Source: a virus
Reading direction: 5' to 3' (one strand)
IMG/VR virus record: IMGVR_UViG_3300020049_013145
DNA: 42,406 nt
The translations under genes and the position numbers were made by a program. Within the stretch, counting starts at the first letter, position 1; the number at the start of each line of letters is the position of its first letter. The notes beneath the pieces were generated by a model. The model searched no databases. It saw nothing but the letters and a program-made list of their open reading frames with translations, and had not been told where the DNA came from. This document shows, piece by piece, positions 1-42,406 of the stretch.

Positions 1-121
1 CCTCTCAGCCAACAACGCACCACTCCTGGCCAAGGCTTTGTTGCGGGCTATGGAATCGCTAAAACGCACCCAGAACCGATTCTTAAATGAGGCACCAACA
101 GGCCTTCCTTTAGAGTCTAGA
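1..121. repeat. Terminal direct repeat, copy 1 (identical to 42286-42406)
   Basis: The first 121 nt (cctctcagccaacaacgcacc...tagagtctaga) are reproduced exactly as the last 121 nt of the window. Confidence 0.95.
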
Positions 122-205
122 GGACCTAGCCTCGCATGGGCAATGATGAGCGATTGTCGAAAGACGCTCGCCGACCTTGAGAAGCTGTTGGGAGGTGGGG
201 AGTGA
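1..205 (+). CDS. Ead/Ea22-like protein, C-terminal part (continuation of 42101-42406 across the contig junction)
   Basis: The reading frame from ATG 42101 runs off the end. After removing the 121-nt overlap it continues in frame from nt 122 to TGA 203-205. The tail ...LADLEKLLGGGE* is paralogous to 37140-37517. Confidence 0.8.
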   Translation, partial: LSANNAPLLAKALLRAMESLKRTQNRFLNEAPTGLPLESRGPSLAWAMMSDCRKTLADLEKLLGGGE

Positions 206-453
206 GTAAATCTGAAGAGCGCGGGGAGAAAATGTTATTAGCGTCTAAGCGAGCTGAATCTGACATAAAGCTTGCAATCGCGGATTCAAAAGAAGCGAGC
301 AAACGCCTATATCCGTATGAAGATACTCGCGGGAAAGATAAATACATTTCTTGTATTACAGGAATCGACGACGCCATAAAATATCTAACTAGAGCACAAG
401 AAATGATTCAAAGCGCGTTAACTCTGCTTCGCAAATCGAGAGAAGAAGAATGA
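202..453 (+). CDS. Hypothetical small protein (83 aa)
   Basis: ORF track. GTG start overlaps the upstream stop (GTGA). The stop overlaps the next ATG (ATGA). Confidence 0.65.
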   Translation: MSKSEERGEKMLLASKRAESDIKLAIADSKEASKRLYPYEDTRGKDKYISCITGIDDAIKYLTRAQEMIQSALTLLRKSREEE

Positions 454-710
454 AATCCCCTAAAGAACTGGCGCAAGAGGTGTTGGGAGGATTTAAATCC
501 TGCGACTTTTCTTACGATATAAAAGTATATATTATCGCCTCTGCAATGCTGAAGCTGGAGGAGGAGAAGGAGCTTCTCGTTGAAGCAATCACTAAAGTAA
601 AACGCACCGAGATCACTCATGGTTGCGAGGAGTGCTCGTCCATCTGGACAAACGTCTACGAGTTTCCTGCGTTGACTGAAGCACTCTCCAAAGTGACGGG
701 TGAGAAATGA
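450..710 (+). CDS. Hypothetical protein, member of the MK[ST]P[KR]ELAQEV / ...ALSKVTGEK paralog family
   Basis: ATGA coupling at both ends. The C-terminal 54 aa (LKLEEEKELLVEAITKVKRTEITHGCEECSSIWTNVYEFP...SKVTGEK) are near-identical to 38229-38555. Confidence 0.75.
   Translation: MKSPKELAQEVLGGFKSCDFSYDIKVYIIASAMLKLEEEKELLVEAITKVKRTEITHGCEECSSIWTNVYEFPALTEALSKVTGEK
548..710 (+). repeat. Dispersed direct repeat, 163 bp (partner 38393-38555)
   Basis: Hand alignment gives 142/163 identical positions, including a 26-nt perfect run (tccatctggacaaacgtctacgagtt). Confidence 0.85.
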
Positions 711-898
711 TAACCGTAGCAATCCTAATTAACGGCAATCCCATAATGGCAAGAAGTGCTGTGAATAAGAGAGAGTTCGATGACAAAGGAAGAACTAAGT
801 ATGAAGTCGATACAGGGGATGTCATCTGGCACGATCCAGCTATTGGTGCTGTTGAGCTTGCGCAATTGATGCTTAAGACTATAAAGAGGGAACCATGA
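707..898 (+). CDS. Hypothetical protein (63 aa)
   Basis: ORF track. ATGA overlaps with both neighbours. Confidence 0.65.
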   Translation: MITVAILINGNPIMARSAVNKREFDDKGRTKYEVDTGDVIWHDPAIGAVELAQLMLKTIKREP

Positions 899-1164
899 AG
901 CTAGAAGAGATCTTGCCATATATCCGTAAAGGCCGTCCTTTTAAAAGACAAAACTATGACTTATGGTTCACCATAAGAGAGAATATGCAAGAATCGTTTT
1001 CCCTTGAGTATCTTCTTGCGGAAAACTGGGAAGTGGAATTACAGCAAAAAGTTCTTAGAAAAGAAGACTTGTTAAAGGCTTACAACTCATCATCAGTATG
1101 GGGACCGACAAGTGGACTTAACTTAGACTTTGAAGCTTTTTGCAGAGAGCTGGGCTTTGAATGA
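895..1164 (+). CDS. Hypothetical protein (89 aa)
   Basis: ORF track. ATGA overlaps with both neighbours. Confidence 0.65.
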   Translation: MKLEEILPYIRKGRPFKRQNYDLWFTIRENMQESFSLEYLLAENWEVELQQKVLRKEDLLKAYNSSSVWGPTSGLNLDFEAFCRELGFE

Positions 1165-1436
1165 ATACAGTCTATGTCTACAGAGTCTATCGTCACAAGA
1201 AGTTCATAGGAACGTATACGTCTATGGGCAGGATAACCAGAAAATCGATCAGCACTCTGCTCTCTCCTACTGTTTTTAAACAAGAGTACGGAAGAAAGTA
1301 CGAAGAGATTAATATCCCTATAAAGCTAATACCAACTGACGATGGCATCTTTACAGGATGGGAAAGAGTTTTAGACTTATCAAAGAAGAGCGATAGGCAG
1401 ATTTCTGAACTTAAAAAATGGGGAATTATTAAATGA
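1161..1436 (+). CDS. Hypothetical protein (91 aa)
   Basis: ORF track. ATGA overlap with the upstream gene. Confidence 0.65.
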   Translation: MNTVYVYRVYRHKKFIGTYTSMGRITRKSISTLLSPTVFKQEYGRKYEEINIPIKLIPTDDGIFTGWERVLDLSKKSDRQISELKKWGIIK

Positions 1437-1522
1437 AATACGTAGAGGGTCTTTTGTTTGGCTCAGGATTCATGACTGCGGTTGTAATATTTAAAGTTTT
1501 GTTTCATGTTACGGCTTGTTGA
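1433..1522 (+). CDS. Possible 29-aa hydrophobic mini-protein (MKYVEGLLFGSGFMTAVVIFKVLFHVTAC)
   Basis: Below the ORF-track size cutoff. The ATG overlaps the upstream stop (ATGA), and a single hydrophobic helix is predicted by eye. Confidence 0.35.
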   Translation: MKYVEGLLFGSGFMTAVVIFKVLFHVTAC

Positions 1523-2076
1523 AATTTAGATGTCCCTACAGGGCGCGAAGCCAAAGTAATTTGGCATAGCAAGGTCGATGGCGCTTAGACCCTGGAGCGA
1601 TCCATCCCCCGGCTGGGCGGGAGAACAATCGAGTGGTCTGACTCATTGGGACCCAGTTAAAAGGCAGCACTCAAGAGCTTTAGATCGGTAATCTAGTGAG
1701 CCCGATCTATGAACTTGAGCGCGGTTAACCGATGCGAGATTCGGTATATTTTTAAATTTGCGGCGGCGTGGAAGGACACGTCTAACACCGACTAACTATA
1801 GGGCCTCCGTCATCCACACTATCTTGAGCTGAGTGGAGCGGGTTTTGGTGATGAGAATCTCAAGAATTCTCAATGAATGGCCTAAGCAGGTACTCAAGCC
1901 CTGCCCGCAAAAAACTAATGGATATCAATGTTAGTAGTTCGGCCTAATATTAGGCCTTGTTAGGTATTAGTTCTAATATGGGTGGACATGGTAGCTAGCC
2001 TGAAGTCCAGTCCTGGCACATCCCGGATATACGTTAGGGTAAAGGTCCGGCAGAGGAAGCGCTAGTCCACCCGCCC
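1523..2076. ncRNA. Candidate large structured noncoding RNA (strand undetermined). Could instead be a packaging or terminal-repeat region.
   Basis: No ORF of 60 aa or more on any frame across ~550 nt of a gene-dense genome. Many perfect helices are visible:
- GCCAAA-GTAA-TTTGGC (1550-1565)
- nested CTCAAG/CTTGAG (1670-1675/1714-1719) around TAGATCGG/CCGATCTA (1681-1688/1702-1709)
- ACCGA/TCGGT (1728-1745)
- CGTG/CACG (1767-1780)
- TCTTGAG/CTCAAGA (1822-1828/1859-1865)
- GGCCTAATATTAGGCC (1941-1956)
- GGGTGGAC/GTCCACCC (1980-1987/2065-2072) enclosing CCGGA/TCCGG (2023-2027/2046-2050). Confidence 0.4.
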
Positions 2077-2598
2077 ATTAAACTTATCACGAGCCTCTTG
2101 CTGCTTATGAAATTCAGCGACCTTTTTCTCTATTCTCTTCACTCTCTGGCAGATAGTTGACTCAGTCACATTTAGCTTTTTTCCAATTTCTCGCTTTTTC
2201 ATGCCTTCGAAATAAAATAATTCAATCAACTCAAGCTGCGTTGTGTTCAATCTTTTTTTAAACAGGTTCAACATCAAGGCAGAGTCTAATAATACGTCGG
2301 CACCCAAAGCAGGGCTTTCATGTGAATCGAGAGGCCCCTTATCAAGGCTTAAGCCATAGGCATCAATCACTCTACCCATCTGTCTTTTTCCAGTATTATT
2401 CTCCCCCCATATAAGACGCATTGAATCGATTAAGGCGTAGGAGATGAACTTCTTTGTGCGCGGCATTTTGCTCATGAATAGATTGAGCGCAGTCTCTTGA
2501 ATGAGATCTTCTGTGCGCTCCTTTACAAAGTCAGGCGCTCGGTAGAGAATCTTTCGACACATCTTTGCTATGTCTTTGTATTCTTCAGCGTAGTCCAT
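2062..2598 (-). CDS. Sigma-70 family (ECF-like) RNA polymerase sigma factor
   Basis: Region-2-like EDLIQETALNLFMS and region-4 HTH QLELIELFYFEGMKKREIGKKLNVTESTICQRVKRIEKKV. Start set at the internal ATG 2598 (MDYAEEYKD, AAGG 3 nt upstream), because the longer ORF to 2709 would overlap the divergent lipoprotein gene. Confidence 0.8.
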   Translation of the reverse strand: MDYAEEYKDIAKMCRKILYRAPDFVKERTEDLIQETALNLFMSKMPRTKKFISYALIDSMRLIWGENNTGKRQMGRVIDAYGLSLDKGPLDSHESPALGADVLLDSALMLNLFKKRLNTTQLELIELFYFEGMKKREIGKKLNVTESTICQRVKRIEKKVAEFHKQQEARDKFNGRVD

Positions 2599-2640
2599 AA
2601 CCTTAAGGTATATTACTTTAAACCATAGAGGATATAGAAG

Positions 2641-2841
2641 ATGAAAATATTGATAGCACTTTCCACACTTCTCTTGTCTGCATGCGCGACTACACAATAC
2701 AAAGGGCACCCAGAGTGTGCGCCTTCACCAAGTCTTTGCTGGCATGACTTTAGAGACCCAGTGACTGATAAGTTTTGTACGACAAAATCAGTCGACCGTG
2801 TGGATGAACATGAGATCAGAATGGAGTTCTTTTGTCAGTGA
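2641..2841 (+). CDS. Small lipoprotein (66 aa)
   Basis: Signal peptide with lipobox (MKILIALSTLLLSAC). AGAGGA lies upstream of the ATG. Four further Cys residues. Confidence 0.7.
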   Translation: MKILIALSTLLLSACATTQYKGHPECAPSPSLCWHDFRDPVTDKFCTTKSVDRVDEHEIRMEFFCQ

Positions 2842-2913
2842 GCGTGCTTGACAGTCTCTTCTCTCAAAGATAGCCAGAGAGAAATACGCAACACTTTAAA
2901 CAAAGGATCACAG

Positions 2914-3228
2914 ATGAATACAACTCCTACAACTGAGACTGGCACGGCAAAAAGTTCCACGTGGAACGACGCATTGCCCAACACTACTACTGAAGGCGCA
3001 ACCAAGTGGGCACTCGAGACCTTCACATCAAAGCCTTTGAACGAATGGCAAACCAATCAGATTAATAACCTAAGGCAACAAACCGCTTGGCTTTGGGATA
3101 CGATCGACAACATTACCGACCGTACAAAAGAAACAACTACTCCAGAAGTGGCAAGACTCACCTCTCTTGCTAAGACCAATCTTGAACAAGCTTTCATGTG
3201 GGCGACCAAAGCGATCAGCCGCAAGTAG
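2914..3228 (+). CDS. Hypothetical Thr-rich protein (104 aa)
   Basis: ATG 2914 is preceded by AAAGGA. The ORF track extends to a TTG at 2848, which I consider less likely. Confidence 0.6.
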   Translation: MNTTPTTETGTAKSSTWNDALPNTTTEGATKWALETFTSKPLNEWQTNQINNLRQQTAWLWDTIDNITDRTKETTTPEVARLTSLAKTNLEQAFMWATKAISRK

Positions 3229-3244
3229 TCTCTCGCCTGAAATA

Positions 3245-3296
3245 CTCCAGTCCTTAGATTTTACTATCGCGCTGATACTAGGTTTAGGGACTGGAG
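3245..3296. other. Inverted repeat, 9-bp perfect stem (CTCCAGTCC / GGACTGGAG) with a 34-nt loop
   Basis: Read directly. It lies in the intergenic gap after the stop at 3228. There is no U-tract, so it is not called a terminator. Confidence 0.4.
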
Positions 3297-3340
3297 AACT
3301 CTCCTAGTCATCCCCTCATTCTTTCTGTAACCTTTAAAAC

Positions 3341-3538
3341 ATGAAGGCCTCCAAGACCATTCACGACATAAGCGAACCACAGTGGGATGAGATAAAGAAG
3401 CTGTGCAATGAGCTAAGGCTTGGTGGTGAGTTTGGCGGCGACATAGCAAAGTGCATGGTCTATGCTTTCGTGATATGGGTCAGCACATCCAAGGTTGAGG
3501 TTGCAATTGAAGTGGCCGACTATCAAAACCTGCATTAA
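3341..3538 (+). CDS. Hypothetical protein (65 aa)
   Basis: ORF track. No convincing SD. Confidence 0.5.
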   Translation: MKASKTIHDISEPQWDEIKKLCNELRLGGEFGGDIAKCMVYAFVIWVSTSKVEVAIEVADYQNLH

Positions 3539-3553
3539 ATTCTTATGTGTAAA

Positions 3554-3979
3554 CTACAGCATCCCGATAATAGCGTATCTAGGCTTCCGCATGGCGATGG
3601 GCTTCCTTTGAATAAGGTGCCTGACTCTAACGTAGGCGTTGTGTTTAATGGCCGCCTCTTCACTATTGGTAAGGTGACCGCCGGAGCCCGCCTCGACGAT
3701 GCGATACGGATCTATCAACATCGCCACATGTACAATCTTCGACACGCTCTCCCCGTAGAAAGTAAGGACGCCGATGTTAGGGGCAGGGGATCTTTCGCCA
3801 ATGCGATCATAGTGATCAAAAAGACCTTGTGCCGTTTGATCTCCAGGTGGATCAAGTCCAACCGAAGCAAGTAGCTCTTGGATAAACCCAGAGCAGTCAT
3901 AGCCTGCCATTGGATCGTCACCAGCCCATCTATACGGAACCCCTACAAACTGCATGGCATAGTCACGAAGGATGTTCAT
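3554..3979 (-). CDS. NlpC/P60-family peptidoglycan endopeptidase (endolysin)
   Basis: GVPYRWAGDDPMAGYDCSGF (catalytic Cys context) and a downstream HVAML His motif. Last gene of the lysis cassette, with ATGA overlap to the upstream gene. Confidence 0.85.
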   Translation of the reverse strand: MNILRDYAMQFVGVPYRWAGDDPMAGYDCSGFIQELLASVGLDPPGDQTAQGLFDHYDRIGERSPAPNIGVLTFYGESVSKIVHVAMLIDPYRIVEAGSGGHLTNSEEAAIKHNAYVRVRHLIQRKPIAMRKPRYAIIGML

Positions 3980-4380
3980 CTGCCCGATACCCTCTTTGGT
4001 TTAATGGCCGACTTCTTTGCAAGTATGGTTTGGCCAGCCTGCATGCTAGCAATGAGCTTCTTTGTTTCAAACGAACAACTCTTCTTTAGAAGTCTGCATG
4101 CCGTCTTAAGCTCAGTCACGATCTTCTGCGTATCAATAGATGAGAAGCACACAGCTGCACCCTTAGCGGGTCGCCCTGCCTTTGCTTCTTGCGGCTCTAG
4201 GAAGTTGATGAACTCATCAAAGGAGAGGTCAAAGGTTTCGTCGTGATTGGTGTGTGAGCATATGCCGCCAGCAAACACAGCGCCAGCAGGACTGCATCCG
4301 ATCTTATCGGCAATAGTCATGTGGTTACAGCCTGCGCTAAGCAGTGCGAATAAAAGTAGAGAGACGAGATTTGGCTTCAT
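3976..4380 (-). CDS. Lipoprotein (134 aa), possible outer-membrane spanin-like or lysis-associated component
   Basis: Internal start gives MKPNLVSLLLFALLSAGC (lipobox). It begins 44 nt inside the upstream gene (4337-4705) and ends in ATGA overlap with the endolysin. Confidence 0.65.
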   Translation of the reverse strand: MKPNLVSLLLFALLSAGCNHMTIADKIGCSPAGAVFAGGICSHTNHDETFDLSFDEFINFLEPQEAKAGRPAKGAAVCFSSIDTQKIVTELKTACRLLKKSCSFETKKLIASMQAGQTILAKKSAIKPKRVSGR

Positions 4381-4705
4381 CACGAGCCTTCTTAAATTCT
4401 TCAGACTCCACCCCTTTTGTGTGAGCAATGAGCTTTAGTTTGAGTTGGGCCTCATCAAAAGCTGCTCTGTGGATTGGATCAATAAACCGAATATAGGACA
4501 CATCGATCGATACAATAATCTTATCAAAGAGCCACTCAGACCCTTTGTTGACTAGGCTCTCAAAGACCGTACTTAGGATTGGCCAATTGAGAAAGGGAAG
4601 TGTGGTCCTGGCTGTAGCCTTGAACCACTTAATGCCTATGTCCCATACGATCTCTTTAAAGATCTTTTGGATATCGGTTAATGTTTTGTTTACTGATTCT
4701 GACAT
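4337..4705 (-). CDS. Hypothetical lysis-cassette protein (122 aa)
   Basis: ORF track. Sits between the TM proteins and the lipoprotein. Charged helical C-terminus. Confidence 0.65.
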   Translation of the reverse strand: MSESVNKTLTDIQKIFKEIVWDIGIKWFKATARTTLPFLNWPILSTVFESLVNKGSEWLFDKIIVSIDVSYIRFIDPIHRAAFDEAQLKLKLIAHTKGVESEEFKKARDEAKSRLSTFIRTA

Positions 4706-4739
4706 AGAGAGAAGAGGGCGACTTGCGCCGCCCCCTACA

Positions 4740-5051
4740 TTAAGCCTGTTTCAATGCAGCTTTGAGCACTGCACCTAATGCATCGTCGATCTTGTTGTCG
4801 GTTGCGGCAACGAGCTTCTCGACAAGCATATCAATATCGACTTTGAGTTCGTTCATCACTGCGCCATCAACAGCAGCAACAGAAAGCACAAGCTTGCCTT
4901 CTGCTACTTTAACGTCGAGTTTAAATCCAGCGCCTAGTTCAATGTCTTTCTTTTCCATTTTCTTTCCCCTATTCATAAGCAAGATGAACAATGTCAATCC
5001 CGCGGTTATCAACTCAAGCATAGAGTTGGTGTGTGTGTGTTGCCCTTCCAT
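4740..5051 (-). CDS. Membrane protein with an N-terminal TM helix (holin, antiholin or i-spanin-like candidate)
   Basis: ATG 5051 is preceded by AAGGGG. The TM segment is LELITAGLTLFILLM. A second in-frame ATG with its own GGGGAAAG lies 32 codons downstream of ATG 5051, so dual starts are possible. Confidence 0.6.
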   Translation of the reverse strand: MEGQHTHTNSMLELITAGLTLFILLMNRGKKMEKKDIELGAGFKLDVKVAEGKLVLSVAAVDGAVMNELKVDIDMLVEKLVAATDNKIDDALGAVLKAALKQA

Positions 5052-5075
5052 GAGCACCCCTTTTTATTGTGTAGG

Positions 5076-5306
5076 CTAGTGTCGCCAGCCATTTGCCCAC
5101 AGAACGAAGTAGATCGTTGCTGCTGCAAATGCTGCTGCAAAAGAGAAGATCGACCAACGGCCAAACGCGATGAGGATCTCATCGAACCGCTCTTTGATCG
5201 CTTCCTTCACCAATCTTTTAAATTCTTCTGGTTGCATCTCTGGCATCAGTATCGCCTCCATGCGACTATGACCGTTGATACCTCTTGAGAGTACGGTAAT
5301 CGTCAT
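5076..5306 (-). CDS. Small protein with a C-terminal TM helix (holin candidate)
   Basis: AGAGGG SD before ATG 5306. The TM segment is WSIFSFAAAFAAATIYFVLW. First gene after the tail fiber. Confidence 0.6.
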   Translation of the reverse strand: MTITVLSRGINGHSRMEAILMPEMQPEEFKRLVKEAIKERFDEILIAFGRWSIFSFAAAFAAATIYFVLWANGWRH

Positions 5307-5322
5307 GACATGCCCTCTTTAC

Positions 5323-7185
5323 TTAAGCTATTTTATCAAACCTAAGAACTGCATAGTAGTTATCAAGACCCACATTGTTGTTTGCTACGCCTAATCCAGA
5401 TCCACCAATGGCGTTTGCACACCAGTATTGAAGCTCGAAAGTTTTTGACCCTGCTATAACAATAACTCCTTGCATAGTAGCCGTTACTTGATCTCCGCCA
5501 GCGACGTTTGGACCATAAGAATCGGTCCCACCTTCACAAGCAACAGCCGCATCTGTTGTGTTGTAGAGCCTAATCTTCCCACTAGAGGTTAGATAAAAAA
5601 CAGAGCTTGCCTCAACGATATAAGTTCCAGCAGATAGAGTAACTTGATTGGATGAGAGTGTTCCAAAAGATTGAAGAGATGATGTCTCGTTTATAGTTAA
5701 ATCATGTCTCGTCCATGTCGTTGCTGCAGAGTTTCCACCATTCACGTTGTAGGCTTTCTTATCTTTAAAGATTGCAGGAACAAGAGCAGCTGGAACAGCC
5801 CAGGTGCCATTAGCCTTTAAGAACTTACCAGCCGCAGTATCACCGCTTGCAGGAGCAGGAGCTAATCCCTTGGTTCCACCAGAACCAGAATCACCAACCA
5901 TTGCATTTAGGATCGCAGTTGTTTGAGTGGCGGTTAAATCTGTAGGAGTAGCAGACCCACCAGTGTTGTTGCCCTTAATCGTCATCGTTGCCATCGTTGC
6001 AAGCTGGGCATTGATGATTGGTGAGATGATGCCAAAATCTACAGCAGTCCAGATGTCTGGTGTTGGATCCGTATCGGCAATAAGCTGAACACCACTTGTT
6101 GCAATGGATAAGGTTTTACTCGTTGCCCCATCAATCGTATCAGTGCTTGATCGGTTGATCGTGACCGAATTTGATCCTGTCTCAAGCTTTACGCCAACAA
6201 CAAATGGGAGAGTTAAGGTTGAGATCTGAGGGAGTGTGATGACGATTGCACCACTTGTCGTATCGCATACTAAGAGTTTACCGTTGTCAGAAGAGGTAAC
6301 AGCACGAGGAGAGCTTGCTGATGTCAGGAACACAACGTCCCGCCAAAGAGCTGAAGCCAAAGTAGCAGCTGCAGCTGCAGCTGAGGCCGCTGCATCTACG
6401 GCATACTTCTTTGCAGAGTACTCCGTATTGTCAACTATTCCGCCAGTGTAGTTTGCCCAGTCTTTAGATGATCCACCGTTTGCAAGTCCACGACGCTGAA
6501 CACCTACGGCATATTCTTTAGAAGAGTATTCTGATCCATCAACTGTAGTTGAGGTTTCAGTAGCCCAGTCTTCAGCCAGTGCTTCAGATGCTGCCGCTGC
6601 TACTGCTGAGGCTTGTGCTGAGATCGCTGAGGCTTGCGCAGTGGCCACTTCATCAAAGGTAGGTCCTACGGCAAAGCCATCGCCATCAGCATTAGTACCA
6701 ATGACAACGCTTTCAGCACCAATAAGTTCTGAAGGAAGACTTGTGTCAAAGCTTGAGGGGTCAATCGTTTCAGAGAGCTTCATCGAACGATCGATCTCAT
6801 CTTGCTGCTGTTGAGCCATCATGGTGAGAGCGTCGAACCCATCTTCGTGGATCTCTGGAAAGAACGGACCTTGGTTCCTGATGTCTGCTTCTTGGATAAG
6901 GGGAAGCACGCGTCTTATGGTAAGGTGATAGCCAGTCTTAAGATCGCCATCAACATCAAGCCAAGCCTGGCCTGAGTTAACGAACACGATTGTGCCACCC
7001 GTGTTGCTACCAACTCCTGTTACCGTGTAATCTACATCGACAGTAAGCAGAGTCTCAACATCATCTAAATCTTTTACCGTAACCTTTAGATCGGTCTTTG
7101 CAAAAATTCTAAACGTGTAGTTGTAGGTATCAACAGCACCGTTGCCGGTGAGATCAACTCGGTTGGTTGTCGAAGATATGGTCAT
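5323..7185 (-). CDS. Tail fiber / receptor-binding protein (620 aa)
   Basis: Last structural gene. Ala/Ser-rich coiled segment with repeated (E/K)YS(S/A)K(E/K)YA motifs typical of podovirus fibers. Gly-rich beta C-terminus. Confidence 0.75.
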   Translation of the reverse strand: MTISSTTNRVDLTGNGAVDTYNYTFRIFAKTDLKVTVKDLDDVETLLTVDVDYTVTGVGSNTGGTIVFVNSGQAWLDVDGDLKTGYHLTIRRVLPLIQEADIRNQGPFFPEIHEDGFDALTMMAQQQQDEIDRSMKLSETIDPSSFDTSLPSELIGAESVVIGTNADGDGFAVGPTFDEVATAQASAISAQASAVAAAASEALAEDWATETSTTVDGSEYSSKEYAVGVQRRGLANGGSSKDWANYTGGIVDNTEYSAKKYAVDAAASAAAAAATLASALWRDVVFLTSASSPRAVTSSDNGKLLVCDTTSGAIVITLPQISTLTLPFVVGVKLETGSNSVTINRSSTDTIDGATSKTLSIATSGVQLIADTDPTPDIWTAVDFGIISPIINAQLATMATMTIKGNNTGGSATPTDLTATQTTAILNAMVGDSGSGGTKGLAPAPASGDTAAGKFLKANGTWAVPAALVPAIFKDKKAYNVNGGNSAATTWTRHDLTINETSSLQSFGTLSSNQVTLSAGTYIVEASSVFYLTSSGKIRLYNTTDAAVACEGGTDSYGPNVAGGDQVTATMQGVIVIAGSKTFELQYWCANAIGGSGLGVANNNVGLDNYYAVLRFDKIA

Positions 7186-7243
7186 TAGTTCTCTCCTGCA
7201 GTCACTAGTGTAATGCGTTGATTATGCTTTGCCATCTTAAAAC

Positions 7244-10200
7244 TCATTGAGAAGATCCTGGTTTTCCAGTTATTAGGCCACGCGTAAAATCAACTGGCCC
7301 ACTAGGATCTGCTTTTCCTTCCGACACATCAGACAGGTAACCAATTGGTCTGGCAAGAGGTGAGAGCGGAAGCCCTGTTGCAAGACTTAATGCGGTGAGT
7401 AGATCTCGTGCCGCCTTCTTCTTACTCCCGTCTTCAACGATTGCATTGTAGACAGAGCTCGGTGCTTTGACCGCACTCTCAATCATCGAGACCGCTGGTG
7501 AGGTTGAGATTCGATCGTCATACCATTTGTCGTTAAATGAGTTGATGCCAGCTTGCACCGTTGGGCCAACCACTGGGAATAGAGCGGTTGCTGATCTGAA
7601 TTGCCCTAAGAAGAAAGTTGACATCAAGTCATCTAAGTACTCGTCGTCATCGTCACTATCTAAGGATCCGCTCATGCTTCGAACAATGAGCTCGCCAACA
7701 ACTGCTGGGACCATAAAGCCAAACGTATAGAGGTAGAGCGCACGCCCTGCGCCCTTCTTTAAACCCATGTCGCGTGCAACCTTAATGAACTCAGTGCCAA
7801 GAAGGTTTGCCTGCATATTGAAGTAGGAATAGAACTGTGTGAATGCACGAACAAATGGAGTGCCTGTCTCAAAGCGAGACACGTCTTCAGGACTTAAAGA
7901 TCCTTGAGTCTGCCTCACAGTTGAGTCCGCCTCTTTTACAGCTTCCTTCTCAGTCTCCCCATTCTCTACAGCCTGATCATATGCTCCTGACCACACAACC
8001 GTATCGATCAGATTCTGAGACGCAGTCTGCAAAAAGTATCCATGCTTCTTTCCAAAGTCTCTGGCCTTCTCGTACTTCGTTGGATTAAGCAGTAGTTCGT
8101 CAATCGTTTGATTGATCTCAGAGGCTGAAGCATCCATTCTATTTCGCATGAACTCAGACTTGTCTTTCACGTCATCTGAGTACTTCTTTGGCGCTTTCAT
8201 ATATGACCAAAGAGAGTCTCTTAAGTATTTAGGTTTGACCTTTGTCGCTGCAATCGACAGACCTGTGACGTTTTGAAGCGTGTTCACCACGTTTGCCGTC
8301 ATGACTGCTAATCCAGTCCTGGCTCTAATCTCTTTAAAGAAAGTATCTAGCGCACGTCCTCCCCACCCATTTGATGGAGTAGAGATCTTCTGCTGAGCTG
8401 CACGCTGAAGCCATGGCACAAGCATATCACCGCCAACAGTTGGGTCAAAGGCATCGAGCGTTCGTCTAAAGCCACGGTCCATCACAAGCCTTGCCACTTC
8501 TTTTACGTGTGGTTCGATCTCTGAGAACCTAAGAACCTTATCAAGCTGCATTGGCACAAGCTTTAGATCCATCACAAGAGGCGCGGCATAGGCGTCCACC
8601 CGAGACTTCGTGAATCCACGACCTGCAGTTGGAAACATAAAGCTATTGTTTGATTTCTCAATAGACTCTTTCTCGTTTCTAATTGCTGCGTCTTGAGAAA
8701 GAAACGAGTCAACAGTGGCTGGTGCGTATCCGCCACGGTAGTTACCAAACGGCGTCTTTACCTCTTGGGCCGTGACCTCGTTAAAGTATCTGCCATACAT
8801 CTGCTTATGTGCTTTTTGGGCAGCGGGCTTTGTCTCTTCAAATAGATCCCAAAGCCCTTGAAGAACGTCATAGTCCTTCTTCGTCAGCACACCTTCGTTC
8901 CACATGCGGGTAACAAAGGCATCCCAGCGAGCGGTATTCAATGCGCCAGTTGAGTCAATCTCTCCCCACTGTCTTCCACGAAGTAGCTTTGATAGGTTAC
9001 TCTCGTTACCTGTGTGGAGCATTGCACCTAATAGTTCAGCCTTACTTCCAAACTCGTAGTTTAGTTCTGGAGATAGGATCTTCTTAGGGCCAAGGTCTTT
9101 CTCAATGGGCTTGATCACGTCTAGGAACTTCTTAAGATAGCCCTTCTTTACTTCACGAAACCTAGTTGCAGCTTCAGAGATTGGGTTAAAGATAATGTCC
9201 TTAAAGTCATTACTGCTATCGCCATCCATTGCACTGGCCCAGCTCTCAACGCGCCTTAACGAGGCCCTAACACCAAGAAGACCCATCTTTGTCTTATCCC
9301 AGGTTGTTGCTGCCTTATCGTATTTACCCTTCTCTTTGAGCTCTGTGATTTGAGACAAGCGCTCTTCAAGCTTAGCCTTTGCCTCATCTCGGTCCATCAT
9401 CTTGCCATCGACTTCGATCTGCTTTGTAGTACGCGCCAAGCTCCAGATGCTTTCAATCGCATCGCTTAAGTTTACGAAGTCATCGTATGATAATTGATTA
9501 TAATCTGAAGTGGGTTGCGCGTTGCTTACGACAGAGTCAACGATTGCAGACACCGTCTCGTATGTCTCAGGATCATAGCGCTTTATCTGATCAAGGTATT
9601 CGGATACTGGCTTATCTTTCTTGCCAACTCCGTACTCAGCAAGGATTGCACGAGCAGCATTTACAAGATCAATGTCACGAGACTTTGCAATAGCCTCATC
9701 TGCGCGACTAAGCTTCTTCCACTTATCCACCTCAATCTCTACATGCTCTTGCGCTTCTACAGCTGCACGATAGAGTTCGTGGTTTAGAAGCTCTTTTCTC
9801 TTGGCATCAAACGCACCTTCGATATCGCCCTTGGCAAGAAGCTGACCAGCGGTCTTTGCATACTTTGCCTCAGCTCTTTGGAATACATGTGGGCTTAAGT
9901 TCTTTACTTCGCGCCTTGCAATAATGCCACGCGCCTGATCGCGTACAGCCTTCTCGGTCGGCACGCGCCGTGAGACCTTGCGGATAGCGTCTTTGAGTAC
10001 TGGCATATTATTCGATGCCAAGTGCTCAAGCTCAAGTCTTAAGACCTGCGATCGCTTCTCATTGTGAATGGCTTTCATCGTTTCTTCAGGAAGCTTTCCG
10101 TCAGTTAAGAGATCGGGATAGAGTTCGGCCATACGCCTTGTTGCTTCAGCTTCGATGAAATCTTCTTTGGCAGGAGCTGCAGCTAATTGCTGTAGCATTG

Positions 10201-13200
10201 TCTCACCAGAAGAAAACCCAAGTGCGTCAGCTACGATATCTGGATTAAGGCCGCCTTCTTTTTCAGTAGCCACAATCTTCTTAGGAAGTGTTTTAAAGAA
10301 ATCTTTACCAAGCGTGTCTAGTACTGCATCCTTATTGATCTTAAGTTTAGAACCATCGGGAAGTAACTCATCAGATCGCAACCTATCGATTGCCATGTAG
10401 ACCGTGCTATCTTTGATCTCATCTGCAATCTCAAGACGAAGCTTCTGCTTTCGCTCATCCCACCATGGCTTAAGCTCGCGCGTGTAGTCGCTCATGACTT
10501 TCTTTACGACCTGGTCTTCAGCTGCAATTCTTGATTCCTCAATAGCCTTGGCATAGGCCTCAGCCCTTGGACCTGTCATGCCGCTCTTTGCTACGTCGGC
10601 AAACAGTGGATCTGCATTCTGTTGCGCTTTGGCCCTGGCTATCTCTTCATCTGTCGCAAGTAAGCGATCAAAAACACCACGAACTTCAGGCGAGAGCTCA
10701 ACATTAAGAGACGTCAATCGCTTATAGATCGAGACAAGCCAAACCTTAAACCTTGAGAAAGCCTTACGAAGACCTTCACTCGGTGCCTTACCTTCCATGA
10801 GATACGCTTCAAAGCTTCTTGCAAACTGCTCATGCTGCTCGACAGAGAACTTGCCATCAGTCTGTCCACCAAGTGTCTGAACAATTGTGTCGTAGTCATC
10901 TTTGATCTGCTGAGGAGCGTTCTCTCTTTTGGCAAGGTCACCCAAGATCTCTAAATAGAAGTGACCTGTCTCATGCAGGAAGGTTGACTTATCAGCGCCC
11001 TCAAGTAAGTCGATCCTGAAGTTACGGCCATTGATCGTGATCTGCCCACGTGGAGCATTACTGTCATCTCTTTGAAATAGGGAGAACCCTTCGTTTAACG
11101 CAGCTTCTTTTAGTTGAGGCGTCAGCTCTAGAGAGTGAACCTTATTTGTTACCCGATCACTCTGCGAGGAAAACTCTTTTAACCCTGACTCAGCCTCTTC
11201 CTTAGAAGAGAAGTCGTCTGATATTATTTCTCCATCTTCATCAATAATATTCCAAAGTCCATCTTCGTTTTCTTCAACGCTATACTCAGATCCTGCCTTT
11301 TCAGATAAGCTTGAGGACTCAACCTTAGCGCCGTACTTCTTTCCAAACTTATTGGCATAGTCGACAAGGATCTTATCGTAGAATCCTTTCATGCCTTCTC
11401 CGCCAACCTTTAGGTCAACTCCTGAGAACTTCTTAGCCTTGCCCTTGGTGTAGTTTGAAGAGAGGATCTTCTCTGACAAGTCCTTCCCAAGCACATCTGG
11501 AAGCTTATCTGCAGATACAGATGTCTCATGAGAGACTGGGTTACTGTCTTTTACGGCGCGAACATTGTAGGTGCCGTCTTCATTTTTTGCAACAAACACA
11601 GCGTCAACTTGATGGCTAAGATCATACCGATCAGCCTGTTGTTCACCAGTGGTCCAAGCAACGCTGTCATAGCCCTTCTCAGCTGCTTCACGAATCAAGC
11701 GCTTTAGAACGAACTCATGCCAGGTCTTCCTGAATGGAGCGTCTGGGACAGATCCTTGACCTGCTTTTAATGTCACTCTATTAAAATCAGCAAGTGCTTC
11801 TTCTTTTGTTGTGGCAAATCCGGCAATCCTACCTTGTTTATCTCTGACCTTCCAAGTGCTGTGATCTGGTCCTTCTGGATCATGTTGAAGCCAATACCCA
11901 TCTGGAAGATTGTCCTCTGTTACTGGAGCTACATCTTCTTTGTATCCCTTCTTTCTTCCAGCTTGATGCCAGTCTGACTGGATCTCTTCAACAAACAAAA
12001 CCTTCTTGCCATCGGAATCTATGCGGTCATTGAGCCTTGTGTGCGCGAGCACGTTAGCTTCGTCGAAGTGGGAGGATTGGTAGGTTTCAGATTTATCAAA
12101 CTTATTTGCCTTCTCCCAGGCCTTGCCCTGTTCTATCTCAAGAGCTTCAATTTCTTTGCGGACCTTTAATGGTCGGTCTTTGATCGTAGGGTATTCTTTT
12201 CGAATCTCTTTTAGTCGATCGTCAATTTCTTGTATCCGGCTTTTAGCTTCAGCCACATCAGTCGGCTCTTGTGCAGGCAAAGTAAACAGAACCTCTCGGT
12301 AGTTCTCTCCGCCTGGTAACGTGTACTGCGCAAACTTGGTTGTGCCTGACTTATTTTGTTTAAGCTCTTCAAACAGAGAGGATCTCTCGGCTTCCCAAGC
12401 GGCATCTCTTTCTCTATCTGGGACGGCATCTATTGCATCAATTTTACTTTGGATGTCATCTGATCCTGAGAACTCAGCCTTCGTGACTTCCTGGATCTCA
12501 AGCGCATTGGCGCGAAGAAAGTCTAGTAGGTCCTGCTTTGAGACCTTTTCTTTACCTTTTAAGAACTCATCAATGCCCGACCACTTCATCTCCTCAGGCT
12601 TGATGTCCCGGAGCATACCTTTAATCTGCTCAGGCGAAGCGGATCCACCCATCTTTTGCTCAACGGTTTGCTGGAGTTTAGAGTAAAAGGCTGGAGCTTG
12701 GCCACTAGAGCCATCCTGAAAGTAACGAAATCGAGACCTTAGCTCATTGACGCGTTGCTCAAAATCAGATACACTGATATTGCCTTCGGGTGAGACAGGG
12801 CCAACTTGTTGCCCAGCAATGGGATTTGAACTCACAGGCCCGCCCGAAGGCTTTCCTTCACCTATGATCTCAACCTTATCCACCTCACCTTGCTTCACAT
12901 CCAAAGACACCATGTAGTCCTGCCCGTTCATTTGAACTGGAGCAAAGAAGACTTGGGTAGGCGGTTCACCTGGTCTGATCGATGGGCGGTCAAAGACGTA
13001 GACTGCGTTACGTGCGATCTGTGGGAGCCCACTTGCTACACGTACGAAGTTCTCAAATAGGGCTGGGGCTTTCTTCTTATTGCGATACTGGGCACGGTCA
13101 AATAAAGCACCAGCTCGGTCAACAATCTTATCAGCTGTGTTCTTCGTAAGTCTAATCTCTTGGCCTGTGTGCGTGTTGGTAAACGTGCCTGCACCAAACG

Positions 13201-15217
13201 CACCTTTGGCAAGAGCTGCCTTTAGGCTTGTCGGATGCTGGACCTTACTCTTGACCATTGCACCTGACTCAAAGCTTGAGATGGGGACATTCTGTGGGAG
13301 AGGAGCTGTGGTTTGCCGAATCTCAGAGTTCTTTGCTTCAATGCCTTGAGACACGGCTGACTGATTTAGTGTCTGCCCATCAGTCTCTGTATCTCCGTTA
13401 CCAATCTTAAGACCAAACTGATTAAAAAGGTCAAGTGGGCTAACTCCAGTTCTTTCACCTAAGGACTTGAATGCCGACTCATAAATCTGTGCATAAGTCT
13501 CTGCGCTTTTCGCGTCTTGGCCAGAAGCCTTAAGCTGCTCAACTACATTGTCACGAACAACTCTTGCTTGTGTTCCACTATCTTCCACAGCGCCTTCTTC
13601 AGCCGTTGCAGCTTTTGCCTCAGCATCGAGCGCACCTTTTACTTCAGCGCCTTCAGCCTTTGCCTCATTGACTGATAAACTTGTTGGATCAAACTTAACG
13701 TCATCAGCCAAACCCTGATAGTACTCCGTGCCCACAACCTTCTCAACCCAGGTGGAGAGCGGAATCTTTATATCAGTGCCAGTCTCTTTAGACTCAGTGT
13801 ACGCATCGAGTGTGCCGATGTCTTGCATCGCCTTAGTCGGGTTTATCTTCTTTGACTGGAAGTATGTATCGATTGCCTCTGTTGAGATGTAGAGATTCTC
13901 AACTGGTGAGTCCTTTGTGATGTTCTCAACGTACTGCCTTTGAGCTTCAGGCAACCTCTCTCTGAGCTTTGATGCCGCCGCTGTATTGCCAAGCGAGAGA
14001 TAGAAATCACGAGTGAGTGTCGAGTTCCTGATCTTAGCACCACGAGATAAACCAGCACCAATGGCACTAGGTGCAGTCATTGCTCCGCCAGATGCTCCAC
14101 CAATAATAAAAGAATCGAGCGCTCGCTGTCCTATGCCTTCAAGTGCATCAGGGTTTACGCCTGTAATGTAATCAGTAAGGTCTTGTGCAACAGAGGTTAG
14201 GGCTTCTTCGTTTGCCTCACCTGCGCCTGTGTAGAGAAGTGTTTTGGCAAAGTCCTTAAAGACTTCAGTTGAGACTTGCTTTCCATACTCTTTGGCAATC
14301 GCATTCTCCCAACTCTTAAGTAGACCGAATGTTCCAAGGCTTTCAAACGAGGATTCAATTGCACCCTTAGATACAGCGTTGAGCGTGCCAGTGAGTGGGT
14401 CAACTCCTGCCTCACGGTTATCTTGGTTAGAAGAGGAAGCAGTTGTAACGCCAGCACCTACTAGTGCAGGAACACCAAAGCCAAGTAACGTGCCTGCAAT
14501 GATTGCTGCCTGCTGAGGCGCATTTGCTGCAAACTGAGCGGCAAGCGTCATTCCTGCGCGCTTATAGTTTCCTTGGGATATCTCATTTGTAATGCTTCGG
14601 TCCATCTCAGGAGTTTTAAAGGCTTCAGCTGCGCGGTCATAATACTTTGCCACAGGGTTATTGATTGCCCAGTCAGGGGACTTAACCATGAGATCAGAAC
14701 GACCAGCGGCCTTTGCCACAAGGTTCTGAGGCACAGCTGCTACGTCATAGGCAAGTGCTGGCACACGGGCCACACTCCCATACATAGAGGCAAGCCCTGA
14801 GTTTAAAGAGGAGTACATCATGGAGAGCATCGAGTGGTCTTGAACCGCACGTTCAGTCTCTCTTAGGTTACCTATGTCATCTCTTGCAACACCTGCATTA
14901 TTCGTATCTTCTAACCAGCCAGCAGTCTTAGGCGACTTCTCAATCAACTCATCATAGTCTGTGCTCGTGCCAGGTTGTGCTTGAGACAACGTATCGTAGT
15001 TTCGCTCAACAATGGATGAGGGAAGGTTCATCTTCTTTGATATCTCAAGAACCTTTGCCTGACGATCTGGCTCTACCTTTTCAGCAACGAACATCGATTG
15101 CTTAAGGGCTGACTTCTTTACACTCAAGTCATCGGCTACCATGGTGTCGTACTCGTTAGCCTTAACTACAGGCGCACCTTCGGCTAGCATGTCATCGTAT
15201 TCATTTATCGGTGCCAT
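7244..15217 (-). CDS. Giant (2,657 aa) virion-internal / ejection-type polyvalent protein with a zincin-like HExxH motif
   Basis: Uninterrupted 7,974-nt ORF in the position of T7 gp16. HETGH is encoded at 10961-10975. Hydrophobic segments lie near both termini (e.g. IIAGTLLGFGVPALVGAGV, LYLYTFGFMVPAVVGELIV). Confidence 0.85.
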   Translation of the reverse strand: MAPINEYDDMLAEGAPVVKANEYDTMVADDLSVKKSALKQSMFVAEKVEPDRQAKVLEISKKMNLPSSIVERNYDTLSQAQPGTSTDYDELIEKSPKTAGWLEDTNNAGVARDDIGNLRETERAVQDHSMLSMMYSSLNSGLASMYGSVARVPALAYDVAAVPQNLVAKAAGRSDLMVKSPDWAINNPVAKYYDRAAEAFKTPEMDRSITNEISQGNYKRAGMTLAAQFAANAPQQAAIIAGTLLGFGVPALVGAGVTTASSSNQDNREAGVDPLTGTLNAVSKGAIESSFESLGTFGLLKSWENAIAKEYGKQVSTEVFKDFAKTLLYTGAGEANEEALTSVAQDLTDYITGVNPDALEGIGQRALDSFIIGGASGGAMTAPSAIGAGLSRGAKIRNSTLTRDFYLSLGNTAAASKLRERLPEAQRQYVENITKDSPVENLYISTEAIDTYFQSKKINPTKAMQDIGTLDAYTESKETGTDIKIPLSTWVEKVVGTEYYQGLADDVKFDPTSLSVNEAKAEGAEVKGALDAEAKAATAEEGAVEDSGTQARVVRDNVVEQLKASGQDAKSAETYAQIYESAFKSLGERTGVSPLDLFNQFGLKIGNGDTETDGQTLNQSAVSQGIEAKNSEIRQTTAPLPQNVPISSFESGAMVKSKVQHPTSLKAALAKGAFGAGTFTNTHTGQEIRLTKNTADKIVDRAGALFDRAQYRNKKKAPALFENFVRVASGLPQIARNAVYVFDRPSIRPGEPPTQVFFAPVQMNGQDYMVSLDVKQGEVDKVEIIGEGKPSGGPVSSNPIAGQQVGPVSPEGNISVSDFEQRVNELRSRFRYFQDGSSGQAPAFYSKLQQTVEQKMGGSASPEQIKGMLRDIKPEEMKWSGIDEFLKGKEKVSKQDLLDFLRANALEIQEVTKAEFSGSDDIQSKIDAIDAVPDRERDAAWEAERSSLFEELKQNKSGTTKFAQYTLPGGENYREVLFTLPAQEPTDVAEAKSRIQEIDDRLKEIRKEYPTIKDRPLKVRKEIEALEIEQGKAWEKANKFDKSETYQSSHFDEANVLAHTRLNDRIDSDGKKVLFVEEIQSDWHQAGRKKGYKEDVAPVTEDNLPDGYWLQHDPEGPDHSTWKVRDKQGRIAGFATTKEEALADFNRVTLKAGQGSVPDAPFRKTWHEFVLKRLIREAAEKGYDSVAWTTGEQQADRYDLSHQVDAVFVAKNEDGTYNVRAVKDSNPVSHETSVSADKLPDVLGKDLSEKILSSNYTKGKAKKFSGVDLKVGGEGMKGFYDKILVDYANKFGKKYGAKVESSSLSEKAGSEYSVEENEDGLWNIIDEDGEIISDDFSSKEEAESGLKEFSSQSDRVTNKVHSLELTPQLKEAALNEGFSLFQRDDSNAPRGQITINGRNFRIDLLEGADKSTFLHETGHFYLEILGDLAKRENAPQQIKDDYDTIVQTLGGQTDGKFSVEQHEQFARSFEAYLMEGKAPSEGLRKAFSRFKVWLVSIYKRLTSLNVELSPEVRGVFDRLLATDEEIARAKAQQNADPLFADVAKSGMTGPRAEAYAKAIEESRIAAEDQVVKKVMSDYTRELKPWWDERKQKLRLEIADEIKDSTVYMAIDRLRSDELLPDGSKLKINKDAVLDTLGKDFFKTLPKKIVATEKEGGLNPDIVADALGFSSGETMLQQLAAAPAKEDFIEAEATRRMAELYPDLLTDGKLPEETMKAIHNEKRSQVLRLELEHLASNNMPVLKDAIRKVSRRVPTEKAVRDQARGIIARREVKNLSPHVFQRAEAKYAKTAGQLLAKGDIEGAFDAKRKELLNHELYRAAVEAQEHVEIEVDKWKKLSRADEAIAKSRDIDLVNAARAILAEYGVGKKDKPVSEYLDQIKRYDPETYETVSAIVDSVVSNAQPTSDYNQLSYDDFVNLSDAIESIWSLARTTKQIEVDGKMMDRDEAKAKLEERLSQITELKEKGKYDKAATTWDKTKMGLLGVRASLRRVESWASAMDGDSSNDFKDIIFNPISEAATRFREVKKGYLKKFLDVIKPIEKDLGPKKILSPELNYEFGSKAELLGAMLHTGNESNLSKLLRGRQWGEIDSTGALNTARWDAFVTRMWNEGVLTKKDYDVLQGLWDLFEETKPAAQKAHKQMYGRYFNEVTAQEVKTPFGNYRGGYAPATVDSFLSQDAAIRNEKESIEKSNNSFMFPTAGRGFTKSRVDAYAAPLVMDLKLVPMQLDKVLRFSEIEPHVKEVARLVMDRGFRRTLDAFDPTVGGDMLVPWLQRAAQQKISTPSNGWGGRALDTFFKEIRARTGLAVMTANVVNTLQNVTGLSIAATKVKPKYLRDSLWSYMKAPKKYSDDVKDKSEFMRNRMDASASEINQTIDELLLNPTKYEKARDFGKKHGYFLQTASQNLIDTVVWSGAYDQAVENGETEKEAVKEADSTVRQTQGSLSPEDVSRFETGTPFVRAFTQFYSYFNMQANLLGTEFIKVARDMGLKKGAGRALYLYTFGFMVPAVVGELIVRSMSGSLDSDDDDEYLDDLMSTFFLGQFRSATALFPVVGPTVQAGINSFNDKWYDDRISTSPAVSMIESAVKAPSSVYNAIVEDGSKKKAARDLLTALSLATGLPLSPLARPIGYLSDVSEGKADPSGPVDFTRGLITGKPGSSQ

Positions 15218-15232
15218 AGACCTACCCTTGCC

Positions 15233-16948
15233 TTAGTACTGATCACTTGTGACCATCTTTTGAATTTTTCGATTATATAGATCTGAGATGGCCTTATCCG
15301 TAACCGGCCTATTATTCTTCCTAAGCGCTTCTTCGATCTTAATCCTGTCACCGCGTGGAACGTCTTTGGCTGAGACTTCGATCGTCTCACCAGAGGTAAG
15401 TTGGTAGGCTGACTTCTTCGTATCCCACAACCATCCCTTTGAAGTAACGCCCTTTACAATAAGGTTATCGACAATGGCCTGCATCTCTTCATTGGTTGCC
15501 TTGCGTCCTAGCTTCTCTTGCAATGCACGTTGCTGGTCATCAGCCTGGCGTCTAAAGAGGGCAACATTCTTTGCATCGTTTGATCCAGCCTTTGGAGTGG
15601 GGTCAACGCCTGCAGCAAGAAGGGTATCATTTACAATCTGCGCGTCACCCCTAAACCCATCAAGAGTCTTAAGAGAACTAGGATCGTTTGAACGCATGCC
15701 AGCCTGAAGCTCAATCAATTGATGAGTCTCTTGCTTGGTCATCTTTGCCATGAATTGTCGTATATCAGTTTGAAGGAACCGCTCTTTAGTCTGAGGGGTT
15801 GAAGCCATGGTGCGTAGGTTATAATACTCCTCACCATTGGGCTCGGCTTCAATGCCTTTCTTTAACTGCTCAATCCTATTGTCAATGGCGTTGCGCTGGC
15901 CAAGATTTAGGTTGGCCCAGATCACAGCGTTAGGACGCTCCTGGGTCTGCTCAGCAATGTCAGCTGCCTGATTAAAATACTTCTCTTCACTCTGGCGTTC
16001 AGCGGCACTGGCATCAGAGGCCATCTGCCTTAGCCTGTGCTCTGTTGCTTCACGAACTTTTGGATCTTCAATCTTCTTTGCAGAACCAAGCGCTACCTTT
16101 AAATCTCCACCAGACTGAAGCCAAAATGCATCTCCCTTACGCTGAGACTCGCCACGGATAGACCCCTCTTCAACCGCCTTCTCAAGCTGAACCACATCCT
16201 GAGAGGTCATCTGATCTTTCGTACTGTCAAAGTAGTTCTTAGCCGCAAGGTCTTGTCCGTTGGCAAGCATGCGCTCAACGATTGTGGATTGAGTTTTGGA
16301 TGACGCTTCGGCAAGCTGCATCTTCACAACTTCAGGAGGCAGTCCATTTCTCTGAGCATTGTCGATGATAAGTGCACGTTGGTCGGCAAGACTTCGGTCA
16401 ACAGAGCCTGGCTTTTGATAGTTCAAAACCCCATCTTCACGAGCCGCTGCAACCCCACTCTTAAAAGTCTGTTCTTCAAACTGACGGGATTCAGCAAAGA
16501 CATGGCGCTGAAGTGATTCGTTTAGATCATTTTCTTGAGAGAGTCTGATCTTTTTAAACATCGCACGCTGTGTGTCGTTTGCAAGGCTTGCCTCTACATC
16601 GTCATTAAACTTTTGATACTTACCCCCGTACTCATCAACCGTGCCAAAAGAGTCCTTACCCTTCTTCATGGCCGCACCAGGATCGTTCTGGTCGGTGTCG
16701 TACATGAGTCTATTCTTTTCTCTAATCGTCTTGGCGTAGGCCTCTTGTGTTGCAGTGTCGTCAGCCTTTTGCTTTTCCTGCATGGCAAGATCTACGGCAA
16801 CACGACCAACCTGCTCAGTGGCCTGAGAGACTTGAGCTGCAGACTGTCCTCCACCAAAGGCCTCAAGTGGTGCATCTACACTTACTCTTGCGTTAGGTAA
16901 CCCCTGTAAACCTACTCTTTGATCGCCATATCTAGGAACTGTAGGCAC
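15233..16948 (-). CDS. Internal virion (core/ejection) protein candidate (571 aa)
   Basis: Synteny only (gp15-like slot between the small core protein and the giant protein). Charged, helical, Q/A/E-rich. Confidence 0.7.
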   Translation of the reverse strand: MPTVPRYGDQRVGLQGLPNARVSVDAPLEAFGGGQSAAQVSQATEQVGRVAVDLAMQEKQKADDTATQEAYAKTIREKNRLMYDTDQNDPGAAMKKGKDSFGTVDEYGGKYQKFNDDVEASLANDTQRAMFKKIRLSQENDLNESLQRHVFAESRQFEEQTFKSGVAAAREDGVLNYQKPGSVDRSLADQRALIIDNAQRNGLPPEVVKMQLAEASSKTQSTIVERMLANGQDLAAKNYFDSTKDQMTSQDVVQLEKAVEEGSIRGESQRKGDAFWLQSGGDLKVALGSAKKIEDPKVREATEHRLRQMASDASAAERQSEEKYFNQAADIAEQTQERPNAVIWANLNLGQRNAIDNRIEQLKKGIEAEPNGEEYYNLRTMASTPQTKERFLQTDIRQFMAKMTKQETHQLIELQAGMRSNDPSSLKTLDGFRGDAQIVNDTLLAAGVDPTPKAGSNDAKNVALFRRQADDQQRALQEKLGRKATNEEMQAIVDNLIVKGVTSKGWLWDTKKSAYQLTSGETIEVSAKDVPRGDRIKIEEALRKNNRPVTDKAISDLYNRKIQKMVTSDQY

Positions 16949-16950
16949 GA

Positions 16951-17454
16951 TTAACCCCTTGAATAAGATTTATACCCTTGCAAACCAGAGCTCACCGCCT
17001 GAAGACCGCCGGTGAGAAGAGTGTTCTTTGCCTGATTCTTTGAAGCCATCTGAGCAAAAGAGCCTTGAGCATTGTAGTTACTTGCCTGAACCTTATAGCC
17101 CCAAGCCTCACGCCAGGCGTTGTTCTTAACGGTCAGCACATCTTCAGCGCCAGCGGCTGCAGTATCGGCCTGGATATCAAGGGCTGAGTCATCGTTGATC
17201 TCAATGCCTTGAGCTGCCATGGCCGCACGCTGAGCACCGATAACACCCTTTACCTTCTTCTTAACGGCAAGTGCTTCTCTGTCTCCGCGAGCAATCGCGT
17301 CTTTTTCTTGGATCTCAGCGATCCTTGCATTCTGCTCATACTGGCTCTTCTGGTAATCGCCCTGCATTTTAAGAGCGTTTGCCTGGGAGTAGGCGCTACT
17401 TACATTGCTACCAGCCGAAAGTGCAGCTCCACCTATTGATGCTGTGGCACCCAT
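16951..17454 (-). CDS. Internal virion protein candidate (167 aa)
   Basis: Synteny only (gp14-like slot). Gly/Ala/Ser-rich ends. Confidence 0.65.
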   Translation of the reverse strand: MGATASIGGAALSAGSNVSSAYSQANALKMQGDYQKSQYEQNARIAEIQEKDAIARGDREALAVKKKVKGVIGAQRAAMAAQGIEINDDSALDIQADTAAAGAEDVLTVKNNAWREAWGYKVQASNYNAQGSFAQMASKNQAKNTLLTGGLQAVSSGLQGYKSYSRG

Positions 17455-17455
17455 A

Positions 17456-20305
17456 TCATCCCCCTAATTTTCTAAATGGAAACATCCCAGCAGGCGATAC
17501 GGCCAGAACTGAGAGAGGAATCGGATCTACTTGCCTGATGAAGATCCTTCCATTTGAATTCCATTGCCCGTTAATGTTGACATCAACTGTGCCGGTTGCC
17601 AAGGAAACAGGATCTTCGTATCCCTCTTCATCACGAATTTTAACTTCGTTAAACAGGTCTAGATCTATTGCGTCAGAGTCAGGAGCTTTCGCCGCAACCC
17701 AGATGCCACGAGACTTCTCAACATGGATCGTAACCGATTGAACAATCTTCTTCTTATCAGCCAAGGTCTCAGCGTTTGGTGAATCGATATCTAGCGTCTC
17801 AATGTCGCAGGTAATCGGAAGCCCTACGTGGATCACAGCATATGGCCTGTCTAAAGTGACTGATCCATTTGATACGGTATAGACCACGTTTGATGGATTG
17901 TTTGGGCTTGCAACGACATTGCCGTCACCTAAGATCACAACGTCTTTATCTTCCAAGTGCCAAAGTCCTGTCACTTCATCCACTGCCTTGGACCACGATA
18001 GGGTTGCAGCATTGCGAAGTCCTACGGGCACAATCTTATGCGGACTACCCGTCACAACCGTTCCACTTGAGTAGGCTAGGATTGAGAAGCGTATGATATC
18101 CCCATCAATCGTATTGAGAAATACTGCGTTTCCCACGTCAGCTGCAGTGAAGAATGATGTACTTGCGGTCAGAGTCAGAGTTTCAAGGTTGGACCATGTG
18201 GTGCCGCCAGAGAGAGTCATCGTTGTGCCAGACGTGTTTCTGCCATCATAACTGAGGGTGGAATCCCCCCCGACATAGTCCCTAATATCATCCACTCTTC
18301 TTGTCTCAAAGTATTCGATGAATCTTTTAGTTGACCCATCAATCACTCTATTGACCACAGTATAGACCGTATCTTCATCGCCATTAGGAATTGAGGACAC
18401 GTTCTCATACAAGCCGTCCGTATCGTGCCTATGCCAGCCAATGAGCTCCTGCTCACGCACGTAGGTCAAGCCAAGAAGGATGCCGTCATCGCGCACAGAG
18501 TAGGCAATGGAGTGAGGTATTTGTTGATAGGCCCAGTCCATTATCTGGTAGCCGTCAAAGAGATGGGCAGAAAATATTGTGAGATCCGTGCCGGTTGAGC
18601 CCTTGATCTCATCAAAGGTGAAGTCACGCACAATCGATCCACGTGCTTGGATGTATAGCGCATTGGTGCCAATCACGATTGGAGCAACAACACTTGACCC
18701 ATTATAAGACAACTGACGAGGGCTTACTTCACCTGGCTTTAATACGCCTGCAGCATCGCCAAAGATTGCGTGCTCGCCTCCAGTTGTGAGGACTAGCAAC
18801 CTTCCAAGGTCTAGCATGTGGCGCACTTCATTGACCTGACGGCCTGCCATAGTGAAAGTCACAGCGTCATCGTCTTGAATTGGAGCGCTTACGGTGAAGT
18901 TATGGAACATGCCTGATCTTGAGAAATAGATCTTCTCTGGATTAAGGTCAGTGTTCGCAAAGCCCAAACGCTGCTGGTAGTACGTCACAGCAGATGGATA
19001 GTTACCCGTATCGACAAATGGATTTCGGTCAGATGGGGGGGTATCTGTCACGTCAGGGTCATTTCCGATATCTTCAAAGAAATCTGTATCCGCTGTGCCA
19101 AGATATCCAAAAACTCCGTTTACCGCGCGGTAAACATTGTAAGACTTAATCCCAGGGATGCCAACCCAGTGCACTTCGTTTGGATCCGCCGGAGTGCCTA
19201 CTGCAGCATTATCAACTCTGATGTATGTTCCAGCTACAGTTCCTCCTGATACATAAGCAGAGTAACCTGTGCCATCGATTGGCGTTGCAGGGTCATCAAC
19301 ATCAAAGAGCTCGAATGTATTGCCGACTTCATTCTTTATGATGAATTTTCTATCGTTCAATTCATCCATCCCAACGACGCCAGTAATAAAAACTTCGTCA
19401 CCCTCTTGATAGTCTTGGCCAACGGCAGTCACAACAACTGGGCTTGCTTGGGTTGCGGCACTAATTACAAGGCTTGCCTCATAGCCTGGGAGAGACTCTT
19501 CACCAGTCTCTGGATCAATTGCCGTGACTCGCCATTTATAGGTGTTTGCTCCGGCAGTAATAGAAGCATAGTATCCGCCGTTTGGCCTTGCAGTGTCTGG
19601 CACGAACTCAGCAGTCGTCAGCGTCCAGCTCGTATGACCTGTGCGAGAAAGCTCCATTGGTGGATAGCCTGGGTGCACTAGAGTAATAACGTCGGCTGAC
19701 TGAACGAACTGAATGTCGGGGAGATCGCCTTCAGCATATGGCGTTTCAATCTCATACACACGAAGGGCGGTGCCGCCTGATGTATAGGCACCAAACGCTG
19801 TGGAGTTGACGTTTGATCCGTCCATATAATCAAGTTCAAACGTATTCGCTCCACCATTCACGTTTGCGATCTTAAAGTTCCTATTGTTGAGATAGGTGCC
19901 GATTGCACCAACGATACCTGAGACTTGAACTTCCTGACCATTCACTGGATCAGTGCCCGTGTAGGAAACAACAGCGGGGTTGGCGTTCGTGACTCCTGTG
20001 ATCGTAAGTGTAAGGTCGGTGAGTTGCACGCCCTGGCGAATGACCCGCATGTACTCTTCGCCAAACTCAAGCATGTACGTTTGCTCAGCGTTGAACTCAA
20101 AACGAATGAGCCTTACCCTTTTACTTGAGTCCTTTACTTCACAAACAAGTCTTGAGCCTGGGCGACTAGCCGCTCCACCATGCCTCATGAGGATGAAGTT
20201 CCTCATCGTGCGAAGCCCAGTACCATACTTTACCGTATCGCATCTTGCATAGAGCGAAGGGGTAATCTCCCCGCCAGCAAAGCTTCTTTGAGATAGTGTG
20301 GTCAT
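17456..20305 (-). CDS. Tail tubular B / nozzle-like large tail protein (949 aa)
   Basis: Synteny (gp12-like slot). The N-terminus LSQRSFAGGEITPSLYARCDTVKYGTGLRTMRNF is a motif I associate with podovirus nozzle proteins. This was not verified by search. Confidence 0.7.
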   Translation of the reverse strand: MTTLSQRSFAGGEITPSLYARCDTVKYGTGLRTMRNFILMRHGGAASRPGSRLVCEVKDSSKRVRLIRFEFNAEQTYMLEFGEEYMRVIRQGVQLTDLTLTITGVTNANPAVVSYTGTDPVNGQEVQVSGIVGAIGTYLNNRNFKIANVNGGANTFELDYMDGSNVNSTAFGAYTSGGTALRVYEIETPYAEGDLPDIQFVQSADVITLVHPGYPPMELSRTGHTSWTLTTAEFVPDTARPNGGYYASITAGANTYKWRVTAIDPETGEESLPGYEASLVISAATQASPVVVTAVGQDYQEGDEVFITGVVGMDELNDRKFIIKNEVGNTFELFDVDDPATPIDGTGYSAYVSGGTVAGTYIRVDNAAVGTPADPNEVHWVGIPGIKSYNVYRAVNGVFGYLGTADTDFFEDIGNDPDVTDTPPSDRNPFVDTGNYPSAVTYYQQRLGFANTDLNPEKIYFSRSGMFHNFTVSAPIQDDDAVTFTMAGRQVNEVRHMLDLGRLLVLTTGGEHAIFGDAAGVLKPGEVSPRQLSYNGSSVVAPIVIGTNALYIQARGSIVRDFTFDEIKGSTGTDLTIFSAHLFDGYQIMDWAYQQIPHSIAYSVRDDGILLGLTYVREQELIGWHRHDTDGLYENVSSIPNGDEDTVYTVVNRVIDGSTKRFIEYFETRRVDDIRDYVGGDSTLSYDGRNTSGTTMTLSGGTTWSNLETLTLTASTSFFTAADVGNAVFLNTIDGDIIRFSILAYSSGTVVTGSPHKIVPVGLRNAATLSWSKAVDEVTGLWHLEDKDVVILGDGNVVASPNNPSNVVYTVSNGSVTLDRPYAVIHVGLPITCDIETLDIDSPNAETLADKKKIVQSVTIHVEKSRGIWVAAKAPDSDAIDLDLFNEVKIRDEEGYEDPVSLATGTVDVNINGQWNSNGRIFIRQVDPIPLSVLAVSPAGMFPFRKLGG

Positions 20306-20308
20306 CTA

Positions 20309-20911
20309 TTATCTCGACCTTGTAAATTCTGATTCAGGTTCTTCATCAACCTGCTCTTCGTTCTTAGAGTTAGCGCGCGCCATGCCAATCTCCATCTGGT
20401 AGGCCTGGTATGCTCGAGCGCCAAGCTTGAATGGATCCCCGCCAGTAAGGGCTGGTGCAATGTATGAAGCAAGTCTAAAAGATACGGCCATCATGAAGTC
20501 CGTAGGATAACGATTGGTGTCAGAGACGTAGACTACGTACTCAGCTTGAGCTTCATTTTGATCCGTGTAGATCAGCGTCCCCGCATCCCCATGTCCAACT
20601 AAATACGGCACCCTGGACTGCCTTGTGTCGTTTCTCGTGGCACTCAAGATCCTTTTAAAGAATAGGCAATCCGATGGCATCTGATACGAGTAAGCCCACT
20701 CTTCAGTAGGGTCCTCTTCGATTAGCGCAAGCGTTACAAACTTCCTGGCAAACGGCCAGTAGCCATCACGAAGTGTGGCCTTAACTGATTGTTCGTAGAA
20801 TATCCTGCACTTCTGTGCCTCAGCACTGTGCTCAGTCGTAAGATTGCCAATGACCTTGGCTATCCCAAGATGCGAGATGGCAAGGTTACTAATCTCAGTA
20901 GGAGATGCCAT
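20309..20911 (-). CDS. Tail tubular A / adaptor-like protein (200 aa)
   Basis: Size and position match the gp11-like slot immediately upstream of the nozzle gene. Confidence 0.6.
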   Translation of the reverse strand: MASPTEISNLAISHLGIAKVIGNLTTEHSAEAQKCRIFYEQSVKATLRDGYWPFARKFVTLALIEEDPTEEWAYSYQMPSDCLFFKRILSATRNDTRQSRVPYLVGHGDAGTLIYTDQNEAQAEYVVYVSDTNRYPTDFMMAVSFRLASYIAPALTGGDPFKLGARAYQAYQMEIGMARANSKNEEQVDEEPESEFTRSR

Positions 20912-20920
20912 AGGTCACCT

Positions 20921-21340
20921 CTAGTTAGATTGCTTCTTTAGCCAAAGAGTTACGTTGTACGTATCTCCAGACGTGTGTCCAGAGGTTGTAAACAAGATAT
21001 CGCCAGTTCCACCAGTAGAGCGTGGATCTTTAAGCTGACCGCCAAATACACCTGGAACTGCTGGAGGCCTTGAGAAATCAAGGTCCCCCATTCCAGAAAG
21101 AGCAAGTGCTAGGTCATCTGTTGTGTGGTCATAGAGCACACGGACCTGCATGCCATCCGTATTCCACTGCACCTTCTCAATATCCAAAGAAGCAGGCTCT
21201 GCGCCATCTGGTGCAAGGTAGGTAGATTTATCGACCTTAATCACAGCTGCCTCACCAGTGCCATCTGAGATGTTGGTGAAGTGAAGAACTAGGTGACTTG
21301 CTGTTTCCGATATGACTCGTGTTGCTACTGCATCTGCCAT
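20921..21340 (-). CDS. Hypothetical structural-module protein (139 aa)
   Basis: ATG 21340 is preceded by GGGGGA. The ORF track begins at a TTG at 21352. Confidence 0.65.
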   Translation of the reverse strand: MADAVATRVISETASHLVLHFTNISDGTGEAAVIKVDKSTYLAPDGAEPASLDIEKVQWNTDGMQVRVLYDHTTDDLALALSGMGDLDFSRPPAVPGVFGGQLKDPRSTGGTGDILFTTSGHTSGDTYNVTLWLKKQSN

Positions 21341-21359
21341 TTGATCCCCCAATGAGAAC

Positions 21360-21388
21360 GGGGGCCAGAAAAGTTATCCCTGGCCCCC
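21360..21388 (-). terminator. Strong stem-loop (GGGGGCCAG-11 nt-CTGGCCCCC), possibly an attenuator or RNA-stability element
   Basis: Perfect 9-bp GC-rich stem in the 42-nt gap after the capsid-proximal genes. There is no clean U-tract, and the RBS of the next gene follows directly. Confidence 0.4.
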
Positions 21389-21394
21389 AGATAC

Positions 21395-21628
21395 TCAGAT
21401 GACTTCCTCGTTACCTGACGACATGTGCTTTCCGTGCTTGTGCTTTCCATGGCCTTTGGCCTTGTGCTCATGCACTTCTTCACCAGACACTTCAGCTTCC
21501 TCTTCGTCTTCAGAGAGAACCTTCATCCATATTTTAGATGGAATCACGCCCTTCTTAATTTCGAAAATCTCGCCTACACGCCTTCTTTTGTGATCGTAGT
21601 AACCAAGTTTAATCGCCTGTACTTTCAT
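21395..21628 (-). CDS. Hypothetical protein (77 aa) with an acidic and His/Lys-rich tail
   Basis: ORF track. The opposite-strand ORFs here are shadows. Confidence 0.6.
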   Translation of the reverse strand: MKVQAIKLGYYDHKRRRVGEIFEIKKGVIPSKIWMKVLSEDEEEAEVSGEEVHEHKAKGHGKHKHGKHMSSGNEEVI

Positions 21629-21640
21629 GAAACTAACTCC

Positions 21641-22075
21641 TTATGAGATCGTGATTGCATCAGCAAACGCAGTGTACTTCTGTACATCTGTCGTGATGAA
21701 TGCGGTGAATGCTCCGCCAGTTAAGTTAGCGCCAGCTGGTGTGTACTTAAGCTGGATATAACGATACTGTAGTGGGTCCTCACCTGGTGTAAGTCTTGCA
21801 ATCTTCATCGTTCCTGCAACAGCATCCTTTGCAAACGAAAACAAAGTTCTAGTTCCATCGGGTGTGAAGGTAGTGGTCGAGTCACCCTCTAATGCCACTG
21901 CGGTGCTGGTGTTACTTCCACCGTCAGTCAAGGTTGTCGAGACCACGACTACGATGTAAAGCGGTTCGCCTGTGCCGATATCGCGCACAGAAGCCAAGTC
22001 AATTGAGCTCGTCGAAGCAGCTGCTGCAGTAACAGCTTGCTGATTCGAGAATAGATTCAATGCATCTACGTACAT
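21641..22075 (-). CDS. Head decoration / cement protein candidate (144 aa)
   Basis: Immediately downstream of the capsid gene. Beta-rich T/S/A composition. The N-terminus MYVDALNLFSNQQAVTAAAASTSSIDL...RDIGTGEPLY resembles Bbp16-type proteins as I recall them. Confidence 0.55.
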   Translation of the reverse strand: MYVDALNLFSNQQAVTAAAASTSSIDLASVRDIGTGEPLYIVVVVSTTLTDGGSNTSTAVALEGDSTTTFTPDGTRTLFSFAKDAVAGTMKIARLTPGEDPLQYRYIQLKYTPAGANLTGGAFTAFITTDVQKYTAFADAITIS

Positions 22076-22100
22076 ATTATTTCTCCTTATTCTATCTTAG

Positions 22101-23099
22101 TTAAGACGTTGGAATTCCAGTTTCGCTCTCAACAAGAGAGTCGCAAACACGGATTGGGATTCCACGGAACGCAGGTACGATCTTTCCGTCCACGTTGTCG
22201 TAGGTCAATCCGCCGCCAGCCGATACGTCAGCCCGTCTCAAGAGATCCAGACGTTGACGTACAGTGCGGTTCATATAGAACGCGCACTTGCCCATGCCTG
22301 GATTCAAGATGCGGTGATACATCTTAGTCATAATGTCGATGTAGTCAGCGTTGTCACTGGATAGATCGATGTTCGGAGCGCGGACAACGTATCTCCAGTC
22401 ACGGAGAGCGATGCCAGTCTTCCAAGTCCACTGATCTTGGAATGCGCGCATACGCGTTCCAGCAATACCAGCAGTCGTTTCAACAGTGACTTCGCCGTGA
22501 TCTGCATGCTCAAGGCCTGCCTTAGATCCTTTAGGGAAGATACCGTGAATGGTGTTTGCACCCCAACAGATGAGCCAGATGGACATGGTGTCCGTTGCTC
22601 CACTAGAACCGCCGCCTAATACGATGTTCTGACCGTTTGCTGCAGTGACCGAAGAGTATCTGACAGACAATCCAGTGAACTCTTCAGGCGAGATACTTGA
22701 GTTACCGTAGAACAAGGTCGATGCCATCTCTTGGTTCATTGCCTCAAGAAATGCATAGCCTTCAGACAAACGAAACTCAGCGGAATTACCATTGAGTTTT
22801 GCAAGTTCTACGTCAACTTCAGACCATGCTTCAAGCATGCCGCAAGCTTCATCAACTTGAGCGGTCGTGCTCTTAGAAGGTTGAACACCTTGGTTAATCA
22901 AGCGCCACGCTACAGCTGGTAGTCCTGTGCGCACAGTTGTTCTGTGACCAGTAGGAAGGTTACCTTCCATGAAGAGCATGTCTTGAAGAACTTCGTTGGT
23001 TTGCGACAAGAGTTCTACGATGCTTGGAACCTTACCATCTGGATCAAGACGCTTTGCCCAATCTGTAAGCGTCAATGCGTTTGCATTTAATAATGCCAT
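22101..23099 (-). CDS. Major capsid protein (332 aa, HK97-fold type inferred)
   Basis: Position after the scaffold gene, size, and high-expression context with a strong hairpin downstream. Confidence 0.8.
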   Translation of the reverse strand: MALLNANALTLTDWAKRLDPDGKVPSIVELLSQTNEVLQDMLFMEGNLPTGHRTTVRTGLPAVAWRLINQGVQPSKSTTAQVDEACGMLEAWSEVDVELAKLNGNSAEFRLSEGYAFLEAMNQEMASTLFYGNSSISPEEFTGLSVRYSSVTAANGQNIVLGGGSSGATDTMSIWLICWGANTIHGIFPKGSKAGLEHADHGEVTVETTAGIAGTRMRAFQDQWTWKTGIALRDWRYVVRAPNIDLSSDNADYIDIMTKMYHRILNPGMGKCAFYMNRTVRQRLDLLRRADVSAGGGLTYDNVDGKIVPAFRGIPIRVCDSLVESETGIPTS

Positions 23100-23111
23100 T
23101 TTTCTGCCCCT

Positions 23112-23768
23112 TTATTTATTAGTTGTTGAACCATAGAAGACATCAGCCATACTTTTCTGCCCCGATCCCTGTACTGCCCCTGGCATAACAAGCTGGTCTT
23201 CTGTCATCATCTTTCCTATTTTTGAAAACACGCGGATTAGTTCAGGGTGATTGCCGAATCCTGTGTTGTTCAGTTCCTCCATCAGTTTGGGTGAGCCGTA
23301 CTTAGCCAGCACTCGGTGAGAGATCTCGACGTTTTTATTGAACGCCTCTCCACCAATCTCTGGATCAGCTTTAGCCATCGCTGGCCACTCAACATCAGCC
23401 TGATGCTTTAACTTCTGCGTTGCCCCTTCCATGTAAGCGGCGACTGCGCCGGTCTCACGATCCAGATGCGCTTGCGCTTGTTCGTTTGAAAGCTTGTGCT
23501 CTTTTGCATAGGCAGTAACCTTCTCAACGTACGCGGCATCCAGAAGCGAGCCCTCTTTAAGCTTTAGGTCATACTTCTCAGGCACAACCGTTTGCCCTTC
23601 AGCAGGGTTCTTACTTTCCTGGGTTTTATCTGCCACTTCCTTTGAGGCAGGAGCTGCTTCGACTTGCGCCGATTGAGCCTCTACCTTTGTTTCTGTGGCC
23701 GATACTTGTGCGGATGCTTCAGCTTTCGGTTGTTCCTGTGCTGGTGCTTTCGCTAATTCTGTAGACAT
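23112..23768 (-). CDS. Scaffolding protein candidate (218 aa)
   Basis: Between the portal and capsid genes. Low-complexity A/E/K/Q N-terminus followed by a helical body. Confidence 0.65.
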   Translation of the reverse strand: MSTELAKAPAQEQPKAEASAQVSATETKVEAQSAQVEAAPASKEVADKTQESKNPAEGQTVVPEKYDLKLKEGSLLDAAYVEKVTAYAKEHKLSNEQAQAHLDRETGAVAAYMEGATQKLKHQADVEWPAMAKADPEIGGEAFNKNVEISHRVLAKYGSPKLMEELNNTGFGNHPELIRVFSKIGKMMTEDQLVMPGAVQGSGQKSMADVFYGSTTNK

Positions 23769-23770
23769 CT

Positions 23771-24079
23771 TTAATTCTCCTTAGATTCTTTCATCATGGT
23801 TAAATAAGATTCTGGGCTTGCGTCATTCACATCAGAGAGCATCATGAGCCCTACGTTTCTCATCCCCTCGTTGAACGAAGTGATTGATCCGCTATGGTTG
23901 AATGTGGACTGAAATACTTTGCAATGAGTTAAGTAGCGCCATACGAACCTTCGGCCTTGAGGCATAGAAAGAATTGCCCTCATGTCGTTAAGCTCTTGCA
24001 TGCGAAGATCCTTGATCTTAGAGCCTGCCTCTTTGACCTGGGATTCGTTTGCTGCATTGGTGACTAGTGGCTTACTCAT
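23771..24079 (-). CDS. Hypothetical head-module protein (102 aa)
   Basis: ORF track, tight spacing within the operon. Confidence 0.6.
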   Translation of the reverse strand: MSKPLVTNAANESQVKEAGSKIKDLRMQELNDMRAILSMPQGRRFVWRYLTHCKVFQSTFNHSGSITSFNEGMRNVGLMMLSDVNDASPESYLTMMKESKEN

Positions 24080-24088
24080 GCTCCCCTT

Positions 24089-25822
24089 TTAAGAACCAGC
24101 GCCTGCGTTGGCCTGATCAATGATTCTAGTTAGTGCGTTGTCGCCATCCATGTTTGCTTGACTTAAATCTTTTGCAGCACCTGCTCCGGTCTTGATCATC
24201 TCTGCCTTTTGTTGGGCAGCTTGAGCTTCGGCCTGTTGTTGTCTCATTGCTTGAACGTCTTCATCGGATCTAACAATCTTTGGCGAGATGCCACATGCAT
24301 CCCCGTACTCATCAACCATCTGATCCGTATCAACCTTATCCATGACAGCTGGTGATGCAGCGGCAAGCTGACCTACAAAGCCTGCAAAGCGCTCAATGCC
24401 TGCAAGGCCAACAAGCTTCTGAGCCTGGGCCATGACTGAGATGTATTCGATCTTGAGTGACACACCCTGAAGCTCTTCTGGTGGAGGAGGCAAGAGTCCT
24501 TGCCTATTCATAATGTCGTAGGTGATGTCGATTGCTGGATCAAGCACGTCAAGCCCAAGCTGCTCAAGCACAGGGCCAAGGGCCAAGAGCTTCTCTTCAT
24601 GGCGTTCATCGATCTCGCGAGCCGTGATGTTTGAACGTGTGTCATTGGCAAGCATAAGAAAGAGATCTTCGTAGAATGCTTTTTGAATTCTCTGTCTAAT
24701 CTGTTGCTGCTTCTGTTCAAGTAGGTCAAGACGAAGGTCAACGATGTGAGCTGGTCTAAAGCCTTGGTTACCTTCACGCACATCAACGTAGTTAATGTCA
24801 CCAGGCAAGATCGAGCTCTTGGAATTCATCATAGAAGTAGGAGCAACCATTGGGGGGTTGATCATCTTCTCAAGGGCTTGGCCTCCGCGACGTTCACCAG
24901 TTTGAAGCTGGCGAATATCGCCAAGCGCTACCATCCCTGGGCAACTAGTCCCGTATGTATCCTCACCTGTGACTTCCCACCTTGGTGCAAGAATGGGGAA
25001 GTAATCGTATCCAGATTGGCGAAGATACTTATCCATATAATCGTCGCCAACACTTGCGGCACTACCGCTACCAGACTCGTAGTAGCAGCTCTCAAACTTC
25101 TTGTATTTTGAATGAAGTTTATTCGGATCATAGTCTTCATTGGGACAGATGATATGACGCACGTCAATCCATTGTTCGTAGTCACCACGCTCATAGAGGT
25201 TCTTGACCGTAAGACTAAAGATAGACCAATCGATTGTTCCAGTGGTCATGTCCTTCTTGCCGAACTGCTGGATGAGTTGGCGTACGGTCATCTTAAAGTC
25301 ACGAGAGAACGTGTTGACCCTACCCATATAGTCTTTGGCTATGCGGTAAGAACCAATGGGAAAGGATGTGCAGTGGATCACGCTTCCATTGAACGACTCT
25401 TCAATCGACATGGCAGCGGTGCCGAACACGCCAAGGTCACCATAGAGAGTGGGGAAGATGTTATAGATATTGGAGCGCAAAAAAACATTATTCATGCGCT
25501 GAGTTACGTCATGGAGATAGACCTTCACGTTGTTTGATTCGGAAAGATCTGGATCAGGGGTAGTGAGCCTGAACCATGGTCTAGCAGGTGAGGTCACACC
25601 ACTCATCATACCGGCCTGAAGAGTGCGTGCAGCAAGGGTTGCAGTTGAATCAATGATCTTCTGGTTCCTGCGATCGCCACGGTTAACGTCAGATGTGTTG
25701 AAGCGTGAGCGCCTTGGCAAGATAAAGTCCGATAGATCACCCCAATGAGTGCGGAAGGAACTTGCCTCAAGCTCAAGCTGAGCCCTTAGGATCTCATACT
25801 TCTGTCTCTTTGTTTCTTTCAC
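24089..25822 (-). CDS. Portal (head-to-tail connector) protein, T7 gp8-like
   Basis: 577 aa. The N-terminal pattern WGDLSDFILPRRSRF...NQKIIDSTATLAARTLQAGMMSGVTSPARPWFRL is typical of podovirus connector proteins. Confidence 0.85.
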   Translation of the reverse strand: MKETKRQKYEILRAQLELEASSFRTHWGDLSDFILPRRSRFNTSDVNRGDRRNQKIIDSTATLAARTLQAGMMSGVTSPARPWFRLTTPDPDLSESNNVKVYLHDVTQRMNNVFLRSNIYNIFPTLYGDLGVFGTAAMSIEESFNGSVIHCTSFPIGSYRIAKDYMGRVNTFSRDFKMTVRQLIQQFGKKDMTTGTIDWSIFSLTVKNLYERGDYEQWIDVRHIICPNEDYDPNKLHSKYKKFESCYYESGSGSAASVGDDYMDKYLRQSGYDYFPILAPRWEVTGEDTYGTSCPGMVALGDIRQLQTGERRGGQALEKMINPPMVAPTSMMNSKSSILPGDINYVDVREGNQGFRPAHIVDLRLDLLEQKQQQIRQRIQKAFYEDLFLMLANDTRSNITAREIDERHEEKLLALGPVLEQLGLDVLDPAIDITYDIMNRQGLLPPPPEELQGVSLKIEYISVMAQAQKLVGLAGIERFAGFVGQLAAASPAVMDKVDTDQMVDEYGDACGISPKIVRSDEDVQAMRQQQAEAQAAQQKAEMIKTGAGAAKDLSQANMDGDNALTRIIDQANAGAGS

Positions 25823-26154
25823 TGTCCTAGTAACGTCTTTCCGCCGGTCTGAGGAGCTGCGGCGTCGCCTGTAATTCCAAGCGGTGAAGTTAAGATGGTG
25901 CTACTGCGACCTTGATTGTTTGCGGCGGCAAGCCTTGTGCGTTTACCAGCTGCATCTCGTGCGGCTTGAGTGGCGGCCAAGCTCTCCTCGTTTGCAGCAC
26001 GAGCCTTAGCATCGTCTTCAAGCTTCTTCTGTCTAGACTCTTGCTGCTCGATATTAGCTTTAGCTGCATCCTTTTGCTTATTGGATTGGTTGATCGAATA
26101 AGCCGTAGAGCCAGCCGCAACGGCAACCGTTGCGATAGCTGCGGTGATCCCCAT
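25819..26154 (-). CDS. Hypothetical membrane/coiled-coil protein (111 aa)
   Basis: N-terminal hydrophobic helix (ITAAIATVAVAAGSTAY) followed by a charged coiled segment. ATGA overlap with the portal gene. Confidence 0.6.
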   Translation of the reverse strand: MGITAAIATVAVAAGSTAYSINQSNKQKDAAKANIEQQESRQKKLEDDAKARAANEESLAATQAARDAAGKRTRLAAANNQGRSSTILTSPLGITGDAAAPQTGGKTLLGQ

Positions 26155-26155
26155 T

Positions 26156-26602
26156 TTAATCTAGCCTCCGTGCATAAATGTAATCAACGAGCTCGTATCC
26201 CATGCGCTCAAGTAACGGACCGAAGTTATGAGCTGCCTTCACGTGGTGATAGACGGCCTGAACTCCTTCTTCAGCCAGCGCCTCATCACACCATTTGATC
26301 AATCGTCCACCTGCACCTCTGTGGTTTGGATGGATAAATAGAATGTCTTGGACTGCTTGCAGTGAGTCTTTGTAATGGATGTTGTGGTTGATGAAGAAGA
26401 CGGAATAACCAACAAGAGAGTCGTCTTCAGATCTTGCGGTGAACACACGTAGCATTCCAGCATCCTGCATCATGAGGTATCTATCGTAGTCTGGATTGAG
26501 AGGGATGTCCTGATAGTGAGCAATCTGCTTATAGTGGATATCAAAGAGAGGAATCATCTCAGACATCAACTCACGTGTTGCTACCTCAAGTGAGTACTTC
26601 AT
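26156..26602 (-). CDS. GNAT-family N-acetyltransferase
   Basis: Motif A-like IHPNHRGAGGRLIKWCDEALAEEG. 148 aa. Confidence 0.7.
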   Translation of the reverse strand: MKYSLEVATRELMSEMIPLFDIHYKQIAHYQDIPLNPDYDRYLMMQDAGMLRVFTARSEDDSLVGYSVFFINHNIHYKDSLQAVQDILFIHPNHRGAGGRLIKWCDEALAEEGVQAVYHHVKAAHNFGPLLERMGYELVDYIYARRLD

Positions 26603-27195
26603 CGCTCCACCCTGAACTCTGGTGCCACAGCATCAATGATCAAATGAATTCGTGGAGCATCGCTGTGGTTTGCAACGTAGTGTGGTGCCTTGTGGTTGAA
26701 CCACCATGCATCACCTGGTGCCATGTGAACGAACTCTCCGCCATGATCACTTAGTTTTGAGTAGAAAATGTTTTGGTCTTTTGATTCAAGACAGATATGA
26801 AAGCGCTCATAGTAATCAGCATAGGCACCTTGATCTTCGTGAGGAGAGATCTCTCCACCAGGCTTAAGGTTGACAATCAGCACACGCCCAAGTTCGGTAG
26901 ATCCTACCGATGCTAGCAAACCTGAGATCAGTTCCTTTGCCTCTGGAAGTAGCTCAATTGCCGGATAATCGACGGCGGGTATCTCAGTGAATACGGCATC
27001 AACAGTCTGGGTTTTACACCAGCGCAAGAAGATGGATTCGGTGTCGATATGAGGAGAGCCTGTGGTCGTTTGTCGTGCGGTGATTTCACTCCACAACTCT
27101 GGTTTTGCCTGAATGGACTTGAGTAGAGGTTCTACATTTAATCCAGTGGCCAAGAGTTGGAAGTTTTCAAACATGCCTATTATTATCGAGCCCAC
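26599..27195 (-). CDS. Aspartyl/asparaginyl beta-hydroxylase-like cupin (2OG/Fe(II) oxygenase superfamily)
   Basis: LKPGGEISPHED ... WWFNHKAPHYVANHSDAPRIHLIID matches the His-x-Asp...His cupin pattern of this family. Confidence 0.7.
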   Translation of the reverse strand: MGSIIIGMFENFQLLATGLNVEPLLKSIQAKPELWSEITARQTTTGSPHIDTESIFLRWCKTQTVDAVFTEIPAVDYPAIELLPEAKELISGLLASVGSTELGRVLIVNLKPGGEISPHEDQGAYADYYERFHICLESKDQNIFYSKLSDHGGEFVHMAPGDAWWFNHKAPHYVANHSDAPRIHLIIDAVAPEFRVER

Positions 27196-27239
27196 TATCC
27201 CTAATCGTCAACTCAAGGATTTTCGCAACACGCGTAGCG

Positions 27240-28709
27240 TTACGTACTTGTATCGCGATTGGGATCAAACTCGTGAAGCGTTTGGTTCTTCTTTCTTTCA
27301 AGAGAGGGGTGAATGCTTTTCATCGATGGCATTTCAGGCATAGCAAACGTGAGGCATAGTGCATCTGCCATATCAGGTGAGAAGCCAAGCCTTCGCTTAA
27401 TCATGTCCTTTTCTTCTAACTGGAACTTACCTTTATGAAAGTAGTACTTCGGTGCGGTGAGCTCTTTTACAAGCTCAGGGATCTTGGGCAACGCTCCACC
27501 ACGCTTAACCCACTCGGCCATGGAGAACCACATCTCAGCACGTTTATTGAGATAACGTGGGTCAATGGCTTTGCCTGAGAAGCTAATCTCGTGCGGTGAG
27601 TAGCCTGACTGGATCAGACTATCGATAACACCAGCGCCCCAACCGCCAGTGCCATCGATAAATTCCAACTCAGATCCCCACTTGGCTTTAGCAAGAGCAA
27701 TGCGTGTGGCTATCTCTGGAGTTCTTGCTCCCCGCATCTCAGCTGGGCGAAATGCGACAAGGCCTTGTCTTGGGAATAGAATAGTTCGGTCCCCACCAAA
27801 TCTGGCTACGTCAACGCCTAAGCGCTTCTGTGCGTTTGCATAATCTTCATCATGATAATTCCTTCGCATTGCAGCTTCCACTTCATCAGGGCCAAGTAGA
27901 GCGTTGGTGGATGTTGGGGGGAATAGGCCAAGGATTGTTGCCATGACCCATGGGTTGTCCCGTCCGTAGAGTGCGATCTGCTCTCGTGCATGCGTCACAT
28001 CCACGCGCGGTGTACGTTTTGGATCGTCTGGATCGGCTGTGATTGTGATCACTACCCAGAGCTCATTTCCCACGGTGCATACGTTATAGAGTAGTCCGCT
28101 TGTGGATGTGGGGTTACCAGCGCCTGCGATCATTCCGTCAATCACATGGCCTGTGAATATCTGAGAGGCCTTCTGTCCTACAGTAATAGGCATATCGCCA
28201 ATCTCATCCAAGAGAGCAAAGGGATATGGGGAGTGAAGACCAGAGAGTGAACGACCTACAGCTTCGGCATCAGCGTCTTTGGCGTAGGACCTGGCAGATA
28301 AGAACCAGGTTTCAGGGAAGTCGTTTGAGAAGATGCGCTCTTTATTCCATGTGAACATAGAGGATAAGAAATCTGACCTACCCTGCCACTTGGCAAGCTC
28401 AGCCCACAGGTTATCGCTTAGGTTGTCACGGCCTTCTCCTGAGATTGCTGCACCTTTTGGATGCTCACCCTTATGTCCAAAGCAGCTAAGCCTATGCCAG
28501 CCAAGCCAGGCAAGGACTGCTGACTTACCAGGACCAGTACACGCTTTGAGTGCAAGCCTACGCCTTGGGTTATATGGGCCGCCAGCAGCATTCAGTGCGT
28601 CTAACTGCCAGAGATCTGGCTCTACCTTAAACTGCTCATAGACAAAGAGCACTGGGTTCTCGCGGTAAGCCTTGATCCTGCGTGCTGCATCTAATTGTTT
28701 TTGATTCAT
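27240..28709 (-). CDS. terL: Terminase large subunit
   Basis: Walker A CTGPGKSAV, Walker B FALLDEIGD, nuclease motif GVDVARFGGDRT. 489 aa. Confidence 0.9.
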   Translation of the reverse strand: MNQKQLDAARRIKAYRENPVLFVYEQFKVEPDLWQLDALNAAGGPYNPRRRLALKACTGPGKSAVLAWLGWHRLSCFGHKGEHPKGAAISGEGRDNLSDNLWAELAKWQGRSDFLSSMFTWNKERIFSNDFPETWFLSARSYAKDADAEAVGRSLSGLHSPYPFALLDEIGDMPITVGQKASQIFTGHVIDGMIAGAGNPTSTSGLLYNVCTVGNELWVVITITADPDDPKRTPRVDVTHAREQIALYGRDNPWVMATILGLFPPTSTNALLGPDEVEAAMRRNYHDEDYANAQKRLGVDVARFGGDRTILFPRQGLVAFRPAEMRGARTPEIATRIALAKAKWGSELEFIDGTGGWGAGVIDSLIQSGYSPHEISFSGKAIDPRYLNKRAEMWFSMAEWVKRGGALPKIPELVKELTAPKYYFHKGKFQLEEKDMIKRRLGFSPDMADALCLTFAMPEMPSMKSIHPSLERKKNQTLHEFDPNRDTST

Positions 28710-28798
28710 TGAGCGATGATCTTTGAAATCTCAGCCAATGCAAGGAAGCCTAAAGCAATGATCGTTGCTATGATCAGACCTTCATAGAACTGCCTCAC
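28706..28798 (-). CDS. Possible 30-aa TM mini-ORF coupled to terL
   Basis: GTG start with GGAAGAG upstream. Hydrophobic core LIIATIIALGFLAL. The stop overlaps the terL ATG (ATGA). Weak evidence. Confidence 0.2.
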   Translation of the reverse strand: MRQFYEGLIIATIIALGFLALAEISKIIAQ

Positions 28799-28867
28799 TT
28801 GCGTCTCTTCCAGTTATGGCAAAGGACATAGTAAGCAAGGCTCATAAAGAACTCATAGACCAGAAAA

Positions 28868-29476
28868 TCAATCGAGCTGGTCTGGGTCCTCTTCTTCTTC
28901 TTTGGCTTTATCTTCCTTCGCACTAGCTTCCCCCTGTGCACTTGCAGTCAATAAGTCCTCGAGCGTAACCTTCCCCGCTACCTCATGCTTCTCTGTAAAG
29001 AGAGCCATAGACTTACCAATTAACTCAAGCGATCTGTTCTTATCCCAAAGCTTTACCTTCTTTGTGTCGCCCACATGAACCTTGGTTGGGCCTTCGTATT
29101 CAAAGATCTCAGCCGACTCAACTGAGGAAATGGACTTGGCCATCTCATCAGGCCATTGATTAGGGGGCAGTAGGGCACCCTTATCGTCATAGAGCTTTCG
29201 AACGTCAGATGTGCCGAGAGCTTTAAGCTCATCAAGCACAGTTTGTTTCATCCATTCGTTCCTAGCCTGAAGGGATTCTAGATACTGCTTATTGCGATCC
29301 TGATCTTTTCTAACCCAGTTGTAGATCCAGCCGTAAGGGAGATCGATTTTCTTTGCGATAGAGATAAGAGATTCGCCATTGGCTACGTTGGTGCATAGCA
29401 TCTCCATTGAGTTCTTTGATCTAGTGAAGGTGCCAAATCTATCTCGTTGGTCTTTGGTGTATCTTAGATTCATCAT
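28868..29476 (-). CDS. terS: Terminase small subunit
   Basis: N-terminal HTH (GESLISIAKKIDLPYGWIYNWV) and the C-terminal KLWDKNRSLELIGKSMALF motif typical of P27-type small terminases. Directly upstream of terL. Confidence 0.7.
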   Translation of the reverse strand: MMNLRYTKDQRDRFGTFTRSKNSMEMLCTNVANGESLISIAKKIDLPYGWIYNWVRKDQDRNKQYLESLQARNEWMKQTVLDELKALGTSDVRKLYDDKGALLPPNQWPDEMAKSISSVESAEIFEYEGPTKVHVGDTKKVKLWDKNRSLELIGKSMALFTEKHEVAGKVTLEDLLTASAQGEASAKEDKAKEEEEDPDQLD

Positions 29477-29676
29477 TCAATCCTTGTGACAATCAAGCCA
29501 TATGGGGATGCGGTCTTATTGAACTTCCGCTTATAGATACGGCAAAATTCATTCACGATCTTTCGCAATTGAGACACTCGGATAATAGCGCCTGACTCAT
29601 CTCTTTCCCATTCCAAGCAAAGAGTTTGCCCTATTTCTAAATCTTTGATTGGATACCTAGGCGGCTTTCCCCTCAT
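29473..29676 (-). CDS. Hypothetical protein (67 aa)
   Basis: ORF track. ATGA overlap with terS. Confidence 0.6.
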   Translation of the reverse strand: MRGKPPRYPIKDLEIGQTLCLEWERDESGAIIRVSQLRKIVNEFCRIYKRKFNKTASPYGLIVTRIE

Positions 29677-29753
29677 CCGAACCCCCCTTTAATTCCATAC
29701 TACACGATCTAAGCCATTTATTTGAGTTGACTAAATCGTTTTTAAATACCAAT

Positions 29754-30035
29754 TCACTCAATCTTTACGCGCTTGTTCTTGACTAAAACCCTTCGTCCAT
29801 AAATAAGATCTTGAGCTTTTATATCAAGCTTCCTTTTCTTAGCTACTTCGAGGACAGTCTTTTGGAGAGAGCTTGGGATTTTACCGTCAAGGCCATGTTT
29901 AGCTTTGGATTTAGTCCACTTGCAAACGGAGGAAGCGTTTCGCCCTATCGCCAAGGCAGTGGCTCTTACACCGCCAAAGACATGGATCACGTATTCTGCT
30001 GGGGTCAATTGCTGCATTTCATGCTGAGTTGTCAT
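29754..30035 (-). CDS. Cro/YdaS-like HTH DNA-binding protein (93 aa)
   Basis: FGGVRATALAIGRNASSVCKWTK helix-turn-helix pattern. Confidence 0.55.
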   Translation of the reverse strand: MTTQHEMQQLTPAEYVIHVFGGVRATALAIGRNASSVCKWTKSKAKHGLDGKIPSSLQKTVLEVAKKRKLDIKAQDLIYGRRVLVKNKRVKIE

Positions 30036-30064
30036 TAATCCTGATAGTGCGGAAAAGGCAACGA

Positions 30065-30289
30065 TCAGTCAAGGGGTTGTGGATTAGCTTTTAGAAGTAA
30101 AGCTGATTCAATCCCTTTAGCTTCAAGTACTAGGTCATCAGGGGAGATGTGATCGCACATTGCTTCACCCTTGCTATTCACGGAATACCTTACGTAGGCC
30201 GCACCATAGATCATGAGATCCTTTTCGATCTTCCCTTTGATGCTATTGGCGTAGAACTCAGCTGCCTTATTCAATTCATCTTCAGTCAT
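30065..30289 (-). CDS. Hypothetical protein (74 aa)
   Basis: ATG 30289 has a GGGAG SD 7 nt upstream. The ORF track starts at 30307. Confidence 0.55.
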   Translation of the reverse strand: MTEDELNKAAEFYANSIKGKIEKDLMIYGAAYVRYSVNSKGEAMCDHISPDDLVLEAKGIESALLLKANPQPLD

Positions 30290-30680
30290 TTGAAATCTCC
30301 CATTCAACTAAAATTGTTACCATGCCCTCACCCTTCTTTGCTTTGACCCAGCGGTAATCTGGCATGCCTATGTTTGAGAACCTATCGTTTTCAAGAACGC
30401 CTGCTAACACAAGTCCATCCACAATAGCCTTAAATCCGCTCACAAGGCCGTCAGGATCGGGCGAGACTGAGGAATGGCGGGTTAGGGTAAGCCTTGCCTT
30501 CTTTAAAGGGCTCTCAGGCAAAGGCACGCCTATCTTACCCAGATACTTAACCATGTTGCAGACGCTAACCATCCAAAGGTCTCGCTCAGCTTTAATCACT
30601 CGCCAGTGGGTGGACTTGGCACCTGATGGGTTAGTCATCTTGGGTAGACCAGGGAGTGTGAATTTAAGTTCCATAGTCAA
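30282..30680 (-). CDS. rusA: RusA-like Holliday junction resolvase
   Basis: FTLPGLPKMTN ... DPDGLVSGFKAIVDGLVLAGVLENDRF parallels the E. coli RusA ITLPWPPSNN ... [22 protein letters not shown]. Confidence 0.7.
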   Translation of the reverse strand: MTMELKFTLPGLPKMTNPSGAKSTHWRVIKAERDLWMVSVCNMVKYLGKIGVPLPESPLKKARLTLTRHSSVSPDPDGLVSGFKAIVDGLVLAGVLENDRFSNIGMPDYRWVKAKKGEGMVTILVEWEISND

Positions 30681-30976
30681 ATACTCGGTCGGTCCACATG
30701 GATTGTAAAGGTCTCGATGAAGCAGCGTGAAGACTCAGGGATCTTGCGTATCGTGCCTTCAAGAGACACTCTCAAACCTATAGCAAGTTTAGACAACTCT
30801 TGTACTCTATCACCTATAAGTTTACAGAGATGAGTGTTCACAATCACACGTCCATCGTGGAGTGTTTGGTTCTGCTCAATAGCAAAGCTTGCCTCAAGTA
30901 ATCCAGCTTCTGTTTTCACTACCCTGAACTCTGATGCAATGATTCCAGAGATTATGCATAAATTCCTTGATCTCAT
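30677..30976 (-). CDS. SSB-like OB-fold protein (100 aa)
   Basis: Start at the internal ATG 30976, which gives ATGA coupling to the upstream gene. The pattern NLCIISGIIASEFRV...SFAIE...HLCKLIGDRV...GLRVSLEGTIR resembles an SSB/PriB OB fold. No acidic tail. Confidence 0.5.
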   Translation of the reverse strand: MRSRNLCIISGIIASEFRVVKTEAGLLEASFAIEQNQTLHDGRVIVNTHLCKLIGDRVQELSKLAIGLRVSLEGTIRKIPESSRCFIETFTIHVDRPSI

Positions 30977-31146
30977 CGAAGGTAATTTTGCCCACAGTCT
31001 TTGTGCTCTTTTTGAAAAATAGCCATAATGGCCAGGATAGTATTTATTGAACACGGTAGTGTCGGCTCATACACCGTGTAGCAAGCATCACAATACAGCT
31101 TCATCCCAGGCATATGTACTTTGATCCAATGTTGTTTTTCGCTCAT
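30973..31146 (-). CDS. Cys-rich small protein (57 aa)
   Basis: ATG 31146 has GGAG 7 nt upstream. The ATG at 31173 is also possible. Contains CDAC...C...C. Confidence 0.5.
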   Translation of the reverse strand: MSEKQHWIKVHMPGMKLYCDACYTVYEPTLPCSINTILAIMAIFQKEHKDCGQNYLR

Positions 31147-31218
31147 TTGCCCACTCCAAGGCCTTTTTTGCATCTCAGTGTTTTAGACCAAACGTGTTTT
31201 CCCATTTAAACTCCAAAC

Positions 31219-31710
31219 CTAAATCACGCTAGCCAACGGAACCAATCCGTAGCCTTTGTTCCTGTTTTTAAAAGAAAAAGACATATATCTATCTTTCTTT
31301 GTTTCTTTGTTCTTATTATGCGGGTCACATTTTGAGACCCTACCCGCGTCATAAAATCTACGGCCAAGGATTTTAGCTATGTGTCTTTTATGGGATGACA
31401 TGGTGTCACTAAACTGTCTGTGCATGAGTCTCAATTTCCCTCGAAGTAGATCTGGATTAAAACGGTATACATTAGATTGTCGATAAAAGCGCTCAGTCTT
31501 TATGACCCTTTTCTCTTTCAAGAGCTTCAATGCCCTAAAGACTGTAGCTCTACTCAACCCACAATCTTTGGCGATAGTGCAGACCTTTGGGAATACACGA
31601 GGAACCTTGTCTAGTAAATAGATCGCTACCTTGAGAGAGGACCCCTTAAAGTCTTTTAAGTTCTCTGTGATTTGAACATTGACCGAGACGAAGTTGGCAT
31701 TAGATCGCAT
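31219..31710 (-). CDS. Winged-helix DNA-binding protein (replication initiator or regulator candidate)
   Basis: HTH IAKDCGLSRATVFRALKLLKEKRVI. First gene of the minus-strand block, with a basic C-terminus. Confidence 0.7.
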   Translation of the reverse strand: MRSNANFVSVNVQITENLKDFKGSSLKVAIYLLDKVPRVFPKVCTIAKDCGLSRATVFRALKLLKEKRVIKTERFYRQSNVYRFNPDLLRGKLRLMHRQFSDTMSSHKRHIAKILGRRFYDAGRVSKCDPHNKNKETKKDRYMSFSFKNRNKGYGLVPLASVI

Positions 31711-31953
31711 GATGCTCCAAGTAGGATGTGATATGGTTCAGTGATAAAAATTATTACTGTTTGCTATAAAAATAGATGGAGTTTTCGTTTCAGATATGAA
31801 ACTTATTGACCATCTTAATTCTAGCTGCAACTCGGATAAGATAACCGGGGAAACGATTTGGCAAGCCAAAATCTGAGTACCCGGACACTTTCCTGAATAC
31901 CCCCCTCAAACAAGTCTGGTTAAGTGCTGGTTAGGATAGGCAAATAAATCCTA

Positions 31954-31982
31954 TTGACTCTATTAGTCATATCACTTACTCT
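31954..31982 (+). promoter_or_regulatory. Candidate sigma-70-type promoter (TTGACT-17 nt-TACTCT) in the divergent control region
   Basis: Read directly. Just upstream are CTGGTTA direct repeats (31916, 31927; 11-nt spacing) and an AGGAT/ATCCT inverted repeat (31932-31951). Confidence 0.3.
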
Positions 31983-32005
31983 AATTACAGATCATTGAAA
32001 AACAC

Positions 32006-32161
32006 ATGAGGTCACAAATGAAGCTAATAAAACGCTTGGATCTGACCGAGATGAATATGCTCACAGCACTGAAGCTTGGGTGGATCTCAAGGATCGAATA
32101 CTTGGCATACAGGACTAAGAGACTTTCAAAGACTTTAAATAGAAAGAGGATACGAAAATGA
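32006..32161 (+). CDS. Possible 51-aa basic protein
   Basis: Below the ORF-track cutoff. The stop overlaps the ATG of the next gene (ATGA). An alternative in-frame ATG is at 32018. Confidence 0.4.
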   Translation: MRSQMKLIKRLDLTEMNMLTALKLGWISRIEYLAYRTKRLSKTLNRKRIRK

Positions 32162-32535
32162 AAAACTTAATCATGATTCTAATCTTAAACGTAATCGTTC
32201 TAGCCTCCACAGGTTGCGGTAAGGCAGGCGATGGAGCATCGGGCAATGATAGCGGTGTCGCTGAAGCTTGCGCTGACCACACAGCACGTGGAACGTGGAG
32301 AGCTGGATCTAGTACTCTCTTCCTTGGCAACAACTGTATCGGCACAGAGAGCGGATGTGGCCTTAGATTTCAGTTCAGTCACCCAGCCGGAACGGTTGTT
32401 GTGATGGACGTACAGCAAACCAGTGGTGCCATGGGCTGTGCTCCTTTGGGCCAACGCACATGTAACTTCGTTATCACTGGCAACAACATGGACGTATCGT
32501 GTGGCGGTGCTCCAGTCACCTACACAAGGCAGTAA
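32158..32535 (+). CDS. Cys-rich lipoprotein (125 aa)
   Basis: Signal peptide plus lipobox-like LASTGC. Six further Cys residues. Confidence 0.7.
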   Translation: MKNLIMILILNVIVLASTGCGKAGDGASGNDSGVAEACADHTARGTWRAGSSTLFLGNNCIGTESGCGLRFQFSHPAGTVVVMDVQQTSGAMGCAPLGQRTCNFVITGNNMDVSCGGAPVTYTRQ

Positions 32536-32537
32536 TC

Positions 32538-32762
32538 ATGAACGCAGTACAGATAGGGCGAGTAGTTAGATTTGCTAGGAAAGAAAAGAAGGTAACGCAG
32601 GTAGAGCTTGCACCAATCCTTGGGATTATTCAATCGGCTCTTTGCCGGGTTGAGCGTGGTGATCAGAACTTAACTGCCACACAGTGGCTCTCTTTCCTAA
32701 AGTTTGCTGAATGGGAATCAGTCCCTTGGACAGTGAAGAAGATTCTTAAAATCAAGGAGTAG
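32538..32762 (+). CDS. XRE-family HTH regulator (cI/Cro-like, 74 aa)
   Basis: KKVTQVELAPILGIIQSALCRVERGDQNLT. ATG 32538 follows the upstream stop by 2 nt. Confidence 0.75.
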   Translation: MNAVQIGRVVRFARKEKKVTQVELAPILGIIQSALCRVERGDQNLTATQWLSFLKFAEWESVPWTVKKILKIKE

Positions 32763-32763
32763 T

Positions 32764-32886
32764 ATGGACACATCCATGATGACGGTTGAAGAGGTTTTGG
32801 AGTTGATTGAGATTAAAAAGAAAGAGCTCTTACTACTGCTTAGGGCTACCCGAATCGAACTAGGAGACGACGATGACACTTTATAA
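32764..32886 (+). CDS. Possible 40-aa protein
   Basis: AAGGAG lies 4 nt upstream of ATG 32764. Overlaps the next ORF by 14 nt. Confidence 0.4.
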   Translation: MDTSMMTVEEVLELIEIKKKELLLLLRATRIELGDDDDTL

Positions 32887-33142
32887 CGTAGTTCTTTTGA
32901 TGTGCACGCTTGTTAACGATGTTCCATCTCAGTGCCATGAGACAAGAATCAGGGCTCAGTCACACGAGGATTGTAATACGAAGGTTGTAAACTCAAACAA
33001 GAGATCCGAATTGATTAGGGCAAGAGCAGGTCTTGAGGAGAAGAAGGCCGTAGTATTTTCCTACTGCGAAACTGAAGGCAACCAAGACGTTAACCCCTAC
33101 GATGAGATCGTAAAAGAAATGATCAGAGAGGAATCGATATGA
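32873..33142 (+). CDS. Hypothetical protein (89 aa)
   Basis: ORF track. The stop overlaps the next ATG. Confidence 0.6.
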   Translation: MTLYNVVLLMCTLVNDVPSQCHETRIRAQSHEDCNTKVVNSNKRSELIRARAGLEEKKAVVFSYCETEGNQDVNPYDEIVKEMIREESI

Positions 33143-33339
33143 ATCACCAGATGCTAACACCAGAAGAACTTGCAGATAGATGGGCAAACGACGTGAGGAC
33201 ACTTGCTAACTGGAGATCCCTTAAACGAGGACCGGCCTACGTTAAGATCGGTAGTTCTGTGATGTACAGAATTGAAGACGTGTTGGAGTACGAGAAAAAT
33301 AACACAGTCCACACAAGTGAAAGCGTGAATAAAAAATGA
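33139..33339 (+). CDS. AlpA/excisionase-type (MerR-like) HTH protein
   Basis: LTPEELADRWANDVRTLANWRSLKRGPAYVKIGSSVMYRIEDVLEYE. Confidence 0.7.
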   Translation: MNHQMLTPEELADRWANDVRTLANWRSLKRGPAYVKIGSSVMYRIEDVLEYEKNNTVHTSESVNKK

Positions 33340-33929
33340 GACTCTTAAGCCTTCTCCTACTAACCCTTCTCTGTTCATGCGGCAAAGGACCAAACGTCAC
33401 GACCAATGCACCAACGTGTGTAGAGAGACCATACACACCTGATGGACGCGGCAATGTCGTGTGTAGTGTTTACGCCTTACCTTCATCCACCACAGCGCTA
33501 CCAGACTATGACTCACTAGATGAGATTAATCATCACAATGACATGCGCTGGGAAAGCATAGACATCGCTCCATCAAGTCCTTCTGATAAGTTCACACCAT
33601 TTATTGGAGGAGAGTTCGATAACTTGAAAACAAACTTTGGTGTGAGGTGCGGTACCAGGATTGTTATTCCACAAACTGGTAACTACACCTTCACTCTCGA
33701 GTCTGAAGACGGATCTAAGCTATTTATCGATGGCGCTGAGATCATAGATAACGATGGCGTTCATTCCTATCAGGCAAGATCTGGCACTGTTGTGCTTAAT
33801 GCTGGCAATCATAAGCTGCATCTAAAGTCTTTTGTCGGATCAAACGGGAAAGGTCTAACTCTTTCATGGTCGTTCAACGGTGGGCCAACGACAGTAATTC
33901 CAGCCAGTCAGTACACTTTAAATAGGTAA
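33336..33929 (+). CDS. Lipoprotein with a PA14-like carbohydrate-binding domain
   Basis: Lipobox LLCSC. GNYTFTLESEDGSKLFIDGAEIIDNDG...GTVVLNAGNHKLHLKSF...GLTLSW matches the PA14 pattern. Confidence 0.7.
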   Translation: MRLLSLLLLTLLCSCGKGPNVTTNAPTCVERPYTPDGRGNVVCSVYALPSSTTALPDYDSLDEINHHNDMRWESIDIAPSSPSDKFTPFIGGEFDNLKTNFGVRCGTRIVIPQTGNYTFTLESEDGSKLFIDGAEIIDNDGVHSYQARSGTVVLNAGNHKLHLKSFVGSNGKGLTLSWSFNGGPTTVIPASQYTLNR

Positions 33930-33937
33930 GGAGATTT

Positions 33938-34087
33938 ATGTTTAAACTAATTGAACCAAGAAGTATCGCAACCGTTCAAGAGCATATCCATTTAGGCGAA
34001 GTGGATGACTTCATTCTCATTCTTTTTATCATTAGCTTTTGGATTTTGTGTTGGTCCATATTTAGCTATTTTCGAAAGGAGAGCTAA
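33938..34087 (+). CDS. 49-aa protein with a C-terminal TM helix
   Basis: TAAGGAG SD 5 nt upstream. TAATG overlap with the next gene. The TM segment is FILILFIISFWILCWSIF. Confidence 0.5.
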   Translation: MFKLIEPRSIATVQEHIHLGEVDDFILILFIISFWILCWSIFSYFRKES

Positions 34088-34308
34088 TGAGTACAGACTA
34101 TAGAATCGCTTGCTACACCTGTAAATCCGATGGACCTACCTATGCATCTAGTTCAATAGCTTACGGCTTCAAGGTTTGGACTACAAACGAAGAACTTTTA
34201 GCATGGCTTGGACACAAGGAGTCTATTGGTTATCACGAGGGGCATGACCTTAGAATTATTAGTGAGCACACAGATGTTCCATGGGAAGTTGGGGAGTCGG
34301 AAAAATGA
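34087..34308 (+). CDS. Hypothetical protein (73 aa)
   Basis: ORF track, coupled at both ends. Confidence 0.6.
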   Translation: MSTDYRIACYTCKSDGPTYASSSIAYGFKVWTTNEELLAWLGHKESIGYHEGHDLRIISEHTDVPWEVGESEK

Positions 34309-34487
34309 AAACCTTCGTATTCAAAGTGCCTGTCCAAGAGATCTGGGTAGTAGAGGTTCAAGCTAAAACAGAAGAAGAAGCTTGGGAAATTCTTAGTTCT
34401 GGAGGAGGCTCTCAAACATGTAGCATTGCAGGAACCACAAAGTCTGGTGATGCAGAGCTTGATAGAGTTCTAAATACTAAGAGGTGA
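34305..34487 (+). CDS. Hypothetical protein (60 aa)
   Basis: ATG 34305 overlaps the upstream stop (ATGA). Confidence 0.55.
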   Translation: MKTFVFKVPVQEIWVVEVQAKTEEEAWEILSSGGGSQTCSIAGTTKSGDAELDRVLNTKR

Positions 34488-34780
34488 TACGGATGAGAAC
34501 ACCTAAAGAGTGCGCTGAATCGATTATAAAATACATGAATTTTCTAGGATTATCAGATGAGAATTCTGATGAAACTTACTTATTTGCAAAAACCTTTCTA
34601 AGGTATGAGGAAGCCTTAGAGTTTATGTACGCACACCCTGATGGGCTTGATTCTAGATCTGACTGCTTTAAACACGAAGCAACGCAAGCTCTTGGGAAGA
34701 AGTGTTTTGAAGATTGTAGTGTGTGCTTAGATGAAGCAGACGAGTTTAAAGAACTATACAAAGACGCGCCACAAGATTAG
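34484..34780 (+). CDS. Hypothetical protein (98 aa; ATG 34493 is an alternative start)
   Basis: ORF track. GTGA overlap with the upstream gene. Confidence 0.6.
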   Translation: MIRMRTPKECAESIIKYMNFLGLSDENSDETYLFAKTFLRYEEALEFMYAHPDGLDSRSDCFKHEATQALGKKCFEDCSVCLDEADEFKELYKDAPQD

Positions 34781-34867
34781 TCGAGCGGCGGGATTCGAAC
34801 CAGCGCCCTCTTCGGTGAACATTTCTTATTCATGATCGAAGCGCTCTGACCTCTGAGCTACGCCCAC
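34780..34867 (-). tRNA. tRNA-like gene, anticodon CAU (Met or Ile2), with a 15-nt insertion at position 37/38
   Basis: The reverse complement parses as GTGGGCG-TA-GCTC-AGAGGTCA-GAGC-G-CTTCG-ATCATG[AATAAGAAATGTTCA]C-CGAAG-AGGGC-GCTGG-TTCGAAT-CCCGC-CGCTCGA-C. That is 88 nt, or 73 nt without the insert. It has a canonical GTTCGAATC T-loop and a GG in the D-loop. The acceptor stem has a 1:72 mismatch and two G-U pairs. No CCA is encoded. Confidence 0.6.
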
Positions 34868-34896
34868 TTAAATAGTCTCATGAATTAATTGGATGT

Positions 34897-35088
34897 CTAG
34901 CGTGAAGAAGACAGGCCTGACCCCAGGGAGGAATCAAGCCCATCAGTGTTCCCGTTTGTCTCAACTTGCTGATCAAGGCTTAGGGAAAATCTAGTCTCTA
35001 AGGCAGGCAATTTTTCAGCCGCCTCAAGCTCAAGTCTTTCGCGTTCTTTAGCGCGTTCAAATATCTCGCTTAAGTCAACGTCGTTCAT
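34897..35088 (-). CDS. Hypothetical protein (63 aa)
   Basis: ORF track. Same strand as, and 29 nt upstream of, the tRNA-like gene. Weak SD. Confidence 0.45.
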   Translation of the reverse strand: MNDVDLSEIFERAKERERLELEAAEKLPALETRFSLSLDQQVETNGNTDGLDSSLGSGLSSSR

Positions 35089-35195
35089 AACAAAACTGTT
35101 TACCCTGGCGTTGCTAGGAATGCAACAATATCTATTGCATGACCTTTAATCAGGTGATACCGAATGTTCAAACTTGATAACGAAAGGCGCACAAC

Positions 35196-35408
35196 ATGGC
35201 AAAGATCACAATCACAATACTTGACGATTCCGACGGTAAAGTAAAGGTCGCTGTAGATCCGTCATTTGAAATCATGGCTAAGATGGCAAACGCTGGCGAG
35301 CAGATGACCTCTGCCCACGCCTACGCTCTTCGTGCCCTTCGCGCAATTAGAGAAGAATCAAAAGCCCAAGGGACTAGCAAGATCCTAATCCCAAGAATTG
35401 GATTGTAG
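35196..35408 (+). CDS. Hypothetical protein (70 aa)
   Basis: ORF track. GAAAGG upstream. Confidence 0.6.
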   Translation: MAKITITILDDSDGKVKVAVDPSFEIMAKMANAGEQMTSAHAYALRALRAIREESKAQGTSKILIPRIGL

Positions 35409-35510
35409 AGGATTGCCTTGTTGAAAATAACGGATGGATCCTCAGCAAGGCGCATAGGTAGGCGTCGGAAAAAACCTTCGGCGTCTACCGACTTAACTTT
35501 GAGGGCTAGG

Positions 35511-35627
35511 ATGAGAAGGCTTTTAAGAGATGAGGTTAGCTTTGCCTCAATGTTTTTTGCAATACTGATCGGGACACTTGCTGGAATATTTATCGTCCTA
35601 TTCTCAGAGGTATTTAGCGTCAAGTAG
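35511..35627 (+). CDS. 38-aa membrane mini-protein
   Basis: ATG 35511 has a GAGGG SD. The TM segment is MFFAILIGTLAGIFIVLF. The ORF-track version starts at a TTG at 35418. Confidence 0.4.
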   Translation: MRRLLRDEVSFASMFFAILIGTLAGIFIVLFSEVFSVK

Positions 35628-35647
35628 TTCTATCACCAGGGAGATAT

Positions 35648-35941
35648 ATGTCTAATCGAGAGATGATTCTAAAGGGGCTTGAGCCTTTACTTAGAGAGGC
35701 AAGGCAAAACAATCTTGTCTTCAGATGTCCATATCAAAATCTTATTTTTACCCCAGATGAACTAGAGCAGGAGCATAAAGACGGAAGTTTTATTTGGGGT
35801 GCGACCAACTGGGAGTTGGTTGATCCAAAAAAAATACTTAGCCAGCTAGAGCTTAAGGCTAGAGAAGCGCGTCGTGCTGTAACAAAACTTAGATTGAAGC
35901 TTAGGTCAGAGTCGATAGGCAAAATTCCAGGTGAGGTTTAA
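35648..35941 (+). CDS. Hypothetical protein (97 aa)
   Basis: ORF track. GGGAG SD. Confidence 0.65.
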   Translation: MSNREMILKGLEPLLREARQNNLVFRCPYQNLIFTPDELEQEHKDGSFIWGATNWELVDPKKILSQLELKAREARRAVTKLRLKLRSESIGKIPGEV

Positions 35942-35974
35942 GTGAAGAAAGATTCTCAGAGAAGGAATAGATAA

Positions 35975-36714
<740 letters not shown>

Positions 36715-36718
<4 letters not shown>

Positions 36719-37143
36719 GTTACGCAGAAAAAACCTCAGTCCCCATTGACCGATCACAGTCTGAGATAAAGAAGATCCTATCCAAATACGGAGCCAACGG
36801 TTTCGCCTATGCGGAGAATGATCAGTTTGCCATGGTGATGTTTGAGATGTCGTCTAGGCGCGTAAAGTTTTTACTGCCAATGCCGCCAAAATATTCATCT
36901 AAGGCTACGCAAGCATCAATCAAAACTTATGAACAACTTTGTCGAACACGATGGAGGTGTCTCGCCCTTGCAATCAAAGCCAAACTAGAATGTGTAGAAT
37001 CTGGAATCACCACGCTCGAGCAGGAATTTATGGCTCATATCATGCTGCCAAATGGGCAGACAGTGGGCCAAGCAATGGGTCCACAAATCGAGCAGTCTTA
37101 TAGAGATAATAAGATGCCGCATTTGCTTGGGTATTCTGGATGA
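36715..37143 (+). CDS. Hypothetical protein (142 aa)
   Basis: GTGA overlap upstream, ATGA downstream. Confidence 0.7.
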
Positions 37144-37517
37144 AATCTCTACAACAGACCTGCAACGAGATTATCGAGGCGAGTGAGAAGGCAACATACG
37201 GACCGTGGCAGTTGAATACGAGCATCGATTGTAGACGCGGAACGGTCCATCAAAGCGAAGGTCATTCGACTATATGCGGGTATGAACCAGATGCAGGCTG
37301 GGCAAAAACCGCCAGTGGGAACAAGCCTAACTTTGAGTACATCGTCCTCGCCGCCAACCAAGCGCCGAAGCTAGCGAAGGCGTTGCTGGTGATGGAGGAA
37401 GCTTTGCTATTAATTTCTGAGACGACTACGAATAAGGGGTTCGCAACAGGAGTCGATCAATCTATTGCAAAAGAAGCGCTCGCCGAAGCCGAGAAGCTAT
37501 TGGGAGGTGGGGAGTGA
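37140..37517 (+). CDS. Ead/Ea22-like protein (125 aa)
   Basis: EASEKATYGPWQL resembles the KATPGPW motif of Ead/Ea22-like proteins. Paralog of the junction-spanning gene 42101->205, with the same ...EKLLGGGE* end. Confidence 0.7.
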   Translation: MKSLQQTCNEIIEASEKATYGPWQLNTSIDCRRGTVHQSEGHSTICGYEPDAGWAKTASGNKPNFEYIVLAANQAPKLAKALLVMEEALLLISETTTNKGFATGVDQSIAKEALAEAEKLLGGGE

Positions 37518-37723
37518 GCAAGTCTAAATACGTAAGATTAAAAGACCTAAAGAAGCTGATGGAGCAATATCCAGATGCTATTTTATCTTACCCAGTAGAT
37601 CAAAGTAAATTTGAGTACAGTGACCGATTAGCTGGTGAGTTTAGTGATGAACTTGTAGAAATGCATCCAGATAACGTTGGTCCGGGTAATCCAAAATACC
37701 GCCATATTGTGAGGCTCAAATGA
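37514..37723 (+). CDS. Hypothetical protein (69 aa)
   Basis: GTGAGCAAGTCT start. Same junction as 202-453, but the interior is unrelated. Confidence 0.6.
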   Translation: MSKSKYVRLKDLKKLMEQYPDAILSYPVDQSKFEYSDRLAGEFSDELVEMHPDNVGPGNPKYRHIVRLK

Positions 37724-38052
37724 AAACCCCTAAAGAGCTGGCGCAAGAGGTGTTGGATCTTCGATCGAGGGCTGATCAGTATGACGTCGACTCGTATGAG
37801 TGGGACGATCTTATGCAAGCCTCAGAGGATATCCTTTTAAACGATGGGGATACCCTCGCCCGCGCCGTGCTGAAGCTTGAGGAGGAGCGTGAACAGCATT
37901 ACAGGGCTCACTCGGAAGCCGTGGATCTAATATTGAAACTCACAGATGAGAAAACGATCATGGTGTCATCACTAAATAAAATTGCCGGGTACATGGGAGA
38001 TGACGCGCAAGATGAAGCCGAAAAAGCCCTCTCCAAAATAGGTGGAAAATGA
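37720..38052 (+). CDS. Hypothetical protein, MKTPKELAQEV family (110 aa)
   Basis: Shares the 5' 37 nt with 450-710 (2 mismatches) and the LKLEEE segment. Ends ALSKIGGK*. Confidence 0.65.
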   Translation: MKTPKELAQEVLDLRSRADQYDVDSYEWDDLMQASEDILLNDGDTLARAVLKLEEEREQHYRAHSEAVDLILKLTDEKTIMVSSLNKIAGYMGDDAQDEAEKALSKIGGK

Positions 38053-38195
38053 CTCACATTTTTAAACGCGGCTCCGTAACTATCGAACTACTATGTCATC
38101 CAACTATGGATCGATATTTTGAATGGATTAATAATGCGTACGTGCGCGGTCCTTCGTATGAGCAATTGATTCTAGATGGGTGGGCTAAGCAATGA
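38049..38195 (+). CDS. Possible 48-aa protein
   Basis: Below the ORF-track cutoff. ATGA overlaps at both ends keep the coupling chain intact. Confidence 0.4.
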   Translation: MTHIFKRGSVTIELLCHPTMDRYFEWINNAYVRGPSYEQLILDGWAKQ

Positions 38196-38236
38196 AATCC
38201 CCTAGAGAGTTGGCGCAAGAGGTGCAGCATGAGTAA
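38192..38236 (+). pseudogene. Truncated 14-codon remnant of the MKSP[KR]ELAQEV gene start
   Basis: atgaaatcccctagagagttggcgcaagaggtg matches 450-482 with 3 mismatches, then stops (TAA 38234-38236), overlapping the ATG at 38229. Confidence 0.55.
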
Positions 38237-38555
38237 CGAATTTAAAGCCATATGGCTACACGCAGATGCGCGTTTAATTGGCAAAACAGCGGATAGCCTA
38301 AGGACACTTCTAGCTGCGCTTACTCAGTCTGGGATAGACACTGCACACGTTACAGTGACTTGTCCTGATGTCCAAGAATTAGAAAAACGAGTGCTGAAGC
38401 TTGAGGAGGAGAAAGAAATTCTCATTGAAGCGATCACTAAAGTAAACCGCACCGAGATAACTCATGGTTGCGAGGAATGCTCATCCATCTGGACAAACGT
38501 CTACGAGTTCCCTCCTCTTGCGGAAGCCCTATCCAAAGTGACGGGGCAGAAATGA
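38229..38555 (+). CDS. Hypothetical protein (108 aa), C-terminal paralog of 450-710
   Basis: The C-terminal half is LKLEEEKEILIEAITKVNRTEITHGCEECSSIWTNVYEFPPLAEALSKVTGQK. Confidence 0.7.
   Translation: MSNEFKAIWLHADARLIGKTADSLRTLLAALTQSGIDTAHVTVTCPDVQELEKRVLKLEEEKEILIEAITKVNRTEITHGCEECSSIWTNVYEFPPLAEALSKVTGQK
38393..38555 (+). repeat. Dispersed direct repeat, 163 bp (partner 548-710)
   Basis: 142/163 identical by hand alignment. Confidence 0.85.
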
Positions 38556-38971
38556 GAACAACACCACACAATTGTGGCGGTATTGGTTGCGATACTTGCG
38601 CCAGTGATCGGGTATTCAATCAGCAGTCAAAGCAAGTGGACGAGGACACCTTCACTTACCCACGTAGCGCAATAGACGCACGAATAGTAGAAGTTGAAAC
38701 GCTACGCGCCGAGCGAGACAAATGGAAATGGGAATACGAAAACCTTTGCCATTTCGCCTGGCATCTCGCCAATGATTTTGAAGAGCAAGTGGTTGAGTTG
38801 AAAAAAGAGAAGGCGGTGTTGGTTGAGTTGAAAAAAGAGAAGGCGGTGTTGGTTGAGGCAATAGAATACATCAGCCATGATTGCATGCATTCTCATGCAA
38901 ACTGTCCAACTAGAGCCGCAATGCAAGTAATAGCAAAGAAAGCACTCTCCAAAGTGACGGGGGAGAAATGA
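38552..38971 (+). CDS. Hypothetical Cys/His-rich protein (139 aa), same family tail (ALSKVTGEK)
   Basis: Start at ATG 38552 (ATGA overlap). Contains CGGIGCDTC and HDCMHSHANC. Carries the in-frame 30-bp tandem duplication. Confidence 0.65.
   Translation: MRTTPHNCGGIGCDTCASDRVFNQQSKQVDEDTFTYPRSAIDARIVEVETLRAERDKWKWEYENLCHFAWHLANDFEEQVVELKKEKAVLVELKKEKAVLVEAIEYISHDCMHSHANCPTRAAMQVIAKKALSKVTGEK
38791..38857 (+). repeat. Perfect 30-bp tandem duplication plus 7 nt of a third unit
   Basis: ggttgagttgaaaaaagagaaggcggtgtt occurs at 38791-38820 and again at 38821-38850, followed by ggttgag. It encodes VELKKEKAVL twice. Confidence 0.95.
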
Positions 38972-39138
38972 AAGACGCAACACACGCATTCTGTTCAGAG
39001 TGTAACCGTATTCGGAAATGTGTTTTTGAGCCTCTAACCGCAGAGTCAATAGACGGCAAATATCTCGGCGGAGACATCGTTTGTGAATGCAAGCTTGTCG
39101 TTGCGACTCTTTTTAGAGAAGTGGCTGGTGAGAAATGA
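38968..39138 (+). CDS. 56-aa Cys-rich (zinc-ribbon-like) protein
   Basis: Below the ORF-track cutoff. ATGA overlaps at both ends. Contains CSEC...C...CEC. Ends ...EVAGEK*. Confidence 0.5.
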   Translation: MKDATHAFCSECNRIRKCVFEPLTAESIDGKYLGGDIVCECKLVVATLFREVAGEK

Positions 39139-39380
39139 AGTTCAGAAGAAAACCAATAGTCATAGAAGCATTCCGATGGATGCACGACGAAGCCCCCGAT
39201 TGGTGGATATCCGCCAGATACACGATGATTGACGCTGAATTTGGATCAGTATTTATTTCAACTTTAGAAGGCACCCATGAGGCAAAGCGCGGCGATTGGA
39301 TTATTAAAGGGATAAAGGGCGAGCTCTACCCATGCAAGCCGGACATTTTTGAAGCTACTTACGAGGCTGTGGATGAATAA
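39135..39380 (+). CDS. Hypothetical protein (81 aa)
   Basis: ORF track, ATGA-coupled. Confidence 0.65.
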   Translation: MKFRRKPIVIEAFRWMHDEAPDWWISARYTMIDAEFGSVFISTLEGTHEAKRGDWIIKGIKGELYPCKPDIFEATYEAVDE

Positions 39381-39705
39381 GTTCTGGATTTCTGGCTGGG
39401 ATCCCAAAGGCTACCCTTTAGGAGAAGGCATAATTACTGTGTTCGTCACGAAAGAAGATCCTCGGCAGCCTTATGCATTCGAGGTAATCCCAGTAAAAGA
39501 CGCATTTGAAGAGGCCGCGCAAGAGGTTCAGGGATGGATCGATCTTAGAAATAAAGATCATGCGATGTGTGATTACGTTGATCCAAAAGAAGCCGAACGA
39601 GAACACGGAAATCTAATTCGACAGCTAGAATGCATCAAGGATAGATTATTGGAAAAATCTGGGATCGAAAGAATTAAACTCTTTAGAGATAGAATAAAGA
39701 AATGA
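39373..39705 (+). CDS. Hypothetical protein (110 aa)
   Basis: ATG 39373 overlaps the upstream stop region by 8 nt. The ORF-track start at 39349 is less likely. Confidence 0.6.
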   Translation: MNKFWISGWDPKGYPLGEGIITVFVTKEDPRQPYAFEVIPVKDAFEEAAQEVQGWIDLRNKDHAMCDYVDPKEAEREHGNLIRQLECIKDRLLEKSGIERIKLFRDRIKK

Positions 39706-39983
39706 ACTGCCCAATCCTTGGATGCTCAATTATAGGGCTACACACCCATGATCCATTAGTCTTCAAGTCTATTTCATGCCAATATAGTTGTCCGGAATGG
39801 AGAGATGCTTATGAAGCGGGAGCAAAAGAGGTTAGAGACAATCTCAAAGATATTCACATAGTCCCGGAATTCGAGGGAGAACCAACTCACGCAGAGACCG
39901 AGAGGTGTTGGTGCACCCCCGAACTACACTACCAAGATGAGTTTACGGATATAAAAGTTTGGACGCATCGGAGACCAGAATGA
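39702..39983 (+). CDS. Hypothetical Cys-rich protein (93 aa)
   Basis: ORF track, ATGA-coupled. Contains a CWC motif. Confidence 0.6.
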   Translation: MNCPILGCSIIGLHTHDPLVFKSISCQYSCPEWRDAYEAGAKEVRDNLKDIHIVPEFEGEPTHAETERCWCTPELHYQDEFTDIKVWTHRRPE

Positions 39984-40090
39984 GTGACGGCCTTAGTTTC
40001 TTTGGATGGCTTACAAAGCCTGAGATCATGATGACAGGTCTAGAAGGAGAGATAAAGCTTTTCTTACACCCTATAACGGTTGGTGTGTAA
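39980..40090 (+). CDS. Possible 36-aa protein
   Basis: ATGA overlap with the upstream gene. Otherwise no support. Confidence 0.3.
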   Translation: MSDGLSFFGWLTKPEIMMTGLEGEIKLFLHPITVGV

Positions 40091-40107
40091 GCTGTGCTCT
40101 GCCTGTG

Positions 40108-40251
40108 ATGGAGAACTTTTTAAAAGAATTGAAAGAAGAAAATGTAATGACCCCAGATGAAGTACTAGATCAAGCATCCAAGGATGCACACAAAGAAGCA
40201 TTCACCGCAACGATCAGCATTGCAAGGCAGTCTGAAGTAGCTTTCTCCTAG
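40108..40251 (+). CDS. Possible 47-aa protein
   Basis: Small ORF whose stop overlaps the stop of the convergent ATPase gene. Weak evidence. Confidence 0.25.
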   Translation: MENFLKELKEENVMTPDEVLDQASKDAHKEAFTATISIARQSEVAFS

Positions 40252-41333
40252 AAGCTCTCAAACGTAGACTCTTCTTGAGTAGGAAGAGTTTCTGCCTGTG
40301 AAGTAAGGCCAAGCTTTTGCTTTATGATCTGAAGCTTCTCTGTGATGGTTTCAAGATCAAGGCTTTCGATATAGGTTTTAGATGCTTTGCCAAACACCTC
40401 ATCAAGAAGAGCTATGCGTTTTTCTTTCGCATCCTTACTCGTTCCATCCACCTGACCCTTGATCAAAAGATTCTGAAGATCTTCAAGCGCTATAGTCTTA
40501 AGCCTTTCACGCTCAGCCCATGACCGATCAGAGCTTTTGATTAGGTTCTCTGAGTTACGAGTAAGGTCAGTGCCTATGTGGTCACCACCAAGGTTTAGGA
40601 ACTTGACTACGGAAATGAAGTTTTGGAATTTAGGTTTATCAAAGATTTTGCCATTGATCGTATCTGATCTGTCTTTGATGACGACACACCGATTTAAAAA
40701 ACCTTTGGCACTCTTCTTTGATTTCCTATCGGTCAACACTTCAGCAATATTAACCTTATATGTCTCGATGAGAAGATCTGGCTCAAAGCCTGTCTCGCCT
40801 TCGGCCTTCATTTTAGTGCCGGATTTTACAATCTCTTTCTTTCCTTCTTCATCTTCATCAAAGTCATACTCATAACCAGCACGTCCACACATTGCGATGT
40901 GAACCTTTGAGTTGACATAGGCTTGAGTGAACTGAGCCCACTCAGACTTAAGCACAACCCAGTCTTTCATTGAGAGCTGACTCTTTCCTTTTTTCTTCAT
41001 GTAGGCATTGGTGAGTTCTCGCCACACATGTGTGATCGAATCAATAATGAGGAAGCTATATCCCTCAGTTTCGCACTCTTTAATAACTGTGATTAGGTCC
41101 ATAAAGGACTTGCTCTTAATCACATGGAGCTCAACGCCAGCGTCTTTGAAACGCTTGATATGGAAGTCAGATCCCTTCTCTGTATCGAAGAACGCTACTT
41201 TGCTACCAGACACAAGCTTTGTAAGCTCTTTAGCAAAGTCACAGGCAAGATGGGTTTTGCCCGAACCTTCAAATCCTTGTAACCCGACTTTAAGATAAGC
41301 CGTTTGATTCACTGCTGGTTTCAATAGACCCAT
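40248..41333 (-). CDS. RecA-like AAA ATPase (Sak4 / AAA_24-type) with a C-terminal extension
   Basis: Walker A GFEGSGKT, FFDTEKG motif, Walker B FLIIDSITH. Confidence 0.7.
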   Translation of the reverse strand: MGLLKPAVNQTAYLKVGLQGFEGSGKTHLACDFAKELTKLVSGSKVAFFDTEKGSDFHIKRFKDAGVELHVIKSKSFMDLITVIKECETEGYSFLIIDSITHVWRELTNAYMKKKGKSQLSMKDWVVLKSEWAQFTQAYVNSKVHIAMCGRAGYEYDFDEDEEGKKEIVKSGTKMKAEGETGFEPDLLIETYKVNIAEVLTDRKSKKSAKGFLNRCVVIKDRSDTINGKIFDKPKFQNFISVVKFLNLGGDHIGTDLTRNSENLIKSSDRSWAERERLKTIALEDLQNLLIKGQVDGTSKDAKEKRIALLDEVFGKASKTYIESLDLETITEKLQIIKQKLGLTSQAETLPTQEESTFESF

Positions 41334-41478
41334 TTTCCTTCTCCTCTTTTAGGCAATCTTCGCATAAATCCATACCGTGTTCGTCTCTATAGCGAACTCC
41401 GCAATCAATGCAACCGTTATATCCGCAATCTTCACATGTACTAAACCACTCAATGTCACACACATGTTCTGAAAACAT
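41290..41478 (-). CDS. 62-aa Cys-rich zinc-ribbon-like protein
   Basis: Internal ATG 41478 (MFSEHVCD...). Contains CEDCGYNGCIDCG ... CEDC. Overlaps the ATPase start by 44 nt. Confidence 0.5.
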   Translation of the reverse strand: MFSEHVCDIEWFSTCEDCGYNGCIDCGVRYRDEHGMDLCEDCLKEEKENGSIETSSESNGLS

Positions 41479-41661
41479 TGTTCCAATATATGAAACATAA
41501 AGAAATAAGTAAATAGAATTTATACATTGCAATACATCATATAAATAATACAATTAAGTTAACAGTTTTAAATATAATGAGTAATCAAAAAATTAAATCA
41601 AATAGACATTCTCGTTTTTCTAGTAGTAGAAATCCAACCAACACAATTATGTTAAACAGCC
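41479..41661. promoter_or_regulatory. AT-rich divergent intergenic region (promoters and/or origin candidate)
   Basis: 183 nt, very AT-rich, between divergently oriented genes. A perfect TATAAT lies at 41573-41578 on the plus strand. Confidence 0.4.
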
Positions 41662-41907
41662 ATGAGCCTTCTCAAAGGGGGAAGATCCGTGAAGTGTAAG
41701 AAGAAGCCTGAAAATCCATTGTTCCAAAAAAGAAAAAGAAAAAAACCAGTAAGCTTTATGTTGTCTCCAAAATCTATAGAGCTAGTTACTCTTGCAAGTA
41801 AAGAGTACGGGGTCTCAAAGTCTGAGGTCATTGAGTCATGTATCAAGCACACACTCAAAGAGTTGTTTAAGGATGTGACCAATGGAGATGAGGGTAAGGG
41901 GAAGTGA
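41662..41907 (+). CDS. Ribbon-helix-helix (CopG/Arc-like) DNA-binding protein with a basic N-terminal tail
   Basis: VSFMLSPKSIELVTLASKEYGVSKSEVIESCIKH fits a beta-strand/helix/helix pattern. Confidence 0.6.
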   Translation: MSLLKGGRSVKCKKKPENPLFQKRKRKKPVSFMLSPKSIELVTLASKEYGVSKSEVIESCIKHTLKELFKDVTNGDEGKGK

Positions 41908-42104
41908 GCAAAGAATATCCAGCAAGAGTAAGTGCATTAGTGCAAAAGAGAAAACTCATAGGGGAATACGCCTACAATACCGCAATGCAGATCGAGCAGC
42001 TAGTAGACAAAATAAGAGAAGATAGTGAGCTCACCGAAATTTGCCTCAATGAGATTGAAGAAAAAACAATTGGACTTCGAGTGTTTCTCCAGGAGTTTCC
42101 ATGA
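41904..42104 (+). CDS. Hypothetical protein (66 aa)
   Basis: GTGAGCAAAG start overlapping the upstream stop. ATGA overlap downstream. Confidence 0.6.
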   Translation: MSKEYPARVSALVQKRKLIGEYAYNTAMQIEQLVDKIREDSELTEICLNEIEEKTIGLRVFLQEFP

Positions 42105-42406
42105 CCAACCTAGAGCGATTATGCAAAGAAGTGCTCGAGGCGAGCGAGAAGGCTACGGAAGCGGGTAAATATTGGACTACTAAATATGGCAATGCAGTTC
42201 AAAGCAAAGAAGAGACAATATGTGTTCTGAATGATGGAGAATATATTGAAAATCCAAATCGCGAATCGGATGCAGCATATATCATCCTCTCAGCCAACAA
42301 CGCACCACTCCTGGCCAAGGCTTTGTTGCGGGCTATGGAATCGCTAAAACGCACCCAGAACCGATTCTTAAATGAGGCACCAACAGGCCTTCCTTTAGAG
42401 TCTAGA
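42101..42406 (+). CDS. Ead/Ea22-like protein, N-terminal part (continues at nt 122 after the junction)
   Basis: ATG 42101 (ATGA overlap). 102 codons run to the window end with no stop. EASEKATEAGKYW parallels EASEKATYGPWQL of 37140-37517. Confidence 0.8.
   Translation, partial: MTNLERLCKEVLEASEKATEAGKYWTTKYGNAVQSKEETICVLNDGEYIENPNRESDAAYIILSANNAPLLAKALLRAMESLKRTQNRFLNEAPTGLPLESR
42286..42406. repeat. Terminal direct repeat, copy 2 (identical to 1-121)
   Basis: Exact 121-nt match read directly. Confidence 0.95.

Follow-up and report, generated by a model that had tools for sequence, protein, structure and literature searches.

Where the early operon of this phage meets a converging sigma-factor gene, the genome holds a real non-coding stretch that is moderately structured, has no relatives in the collections searched and lies outside any known large RNA class. 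This spacer occupies positions 1523-2061 of the window, by which we mean the whole 42,406-nt stretch of DNA that was analysed. We tentatively favour the reading, to which we give somewhat less than an even chance, that it is a non-coding, hairpin-rich and transcribed buffer, probably plus-strand, that ends or protects the two converging transcripts.

A non-coding spacer at a convergent junction

The contig closes on itself: positions 1-121 are repeated exactly at 42286-42406 in a self-blast, and this 121-nt terminal overlap identifies a circularly closed assembly of ~42,285 bp. We scanned every ORF of at least 120 aa that fits the gene map, apart from six in the structural arm (120-167 aa), against Pfam or PHROG. 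The genome encodes a T7-type portal, an epsilon15-type major capsid protein, small and large terminase subunits, a fibre, an NlpC/P60 lysin, an O/RepL-like initiator and an ECF-like sigma factor; no integrase, recombinase, RNA polymerase, reverse transcriptase or RNA-processing enzyme was found among the scanned proteins. The 2657-aa protein of the virion module (7244-15217, minus strand) is a polyvalent protein with LPD22 and LPD3 domains and not an RNA polymerase. The genes fall into two arms, a plus-strand arm from ~32.1 kb round the circle to 1522 and a minus-strand arm from 31.7 kb down to ~3.5 kb. Beyond the minus arm lies a small mosaic zone, in which genes on the plus strand occupy 2641-3538 and the sigma gene occupies 2062-2595 on the minus strand; the spacer is the point at which the plus arm runs into this gene. 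The remaining genome is near-continuously coding, and 4-nt gene overlaps are common.

On the left, the rightward early operon does end at the 5' side of the spacer, as a preliminary description of this DNA had proposed. Its last ORF (1433-1522, plus strand) encodes a 29-aa hydrophobic peptide, has a start ATG that overlaps the stop of the preceding gene (ATGA) and stops at 1520-1522. On the right, the sigma-factor gene (2062-2595, minus strand; stop 2062-2064) is an orphan that converges on the spacer; its 177-aa product matches Pfam Sigma70_r4, Sigma70_r4_2 and Sigma70_ECF, all over cut-off, as well as PHROG sigma-factor families. Elsewhere in the early region, small genes form paralogous families (449-714 and 37719-38971); for example, 547-714 is 87% identical to 38392-38559. 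Self-blast led us to reject a diversity-generating retroelement (DGR) template or repeated genome segment as the nature of the spacer.

The same description had noted an ORF-free stretch in a dense genome, of higher GC content than its surroundings, and both observations hold. The gap without any ORF of at least 60 aa spans 1437-2061 (625 nt) and is the largest in the genome, the runner-up being 404 nt at a divergent junction; because the 29-aa ORF occupies 1433-1522, strictly non-coding sequence begins at 1523 and runs to 2061. Within it, every one of the six frames contains 11-17 stops. Its period-3 signal (0.6) falls below the genome median (4.35), and only 1.4% of windows are that low. A tblastn search of the spacer with the proteins of 30 related loci gave no trace. 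On these three grounds (stops, missing codon periodicity and the blank tblastn search) we rejected a decayed gene. GC content is 0.492, compared with 0.41 in the genes to the left, 0.42 in the sigma gene and 0.35-0.43 in other intergenic regions; measured against all 540-nt windows it lies within 1 SD, and 18% of them are equal or higher. The GC skew is +0.117, similar to that of the plus arm, and the cumulative skew over the whole genome peaks at 2059, beside the sigma gene stop. In composition the spacer continues the plus arm.

Hairpins in the spacer

Every helix that had been listed for this region is present at its coordinates, and most are perfect Watson-Crick pairings on either strand. 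Nearest the operon, at 1550-1565, a 6-bp hairpin (GCCAAA-GUAA-UUUGGC) carries a GNRA-type loop on the plus strand. The strongest structural element is a two-tier hairpin at 1667-1722, which occurs once in the genome. Its outer stem of 9 bp includes one position that is an A-C mismatch when read on the plus strand and pairs as G-U on the minus strand; its inner stem has 8 bp (TAGATCGG/CCGATCTA), and UUAAAA lies at its left flank. Directly beyond it, a weak terminator-like element at 1728-1756 (plus strand) consists of a 5-bp hairpin, ACCGA/UCGGU (1728-1745), followed by AUAUUUUUAAAUUU.

The hexamers CTCAAG and CTTGAG had been reported to occur five times in this region, and we counted the same five sites (1670, 1714, 1823, 1859 and 1893), compared with ~0.9 expected from the genome-wide rate. 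Between 1822 and 1898 they form mutually exclusive helices (1822-1828/1859-1865, 1852-1858/1866-1872 and 1823-1828/1893-1898). Across the genome the two hexamers total 72 sites, twofold the 37 +/- 6.5 in shuffled sequence.

A palindrome cluster follows at 1907-1979. At its centre is a perfect 16-nt palindrome, GGCCTAATATTAGGCC, at 1941-1956, framed by the outer arms AACTAAT/ATTAGTT (1913-1919/1966-1972) and accompanied by a 22-nt direct repeat (1929-1950 and 1958-1979; 73% identical, 29-nt-spaced). On the minus strand the cluster reads as a long hairpin followed by a run of six U (1912-1907), and its basal stem is AU-rich. The 3' domain (1980-2072, plus strand) encloses CCGGAU/GUCCGG and is closed by an 8-bp helix, GGGUGGAC/GUCCACCC, whose 3' arm lies over the last sigma-gene codons. 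The placement of this closing helix at the sigma 3' end, also part of the earlier account, is borne out by a stop codon (2062-2064) directly beside the arm (2065-2072). We also observed a MITE-like pair of ends, 1614-1640/2051-2077, that are 70% complementary; no target duplication is visible in the sequence.

Folding against controls

How far this exceeds chance depends on stem length, and the preliminary claim of dense perfect helices stands in part. Perfect stems of at least 7 bp are in clear excess (7, against 2.3 +/- 1.5 in shuffles), a number reached by 0 of 300 shuffles and by 2.8% of genome windows. Counted from 6 bp upwards, the 14 stems are only modestly over chance (9.2 +/- 2.9 in shuffles), and 7% of shuffles and 13% of genome windows reach 14. 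For the whole region (554 nt) the plus-strand minimum free energy (MFE) had a z-score of -2.8 to -3.5 and the minus-strand MFE one of -3.0; across a background of 72 genome windows the mean was -0.27, the SD 1.04 and the minimum -2.53. The spacer value is the lowest of 74 windows and lies below every background window, which makes the spacer the most stably folding stretch sampled.

Above-chance folding is confined to three patches. The segment 1660-1760, which holds the two-tier hairpin, reaches z -3.9 on the plus strand and -5.0 on the minus strand; 1900-1985 has -2.4 and -2.2, and 1975-2080, with the 3' domain, has -2.0 and -0.7, respectively. The two segments that separate and precede these patches are level with shuffled sequence (1523-1665, z -0.7 on both strands; 1758-1906, +0.1 plus and -1.2 minus). 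They make up 292 of the 539 nt. With about half of its length at the shuffled level, the spacer gives no indication of one ornate 550-nt fold; in the predicted global structure, separate hairpins stand in a row, closed by a helix of only 4 bp. The alternative offered in the preliminary description, a cluster of terminators or small RNAs, fits such patchy hairpins better than does one large RNA.

Isolated hairpins elsewhere in the genome score as well or better, with z -5.1 for 3151-3300 (hairpin 3229-3340, plus strand) and -6.0 for 4601-4750 (minus strand), and a 13-bp GC-rich stem follows the capsid gene at 21359-21389 (minus strand). These three gene-end hairpins are likely the phage's real transcript-end signals, most of them without a U-tract.

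Strand assignment draws on several measures. Local z-scores point to different strands in different patches, and G-U pairs are near equal, with 19 on the plus strand and 16 on the minus strand. Ensemble diversity on the plus strand is 81, compared with 140 +/- 33, a level reached by only 1 of 112 windows, whereas the minus strand is unremarkable. The plus-strand MFE is also below that of all sampled windows. Three weak signs, namely GC skew with its maximum at 2059, the lowest MFE and the well-defined ensemble, point to the plus strand as the sense strand.

These measurements bear on a second explanation, in which the spacer is a non-coding RNA gene that stands alone, or a set of two or three small ones, with the plus strand the likeliest to encode it. 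Such an RNA would have its own function; it might, for example, regulate the neighbouring sigma factor, whose 3' end it would overlap in antisense, or act on the host. We regard this as possible though doubtful. It is kept alive by the length and GC content that set the spacer apart among intergenic regions: it is the longest and most GC-rich in the genome, a classic structured-RNA profile, and as such these two properties count against a mere buffer. The low folding energy and the well-defined plus-strand ensemble also suit a stand-alone RNA, as does the retention of extra DNA in an otherwise very compact genome. Against it stand the half of the spacer that folds at chance level, the patches that favour different strands with their near-even G-U counts, and the lack of a promoter-like site within the spacer.

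One sequence in the spacer resembles a T7 promoter. At 1789-1803 (plus strand), CGACTAACTATAGGG agrees with the core of the T7 RNA polymerase promoter (-12 to +3) at 14 of 15 positions, and the genome has 1 such match at two mismatches or fewer, compared with 0.05 expected. We rejected a T7-type promoter here on the grounds that the match is a single copy, that no phage RNA polymerase gene was found among the scanned proteins and that the site is absent from the relatives; the match is probably due to chance.

Comparison with known RNA families and DNA sites

GOLLD, ROOL, HEARO, raiA and OLE are families held in Rfam. We ran cmscan with Rfam 15 over the whole window at gathering scores and over 1300-2300 at E-values up to 10. 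At gathering scores the only match in the whole window was a tRNA at 34783-34865, with nothing in the spacer, and eight related loci gave nothing relevant. The permissive search of 1300-2300 returned only three snoRNA or lncRNA matches (E 6-9), far under gathering scores. The suggested membership in GOLLD or ROOL therefore fails, and so does membership in HEARO, raiA, OLE, the intron or ribozyme families or any other Rfam family, with nothing relevant matched in the permissive search. Neither a tRNA nor a tmRNA was called by ARAGORN in the window or in six relatives. The blank results from both programs weigh against a stand-alone RNA.

Several specific candidates were rejected on this basis. 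A tRNA or tmRNA was dismissed on the blank ARAGORN result in the window and the lack of an Rfam tRNA or tmRNA match in 1300-2300. Group I and II introns and small self-cleaving ribozymes have no Rfam match here, and the flanking ORFs are complete and uninterrupted: the sigma gene keeps its C-terminal region 4 and the 29-aa ORF has a normal stop. The Rfam tRNA at 34783-34865 (minus strand; 35.4 bits) has an insert of ~20 nt in its anticodon loop, was not called by ARAGORN and could be an intron-bearing or degenerate tRNA.

In GOLLD and ROOL RNAs, covariation supports a complex, conserved fold that includes multistem junctions and pseudoknots. The spacer resembles them in its phage setting, its freedom from ORFs and its high GC content for an intergenic region of this genome, and it is comparable in size, the average length of ROOL being 581 nt (Weinberg et al. 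2017, PMC5737381). It differs in lacking a model match at E up to 10, in having no structure signal over half of its length and in folding as separate hairpins with a 4-bp closure. GOLLD and ROOL are often found next to tRNA genes in prophages (PMC5737381), whereas the spacer has no adjoining tRNA and the nearest tRNA-like gene is ~9 kb away round the circle. We rejected both classes.

A third explanation places the function in the DNA itself. The spacer could be a leftover or alternative recombination site in the slot that holds integrase and attP in relatives, an array of protein-binding sites in the palindrome and repeat cluster (1913-1979), the terminus of replication or an end used in packaging. 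We consider such a site unlikely. The perfect 16-nt palindrome with its flanking inverted and direct repeats would suit it, as would the perfect Watson-Crick pairing of most helices on both strands and the cumulative GC-skew maximum at 2059. Part of its appeal comes from one of the closest relatives, L002, whose giant protein is 60% identical over 1277 aa. At the equivalent junction (14715-16030), L002 carries a tyrosine integrase (Arm-DNA-bind_3 and Phage_integrase) and a fragment resembling the 3' end of a tRNA; the relatives are therefore temperate, and the phage studied has no integrase among its scanned proteins. The L002 module and the spacer share a map slot, after the lysis genes where two arms converge. 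The spacer differs in lacking an integrase gene and a tRNA fragment, and its sequence is not similar to the module.

Further results speak against a DNA-level site. Neither an integrase nor a recombinase is present among the scanned proteins (six structural-arm ORFs of 120-167 aa lie outside that scan), and the spacer contains neither a tRNA-like fragment nor a protein remnant, so that an attP or integration module, which would have an adjacent integrase gene and a core in common with a host tRNA or other attB, was rejected. A Xer/dif site was likewise rejected: the best matches to five dif sequences reach 17-20 of 28 positions, are weak and lie outside the spacer. The palindrome and direct repeats have no second copy in the genome, which led us to discard an operator or iteron with further genome copies. 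The terminase genes, at 27.2-29.5 kb, are 27 kb distant. As the contig self-closes through a 121-nt overlap located elsewhere, the assembly shows no sign of ends at the spacer.

Related phages lack the spacer

A blastn search of phage and plasmid records with the spacer gave no match, and three exact-pattern scans of viral contigs gave nothing. Searches of 5.8 billion proteins with the sigma factor and with the 91-aa left neighbour returned the queries themselves only. There is a record of a 40,774-nt sister contig, whose sigma, NlpC and capsid proteins are identical to those of this phage. We also searched viral, metagenome and genome contigs with five proteins as anchors, namely the sigma factor, left neighbour, endolysin, fibre and giant protein. 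The fibre and giant-protein anchors recovered 30 related loci, in which the giant protein is up to 60-64% identical. None of the 30 contains the spacer or its flanking genes; one, L015, has a weak homologue of the 29-aa ORF. At the equivalent junction in L001 and L015, convergent genes overlap. The spacer is extra, lineage-specific DNA that is lacking in related phages. With no homologue in the collections searched, covariation support is absent, a further point against a stand-alone RNA. That the spacer is an undescribed structured RNA of ~0.5 kb on the plus strand, private to this lineage, lying antisense over the 3' end of the orphan sigma gene and forming a new class without relatives in present databases, strikes us as very unlikely.

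The same comparison gives some substance to a fourth explanation, that the spacer is functionless mosaic DNA, a recombination scar left by the arrival of the orphan sigma module and yet to be purged. Both flanking genes are orphans, at 2-3.5 kb small units alternate between the strands in a patchwork, the relatives have nothing at the equivalent junction, and half of the spacer lacks a structure signal. Random or decayed DNA, however, should fold like shuffled sequence, and the spacer is instead the most stable of 74 windows, with stems of at least 7 bp threefold over-represented. No protein remnant is detectable with the relatives' proteins, and 0.5 kb of DNA without use seldom persists in a phage genome. 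We judge a scar of this kind improbable.

A buffer between converging transcripts

The tentatively preferred reading, a transcribed buffer, draws on position and on the local character of the structure. The spacer lies exactly between the ends of two converging units, and its structure is patchy and carried by a few strong hairpins. The sole terminator-like hairpin with a U-tract in the spacer is on the plus strand and comes right after the strongest hairpin, the minus strand offers a long hairpin followed by six U, the three weak signs of plus-strand sense agree with this reading, and no known RNA family matches.

Under this proposal, transcription of the spacer would come chiefly from the plus-strand operon, whose mRNA it would extend at the 3' end, and, for its right end, from the sigma gene, whose mRNA would have its 3' tail there. 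Plus-strand transcripts may be stopped or paused, and their 3' ends protected, by the two-tier hairpin (1667-1722) acting with the small hairpin and U-tract (1728-1756). For the sigma mRNA, the same role could fall to the helix at 1980-2072 and the palindromic hairpin with its U6 run (1972-1907). Together, these elements would keep converging polymerases from antisense reading of the opposite genes. The spacer would then be a series of local hairpins and not one large ornate RNA.

Some observations sit poorly with a buffer. Both terminator candidates are poor, and in a simple scan terminator-like matches occur at chance frequency genome-wide. A second convergent junction in the same phage (3538/3554) has a spacer of 15 nt, and with the overlapping convergent genes of L001 and L015 this indicates that a 540-nt buffer is needless for convergence as such.

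Known signals at transcript ends offer partial parallels. An intrinsic terminator is a GC-rich hairpin with a U-tract directly after it where a transcription unit ends. Like intrinsic or bidirectional terminators, the spacer lies between converging units; on the plus strand its strong hairpin precedes a small hairpin and a U-tract, an A-rich run stands upstream of the two-tier hairpin, and six U come after the long minus-strand hairpin; unlike those of intrinsic terminators, its stems at the U-tracts are short or AU-rich, and at 540 nt it far exceeds the 40-80 nt of intrinsic and bidirectional terminators. Phage small RNAs derived from 3'-UTRs or operon ends form a general class, which the spacer resembles in following the last ORF of an operon directly and in carrying a hairpin and U-tract ~230 nt downstream of the stop. 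It differs in the lack of a conserved seed or homologue, and in a gap several times the typical length.

If the spacer is only a hairpin-rich buffer, it represents ordinary phage housekeeping, and a long ORF-free gap with several perfect helices is insufficient to call a large ornate RNA. Should it prove to be a true RNA, a phage-encoded sigma factor would have an orphan structured RNA linked to it, which would be of moderate interest for phage gene regulation.

What the first reader, a model, noticed from the sequence alone, without database searches (positions are those of the whole stretch)
34780..34867. Phage tRNA(CAU)-like gene interrupted by a 15-nt insert exactly at the canonical 37/38 intron site
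**Seen in sequence.** The minus strand folds arithmetically into a 73-nt cloverleaf, with stems and loops of 7/2/4/8/4/1/5/7/5/5/5/7/5/7/1 nt. It has a D-loop GG, T-loop GTTCGAATC, U33 and anticodon CAT (34834-34832).

Fifteen extra nucleotides, AATAAGAAATGTTCA (plus-strand 34816-34830), sit between G37 and C38. The anticodon stem CTTCG/CGAAG closes around them.

The insert can pair with the anticodon loop in two ways:
- TGAAT/GTTCA, 5 bp, with a new 7-nt loop.
- ATCA/TGTT, 3 of 4 pairs, flanked by 3-nt bulges TGA and CAC. This recalls a relaxed bulge-helix-bulge motif.

**Established knowledge.** Bacterial tRNA introns are group I introns of hundreds of nt. Short introns at 37/38 are an archaeal and eukaryotic feature handled by splicing endonucleases. 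Phages are known to alter tRNA anticodon loops to escape anticodon nucleases.

**Inference.** The endolysin, lipoboxes and sigma factor indicate a bacterial host, so there are four possibilities:
- a tRNA processed by an unknown route
- a decoy or nuclease-resistant tRNA mimic
- a tRNA with a grossly expanded anticodon arm
- a decaying pseudogene

The acceptor stem is imperfect (G1xA72 plus two G-U pairs), which tempers confidence.
Basis: partly seen in the sequence, partly recalled or inferred. Interest (0 to 1): 0.72.

Follow-up and report, generated by a model that had tools for sequence, protein, structure and literature searches.

The report
Phage tRNA gene with hairpin insert
A small bacterial virus carries one real tRNA-derived gene whose anticodon loop is blown up from 7 to 22 bases by a 15-base hairpin; as written it cannot read a codon and is most likely a decaying copy, but well-formed tRNA genes of large phages carry the same odd insert, and nobody knows how or whether it is removed.

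Summary
Minus strand 34780-34867 is tRNA-derived: Rfam tRNA scores 35.4 bits against a cut-off of 29. ARAGORN in intron mode gives one call in the window, 73 nt plus a 15-nt insert.

Three corrections:
- The "exact 37/38" position is arbitrary. The 22-nt loop can be cut in eight registers. The hairpin boundaries favour 36/37 (CAU, A37), and the 35/36 register gives a Val(CAC)-type loop.
- The bulge-helix-bulge reading does not appear in low-energy folds. Only a 5-6 bp hairpin does.

The window is a complete, circular-type genome of about 42.3 kb from an epsilon15/BPP-1-like podovirus of bacteria. About 50 scanned ORFs showed no integrase, EndA, RtcB or RNA ligase. Its relatives carry integrases at the equivalent place. 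The tRNA-like gene is a singleton: none of 51 related loci has it, and the reference genomes hold no exact source for its 5' half.

A narrow scan of IMG/VR found well-formed tRNA genes of large phages with the same layout (five loop bases, a hairpin, a short tail). This matches the "enigmatic introns" of Lak megaphages.

Best reading: a degenerate, non-decoding tRNA gene (about 0.45). Splicing or a non-decoding role is not excluded.

The parts
34780..34867 (-). tRNA-derived gene, 88 nt (a 73-nt cloverleaf plus 15 extra nt in the anticodon loop). CCA is not encoded and the discriminator is C.
   Evidence: Rfam RF00005 35.4 bits; ARAGORN -i score 105.1; sequence.
34815..34836 (-). Expanded anticodon loop, 22 nt: AUCAUGAAUAAGAAAUGUUCAC.
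   Evidence: It is closed by the perfect 5-bp stem CUUCG/CGAAG (34837-34841 / 34810-34814).
34817..34831 (-). 15-nt insert as defined by the hairpin boundaries: GAAUA-AGAAA-UGUUC. This lies between U36 and A37.
   Evidence: Constrained folds. The 6-bp version UGAAUA/UGUUCA is in the minimum-energy fold.
34832..34834 (-). CAT, the candidate anticodon, preceded by U33. Cutting in the 35/36 register would give CAC instead.
   Evidence: Sequence; register analysis.
34788..34804 (-). T arm GCUGG-UUCGAAU-CCCGC, with a U51xC63 mismatch (34802 x 34790).
   Evidence: Rfam NC line and ARAGORN drawing.
34484..34780 (+). Convergent 98-aa ORF. Its TAG stop overlaps the discriminator base of the tRNA-like gene. 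It is an orphan.
   Evidence: The only homologue in 5.8 billion proteins is itself.
34897..35088 (-). 63-aa ORF on the same strand, 29 nt upstream of the tRNA-like gene. It is an orphan and its reality is unproven.
   Evidence: Its only real match in 1.84 billion representatives is itself.
34635..34653 (.). Left arm of a 19-nt inverted repeat (16 nt exact) that brackets the tRNA-like gene.
34931..34949 (.). Right arm of the same inverted repeat.
33139..33339 (+). Excisionase-like HTH_17 ORF. In relatives an integrase gene lies next to it; here it is followed by a PA14 lipoprotein gene.
   Evidence: Pfam PF12728 26.7 bits; relatives; PA14 domain.

Best explanation
**What it is.** This is a genuine tRNA-derived gene on the minus strand of a complete, integrase-less epsilon15/BPP-1-like podovirus genome. 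A 15-nt A+T-rich insertion sits directly 3' of the anticodon. It pairs end to end into a small hairpin. Any transcript would therefore fold into a normal acceptor/D/T body with a long interrupted anticodon arm: a 5-bp stem, a small internal loop, a 5-6 bp helix and a pentaloop. No 7-nt anticodon loop is presented.

**What it does.** In that form it cannot decode. Several features argue against an active gene:
- two stem mismatches (G1xA72 and U51xC63)
- unusual A32 and C73
- no encoded CCA
- no recognisable promoter or terminator
- antisense orientation inside the early operon
- no splicing or repair enzymes in the phage
- no relatives that share it

The most likely reading is a degenerating, non-decoding copy of a phage tRNA gene.

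**Possible origin.** It may be left over from a lysogeny-linked tRNA. Related phages carry integrases that target tRNA genes at the equivalent place, and this phage has lost its integrase.

**Shown versus inferred.**
- Shown: tRNA homology, the insert, the hairpin, the defects, and the absence of integrase and RNA enzymes.
- Inferred: loss of function and the origin.
For: **tRNA homology**
- Rfam and ARAGORN intron mode both call it.

**Defects and low quality**
- Mismatches are shown.
- The ARAGORN score is at the 1.4th percentile of real tRNAs.
- The fold is no better than shuffles.
- The cloverleaf with the extended arm is -22.9 kcal/mol against a minimum of -23.8.

**Signals and enzymes**
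- There is no sigma-70-type promoter and no terminator next to it.
- No integrase was found.
- No EndA, RtcB or RNA ligase was found in about 50 scanned ORFs.

**Genome context**
- The genome is complete: 121-bp terminal direct repeat.
- Relatives have HTH_17 plus an integrase, or a serine recombinase, near the shared 142-aa gene.
- One related prophage abuts a host tRNA-Gln. Another carries a tRNA 3' fragment next to its integrase.
- Phage tRNAs that matter only for lysogeny are known (PMC10865867).

**No conservation**
- 0 of 36 IMG/VR loci and 0 of 15 Logan/ENA/NCBI loci carry it.
- The exact insert is absent from 185,579 species genomes.
Against: - All universally conserved tertiary nucleotides and three of the four stems are intact.
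- Two of the four stem departures from Watson-Crick pairing are G-U pairs, which still pair.
- The body is G+C-rich (63% by ARAGORN's count) in a neighbourhood of about 43% G+C. That fits recent origin or selection.
- The insert is not junk-like. It pairs end to end; my estimate of the chance is about (6/16)^5 = 0.007.
- It sits where well-formed tRNA genes of large phages carry hairpin inserts: L197, L223 and L187, at 54-62 Rfam bits.
- Compact 42-kb phage genomes rarely keep dead DNA.
- There are no close relatives, so decay could not be tested by comparison.
Confidence: 0.45

Rival explanations
1. It is a functional pre-tRNA. The hairpin is an intervening sequence removed after transcription by a protein route not yet known in bacteria or phages, for example a host endonuclease plus an RtcB-type ligase. 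The product would be a decoding tRNA with loop AUCAUAC (CAU: Met or Ile2), or AUCACAC (Val) in another register.
For: - The same layout (five loop bases, a hairpin, a short tail) occurs in well-formed tRNA genes inside tRNA arrays of large tailed phages. Removing the insert there gives canonical loops: L197 CUCCUAA and L187 CUCUUAA.
- Lak megaphage tRNAs carry conserved "enigmatic introns" (PMC6784885).
- Cutting at the hairpin boundaries here gives U33, CAU and A37.
- The tertiary nucleotides are intact.
Against: - To my knowledge no non-group-I tRNA splicing is known in bacteria.
- There is no bulge-helix-bulge motif.
- The phage has no endonuclease or ligase candidates.
- A32, C73, G1xA72 and U51xC63 are poor features for a working Met, Ile or Val tRNA.
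- The gene is a singleton, so there is no conservation evidence.
- The large-phage examples differ in genome type and body quality, and they are untested too.
Confidence: 0.17
2. It is a functional tRNA-like RNA that keeps its extended anticodon arm and does not decode. It could be a decoy or sponge for a host tRNA-targeting nuclease or modification enzyme. It could also be a cis-acting RNase P/Z processing or stabilising element at the 3' end of a short minus-strand transcript (ORF63 plus the tRNA-like gene) that runs antisense to the early operon.
For: - The body elements needed for recognition by RNase P, RNase Z and the CCA-adding enzyme are intact.
- The stable alternative is a long anticodon arm.
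- It lies 29 nt downstream of a same-strand ORF, in a 415-bp gap of an otherwise tightly packed genome.
- It is bracketed by a 19-nt inverted repeat.
Against: - No promoter or terminator was detected.
- ORF63 is an orphan with a weakly placed ribosome-binding site (sequence).
- No tRNA-like families other than tRNA match.
- There is no conservation.
- Nothing links it to any defence system.
Confidence: 0.2
3. It is a recombination-site relic: an attP-type tRNA copy, or a captured attL hybrid, from an integrating ancestor. The extra 15 nt would be a scar of aberrant site-specific recombination in the anticodon loop, the usual crossover point of tRNA-targeting integrases.
For: - Relatives carry integrases in this genome region.
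- L162/L163 carry a tRNA 3' fragment with CCA just downstream of the integrase, on the opposite strand. ARAGORN intron mode miscalls it as an intron-containing tRNA.
- The window keeps an excisionase-like HTH_17 ORF but no integrase.
Against: - attP copies are normally only the 3' part of the tRNA. Here the 5' half (a canonical D arm) is present and pairs with the 3' half in 6 of 7 acceptor positions.
- No integrase remnant is detected.
- The 5' half has no exact counterpart in 185,579 species genomes. The insert is also absent from them.
- The end-to-end hairpin is not explained.
Confidence: 0.12
4. It is a chance cloverleaf-like fold with no tRNA ancestry.
For: - ARAGORN intron mode gives many spurious calls at similar scores.
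- The fold z-score is positive.
Against: - The Rfam score is above the curated threshold with near-perfect posterior probabilities.
- The exact 20-nt D-arm sequence GTAGCTCAGAGGTCAGAGCG occurs in 12 bona fide phage tRNAs (plus one 5' fragment).
- It has a canonical T loop.
- ARAGORN intron mode (inserts up to 60 nt) found nothing in 435 kb of related phage DNA.
Confidence: 0.03

Closest known systems
Short "enigmatic introns" in tRNA genes of Lak megaphages (Devoto et al. 2019, PMC6784885), together with the hairpin-insert tRNA genes I found in large IMG/VR phages (L197 6509-6609, L223 8759-8851, L187 960-1067, L205, L191)
   Same: - The virus is a bacterial one.
- The insert is tens of nucleotides or fewer, lies in the anticodon loop, and is not a group I intron.
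- In the IMG/VR cases the layout matches: anticodon stem, about five loop bases, a hairpin, then a short tail.
- L197's hairpin even starts UGAAU and ends AUUCA, like UGAAU...GUUCA here.
   Different: - Those genes sit in tRNA arrays of 70-550-kb phages.
- They have flawless stems and score 48-62 Rfam bits.
- Lak introns are conserved across cohorts.
- Here there is a single gene in a 42-kb podovirus, at 35.4 bits, with two mismatches and no relatives.
- The mechanism is unknown in all cases.
Archaeal and eukaryotic intron-containing pre-tRNAs cut by the splicing endonuclease at a bulge-helix-bulge motif
   Same: A short insert in the anticodon loop that can be written at 37/38.
   Different: - No bulge-helix-bulge structure appears in low-energy folds.
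- The register is arbitrary.
- The host is bacterial.
- No EndA or RtcB was found in the phage.
Bacterial and phage tRNA genes interrupted by group I introns
   Same: The interruption is in the anticodon loop of a bacterial-type tRNA, and CAU tRNAs are among the known hosts (from my own knowledge).
   Different: - 15 nt cannot hold a ribozyme of about 200 nt or more.
- No Rfam intron or ribozyme family matches, even at E<=5.
attP-type tRNA fragments next to phage integrases (example in a relative: L162 12333-12439)
   Same: - It lies in the accessory/lysogeny region of the same phage group.
- It is on the strand opposite to its neighbours.
- ARAGORN intron mode calls both "tRNA with intron".
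   Different: - L162 has only a real 3' half with CCA, and Rfam does not see it.
- The window has both halves and passes Rfam, but it has no integrase.
tRNA pseudogenes and tRNA gene fragments in prokaryotic genomes (a paper listed but not read: PMC9897764)
   Same: A low-scoring tRNA-like sequence with stem mismatches and a disrupted anticodon loop.
   Different: It is full length, the conserved tertiary positions are intact, and the disruption is a tidy hairpin.

Membership tests
tRNA (Rfam RF00005) | Score at or above the curated gathering threshold of the covariance model | tested here: met
   35.4 bits against 29, model positions 3-68.
tRNA (Rfam RF00005) | 7-nt anticodon loop that presents U33 and an anticodon | tested here: not met
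   The loop is 22 nt. ARAGORN without intron mode rejects it.
tRNA (Rfam RF00005) | Fully paired acceptor, D, anticodon and T stems, and conserved tertiary nucleotides | tested here: inconclusive
   - The D and anticodon stems are perfect and the tertiary nucleotides are all present.
- The acceptor stem has G1xA72 and two G-U pairs.
- The T stem has U51xC63.
Endonuclease-spliced (archaeal/eukaryotic type) pre-tRNA | Bulge-helix-bulge (or bulge-helix-loop) motif with two 3-nt bulges around a 4-bp helix at the exon-intron junctions | tested here: not met
   The proposed AUCA/UGUU helix has a U-U mismatch. It is absent from all structures within 2 kcal/mol of the optimum; only the hairpin appears.
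Endonuclease-spliced (archaeal/eukaryotic type) pre-tRNA | Intron at the canonical 37/38 position | tested here: inconclusive
   Eight registers are compatible. ARAGORN's free mode places it one base later, and the hairpin ends favour 36/37.
Endonuclease-spliced (archaeal/eukaryotic type) pre-tRNA | Splicing endonuclease and ligase available (virus or host) | tested here: not met
   None was found in about 50 phage ORFs scanned with Pfam or PHROGs. The host is unknown, so its enzymes cannot be tested.
Group I intron in tRNA | Self-splicing ribozyme core (P1-P9, about 200 nt or more) | tested here: not met
   The insert is 15 nt. No Rfam intron family matches at E<=5.
Phage tRNA genes with short hairpin inserts (Lak-type "enigmatic introns" and the IMG/VR examples) | Insert in the anticodon loop that forms a hairpin right after the anticodon, and whose removal leaves a 7-nt loop with U33 and a purine at 37 | tested here: met
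   AUCAU | GAAUA-AGAAA-UGUUC | AC. The same layout is seen in L197, L187 and L223.
Phage tRNA genes with short hairpin inserts (Lak-type "enigmatic introns" and the IMG/VR examples) | Otherwise flawless tRNA body, conserved among related phages | tested here: not met
   There are two stem mismatches, and the score is 35.4 bits against 48-62 for the examples. No relative carries it.
Phage tRNA genes with short hairpin inserts (Lak-type "enigmatic introns" and the IMG/VR examples) | Removal of the insert from the RNA | not testable with these tools
   This needs RNA data. As far as I could find, it has not been shown for any member.
attP tRNA fragment | Adjacent integrase gene | tested here: not met
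   No integrase is present in the complete genome.
attP tRNA fragment | Only the 3' part of a tRNA, identical to a host tRNA | tested here: not met
   - The element is full length with a canonical 5' half.
- The 5' half pattern hit only one unrelated tRNA-Val in 185,579 genomes.

The most novel reading that the evidence does not exclude
A small podovirus of bacteria, like several large phages, encodes a pre-tRNA whose hairpin insert next to the anticodon is cut out and the halves rejoined by a protein route not yet described in Bacteria, for example a host structure-specific endonuclease plus RtcB. This would be a third kind of tRNA splicing, and it would suggest a natural substrate for bacterial RtcB-type ligases, whose main cellular role remains unclear to my knowledge.
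Probability: 0.12. Interest if true: 0.85.

Novelty: new member of a known kind. Interest (0 to 1): 0.42.

Why it matters
**On its own.** This locus is a minor curiosity: one flawed tRNA-like gene in one uncultivated phage.

**As part of a pattern.** A narrow scan turned up hairpin inserts beside the anticodon in otherwise perfect tRNA genes of several large phages. Lak megaphages were reported to have similar "enigmatic introns".

- If those inserts are removed, bacteria or their phages have an undescribed way of splicing tRNA.
- If they are kept, phages make tRNA-shaped RNAs for something other than decoding.

**Practical points.**
- Default bacterial tRNA finders miss such genes.
- Intron modes over-call them, for instance at attP fragments.

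Tried and rejected
**Searches for relatives that carry the element (all negative)**
- blastn of 34300-35400 against GenBank phages found nothing.
- Exact and gapped patterns in IMG/VR found nothing.
- The 98-aa neighbour has no relatives in IMG/VR and is an orphan in the 5.8-billion-protein set.
- Look-ups of the window's own proteins in the contig index failed.
- 35 portal-related IMG/VR loci and one more from the 142-aa protein carry no tRNA of any kind, even in intron mode.
- 15 loci around homologues of the 142-aa and 70-aa proteins lack the element.

**Collection scans**
It gave isotype information but no relatives. Its single long-gap hit (L112, a G+C-rich 24-nt gap) was not followed up.
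- The genome scans found no exact insert and no source for the 5' half.

**Other negatives**
- ORF63 has no homologues.
- The attP idea led to a useful control (L162/L163). I rejected it as the main explanation because there is no integrase and the 5' half is present.
- The initiator-tRNA reading of the 1:72 mismatch fails. The anticodon stem lacks the three G-C pairs, and position 11:24 is C:G (sequence).
- Neither a Val nor a Met origin could be preferred: identity is 75-79% to both.
- Literature searches found no described mechanism for short inserts in phage tRNAs.
Full report
**1. What is in the sequence**

The minus strand from 34867 to 34780 reads:

GTGGGCG TA GCTC AGAGGTCA GAGC G CTTCG ATCATGAATAAGAAATGTTCAC CGAAG AGGGC GCTGG TTCGAAT CCCGC CGCTCGA C.

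CAT is at 34834-34832 and its 15-nt insert is at 34816-34830.
- Rfam's tRNA model matches 34783-34865 on the minus strand. The score is 35.4 bits (gathering score 29, E = 7e-4 for the window), with a 20-nt insertion state in the anticodon loop and high posterior probabilities elsewhere.
- It is the only Rfam family that matches the 900 bases around it, even at E <= 5.
- ARAGORN as normally run finds no tRNA in the window.
- With intron detection at the default threshold, ARAGORN makes exactly one call in 42 kb. This is tRNA-Met(cat), 73 nt with a 15-nt intron, score 105.1.
- The same setting (inserts up to 60 nt) gave nothing in 435 kb of DNA from related phages.
- The universally conserved positions are all present: U8, A14, G15:C48, G18G19, A21, G53-T54-T55-C56, A58 and C61.

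So this is a tRNA-derived sequence and not a chance fold.

**2. Corrections to the observation**

This adds to G1xA72 and the two G-U pairs in the acceptor stem.
- *The insert position is not determined.* The 22-nt loop can be reduced to 7 nt in eight registers. ARAGORN's free mode places the insert one base later than its fixed 37/38 mode. If the stem-closed arm is folded, the only structures within 2 kcal/mol are a hairpin, UGAAUA/UGUUCA or GAAUA/UGUUC around AGAAA.
  - Taking the hairpin as the insert (34831-34817) puts it between positions 36 and 37. That leaves AUCAUAC: U33, CAU, A37.
  - The 35/36 register leaves AUCACAC, a Val(CAC)-type loop.
- *No bulge-helix-bulge.* The proposed AUCA/UGUU pairing with 3-nt bulges does not appear among the low-energy structures.
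- *Overall quality is low.*
  - The whole 88-mer folds no better than shuffled versions (z = +0.63).
  - The cloverleaf with the extended arm is within 1 kcal/mol of the optimum: -22.9 against -23.8.
  - ARAGORN's 105.1 lies at the 1.4th percentile of 278 ordinary tRNAs in the DNA I fetched (median 119.4).
  - ARAGORN's intron mode made 36 mostly spurious calls at scores of 100-106 in 1.45 Mb.
  - The ARAGORN call alone would therefore not be convincing. The Rfam score carries the case.

**3. Isotype**

- A metagenome scan for the D arm plus anticodon stem with any loop returned 120 hits (GGTCAGAGCGCTTCG, then 7-37 nt, then CGAAGAGG). Of these, 116 were tRNA-Val, 4 were tRNA-Ile(GAU) and none had CAU.
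- The exact D-arm sequence GTAGCTCAGAGGTCAGAGCG also occurs in IMG/VR phage tRNAs of many isotypes, including four tRNA-Met(CAU).
- The de-inserted sequence is 75-79% identical to both Val and Met tRNAs.
- The 5' half has no exact counterpart in 185,579 species genomes. The one hit to a relaxed pattern is an unrelated tRNA-Val(GAC).
- The discriminator is C and CCA is not encoded.
- The 1:72 mismatch does not make it an initiator. The anticodon stem lacks the three G-C pairs, and position 11:24 is C:G.

The label tRNA(CAU) is therefore one possibility and not a finding.

**4. Genome context**

- The window has a 121-bp direct repeat at its ends. It is therefore a complete, circular-type assembly of about 42.3 kb.
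- It is an epsilon15/BPP-1-like podovirus. It has:
  - a T7-type portal (PF12236), 48% identical to that of epsilon15
  - a GP7 capsid protein, Bbp16 and Bbp19
  - a 2657-aa LPD22/LPD3 protein
  - a sigma-factor-like protein
  - a Sak4-like ATPase
- Structural genes run on the minus strand up to about 31.7 kb. Early genes run on the plus strand from about 32.2 kb.
- The tRNA-like gene lies antisense within the early block, in a 415-bp gap. Its discriminator base overlaps the stop codon of a convergent 98-aa orphan ORF. A 63-aa orphan ORF lies 29 nt upstream on the same strand.
- No sigma-70-type promoter and no terminator next to the gene were found.
- Pfam and PHROG scans of about 50 ORFs found no integrase, splicing endonuclease, RtcB, RNA ligase or kinase-phosphatase.

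**5. Relatives**

- The neighbouring 142-aa protein has 305 homologues. Many come from contigs of 38-46 kb.
- Where I could read the context, these relatives are temperate and mosaic:
  - L157 (82% identity) has HTH_17, then a tyrosine integrase.
  - A 43.5-kb JGI contig has the same pair.
  - L160 is a prophage whose serine recombinase abuts a host tRNA-Gln.
  - L162/L163 have a tyrosine integrase followed, on the opposite strand, by a tRNA 3' fragment ending in CCA.
- That last fragment is called "tRNA-Asp with a 31-nt intron" by ARAGORN intron mode (score 100.8). Rfam does not see it. This is a useful example of the artefact class.
- The window keeps an excisionase-like HTH_17 ORF (33139-33339), but a PA14 lipoprotein gene follows it. 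No integrase remnant exists anywhere in the window.
- None of the 36 IMG/VR loci or the 15 Logan/ENA/NCBI loci contains anything like the window's tRNA.

Conservation therefore could not be tested.

**6. The same layout elsewhere**

I scanned IMG/VR for this type of D arm followed by a T loop at more than the normal distance. It returned 37 loci.

- Many are tRNAs with long variable arms.
- Several are otherwise flawless tRNA genes with an enlarged anticodon loop:
  - L197 6509-6609 (54.1 bits): CUCCU, a 10-bp hairpin UGAAUCCACG/UGUGGAUUCA, then CAAUAA.
  - L187 960-1067 (56.2 bits): CUCUU, a hairpin, then AA.
  - L223 8759-8851 (61.5 bits): a 20-nt insert.
  - L205 and L191 (48-54 bits).
- L186 and L174, found in other scans, also have long inserts.
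- L197 lies in an array of 17 tRNA genes. L197 and L223 have PHROG hits typical of tailed phages.
- In the clean cases, about five loop bases precede the hairpin. Removing the insert restores a canonical loop.
- The window's element fits that layout: AUCAU, GAAUA-AGAAA-UGUUC, AC.
- Lak megaphages were reported to carry tRNAs with conserved "enigmatic introns", said at the time to be the first in phage tRNAs (PMC6784885; preprint).
- My literature searches found no described mechanism for them.

**7. Interpretation**

*Shown*
- It is a real tRNA-derived gene.
- It has a 15-nt hairpin-forming insert in the anticodon loop.
- It has two stem mismatches.
- The phage has no splicing enzymes and no integrase.
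- No relatives share the gene.
- The layout recurs in large phages.

*Inferred*
- As transcribed, the RNA would have a tRNA body with a long interrupted anticodon arm. It could not decode.
- I rank a degenerating gene first (about 0.45), given the defects, the odd A32 and C73, the antisense position, the lack of signals and the lack of enzymes.
- It may be a tRNA once tied to lysogeny in a lineage that has lost its integrase. Phage tRNAs needed only for lysogeny are known (PMC10865867).

*Against decay*
- The tertiary positions are intact.
- The body is G+C-rich in an A+T-rich neighbourhood.
- The hairpin is tidy and pairs end to end.
- Large phages carry the same layout in good tRNA genes.

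*Rivals*
- A functional tRNA-like RNA that keeps the long arm, as a decoy or a processing element: about 0.2.
- True removal of the insert by an unknown route: about 0.17.
- A recombination-site relic: about 0.12.
- Chance: about 0.03.

**8. Verdict**

- The archaeal-style reading is not supported.
- The locus is best filed as a flawed new member of the poorly understood set of phage tRNA genes with short inserts in the anticodon loop.
- Its interest lies mostly in that wider pattern.

Noticed in passing
window 34635-34653 and 34931-34949: A 19-nt inverted repeat (16 nt exact, CTGATGGGCTTGATTC) brackets the tRNA-like gene, with 277 nt between the arms. One arm lies in the 98-aa ORF and the other in the minus-strand 63-aa ORF, so both encode DGLDS from the same DNA. 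It could mark an invertible or mobile segment, or a long-range RNA stem. Inversion would put the tRNA-like gene in the sense of the early operon. No recombinase gene is present.
   Followed up: partly
L197 6509-6609, L223 8759-8851, L187 960-1067, L205 265-356, L191 10645-10745, L186 420-535, L174 9757-9869: These are well-formed tRNA genes of large IMG/VR phages (Rfam 40-62 bits) with hairpin inserts of 18 to about 45 nt in the anticodon loop. Default ARAGORN missed or mis-typed most of them. L197's hairpin begins UGAAU and ends AUUCA, like the window's.
   Followed up: partly
L162 12333-12439 and L163 2420-2526: A tRNA 3' fragment with CCA lies just downstream of a tyrosine integrase in a related phage and is probably its attP core. 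ARAGORN intron mode reports it as "tRNA-Asp(atc) with a 31-nt intron", but Rfam finds nothing there.
   Followed up: yes
window 1-121 and 42286-42406: A 121-bp exact direct repeat at the two ends of the window indicates a circular or terminally redundant complete genome of about 42,285 bp.
   Followed up: yes
window 35975-36718 (+): A 247-aa ORF has a tract of about 100 residues that is almost pure alanine, with scattered Tyr and Asp. It arises from GCN trinucleotide repeats, and long repetitive ORFs open in other frames and on the other strand. It has no Pfam match.
   Followed up: no
window 26156-27195 (-): A GNAT acetyltransferase-like ORF and an Asp/Asn beta-hydroxylase (cupin) ORF sit between the portal and terminase genes. 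This is unusual cargo inside a packaging/head module.
   Followed up: no
window 33139-33929 (+): An excisionase-like HTH_17 ORF is followed by a PA14-domain lipoprotein gene. In relatives an integrase gene lies next to the HTH_17 ORF. The genome has no integrase, but it has a RepL-like HTH protein (31219-31710), which would fit a non-integrating lifestyle.
   Followed up: partly
L201, L208, L210, L221 (e.g. L201 7549-7672): ARAGORN reports a tRNA-Arg(cct) with a 47-nt "intron" that itself contains a T-arm-like GGTTCGAATCC. It is identical in four large-phage contigs and recalls the Lak "intron that encodes a tRNA". It may simply be two overlapping tRNA-like units.
   Followed up: no
L112 1268-1314: This was the only metagenome hit with a long gap (24 nt, G+C-rich) between the tRNA-Val-type anticodon-stem halves, on a 1.3-kb contig. 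I did not examine it.
   Followed up: no

Follow-up and report, generated by a model that had tools for sequence, protein, structure and literature searches.

The cluster of small early genes described here, from an uncultured phage, has probably been reshaped by short-homology recombination at conserved gene ends, a form of the known boundary-sequence mosaicism that would call for no dedicated cassette system. The window, by which we mean the whole 42,406-nt stretch of DNA that was analysed, was compared with the one relative found in all collections searched, the 14.7-kb Logan contig L001 (from SRR14751627), and the comparative sample therefore consists of three arrays (two in the window, one in L001). 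Blocks of conserved sequence, three different cargos, chimeric genes, jumps in GC content and an excess of identical codons were observed directly. First, short sequences conserved at the DNA level are situated at gene boundaries. Second, unrelated genes lie between the same boundaries in the three arrays. Third, breakpoints of similarity fall in the blocks, with one further breakpoint (L001 7327) in the middle of a gene. The earlier note on this DNA had proposed that the junctions are recombination boundaries for cassette exchange; the switch points, the cargo, the GC content and the codons speak for this proposal, whereas the identity of the blocks as coding termini and the mid-gene breakpoints speak against it.

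The first 121 nt of the window are identical to its last 121 nt by self-BLASTN. Because positions 1-121 repeat 42286-42406, the contig is circular and the array running from 42101 to 710 is unbroken; the window evidently represents a circular tailed-phage contig of ~42.3 kb. Its plus-strand early operon is made up of small genes chained by 4-nt ATGA/GTGA stop/start overlaps, and G-rich ribosome-binding sites accompanied by such overlaps are a general feature of the operon. The order Ea-like gene, J1, ORF, J2, family gene and J3-type end is present in two copies, as had been claimed for a three-gene array at 42101 to 710 and at 37140 to 38052, the first of which is contiguous by circularity. 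The features of the locus are as follows.

41904-42104, plus strand: gene U (66 aa), upstream of array 1; homologue of the 65-aa gene upstream of the L001 array
42101-42406, plus strand: Ea-like copy 1 (129 aa), crossing the circular junction and ending at window position 205
1-205, plus strand: 3' part of Ea-like copy 1, with the terminus EKLLGGGE and stop within J1
179-213, plus strand: J1 copy 1, comprising the Ea-like gene end, a ribosome-binding site and a GTGA stop/start overlap
202-453, plus strand: cargo ORF X (83 aa, GTG start), an orphan with a GC content of 41.6%
450-710, plus strand: A1 (86 aa), a chimera, with J2 at 450-482, a putative crossover block at 547-569 and J3 at 686-710
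37140-37517, plus strand: Ea-like copy 2 (125 aa), part of which is similar to L001
37491-37525, plus strand: J1 copy 2, located by motif search
37514-37723, plus strand: cargo ORF Y (69 aa, GTG start), unrelated to X and to Z of L001, with a GC content of 38.5%
37720-38052, plus strand: A2 (110 aa), with J2 at 37720-37752, LKLEEE at 37867-37887 and a degenerate J3 end (ALSKIGGK and stop)
38049-38195, plus strand: 48-aa ORF between A2 and the J2 stump, with ATGA coupling on either side
38192-38236, plus strand: J2 copy 3, a 14-codon stump (MKSPRELAQEVQHE and stop) in the +1 frame relative to A3
38229-38555, plus strand: A3 (108 aa), with LKLEEE at 38391-38411 and a 168-nt, 87% repeat in common with A1 that ends in J3 at 38531-38555
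38552-38971, plus strand: A4 (139 aa), with its J3 end at 38947-38971
38968-39138, plus strand: A5 (56 aa), a possible fifth member of family A, with a TH.C.EC motif and the end VAGEK and stop
40248-41333, minus strand: Sak4-related AAA_24 ATPase between the two arrays, a candidate phage annealase/recombinase

That three short sequences recur at gene boundaries was confirmed at the coordinates first reported for them. J1 occurs twice (179-213 and 37491-37525, with 3 differences in 35 nt), J2 three times (450-482, 37720-37752 and 38192-38224) and J3 three times (687-710, 38532-38555 and 38948-38971), and in 100 dinucleotide shuffles none of them had a match. When the early region was compared with itself by BLASTN, the J1, J2 and J3 blocks came up again, together with the 168-nt repeat (38392-38559 against 547-714, 87%). 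A fourth short block, GTGCTGAAGCTTGAGGAGGAG (VLKLEEE), is 100% identical between 37867-37887 and 38391-38411 and 95% identical at 547-566. These patches of 20-55 nt are nearly identical in DNA, and the sequence between them is unrelated. A weaker J1 had also been placed at 41885-41915, where no match was found with up to 3 mismatches allowed; this segment is a G-rich ribosome-binding site plus GTGAGCAA, a combination common to several GTG-start junctions. As for the weak J3 versions, that at 38029-38052 is recognisable at the peptide level only (ALSKIGGK), and that at 39117-39138 corresponds to a BLASTN match of merely 20 nt (E = 0.44).

What are these blocks? J1 consists of the 3' coding end of the Ea-like genes together with the ribosome-binding site and GTG start that serve the gene after it. 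J2 corresponds to the opening 11 codons of family A, and J3 to its closing 8-9 codons, along with the ribosome-binding site and ATG for the gene that comes next. The blocks are coding termini of two paralogous gene families, and the idea that they are boundary elements in their own right has to be abandoned. The ribosome-binding site and the overlapping stop/start account for the last ~12 nt of J1 and J3. At positions specifying the same amino acid, the J blocks have identical codons above the codon-usage expectation: in an example pair, 9 of 10 J2 codons are identical against 3.9 expected (P = 0.0007), and in another example pair the figures for J3 are 8 of 9 against 3.0 (P = 0.0007). Each pair provides 8-10 codons, and for some pairs the excess is not significant. 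Outside J1, the Ea-like genes of the window have about half of their codons identical at identical residues, so that the 7 of 8 in J1 is only marginally special within the window. The J peptides may be functionally constrained as well.

The genes that end in J1 are an orphan pair and not detectably Ead/Ea22. In lambdoid phages, the Ead/Ea22-like proteins are small accessory proteins of the early region; the Ea-like proteins are likewise small, and the earlier note pointed out a motif, YI[VI]L[AS]AN.AP.LAKALL. For the three Ea-like proteins (two from the window and one from L001), Pfam at E <= 10 gave 0 families; PHROGs gave 0 matches and NCBIfam chance-level matches only. The Ead/Ea22-like label of the earlier note is thus not borne out by these profiles, and the name should be avoided. 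An AlphaFold2 model of the Ea-like protein is poor (pLDDT 56), with three helices and the middle unmodelled.

Family A, in which the elements MK[ST]P[KR]ELA[QE]EV, LKLEEEK and ALSKVTG[EQ]K are conserved in this order, is an orphan family of 4-5 proteins predicted to be helical; the AlphaFold2 model of A1, also poor (pLDDT 63), has four helices. In an exhaustive HMMER profile search of 1.84 billion representative proteins, the six query proteins alone were recovered, on two contigs. Members of the family diverge so much that an alignment of five of them could not seed a scan for similar loci. Because family A and its partners are orphans confined to these two contigs, no function could be learned from them. 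A5 matches A1 by BLASTP (E = 0.005) and was not recovered by the profile search. In the J2 stump, 7 extra nt relative to A1 separate J2 from the common TTTAAA (FK) codons. A4 contains a perfect 30-nt tandem duplication (38790-38857), which indicates a recent rearrangement in the array.

In A1, similarity switches from one partner to another. Positions 449-546 are 84% identical to L001 7705-7802 and 25% identical to A3; the 23 nt at 547-569 are 91% identical to both; and positions 570-710 are 86.5% identical to A3 (38415-38555) and 28% identical to L001. On these alignments, A1 is a clean chimera, with a 5' part that matches the other phage, a 3' part that matches 38229-38555 and the switch in the 23-nt block common to all three.

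The L001 array has the order Ea-like gene, J1, the unrelated 68-aa ORF Z, J2, family gene and J3-like end. The gene upstream of it is collinear with gene U over the full length (BLASTP E = 1e-6). X and Y, the ORFs between J1 and J2 in the two window copies, show no BLASTP similarity (best E = 1.8), in line with the earlier description of them as unrelated, and among X, Y and Z, which differ in length, there is no pairwise BLASTP similarity in the three arrays. Each of them begins precisely at the GTG of J1 and extends as far as the ATGA at J2. The check that had been suggested, a search in relatives for other cargo between the same junctions, was thus positive in L001, a single relative with a third unrelated ORF. 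The GC content of Y lies below the window's 5th percentile, between flanks of 49-53%. In the L001 Ea-like gene, the 5' half has a GC content of 37.4% and the 3' half 54.1%, against a median of 41% and a 95th percentile of 48.3% for L001, and the jump coincides with breakpoints.

In the word-indexed protein search, the Ea-like query alone reached L001; the A3 and A1 queries led to the window's own proteins only. No relative was found among GenBank phages by BLASTN of 36700-39400 or when A3, X, Z and the Ea-like gene were used as tblastn queries, and ORF Y gave marginal tblastn matches there (E about 0.1). IMG/VR, the JGI metagenomes and the GTDB genomes likewise contained no relative. The sole metagenome match to a degenerate J2 pattern, in contig L002, was rejected as a chance match inside an unrelated 275-aa membrane protein.

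Could the arrays have arisen with no exchange at all? An old segmental duplication of the three-gene unit might have diverged unevenly, with the middle ORFs drifting and the J blocks held by selection on termini, ribosome-binding and coupling signals. The Ea-like copies are about 40-41% identical in amino acid sequence, which makes the duplication old, and the J-type ends are graded from near-identical to degenerate (A2, A5, L001 8020-8274); both observations agree with such a history, as does the generality of the ribosome-binding sites and 4-nt overlaps in the operon. However, it leaves unexplained the GC discontinuities, the chimeric make-up of both A1 and the L001 array, the surplus of identical synonymous codons, and the fact that Ea-like copy 2 is nearer to the other phage's gene (61% amino acid identity) than to its own paralog; nor does drift fit well with three middle ORFs of unequal length without any similarity. 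We consider this explanation very unlikely.

The points at which DNA similarity between L001 and the window begins or ends are only a few nt away from J1, J2, the LKLEEE block and J3, with segment ends at L001 7507, 7705 and 7825. L001 7327-7507 matches 37338-37518 of array 2 at 87%, and the match stops 2 nt past the stop codon. A second match, at 85%, pairs L001 7705-7825 with 449-569 of array 1 and begins 1 nt ahead of the ATG. By these matches L001 is chimeric relative to the window, with similarity to array 2 and then to array 1. The breakpoint at L001 7327 falls within the Ea-like gene, where a conserved motif starts. Since breakpoints are present inside genes too (L001 7327; window 547-569), exchange was not restricted to the junctions.

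Random illegitimate joints followed by selection could also leave survivors at gene boundaries, in which case the J blocks would be the edges of homologous flanks and would have no causal part. Most phage mosaic joints are generally explained in this way, according to the discussion of mosaicism in PMC3029335, and the mid-gene breakpoint at 7327 is what it would allow. Moreover, in each of the three arrays the genes on either side of the cargo slot are homologous, so that homology is bound to end where genes end, which suits random joining as well. Yet similarity peaks at the boundaries and does not decay towards them: the last 53 nt of the 37338-37518 alignment, a run ending at J1, are identical to L001, and a perfect run of this length within a 181-nt alignment with 24 mismatches has P = 0.003 by simulation. 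The 21-nt LKLEEE block is 100% identical in A2 and A3, with unalignable flanks, and the partner switch of A1 within a block 91% identical to both partners is predicted by homologous crossing-over, not by random joining. Illegitimate recombination therefore appears to us rather unlikely as the source of these joints.

Under the short-homology reading that we favour, patches nearly identical in DNA would have served as crossover points for homeologous recombination of the annealase type, whether the partners were paralogous arrays in the same genome or belonged to co-infecting phages. The outcome would be replacement of the ORF between two patches, or of one half of a gene of family A. Only products jointed at gene ends or in conserved blocks would survive selection for an unbroken reading frame and for coupling; the ATGA/GTGA overlap is kept at every junction, and the suggestion that exchange preserves translational coupling agrees with this. 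We infer that the crossovers took place within the blocks, and likewise the enzyme behind them: the phage's own Sak4-related ATPase could catalyse such exchanges. The 361-aa product of its gene (40248-41333) has a Walker A motif and matches the AAA_24/Sak4 profile PF13479 (E = 6.5e-15; 55.9 bits, where the cut-off is 27). Among the PHROGs it matches phrog_124, 'Sak4-like ssDNA annealing protein', at 2e-16 and the top entry, phrog_1366, of unknown function, at 7e-50; on these profiles it is a candidate Sak4 protein. Phage recombinases have been reported to recombine diverged sequences efficiently (PMC2327257, PMC3945230, PMC5928155), and in homeologous recombination (lambda Red, Rad52-like, Sak4) annealases join short, diverged sequences and leave mosaics with moderately similar flanks. 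The likeness of the window to Sak4 systems lies in this profile-defined AAA_24 protein.

A further comparison is with the PeSLs (promoter-early stem-loops) of T4-type phages, at which recombination shuffles, deletes and replaces small ORFs (Arbiol et al. 2010, PMC2839356; Comeau et al. 2014, PMC4122927). In both cases, repeated short motifs surround small non-essential ORFs of unassigned function in hyperplastic early regions, and the small ORFs bracketed by J blocks in the variable early region have no assigned function. PeSLs, however, are intergenic and consist of a sigma-70 promoter and a terminator stem-loop, whereas the J blocks are made up of coding sequence together with ribosome-binding sites and overlapping stop/start codons. 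No site resembling a promoter or terminator was found at any J block, counts of such sites equalling the shuffle expectation, and the genes overlap by 4 nt, so that we reject the identification of the J blocks as PeSLs. Long-range J1-J2 RNA pairing that loops out the cargo was likewise rejected (summed pair probabilities 0.05-0.2, with partners inconsistent across the three arrays).

Might the J blocks nevertheless be a dedicated device, maintained to promote swapping as a coding-embedded analogue of T4-type PeSLs or integron attC, perhaps with a specific enzyme? The same blocks surround different cargo in two otherwise unrelated phages, and the J2 stump is kept at 91% identity though it no longer heads a long protein. 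Against this, no motif like a promoter or terminator coincides with the blocks, J1 and J2 are not predicted to pair, each block is an ordinary coding end of a paralogous family, some breakpoints lie elsewhere than at the junctions, and the confinement of family A to two contigs gives no sign of a widespread system. Such a device is the most doubtful of the explanations considered. There is only a slender chance, too, that the blocks form a maintained, coding-embedded exchange architecture, in which termini doubling as ribosome-binding and coupling signals would stay nearly identical and let any small ORF flanked by them swap in frame, from array to array and across unrelated co-infecting phages; if true, this would be a translationally coupled counterpart of the T4 PeSLs, driving fast turnover of anti-host accessory genes. 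On the present observations, the blocks may simply be used by recombination and not be maintained for it.

The locus is a clean but ordinary example of phage mosaicism, and with one relative only it remains an illustration and not a new principle. It bears on an old question, whether phage mosaic joints come from illegitimate joining at random or from homologous exchange at short conserved sequences, for the second of which clear examples are few. Several such cases are found here in 2 kb: three alternative ORFs in one slot, a two-partner chimeric gene and a GC jump. The locus would also be a compact test system in which short-homology exchange by a Sak4-type recombinase could be measured. Its nearest counterparts are the boundary ('linker') sequences at the module junctions of lambdoid phages (Susskind and Botstein; Clark et al., HK620), which, as summarised in PMC3029335, are short, DNA-conserved boundary sequences with different genes between them, and for which homologous recombination has been proposed. 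Unlike those linkers, so far as that summary describes them, the conserved parts in the window are the coding termini of two paralogous orphan families in a coupled operon, and both arrays are in one genome; the window phage is not lambdoid by any test made in this analysis. A case that can be set directly beside the J3 ends of adjacent family-A genes, on the account given in PMC3029335, is that of mycobacteriophage Island3 genes 67 and 68 against Brujita (Pope et al. 2011), neighbours with ~18 C-terminal residues and ~50 bp in common. There the gene between the repeats is present in one phage only, and the authors invoked general recombination at short boundary sequences. As presented in that account, the Island3 case is one insertion or deletion, whereas the window combines several block types (J1, J2, LKLEEE and J3) with three cargos and chimeric genes.

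The recurrent junction sequences J1, J2 and J3 are the ends of coding sequences from two sets of paralogous genes, which we call the Ea-like genes and family A. J1 comprises the 3′ end of an Ea-like gene, a ribosome-binding site and the GTG start of the next gene, while J2 and J3 correspond to the first 11 and the last 8-9 codons of family A. These elements form array 1 (42101->710, across the circular junction) and array 2 (37140->38052).

Junction sequences and genes of the two arrays and their surroundings
179-213 and 37491-37525, plus strand: J1, two copies
450, 37720 and 38192 (starts), plus strand: J2, three copies
710, 38555 and 38971 (ends), plus strand: J3, three copies
42101->205, plus strand: Ea-like copy 1, 129 aa
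37140-37517, plus strand: Ea-like copy 2, 125 aa
202-453, plus strand: cargo ORF X, between J1 and J2 of array 1
37514-37723, plus strand: cargo ORF Y, between J1 and J2 of array 2
450-710, plus strand: A1, family A
37720-38052, plus strand: A2, family A
38229-38555, plus strand: A3, family A, with a 14-codon J2 stump in front (38192-38236)
38552-38971, plus strand: A4, family A
38968-39138, plus strand: A5, possible family-A member (BLASTP to A1, E = 0.005)
40248-41333, minus strand: AAA_24 ATPase, Sak4-related, 361 aa, between the two arrays

All three motifs occur at the positions claimed in the earlier note, none gave a match in 100 dinucleotide shuffles, and self-BLASTN of the early region retrieved the same blocks. 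The additional weaker J1 proposed at 41885-41915 proved to be just a ribosome-binding site plus GTGAGCAA, a product of GTGAGY starts following G-rich ribosome-binding sites; the weak J3 copies can be recognised mainly as peptides. Self-BLASTN also revealed a 168-nt repeat (38392-38559 and 547-714, 87%), of which J3 is the end, and three copies of a 21-nt block, GTGCTGAAGCTTGAGGAGGAG (VLKLEEE): those at 37867-37887 and 38391-38411 are identical, and the one at 547-566 has 95% identity.

The arrays lie in the early operon, a plus-strand chain of small genes at ~36715-39983 and then between 41904 and 1436, spanning the junction, nearly all linked by 4-nt ATGA/GTGA stop/start overlaps with G-rich ribosome-binding sites before them. 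Because the minus strand encodes a terminase, a portal-type adaptor, a major head protein and tail proteins, the window belongs to a tailed phage. Self-BLASTN found an exact 121-nt terminal overlap (1-121 and 42286-42406), so the contig either was assembled as a circle, with 42,285 unique bases, or is terminally redundant; the gene at 42101->205 is cut in two by the window ends. The GTG-start genes of the overlap chain (window 36715, 37514, 41904 and 202; 7503 in the related contig L001) all open with GTGAGY (Val-Ser), each preceded by a G-rich ribosome-binding site, a uniformity that the GTGA overlap in part forces. Directly upstream of Ea-like copy 2, a 142-aa gene (36715-37143) matches phrog_17260 (unknown function) at 2e-48; its neighbours are orphans.

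Both families are themselves orphans. The two Ea-like copies share 41% identity over their full length, and the label 'Ead/Ea22-like' given to them earlier is not supported, since none of the three Ea-like proteins, including that of L001, matched a Pfam (even at E <= 10), PHROG or NCBIfam model. For family A, a profile search with HMMER, run exhaustively over 1.84 billion representative proteins, recovered nothing beyond the six query proteins. Its members run from MK[ST]P[KR]ELA[QE]EV through a coiled-coil-like LKLEEEK and a variable Cys/His stretch to ALSKVTG[EQ]K; AlphaFold2 models of A1 and of an Ea-like protein are helical and of low confidence (pLDDT 63 and 56, respectively). Relative to A1, 7 additional nt separate the J2 of the stump from the common TTTAAA (FK) codons (38192-38240), so that a stop codon arises and a new ATG overlaps it (ATGAGTAA). 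The stump and A3 are best read as a full-length member that looks to have been split by a small frameshifting indel, with putative reinitiation at the overlapping ATG. A4 contains a perfect 30-nt tandem duplication (38790-38857, 2.3 copies, 100% identity, repeating the peptide VELKKEKAVL), which shows recent rearrangement within the array and resembles the outcome of slippage or unequal exchange in the very recent past.

No relative was found among GenBank phages, in IMG/VR, or in the JGI metagenomes and GTDB genomes; the lone metagenome match was rejected as a chance hit. With Ea-like copy 2 as query, a word-indexed protein search turned up one relative (50% identity), on L001, a 14.7-kb Logan contig from SRR14751627. 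L001 is a different phage: its primase, SNF2 helicase, PD-(D/E)XK nuclease, Enc34-type SSB and DNA polymerase A have no window counterpart, and the overlap is limited to a few small early genes in the same order. Two further collinear pairs are L001 8274-8410 with window 39847-39983 (C-terminal part of a 93-aa protein) and L001 9344-9544 with window 2641-2841 (a small lipoprotein). The L001 array opens with a homologue of the gene at window 41904-42104 (E = 1e-6), after which come an Ea-like gene, J1, ORF Z (68 aa), J2, a 105-aa family-A gene with a J3-like end and a second, more divergent family-A gene. X, Y and Z each begin precisely at the J1 GTG, extend precisely to the J2 ATGA, and show no similarity in any pairwise comparison. 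Therefore, among three arrays in total, including that of one relative, a single J1-J2 slot holds three unrelated ORFs, and the outcome foreseen by the first check in the earlier note, different cargo between the same junctions in a related genome, is borne out by Z.

Where does similarity switch? In BLASTN comparisons, L001 7327-7507 matches window 37338-37518 (87%), beginning within the Ea-like gene and ending 2 nt past its stop codon; L001 7705-7825 matches window 449-569 (85%), beginning 1 nt before the J2 ATG and ending in the LKLEEE block; and L001 7992-8027 matches window 38940-38975, that is, J3. Thus, the Ea-like gene of L001 resembles that of array 2 and its family-A gene that of array 1. 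As the following comparison shows, A1 is itself a clean chimera.

Identity of A1 segments to L001 and to A3
449-546: L001 84%, A3 25%
547-569: L001 91%, A3 91%
570-710: L001 28%, A3 86.5%

Furthermore, L001 and array 2 are identical over the final 53 nt through the end of J1, with 24 mismatches in 181 positions overall (P = 0.003, simulation). Random illegitimate joining followed by selection would also place joints at gene boundaries; on the three arrays available, we regard it as unlikely, in that it predicts neither this peak of identity at the boundary nor a partner switch inside a block common to both partners.

Base composition agrees with the chimera picture. In the L001 Ea-like gene (7084-7507), GC steps from 37.4% in the 5′ half to 54.1% in the 3′ half exactly where similarity to the window starts (L001 median 41%, 95th percentile 48.3%), which suggests that DNA was acquired fairly recently from a phage of higher GC. 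The three cargos have 38.5-41.6% GC against 46-53% in the window flanks, and Y falls under the window's 5th percentile. Pure divergence following an old duplication is distinctly improbable, because it leaves unaccounted for these GC jumps, the chimeras and the fact that Ea-like copy 2 stands nearer to its L001 counterpart than to copy 1.

Within J blocks, identical codons at same-residue positions exceed codon-usage expectation (for example 9 of 10 codons vs 3.9 expected and 8 of 9 vs 3.0, each P about 0.0007); other pairs of sequences give weaker excesses. Outside J1, about half of the codons at identical residues in the window's Ea-like genes are also identical, so that J1 is only marginally special within the window and has its strongest support in the comparison with L001. 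Part of the conservation of J1 and J3 arises because their last ~12 nt are a ribosome-binding site with overlapping stop/start, the same at unrelated junctions of the operon, and the terminal peptides of the J blocks may be under functional constraint.

The most economical reading is that homologous exchange would occur at short near-identical patches (20-55 nt) that coincide with gene ends and with a single conserved coiled-coil segment, and that its products would then be filtered by selection preserving reading frames and translational coupling; such filtering would explain why ATGA/GTGA overlaps are retained at every joint. Phage recombinases (Red, Rad52-like proteins and Sak4) reportedly recombine short and diverged sequences and add to mosaicism (PMC2327257, PMC3945230, PMC5928155), and the window's AAA_24 ATPase, which matches phrog_1366 (unknown function, 7e-50) ahead of the Sak4-like phrog_124 (2e-16), might be the agent of these exchanges. 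A dedicated cassette device is very improbable: it has no specific support, neither promoter nor terminator signals were found in the J blocks, no pairing between J1 and J2 is predicted, breakpoints also fall within genes, and the families are limited to two contigs.

The locus fits the route to mosaicism through short conserved boundary sequences, which was proposed for lambdoid phages and is exemplified by mycobacteriophage Island3, whose genes 67 and 68 have ~50 bp of C-terminal coding sequence in common (PMC3029335). It would also shuffle small early ORFs much as the T4-type PeSLs do (PMC2839356, PMC4122927), but its repeats are coding, whereas PeSLs are promoter-terminator cassettes, a definition that the locus fails. 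The locus therefore belongs to a known kind of mosaicism, here built from orphan genes.
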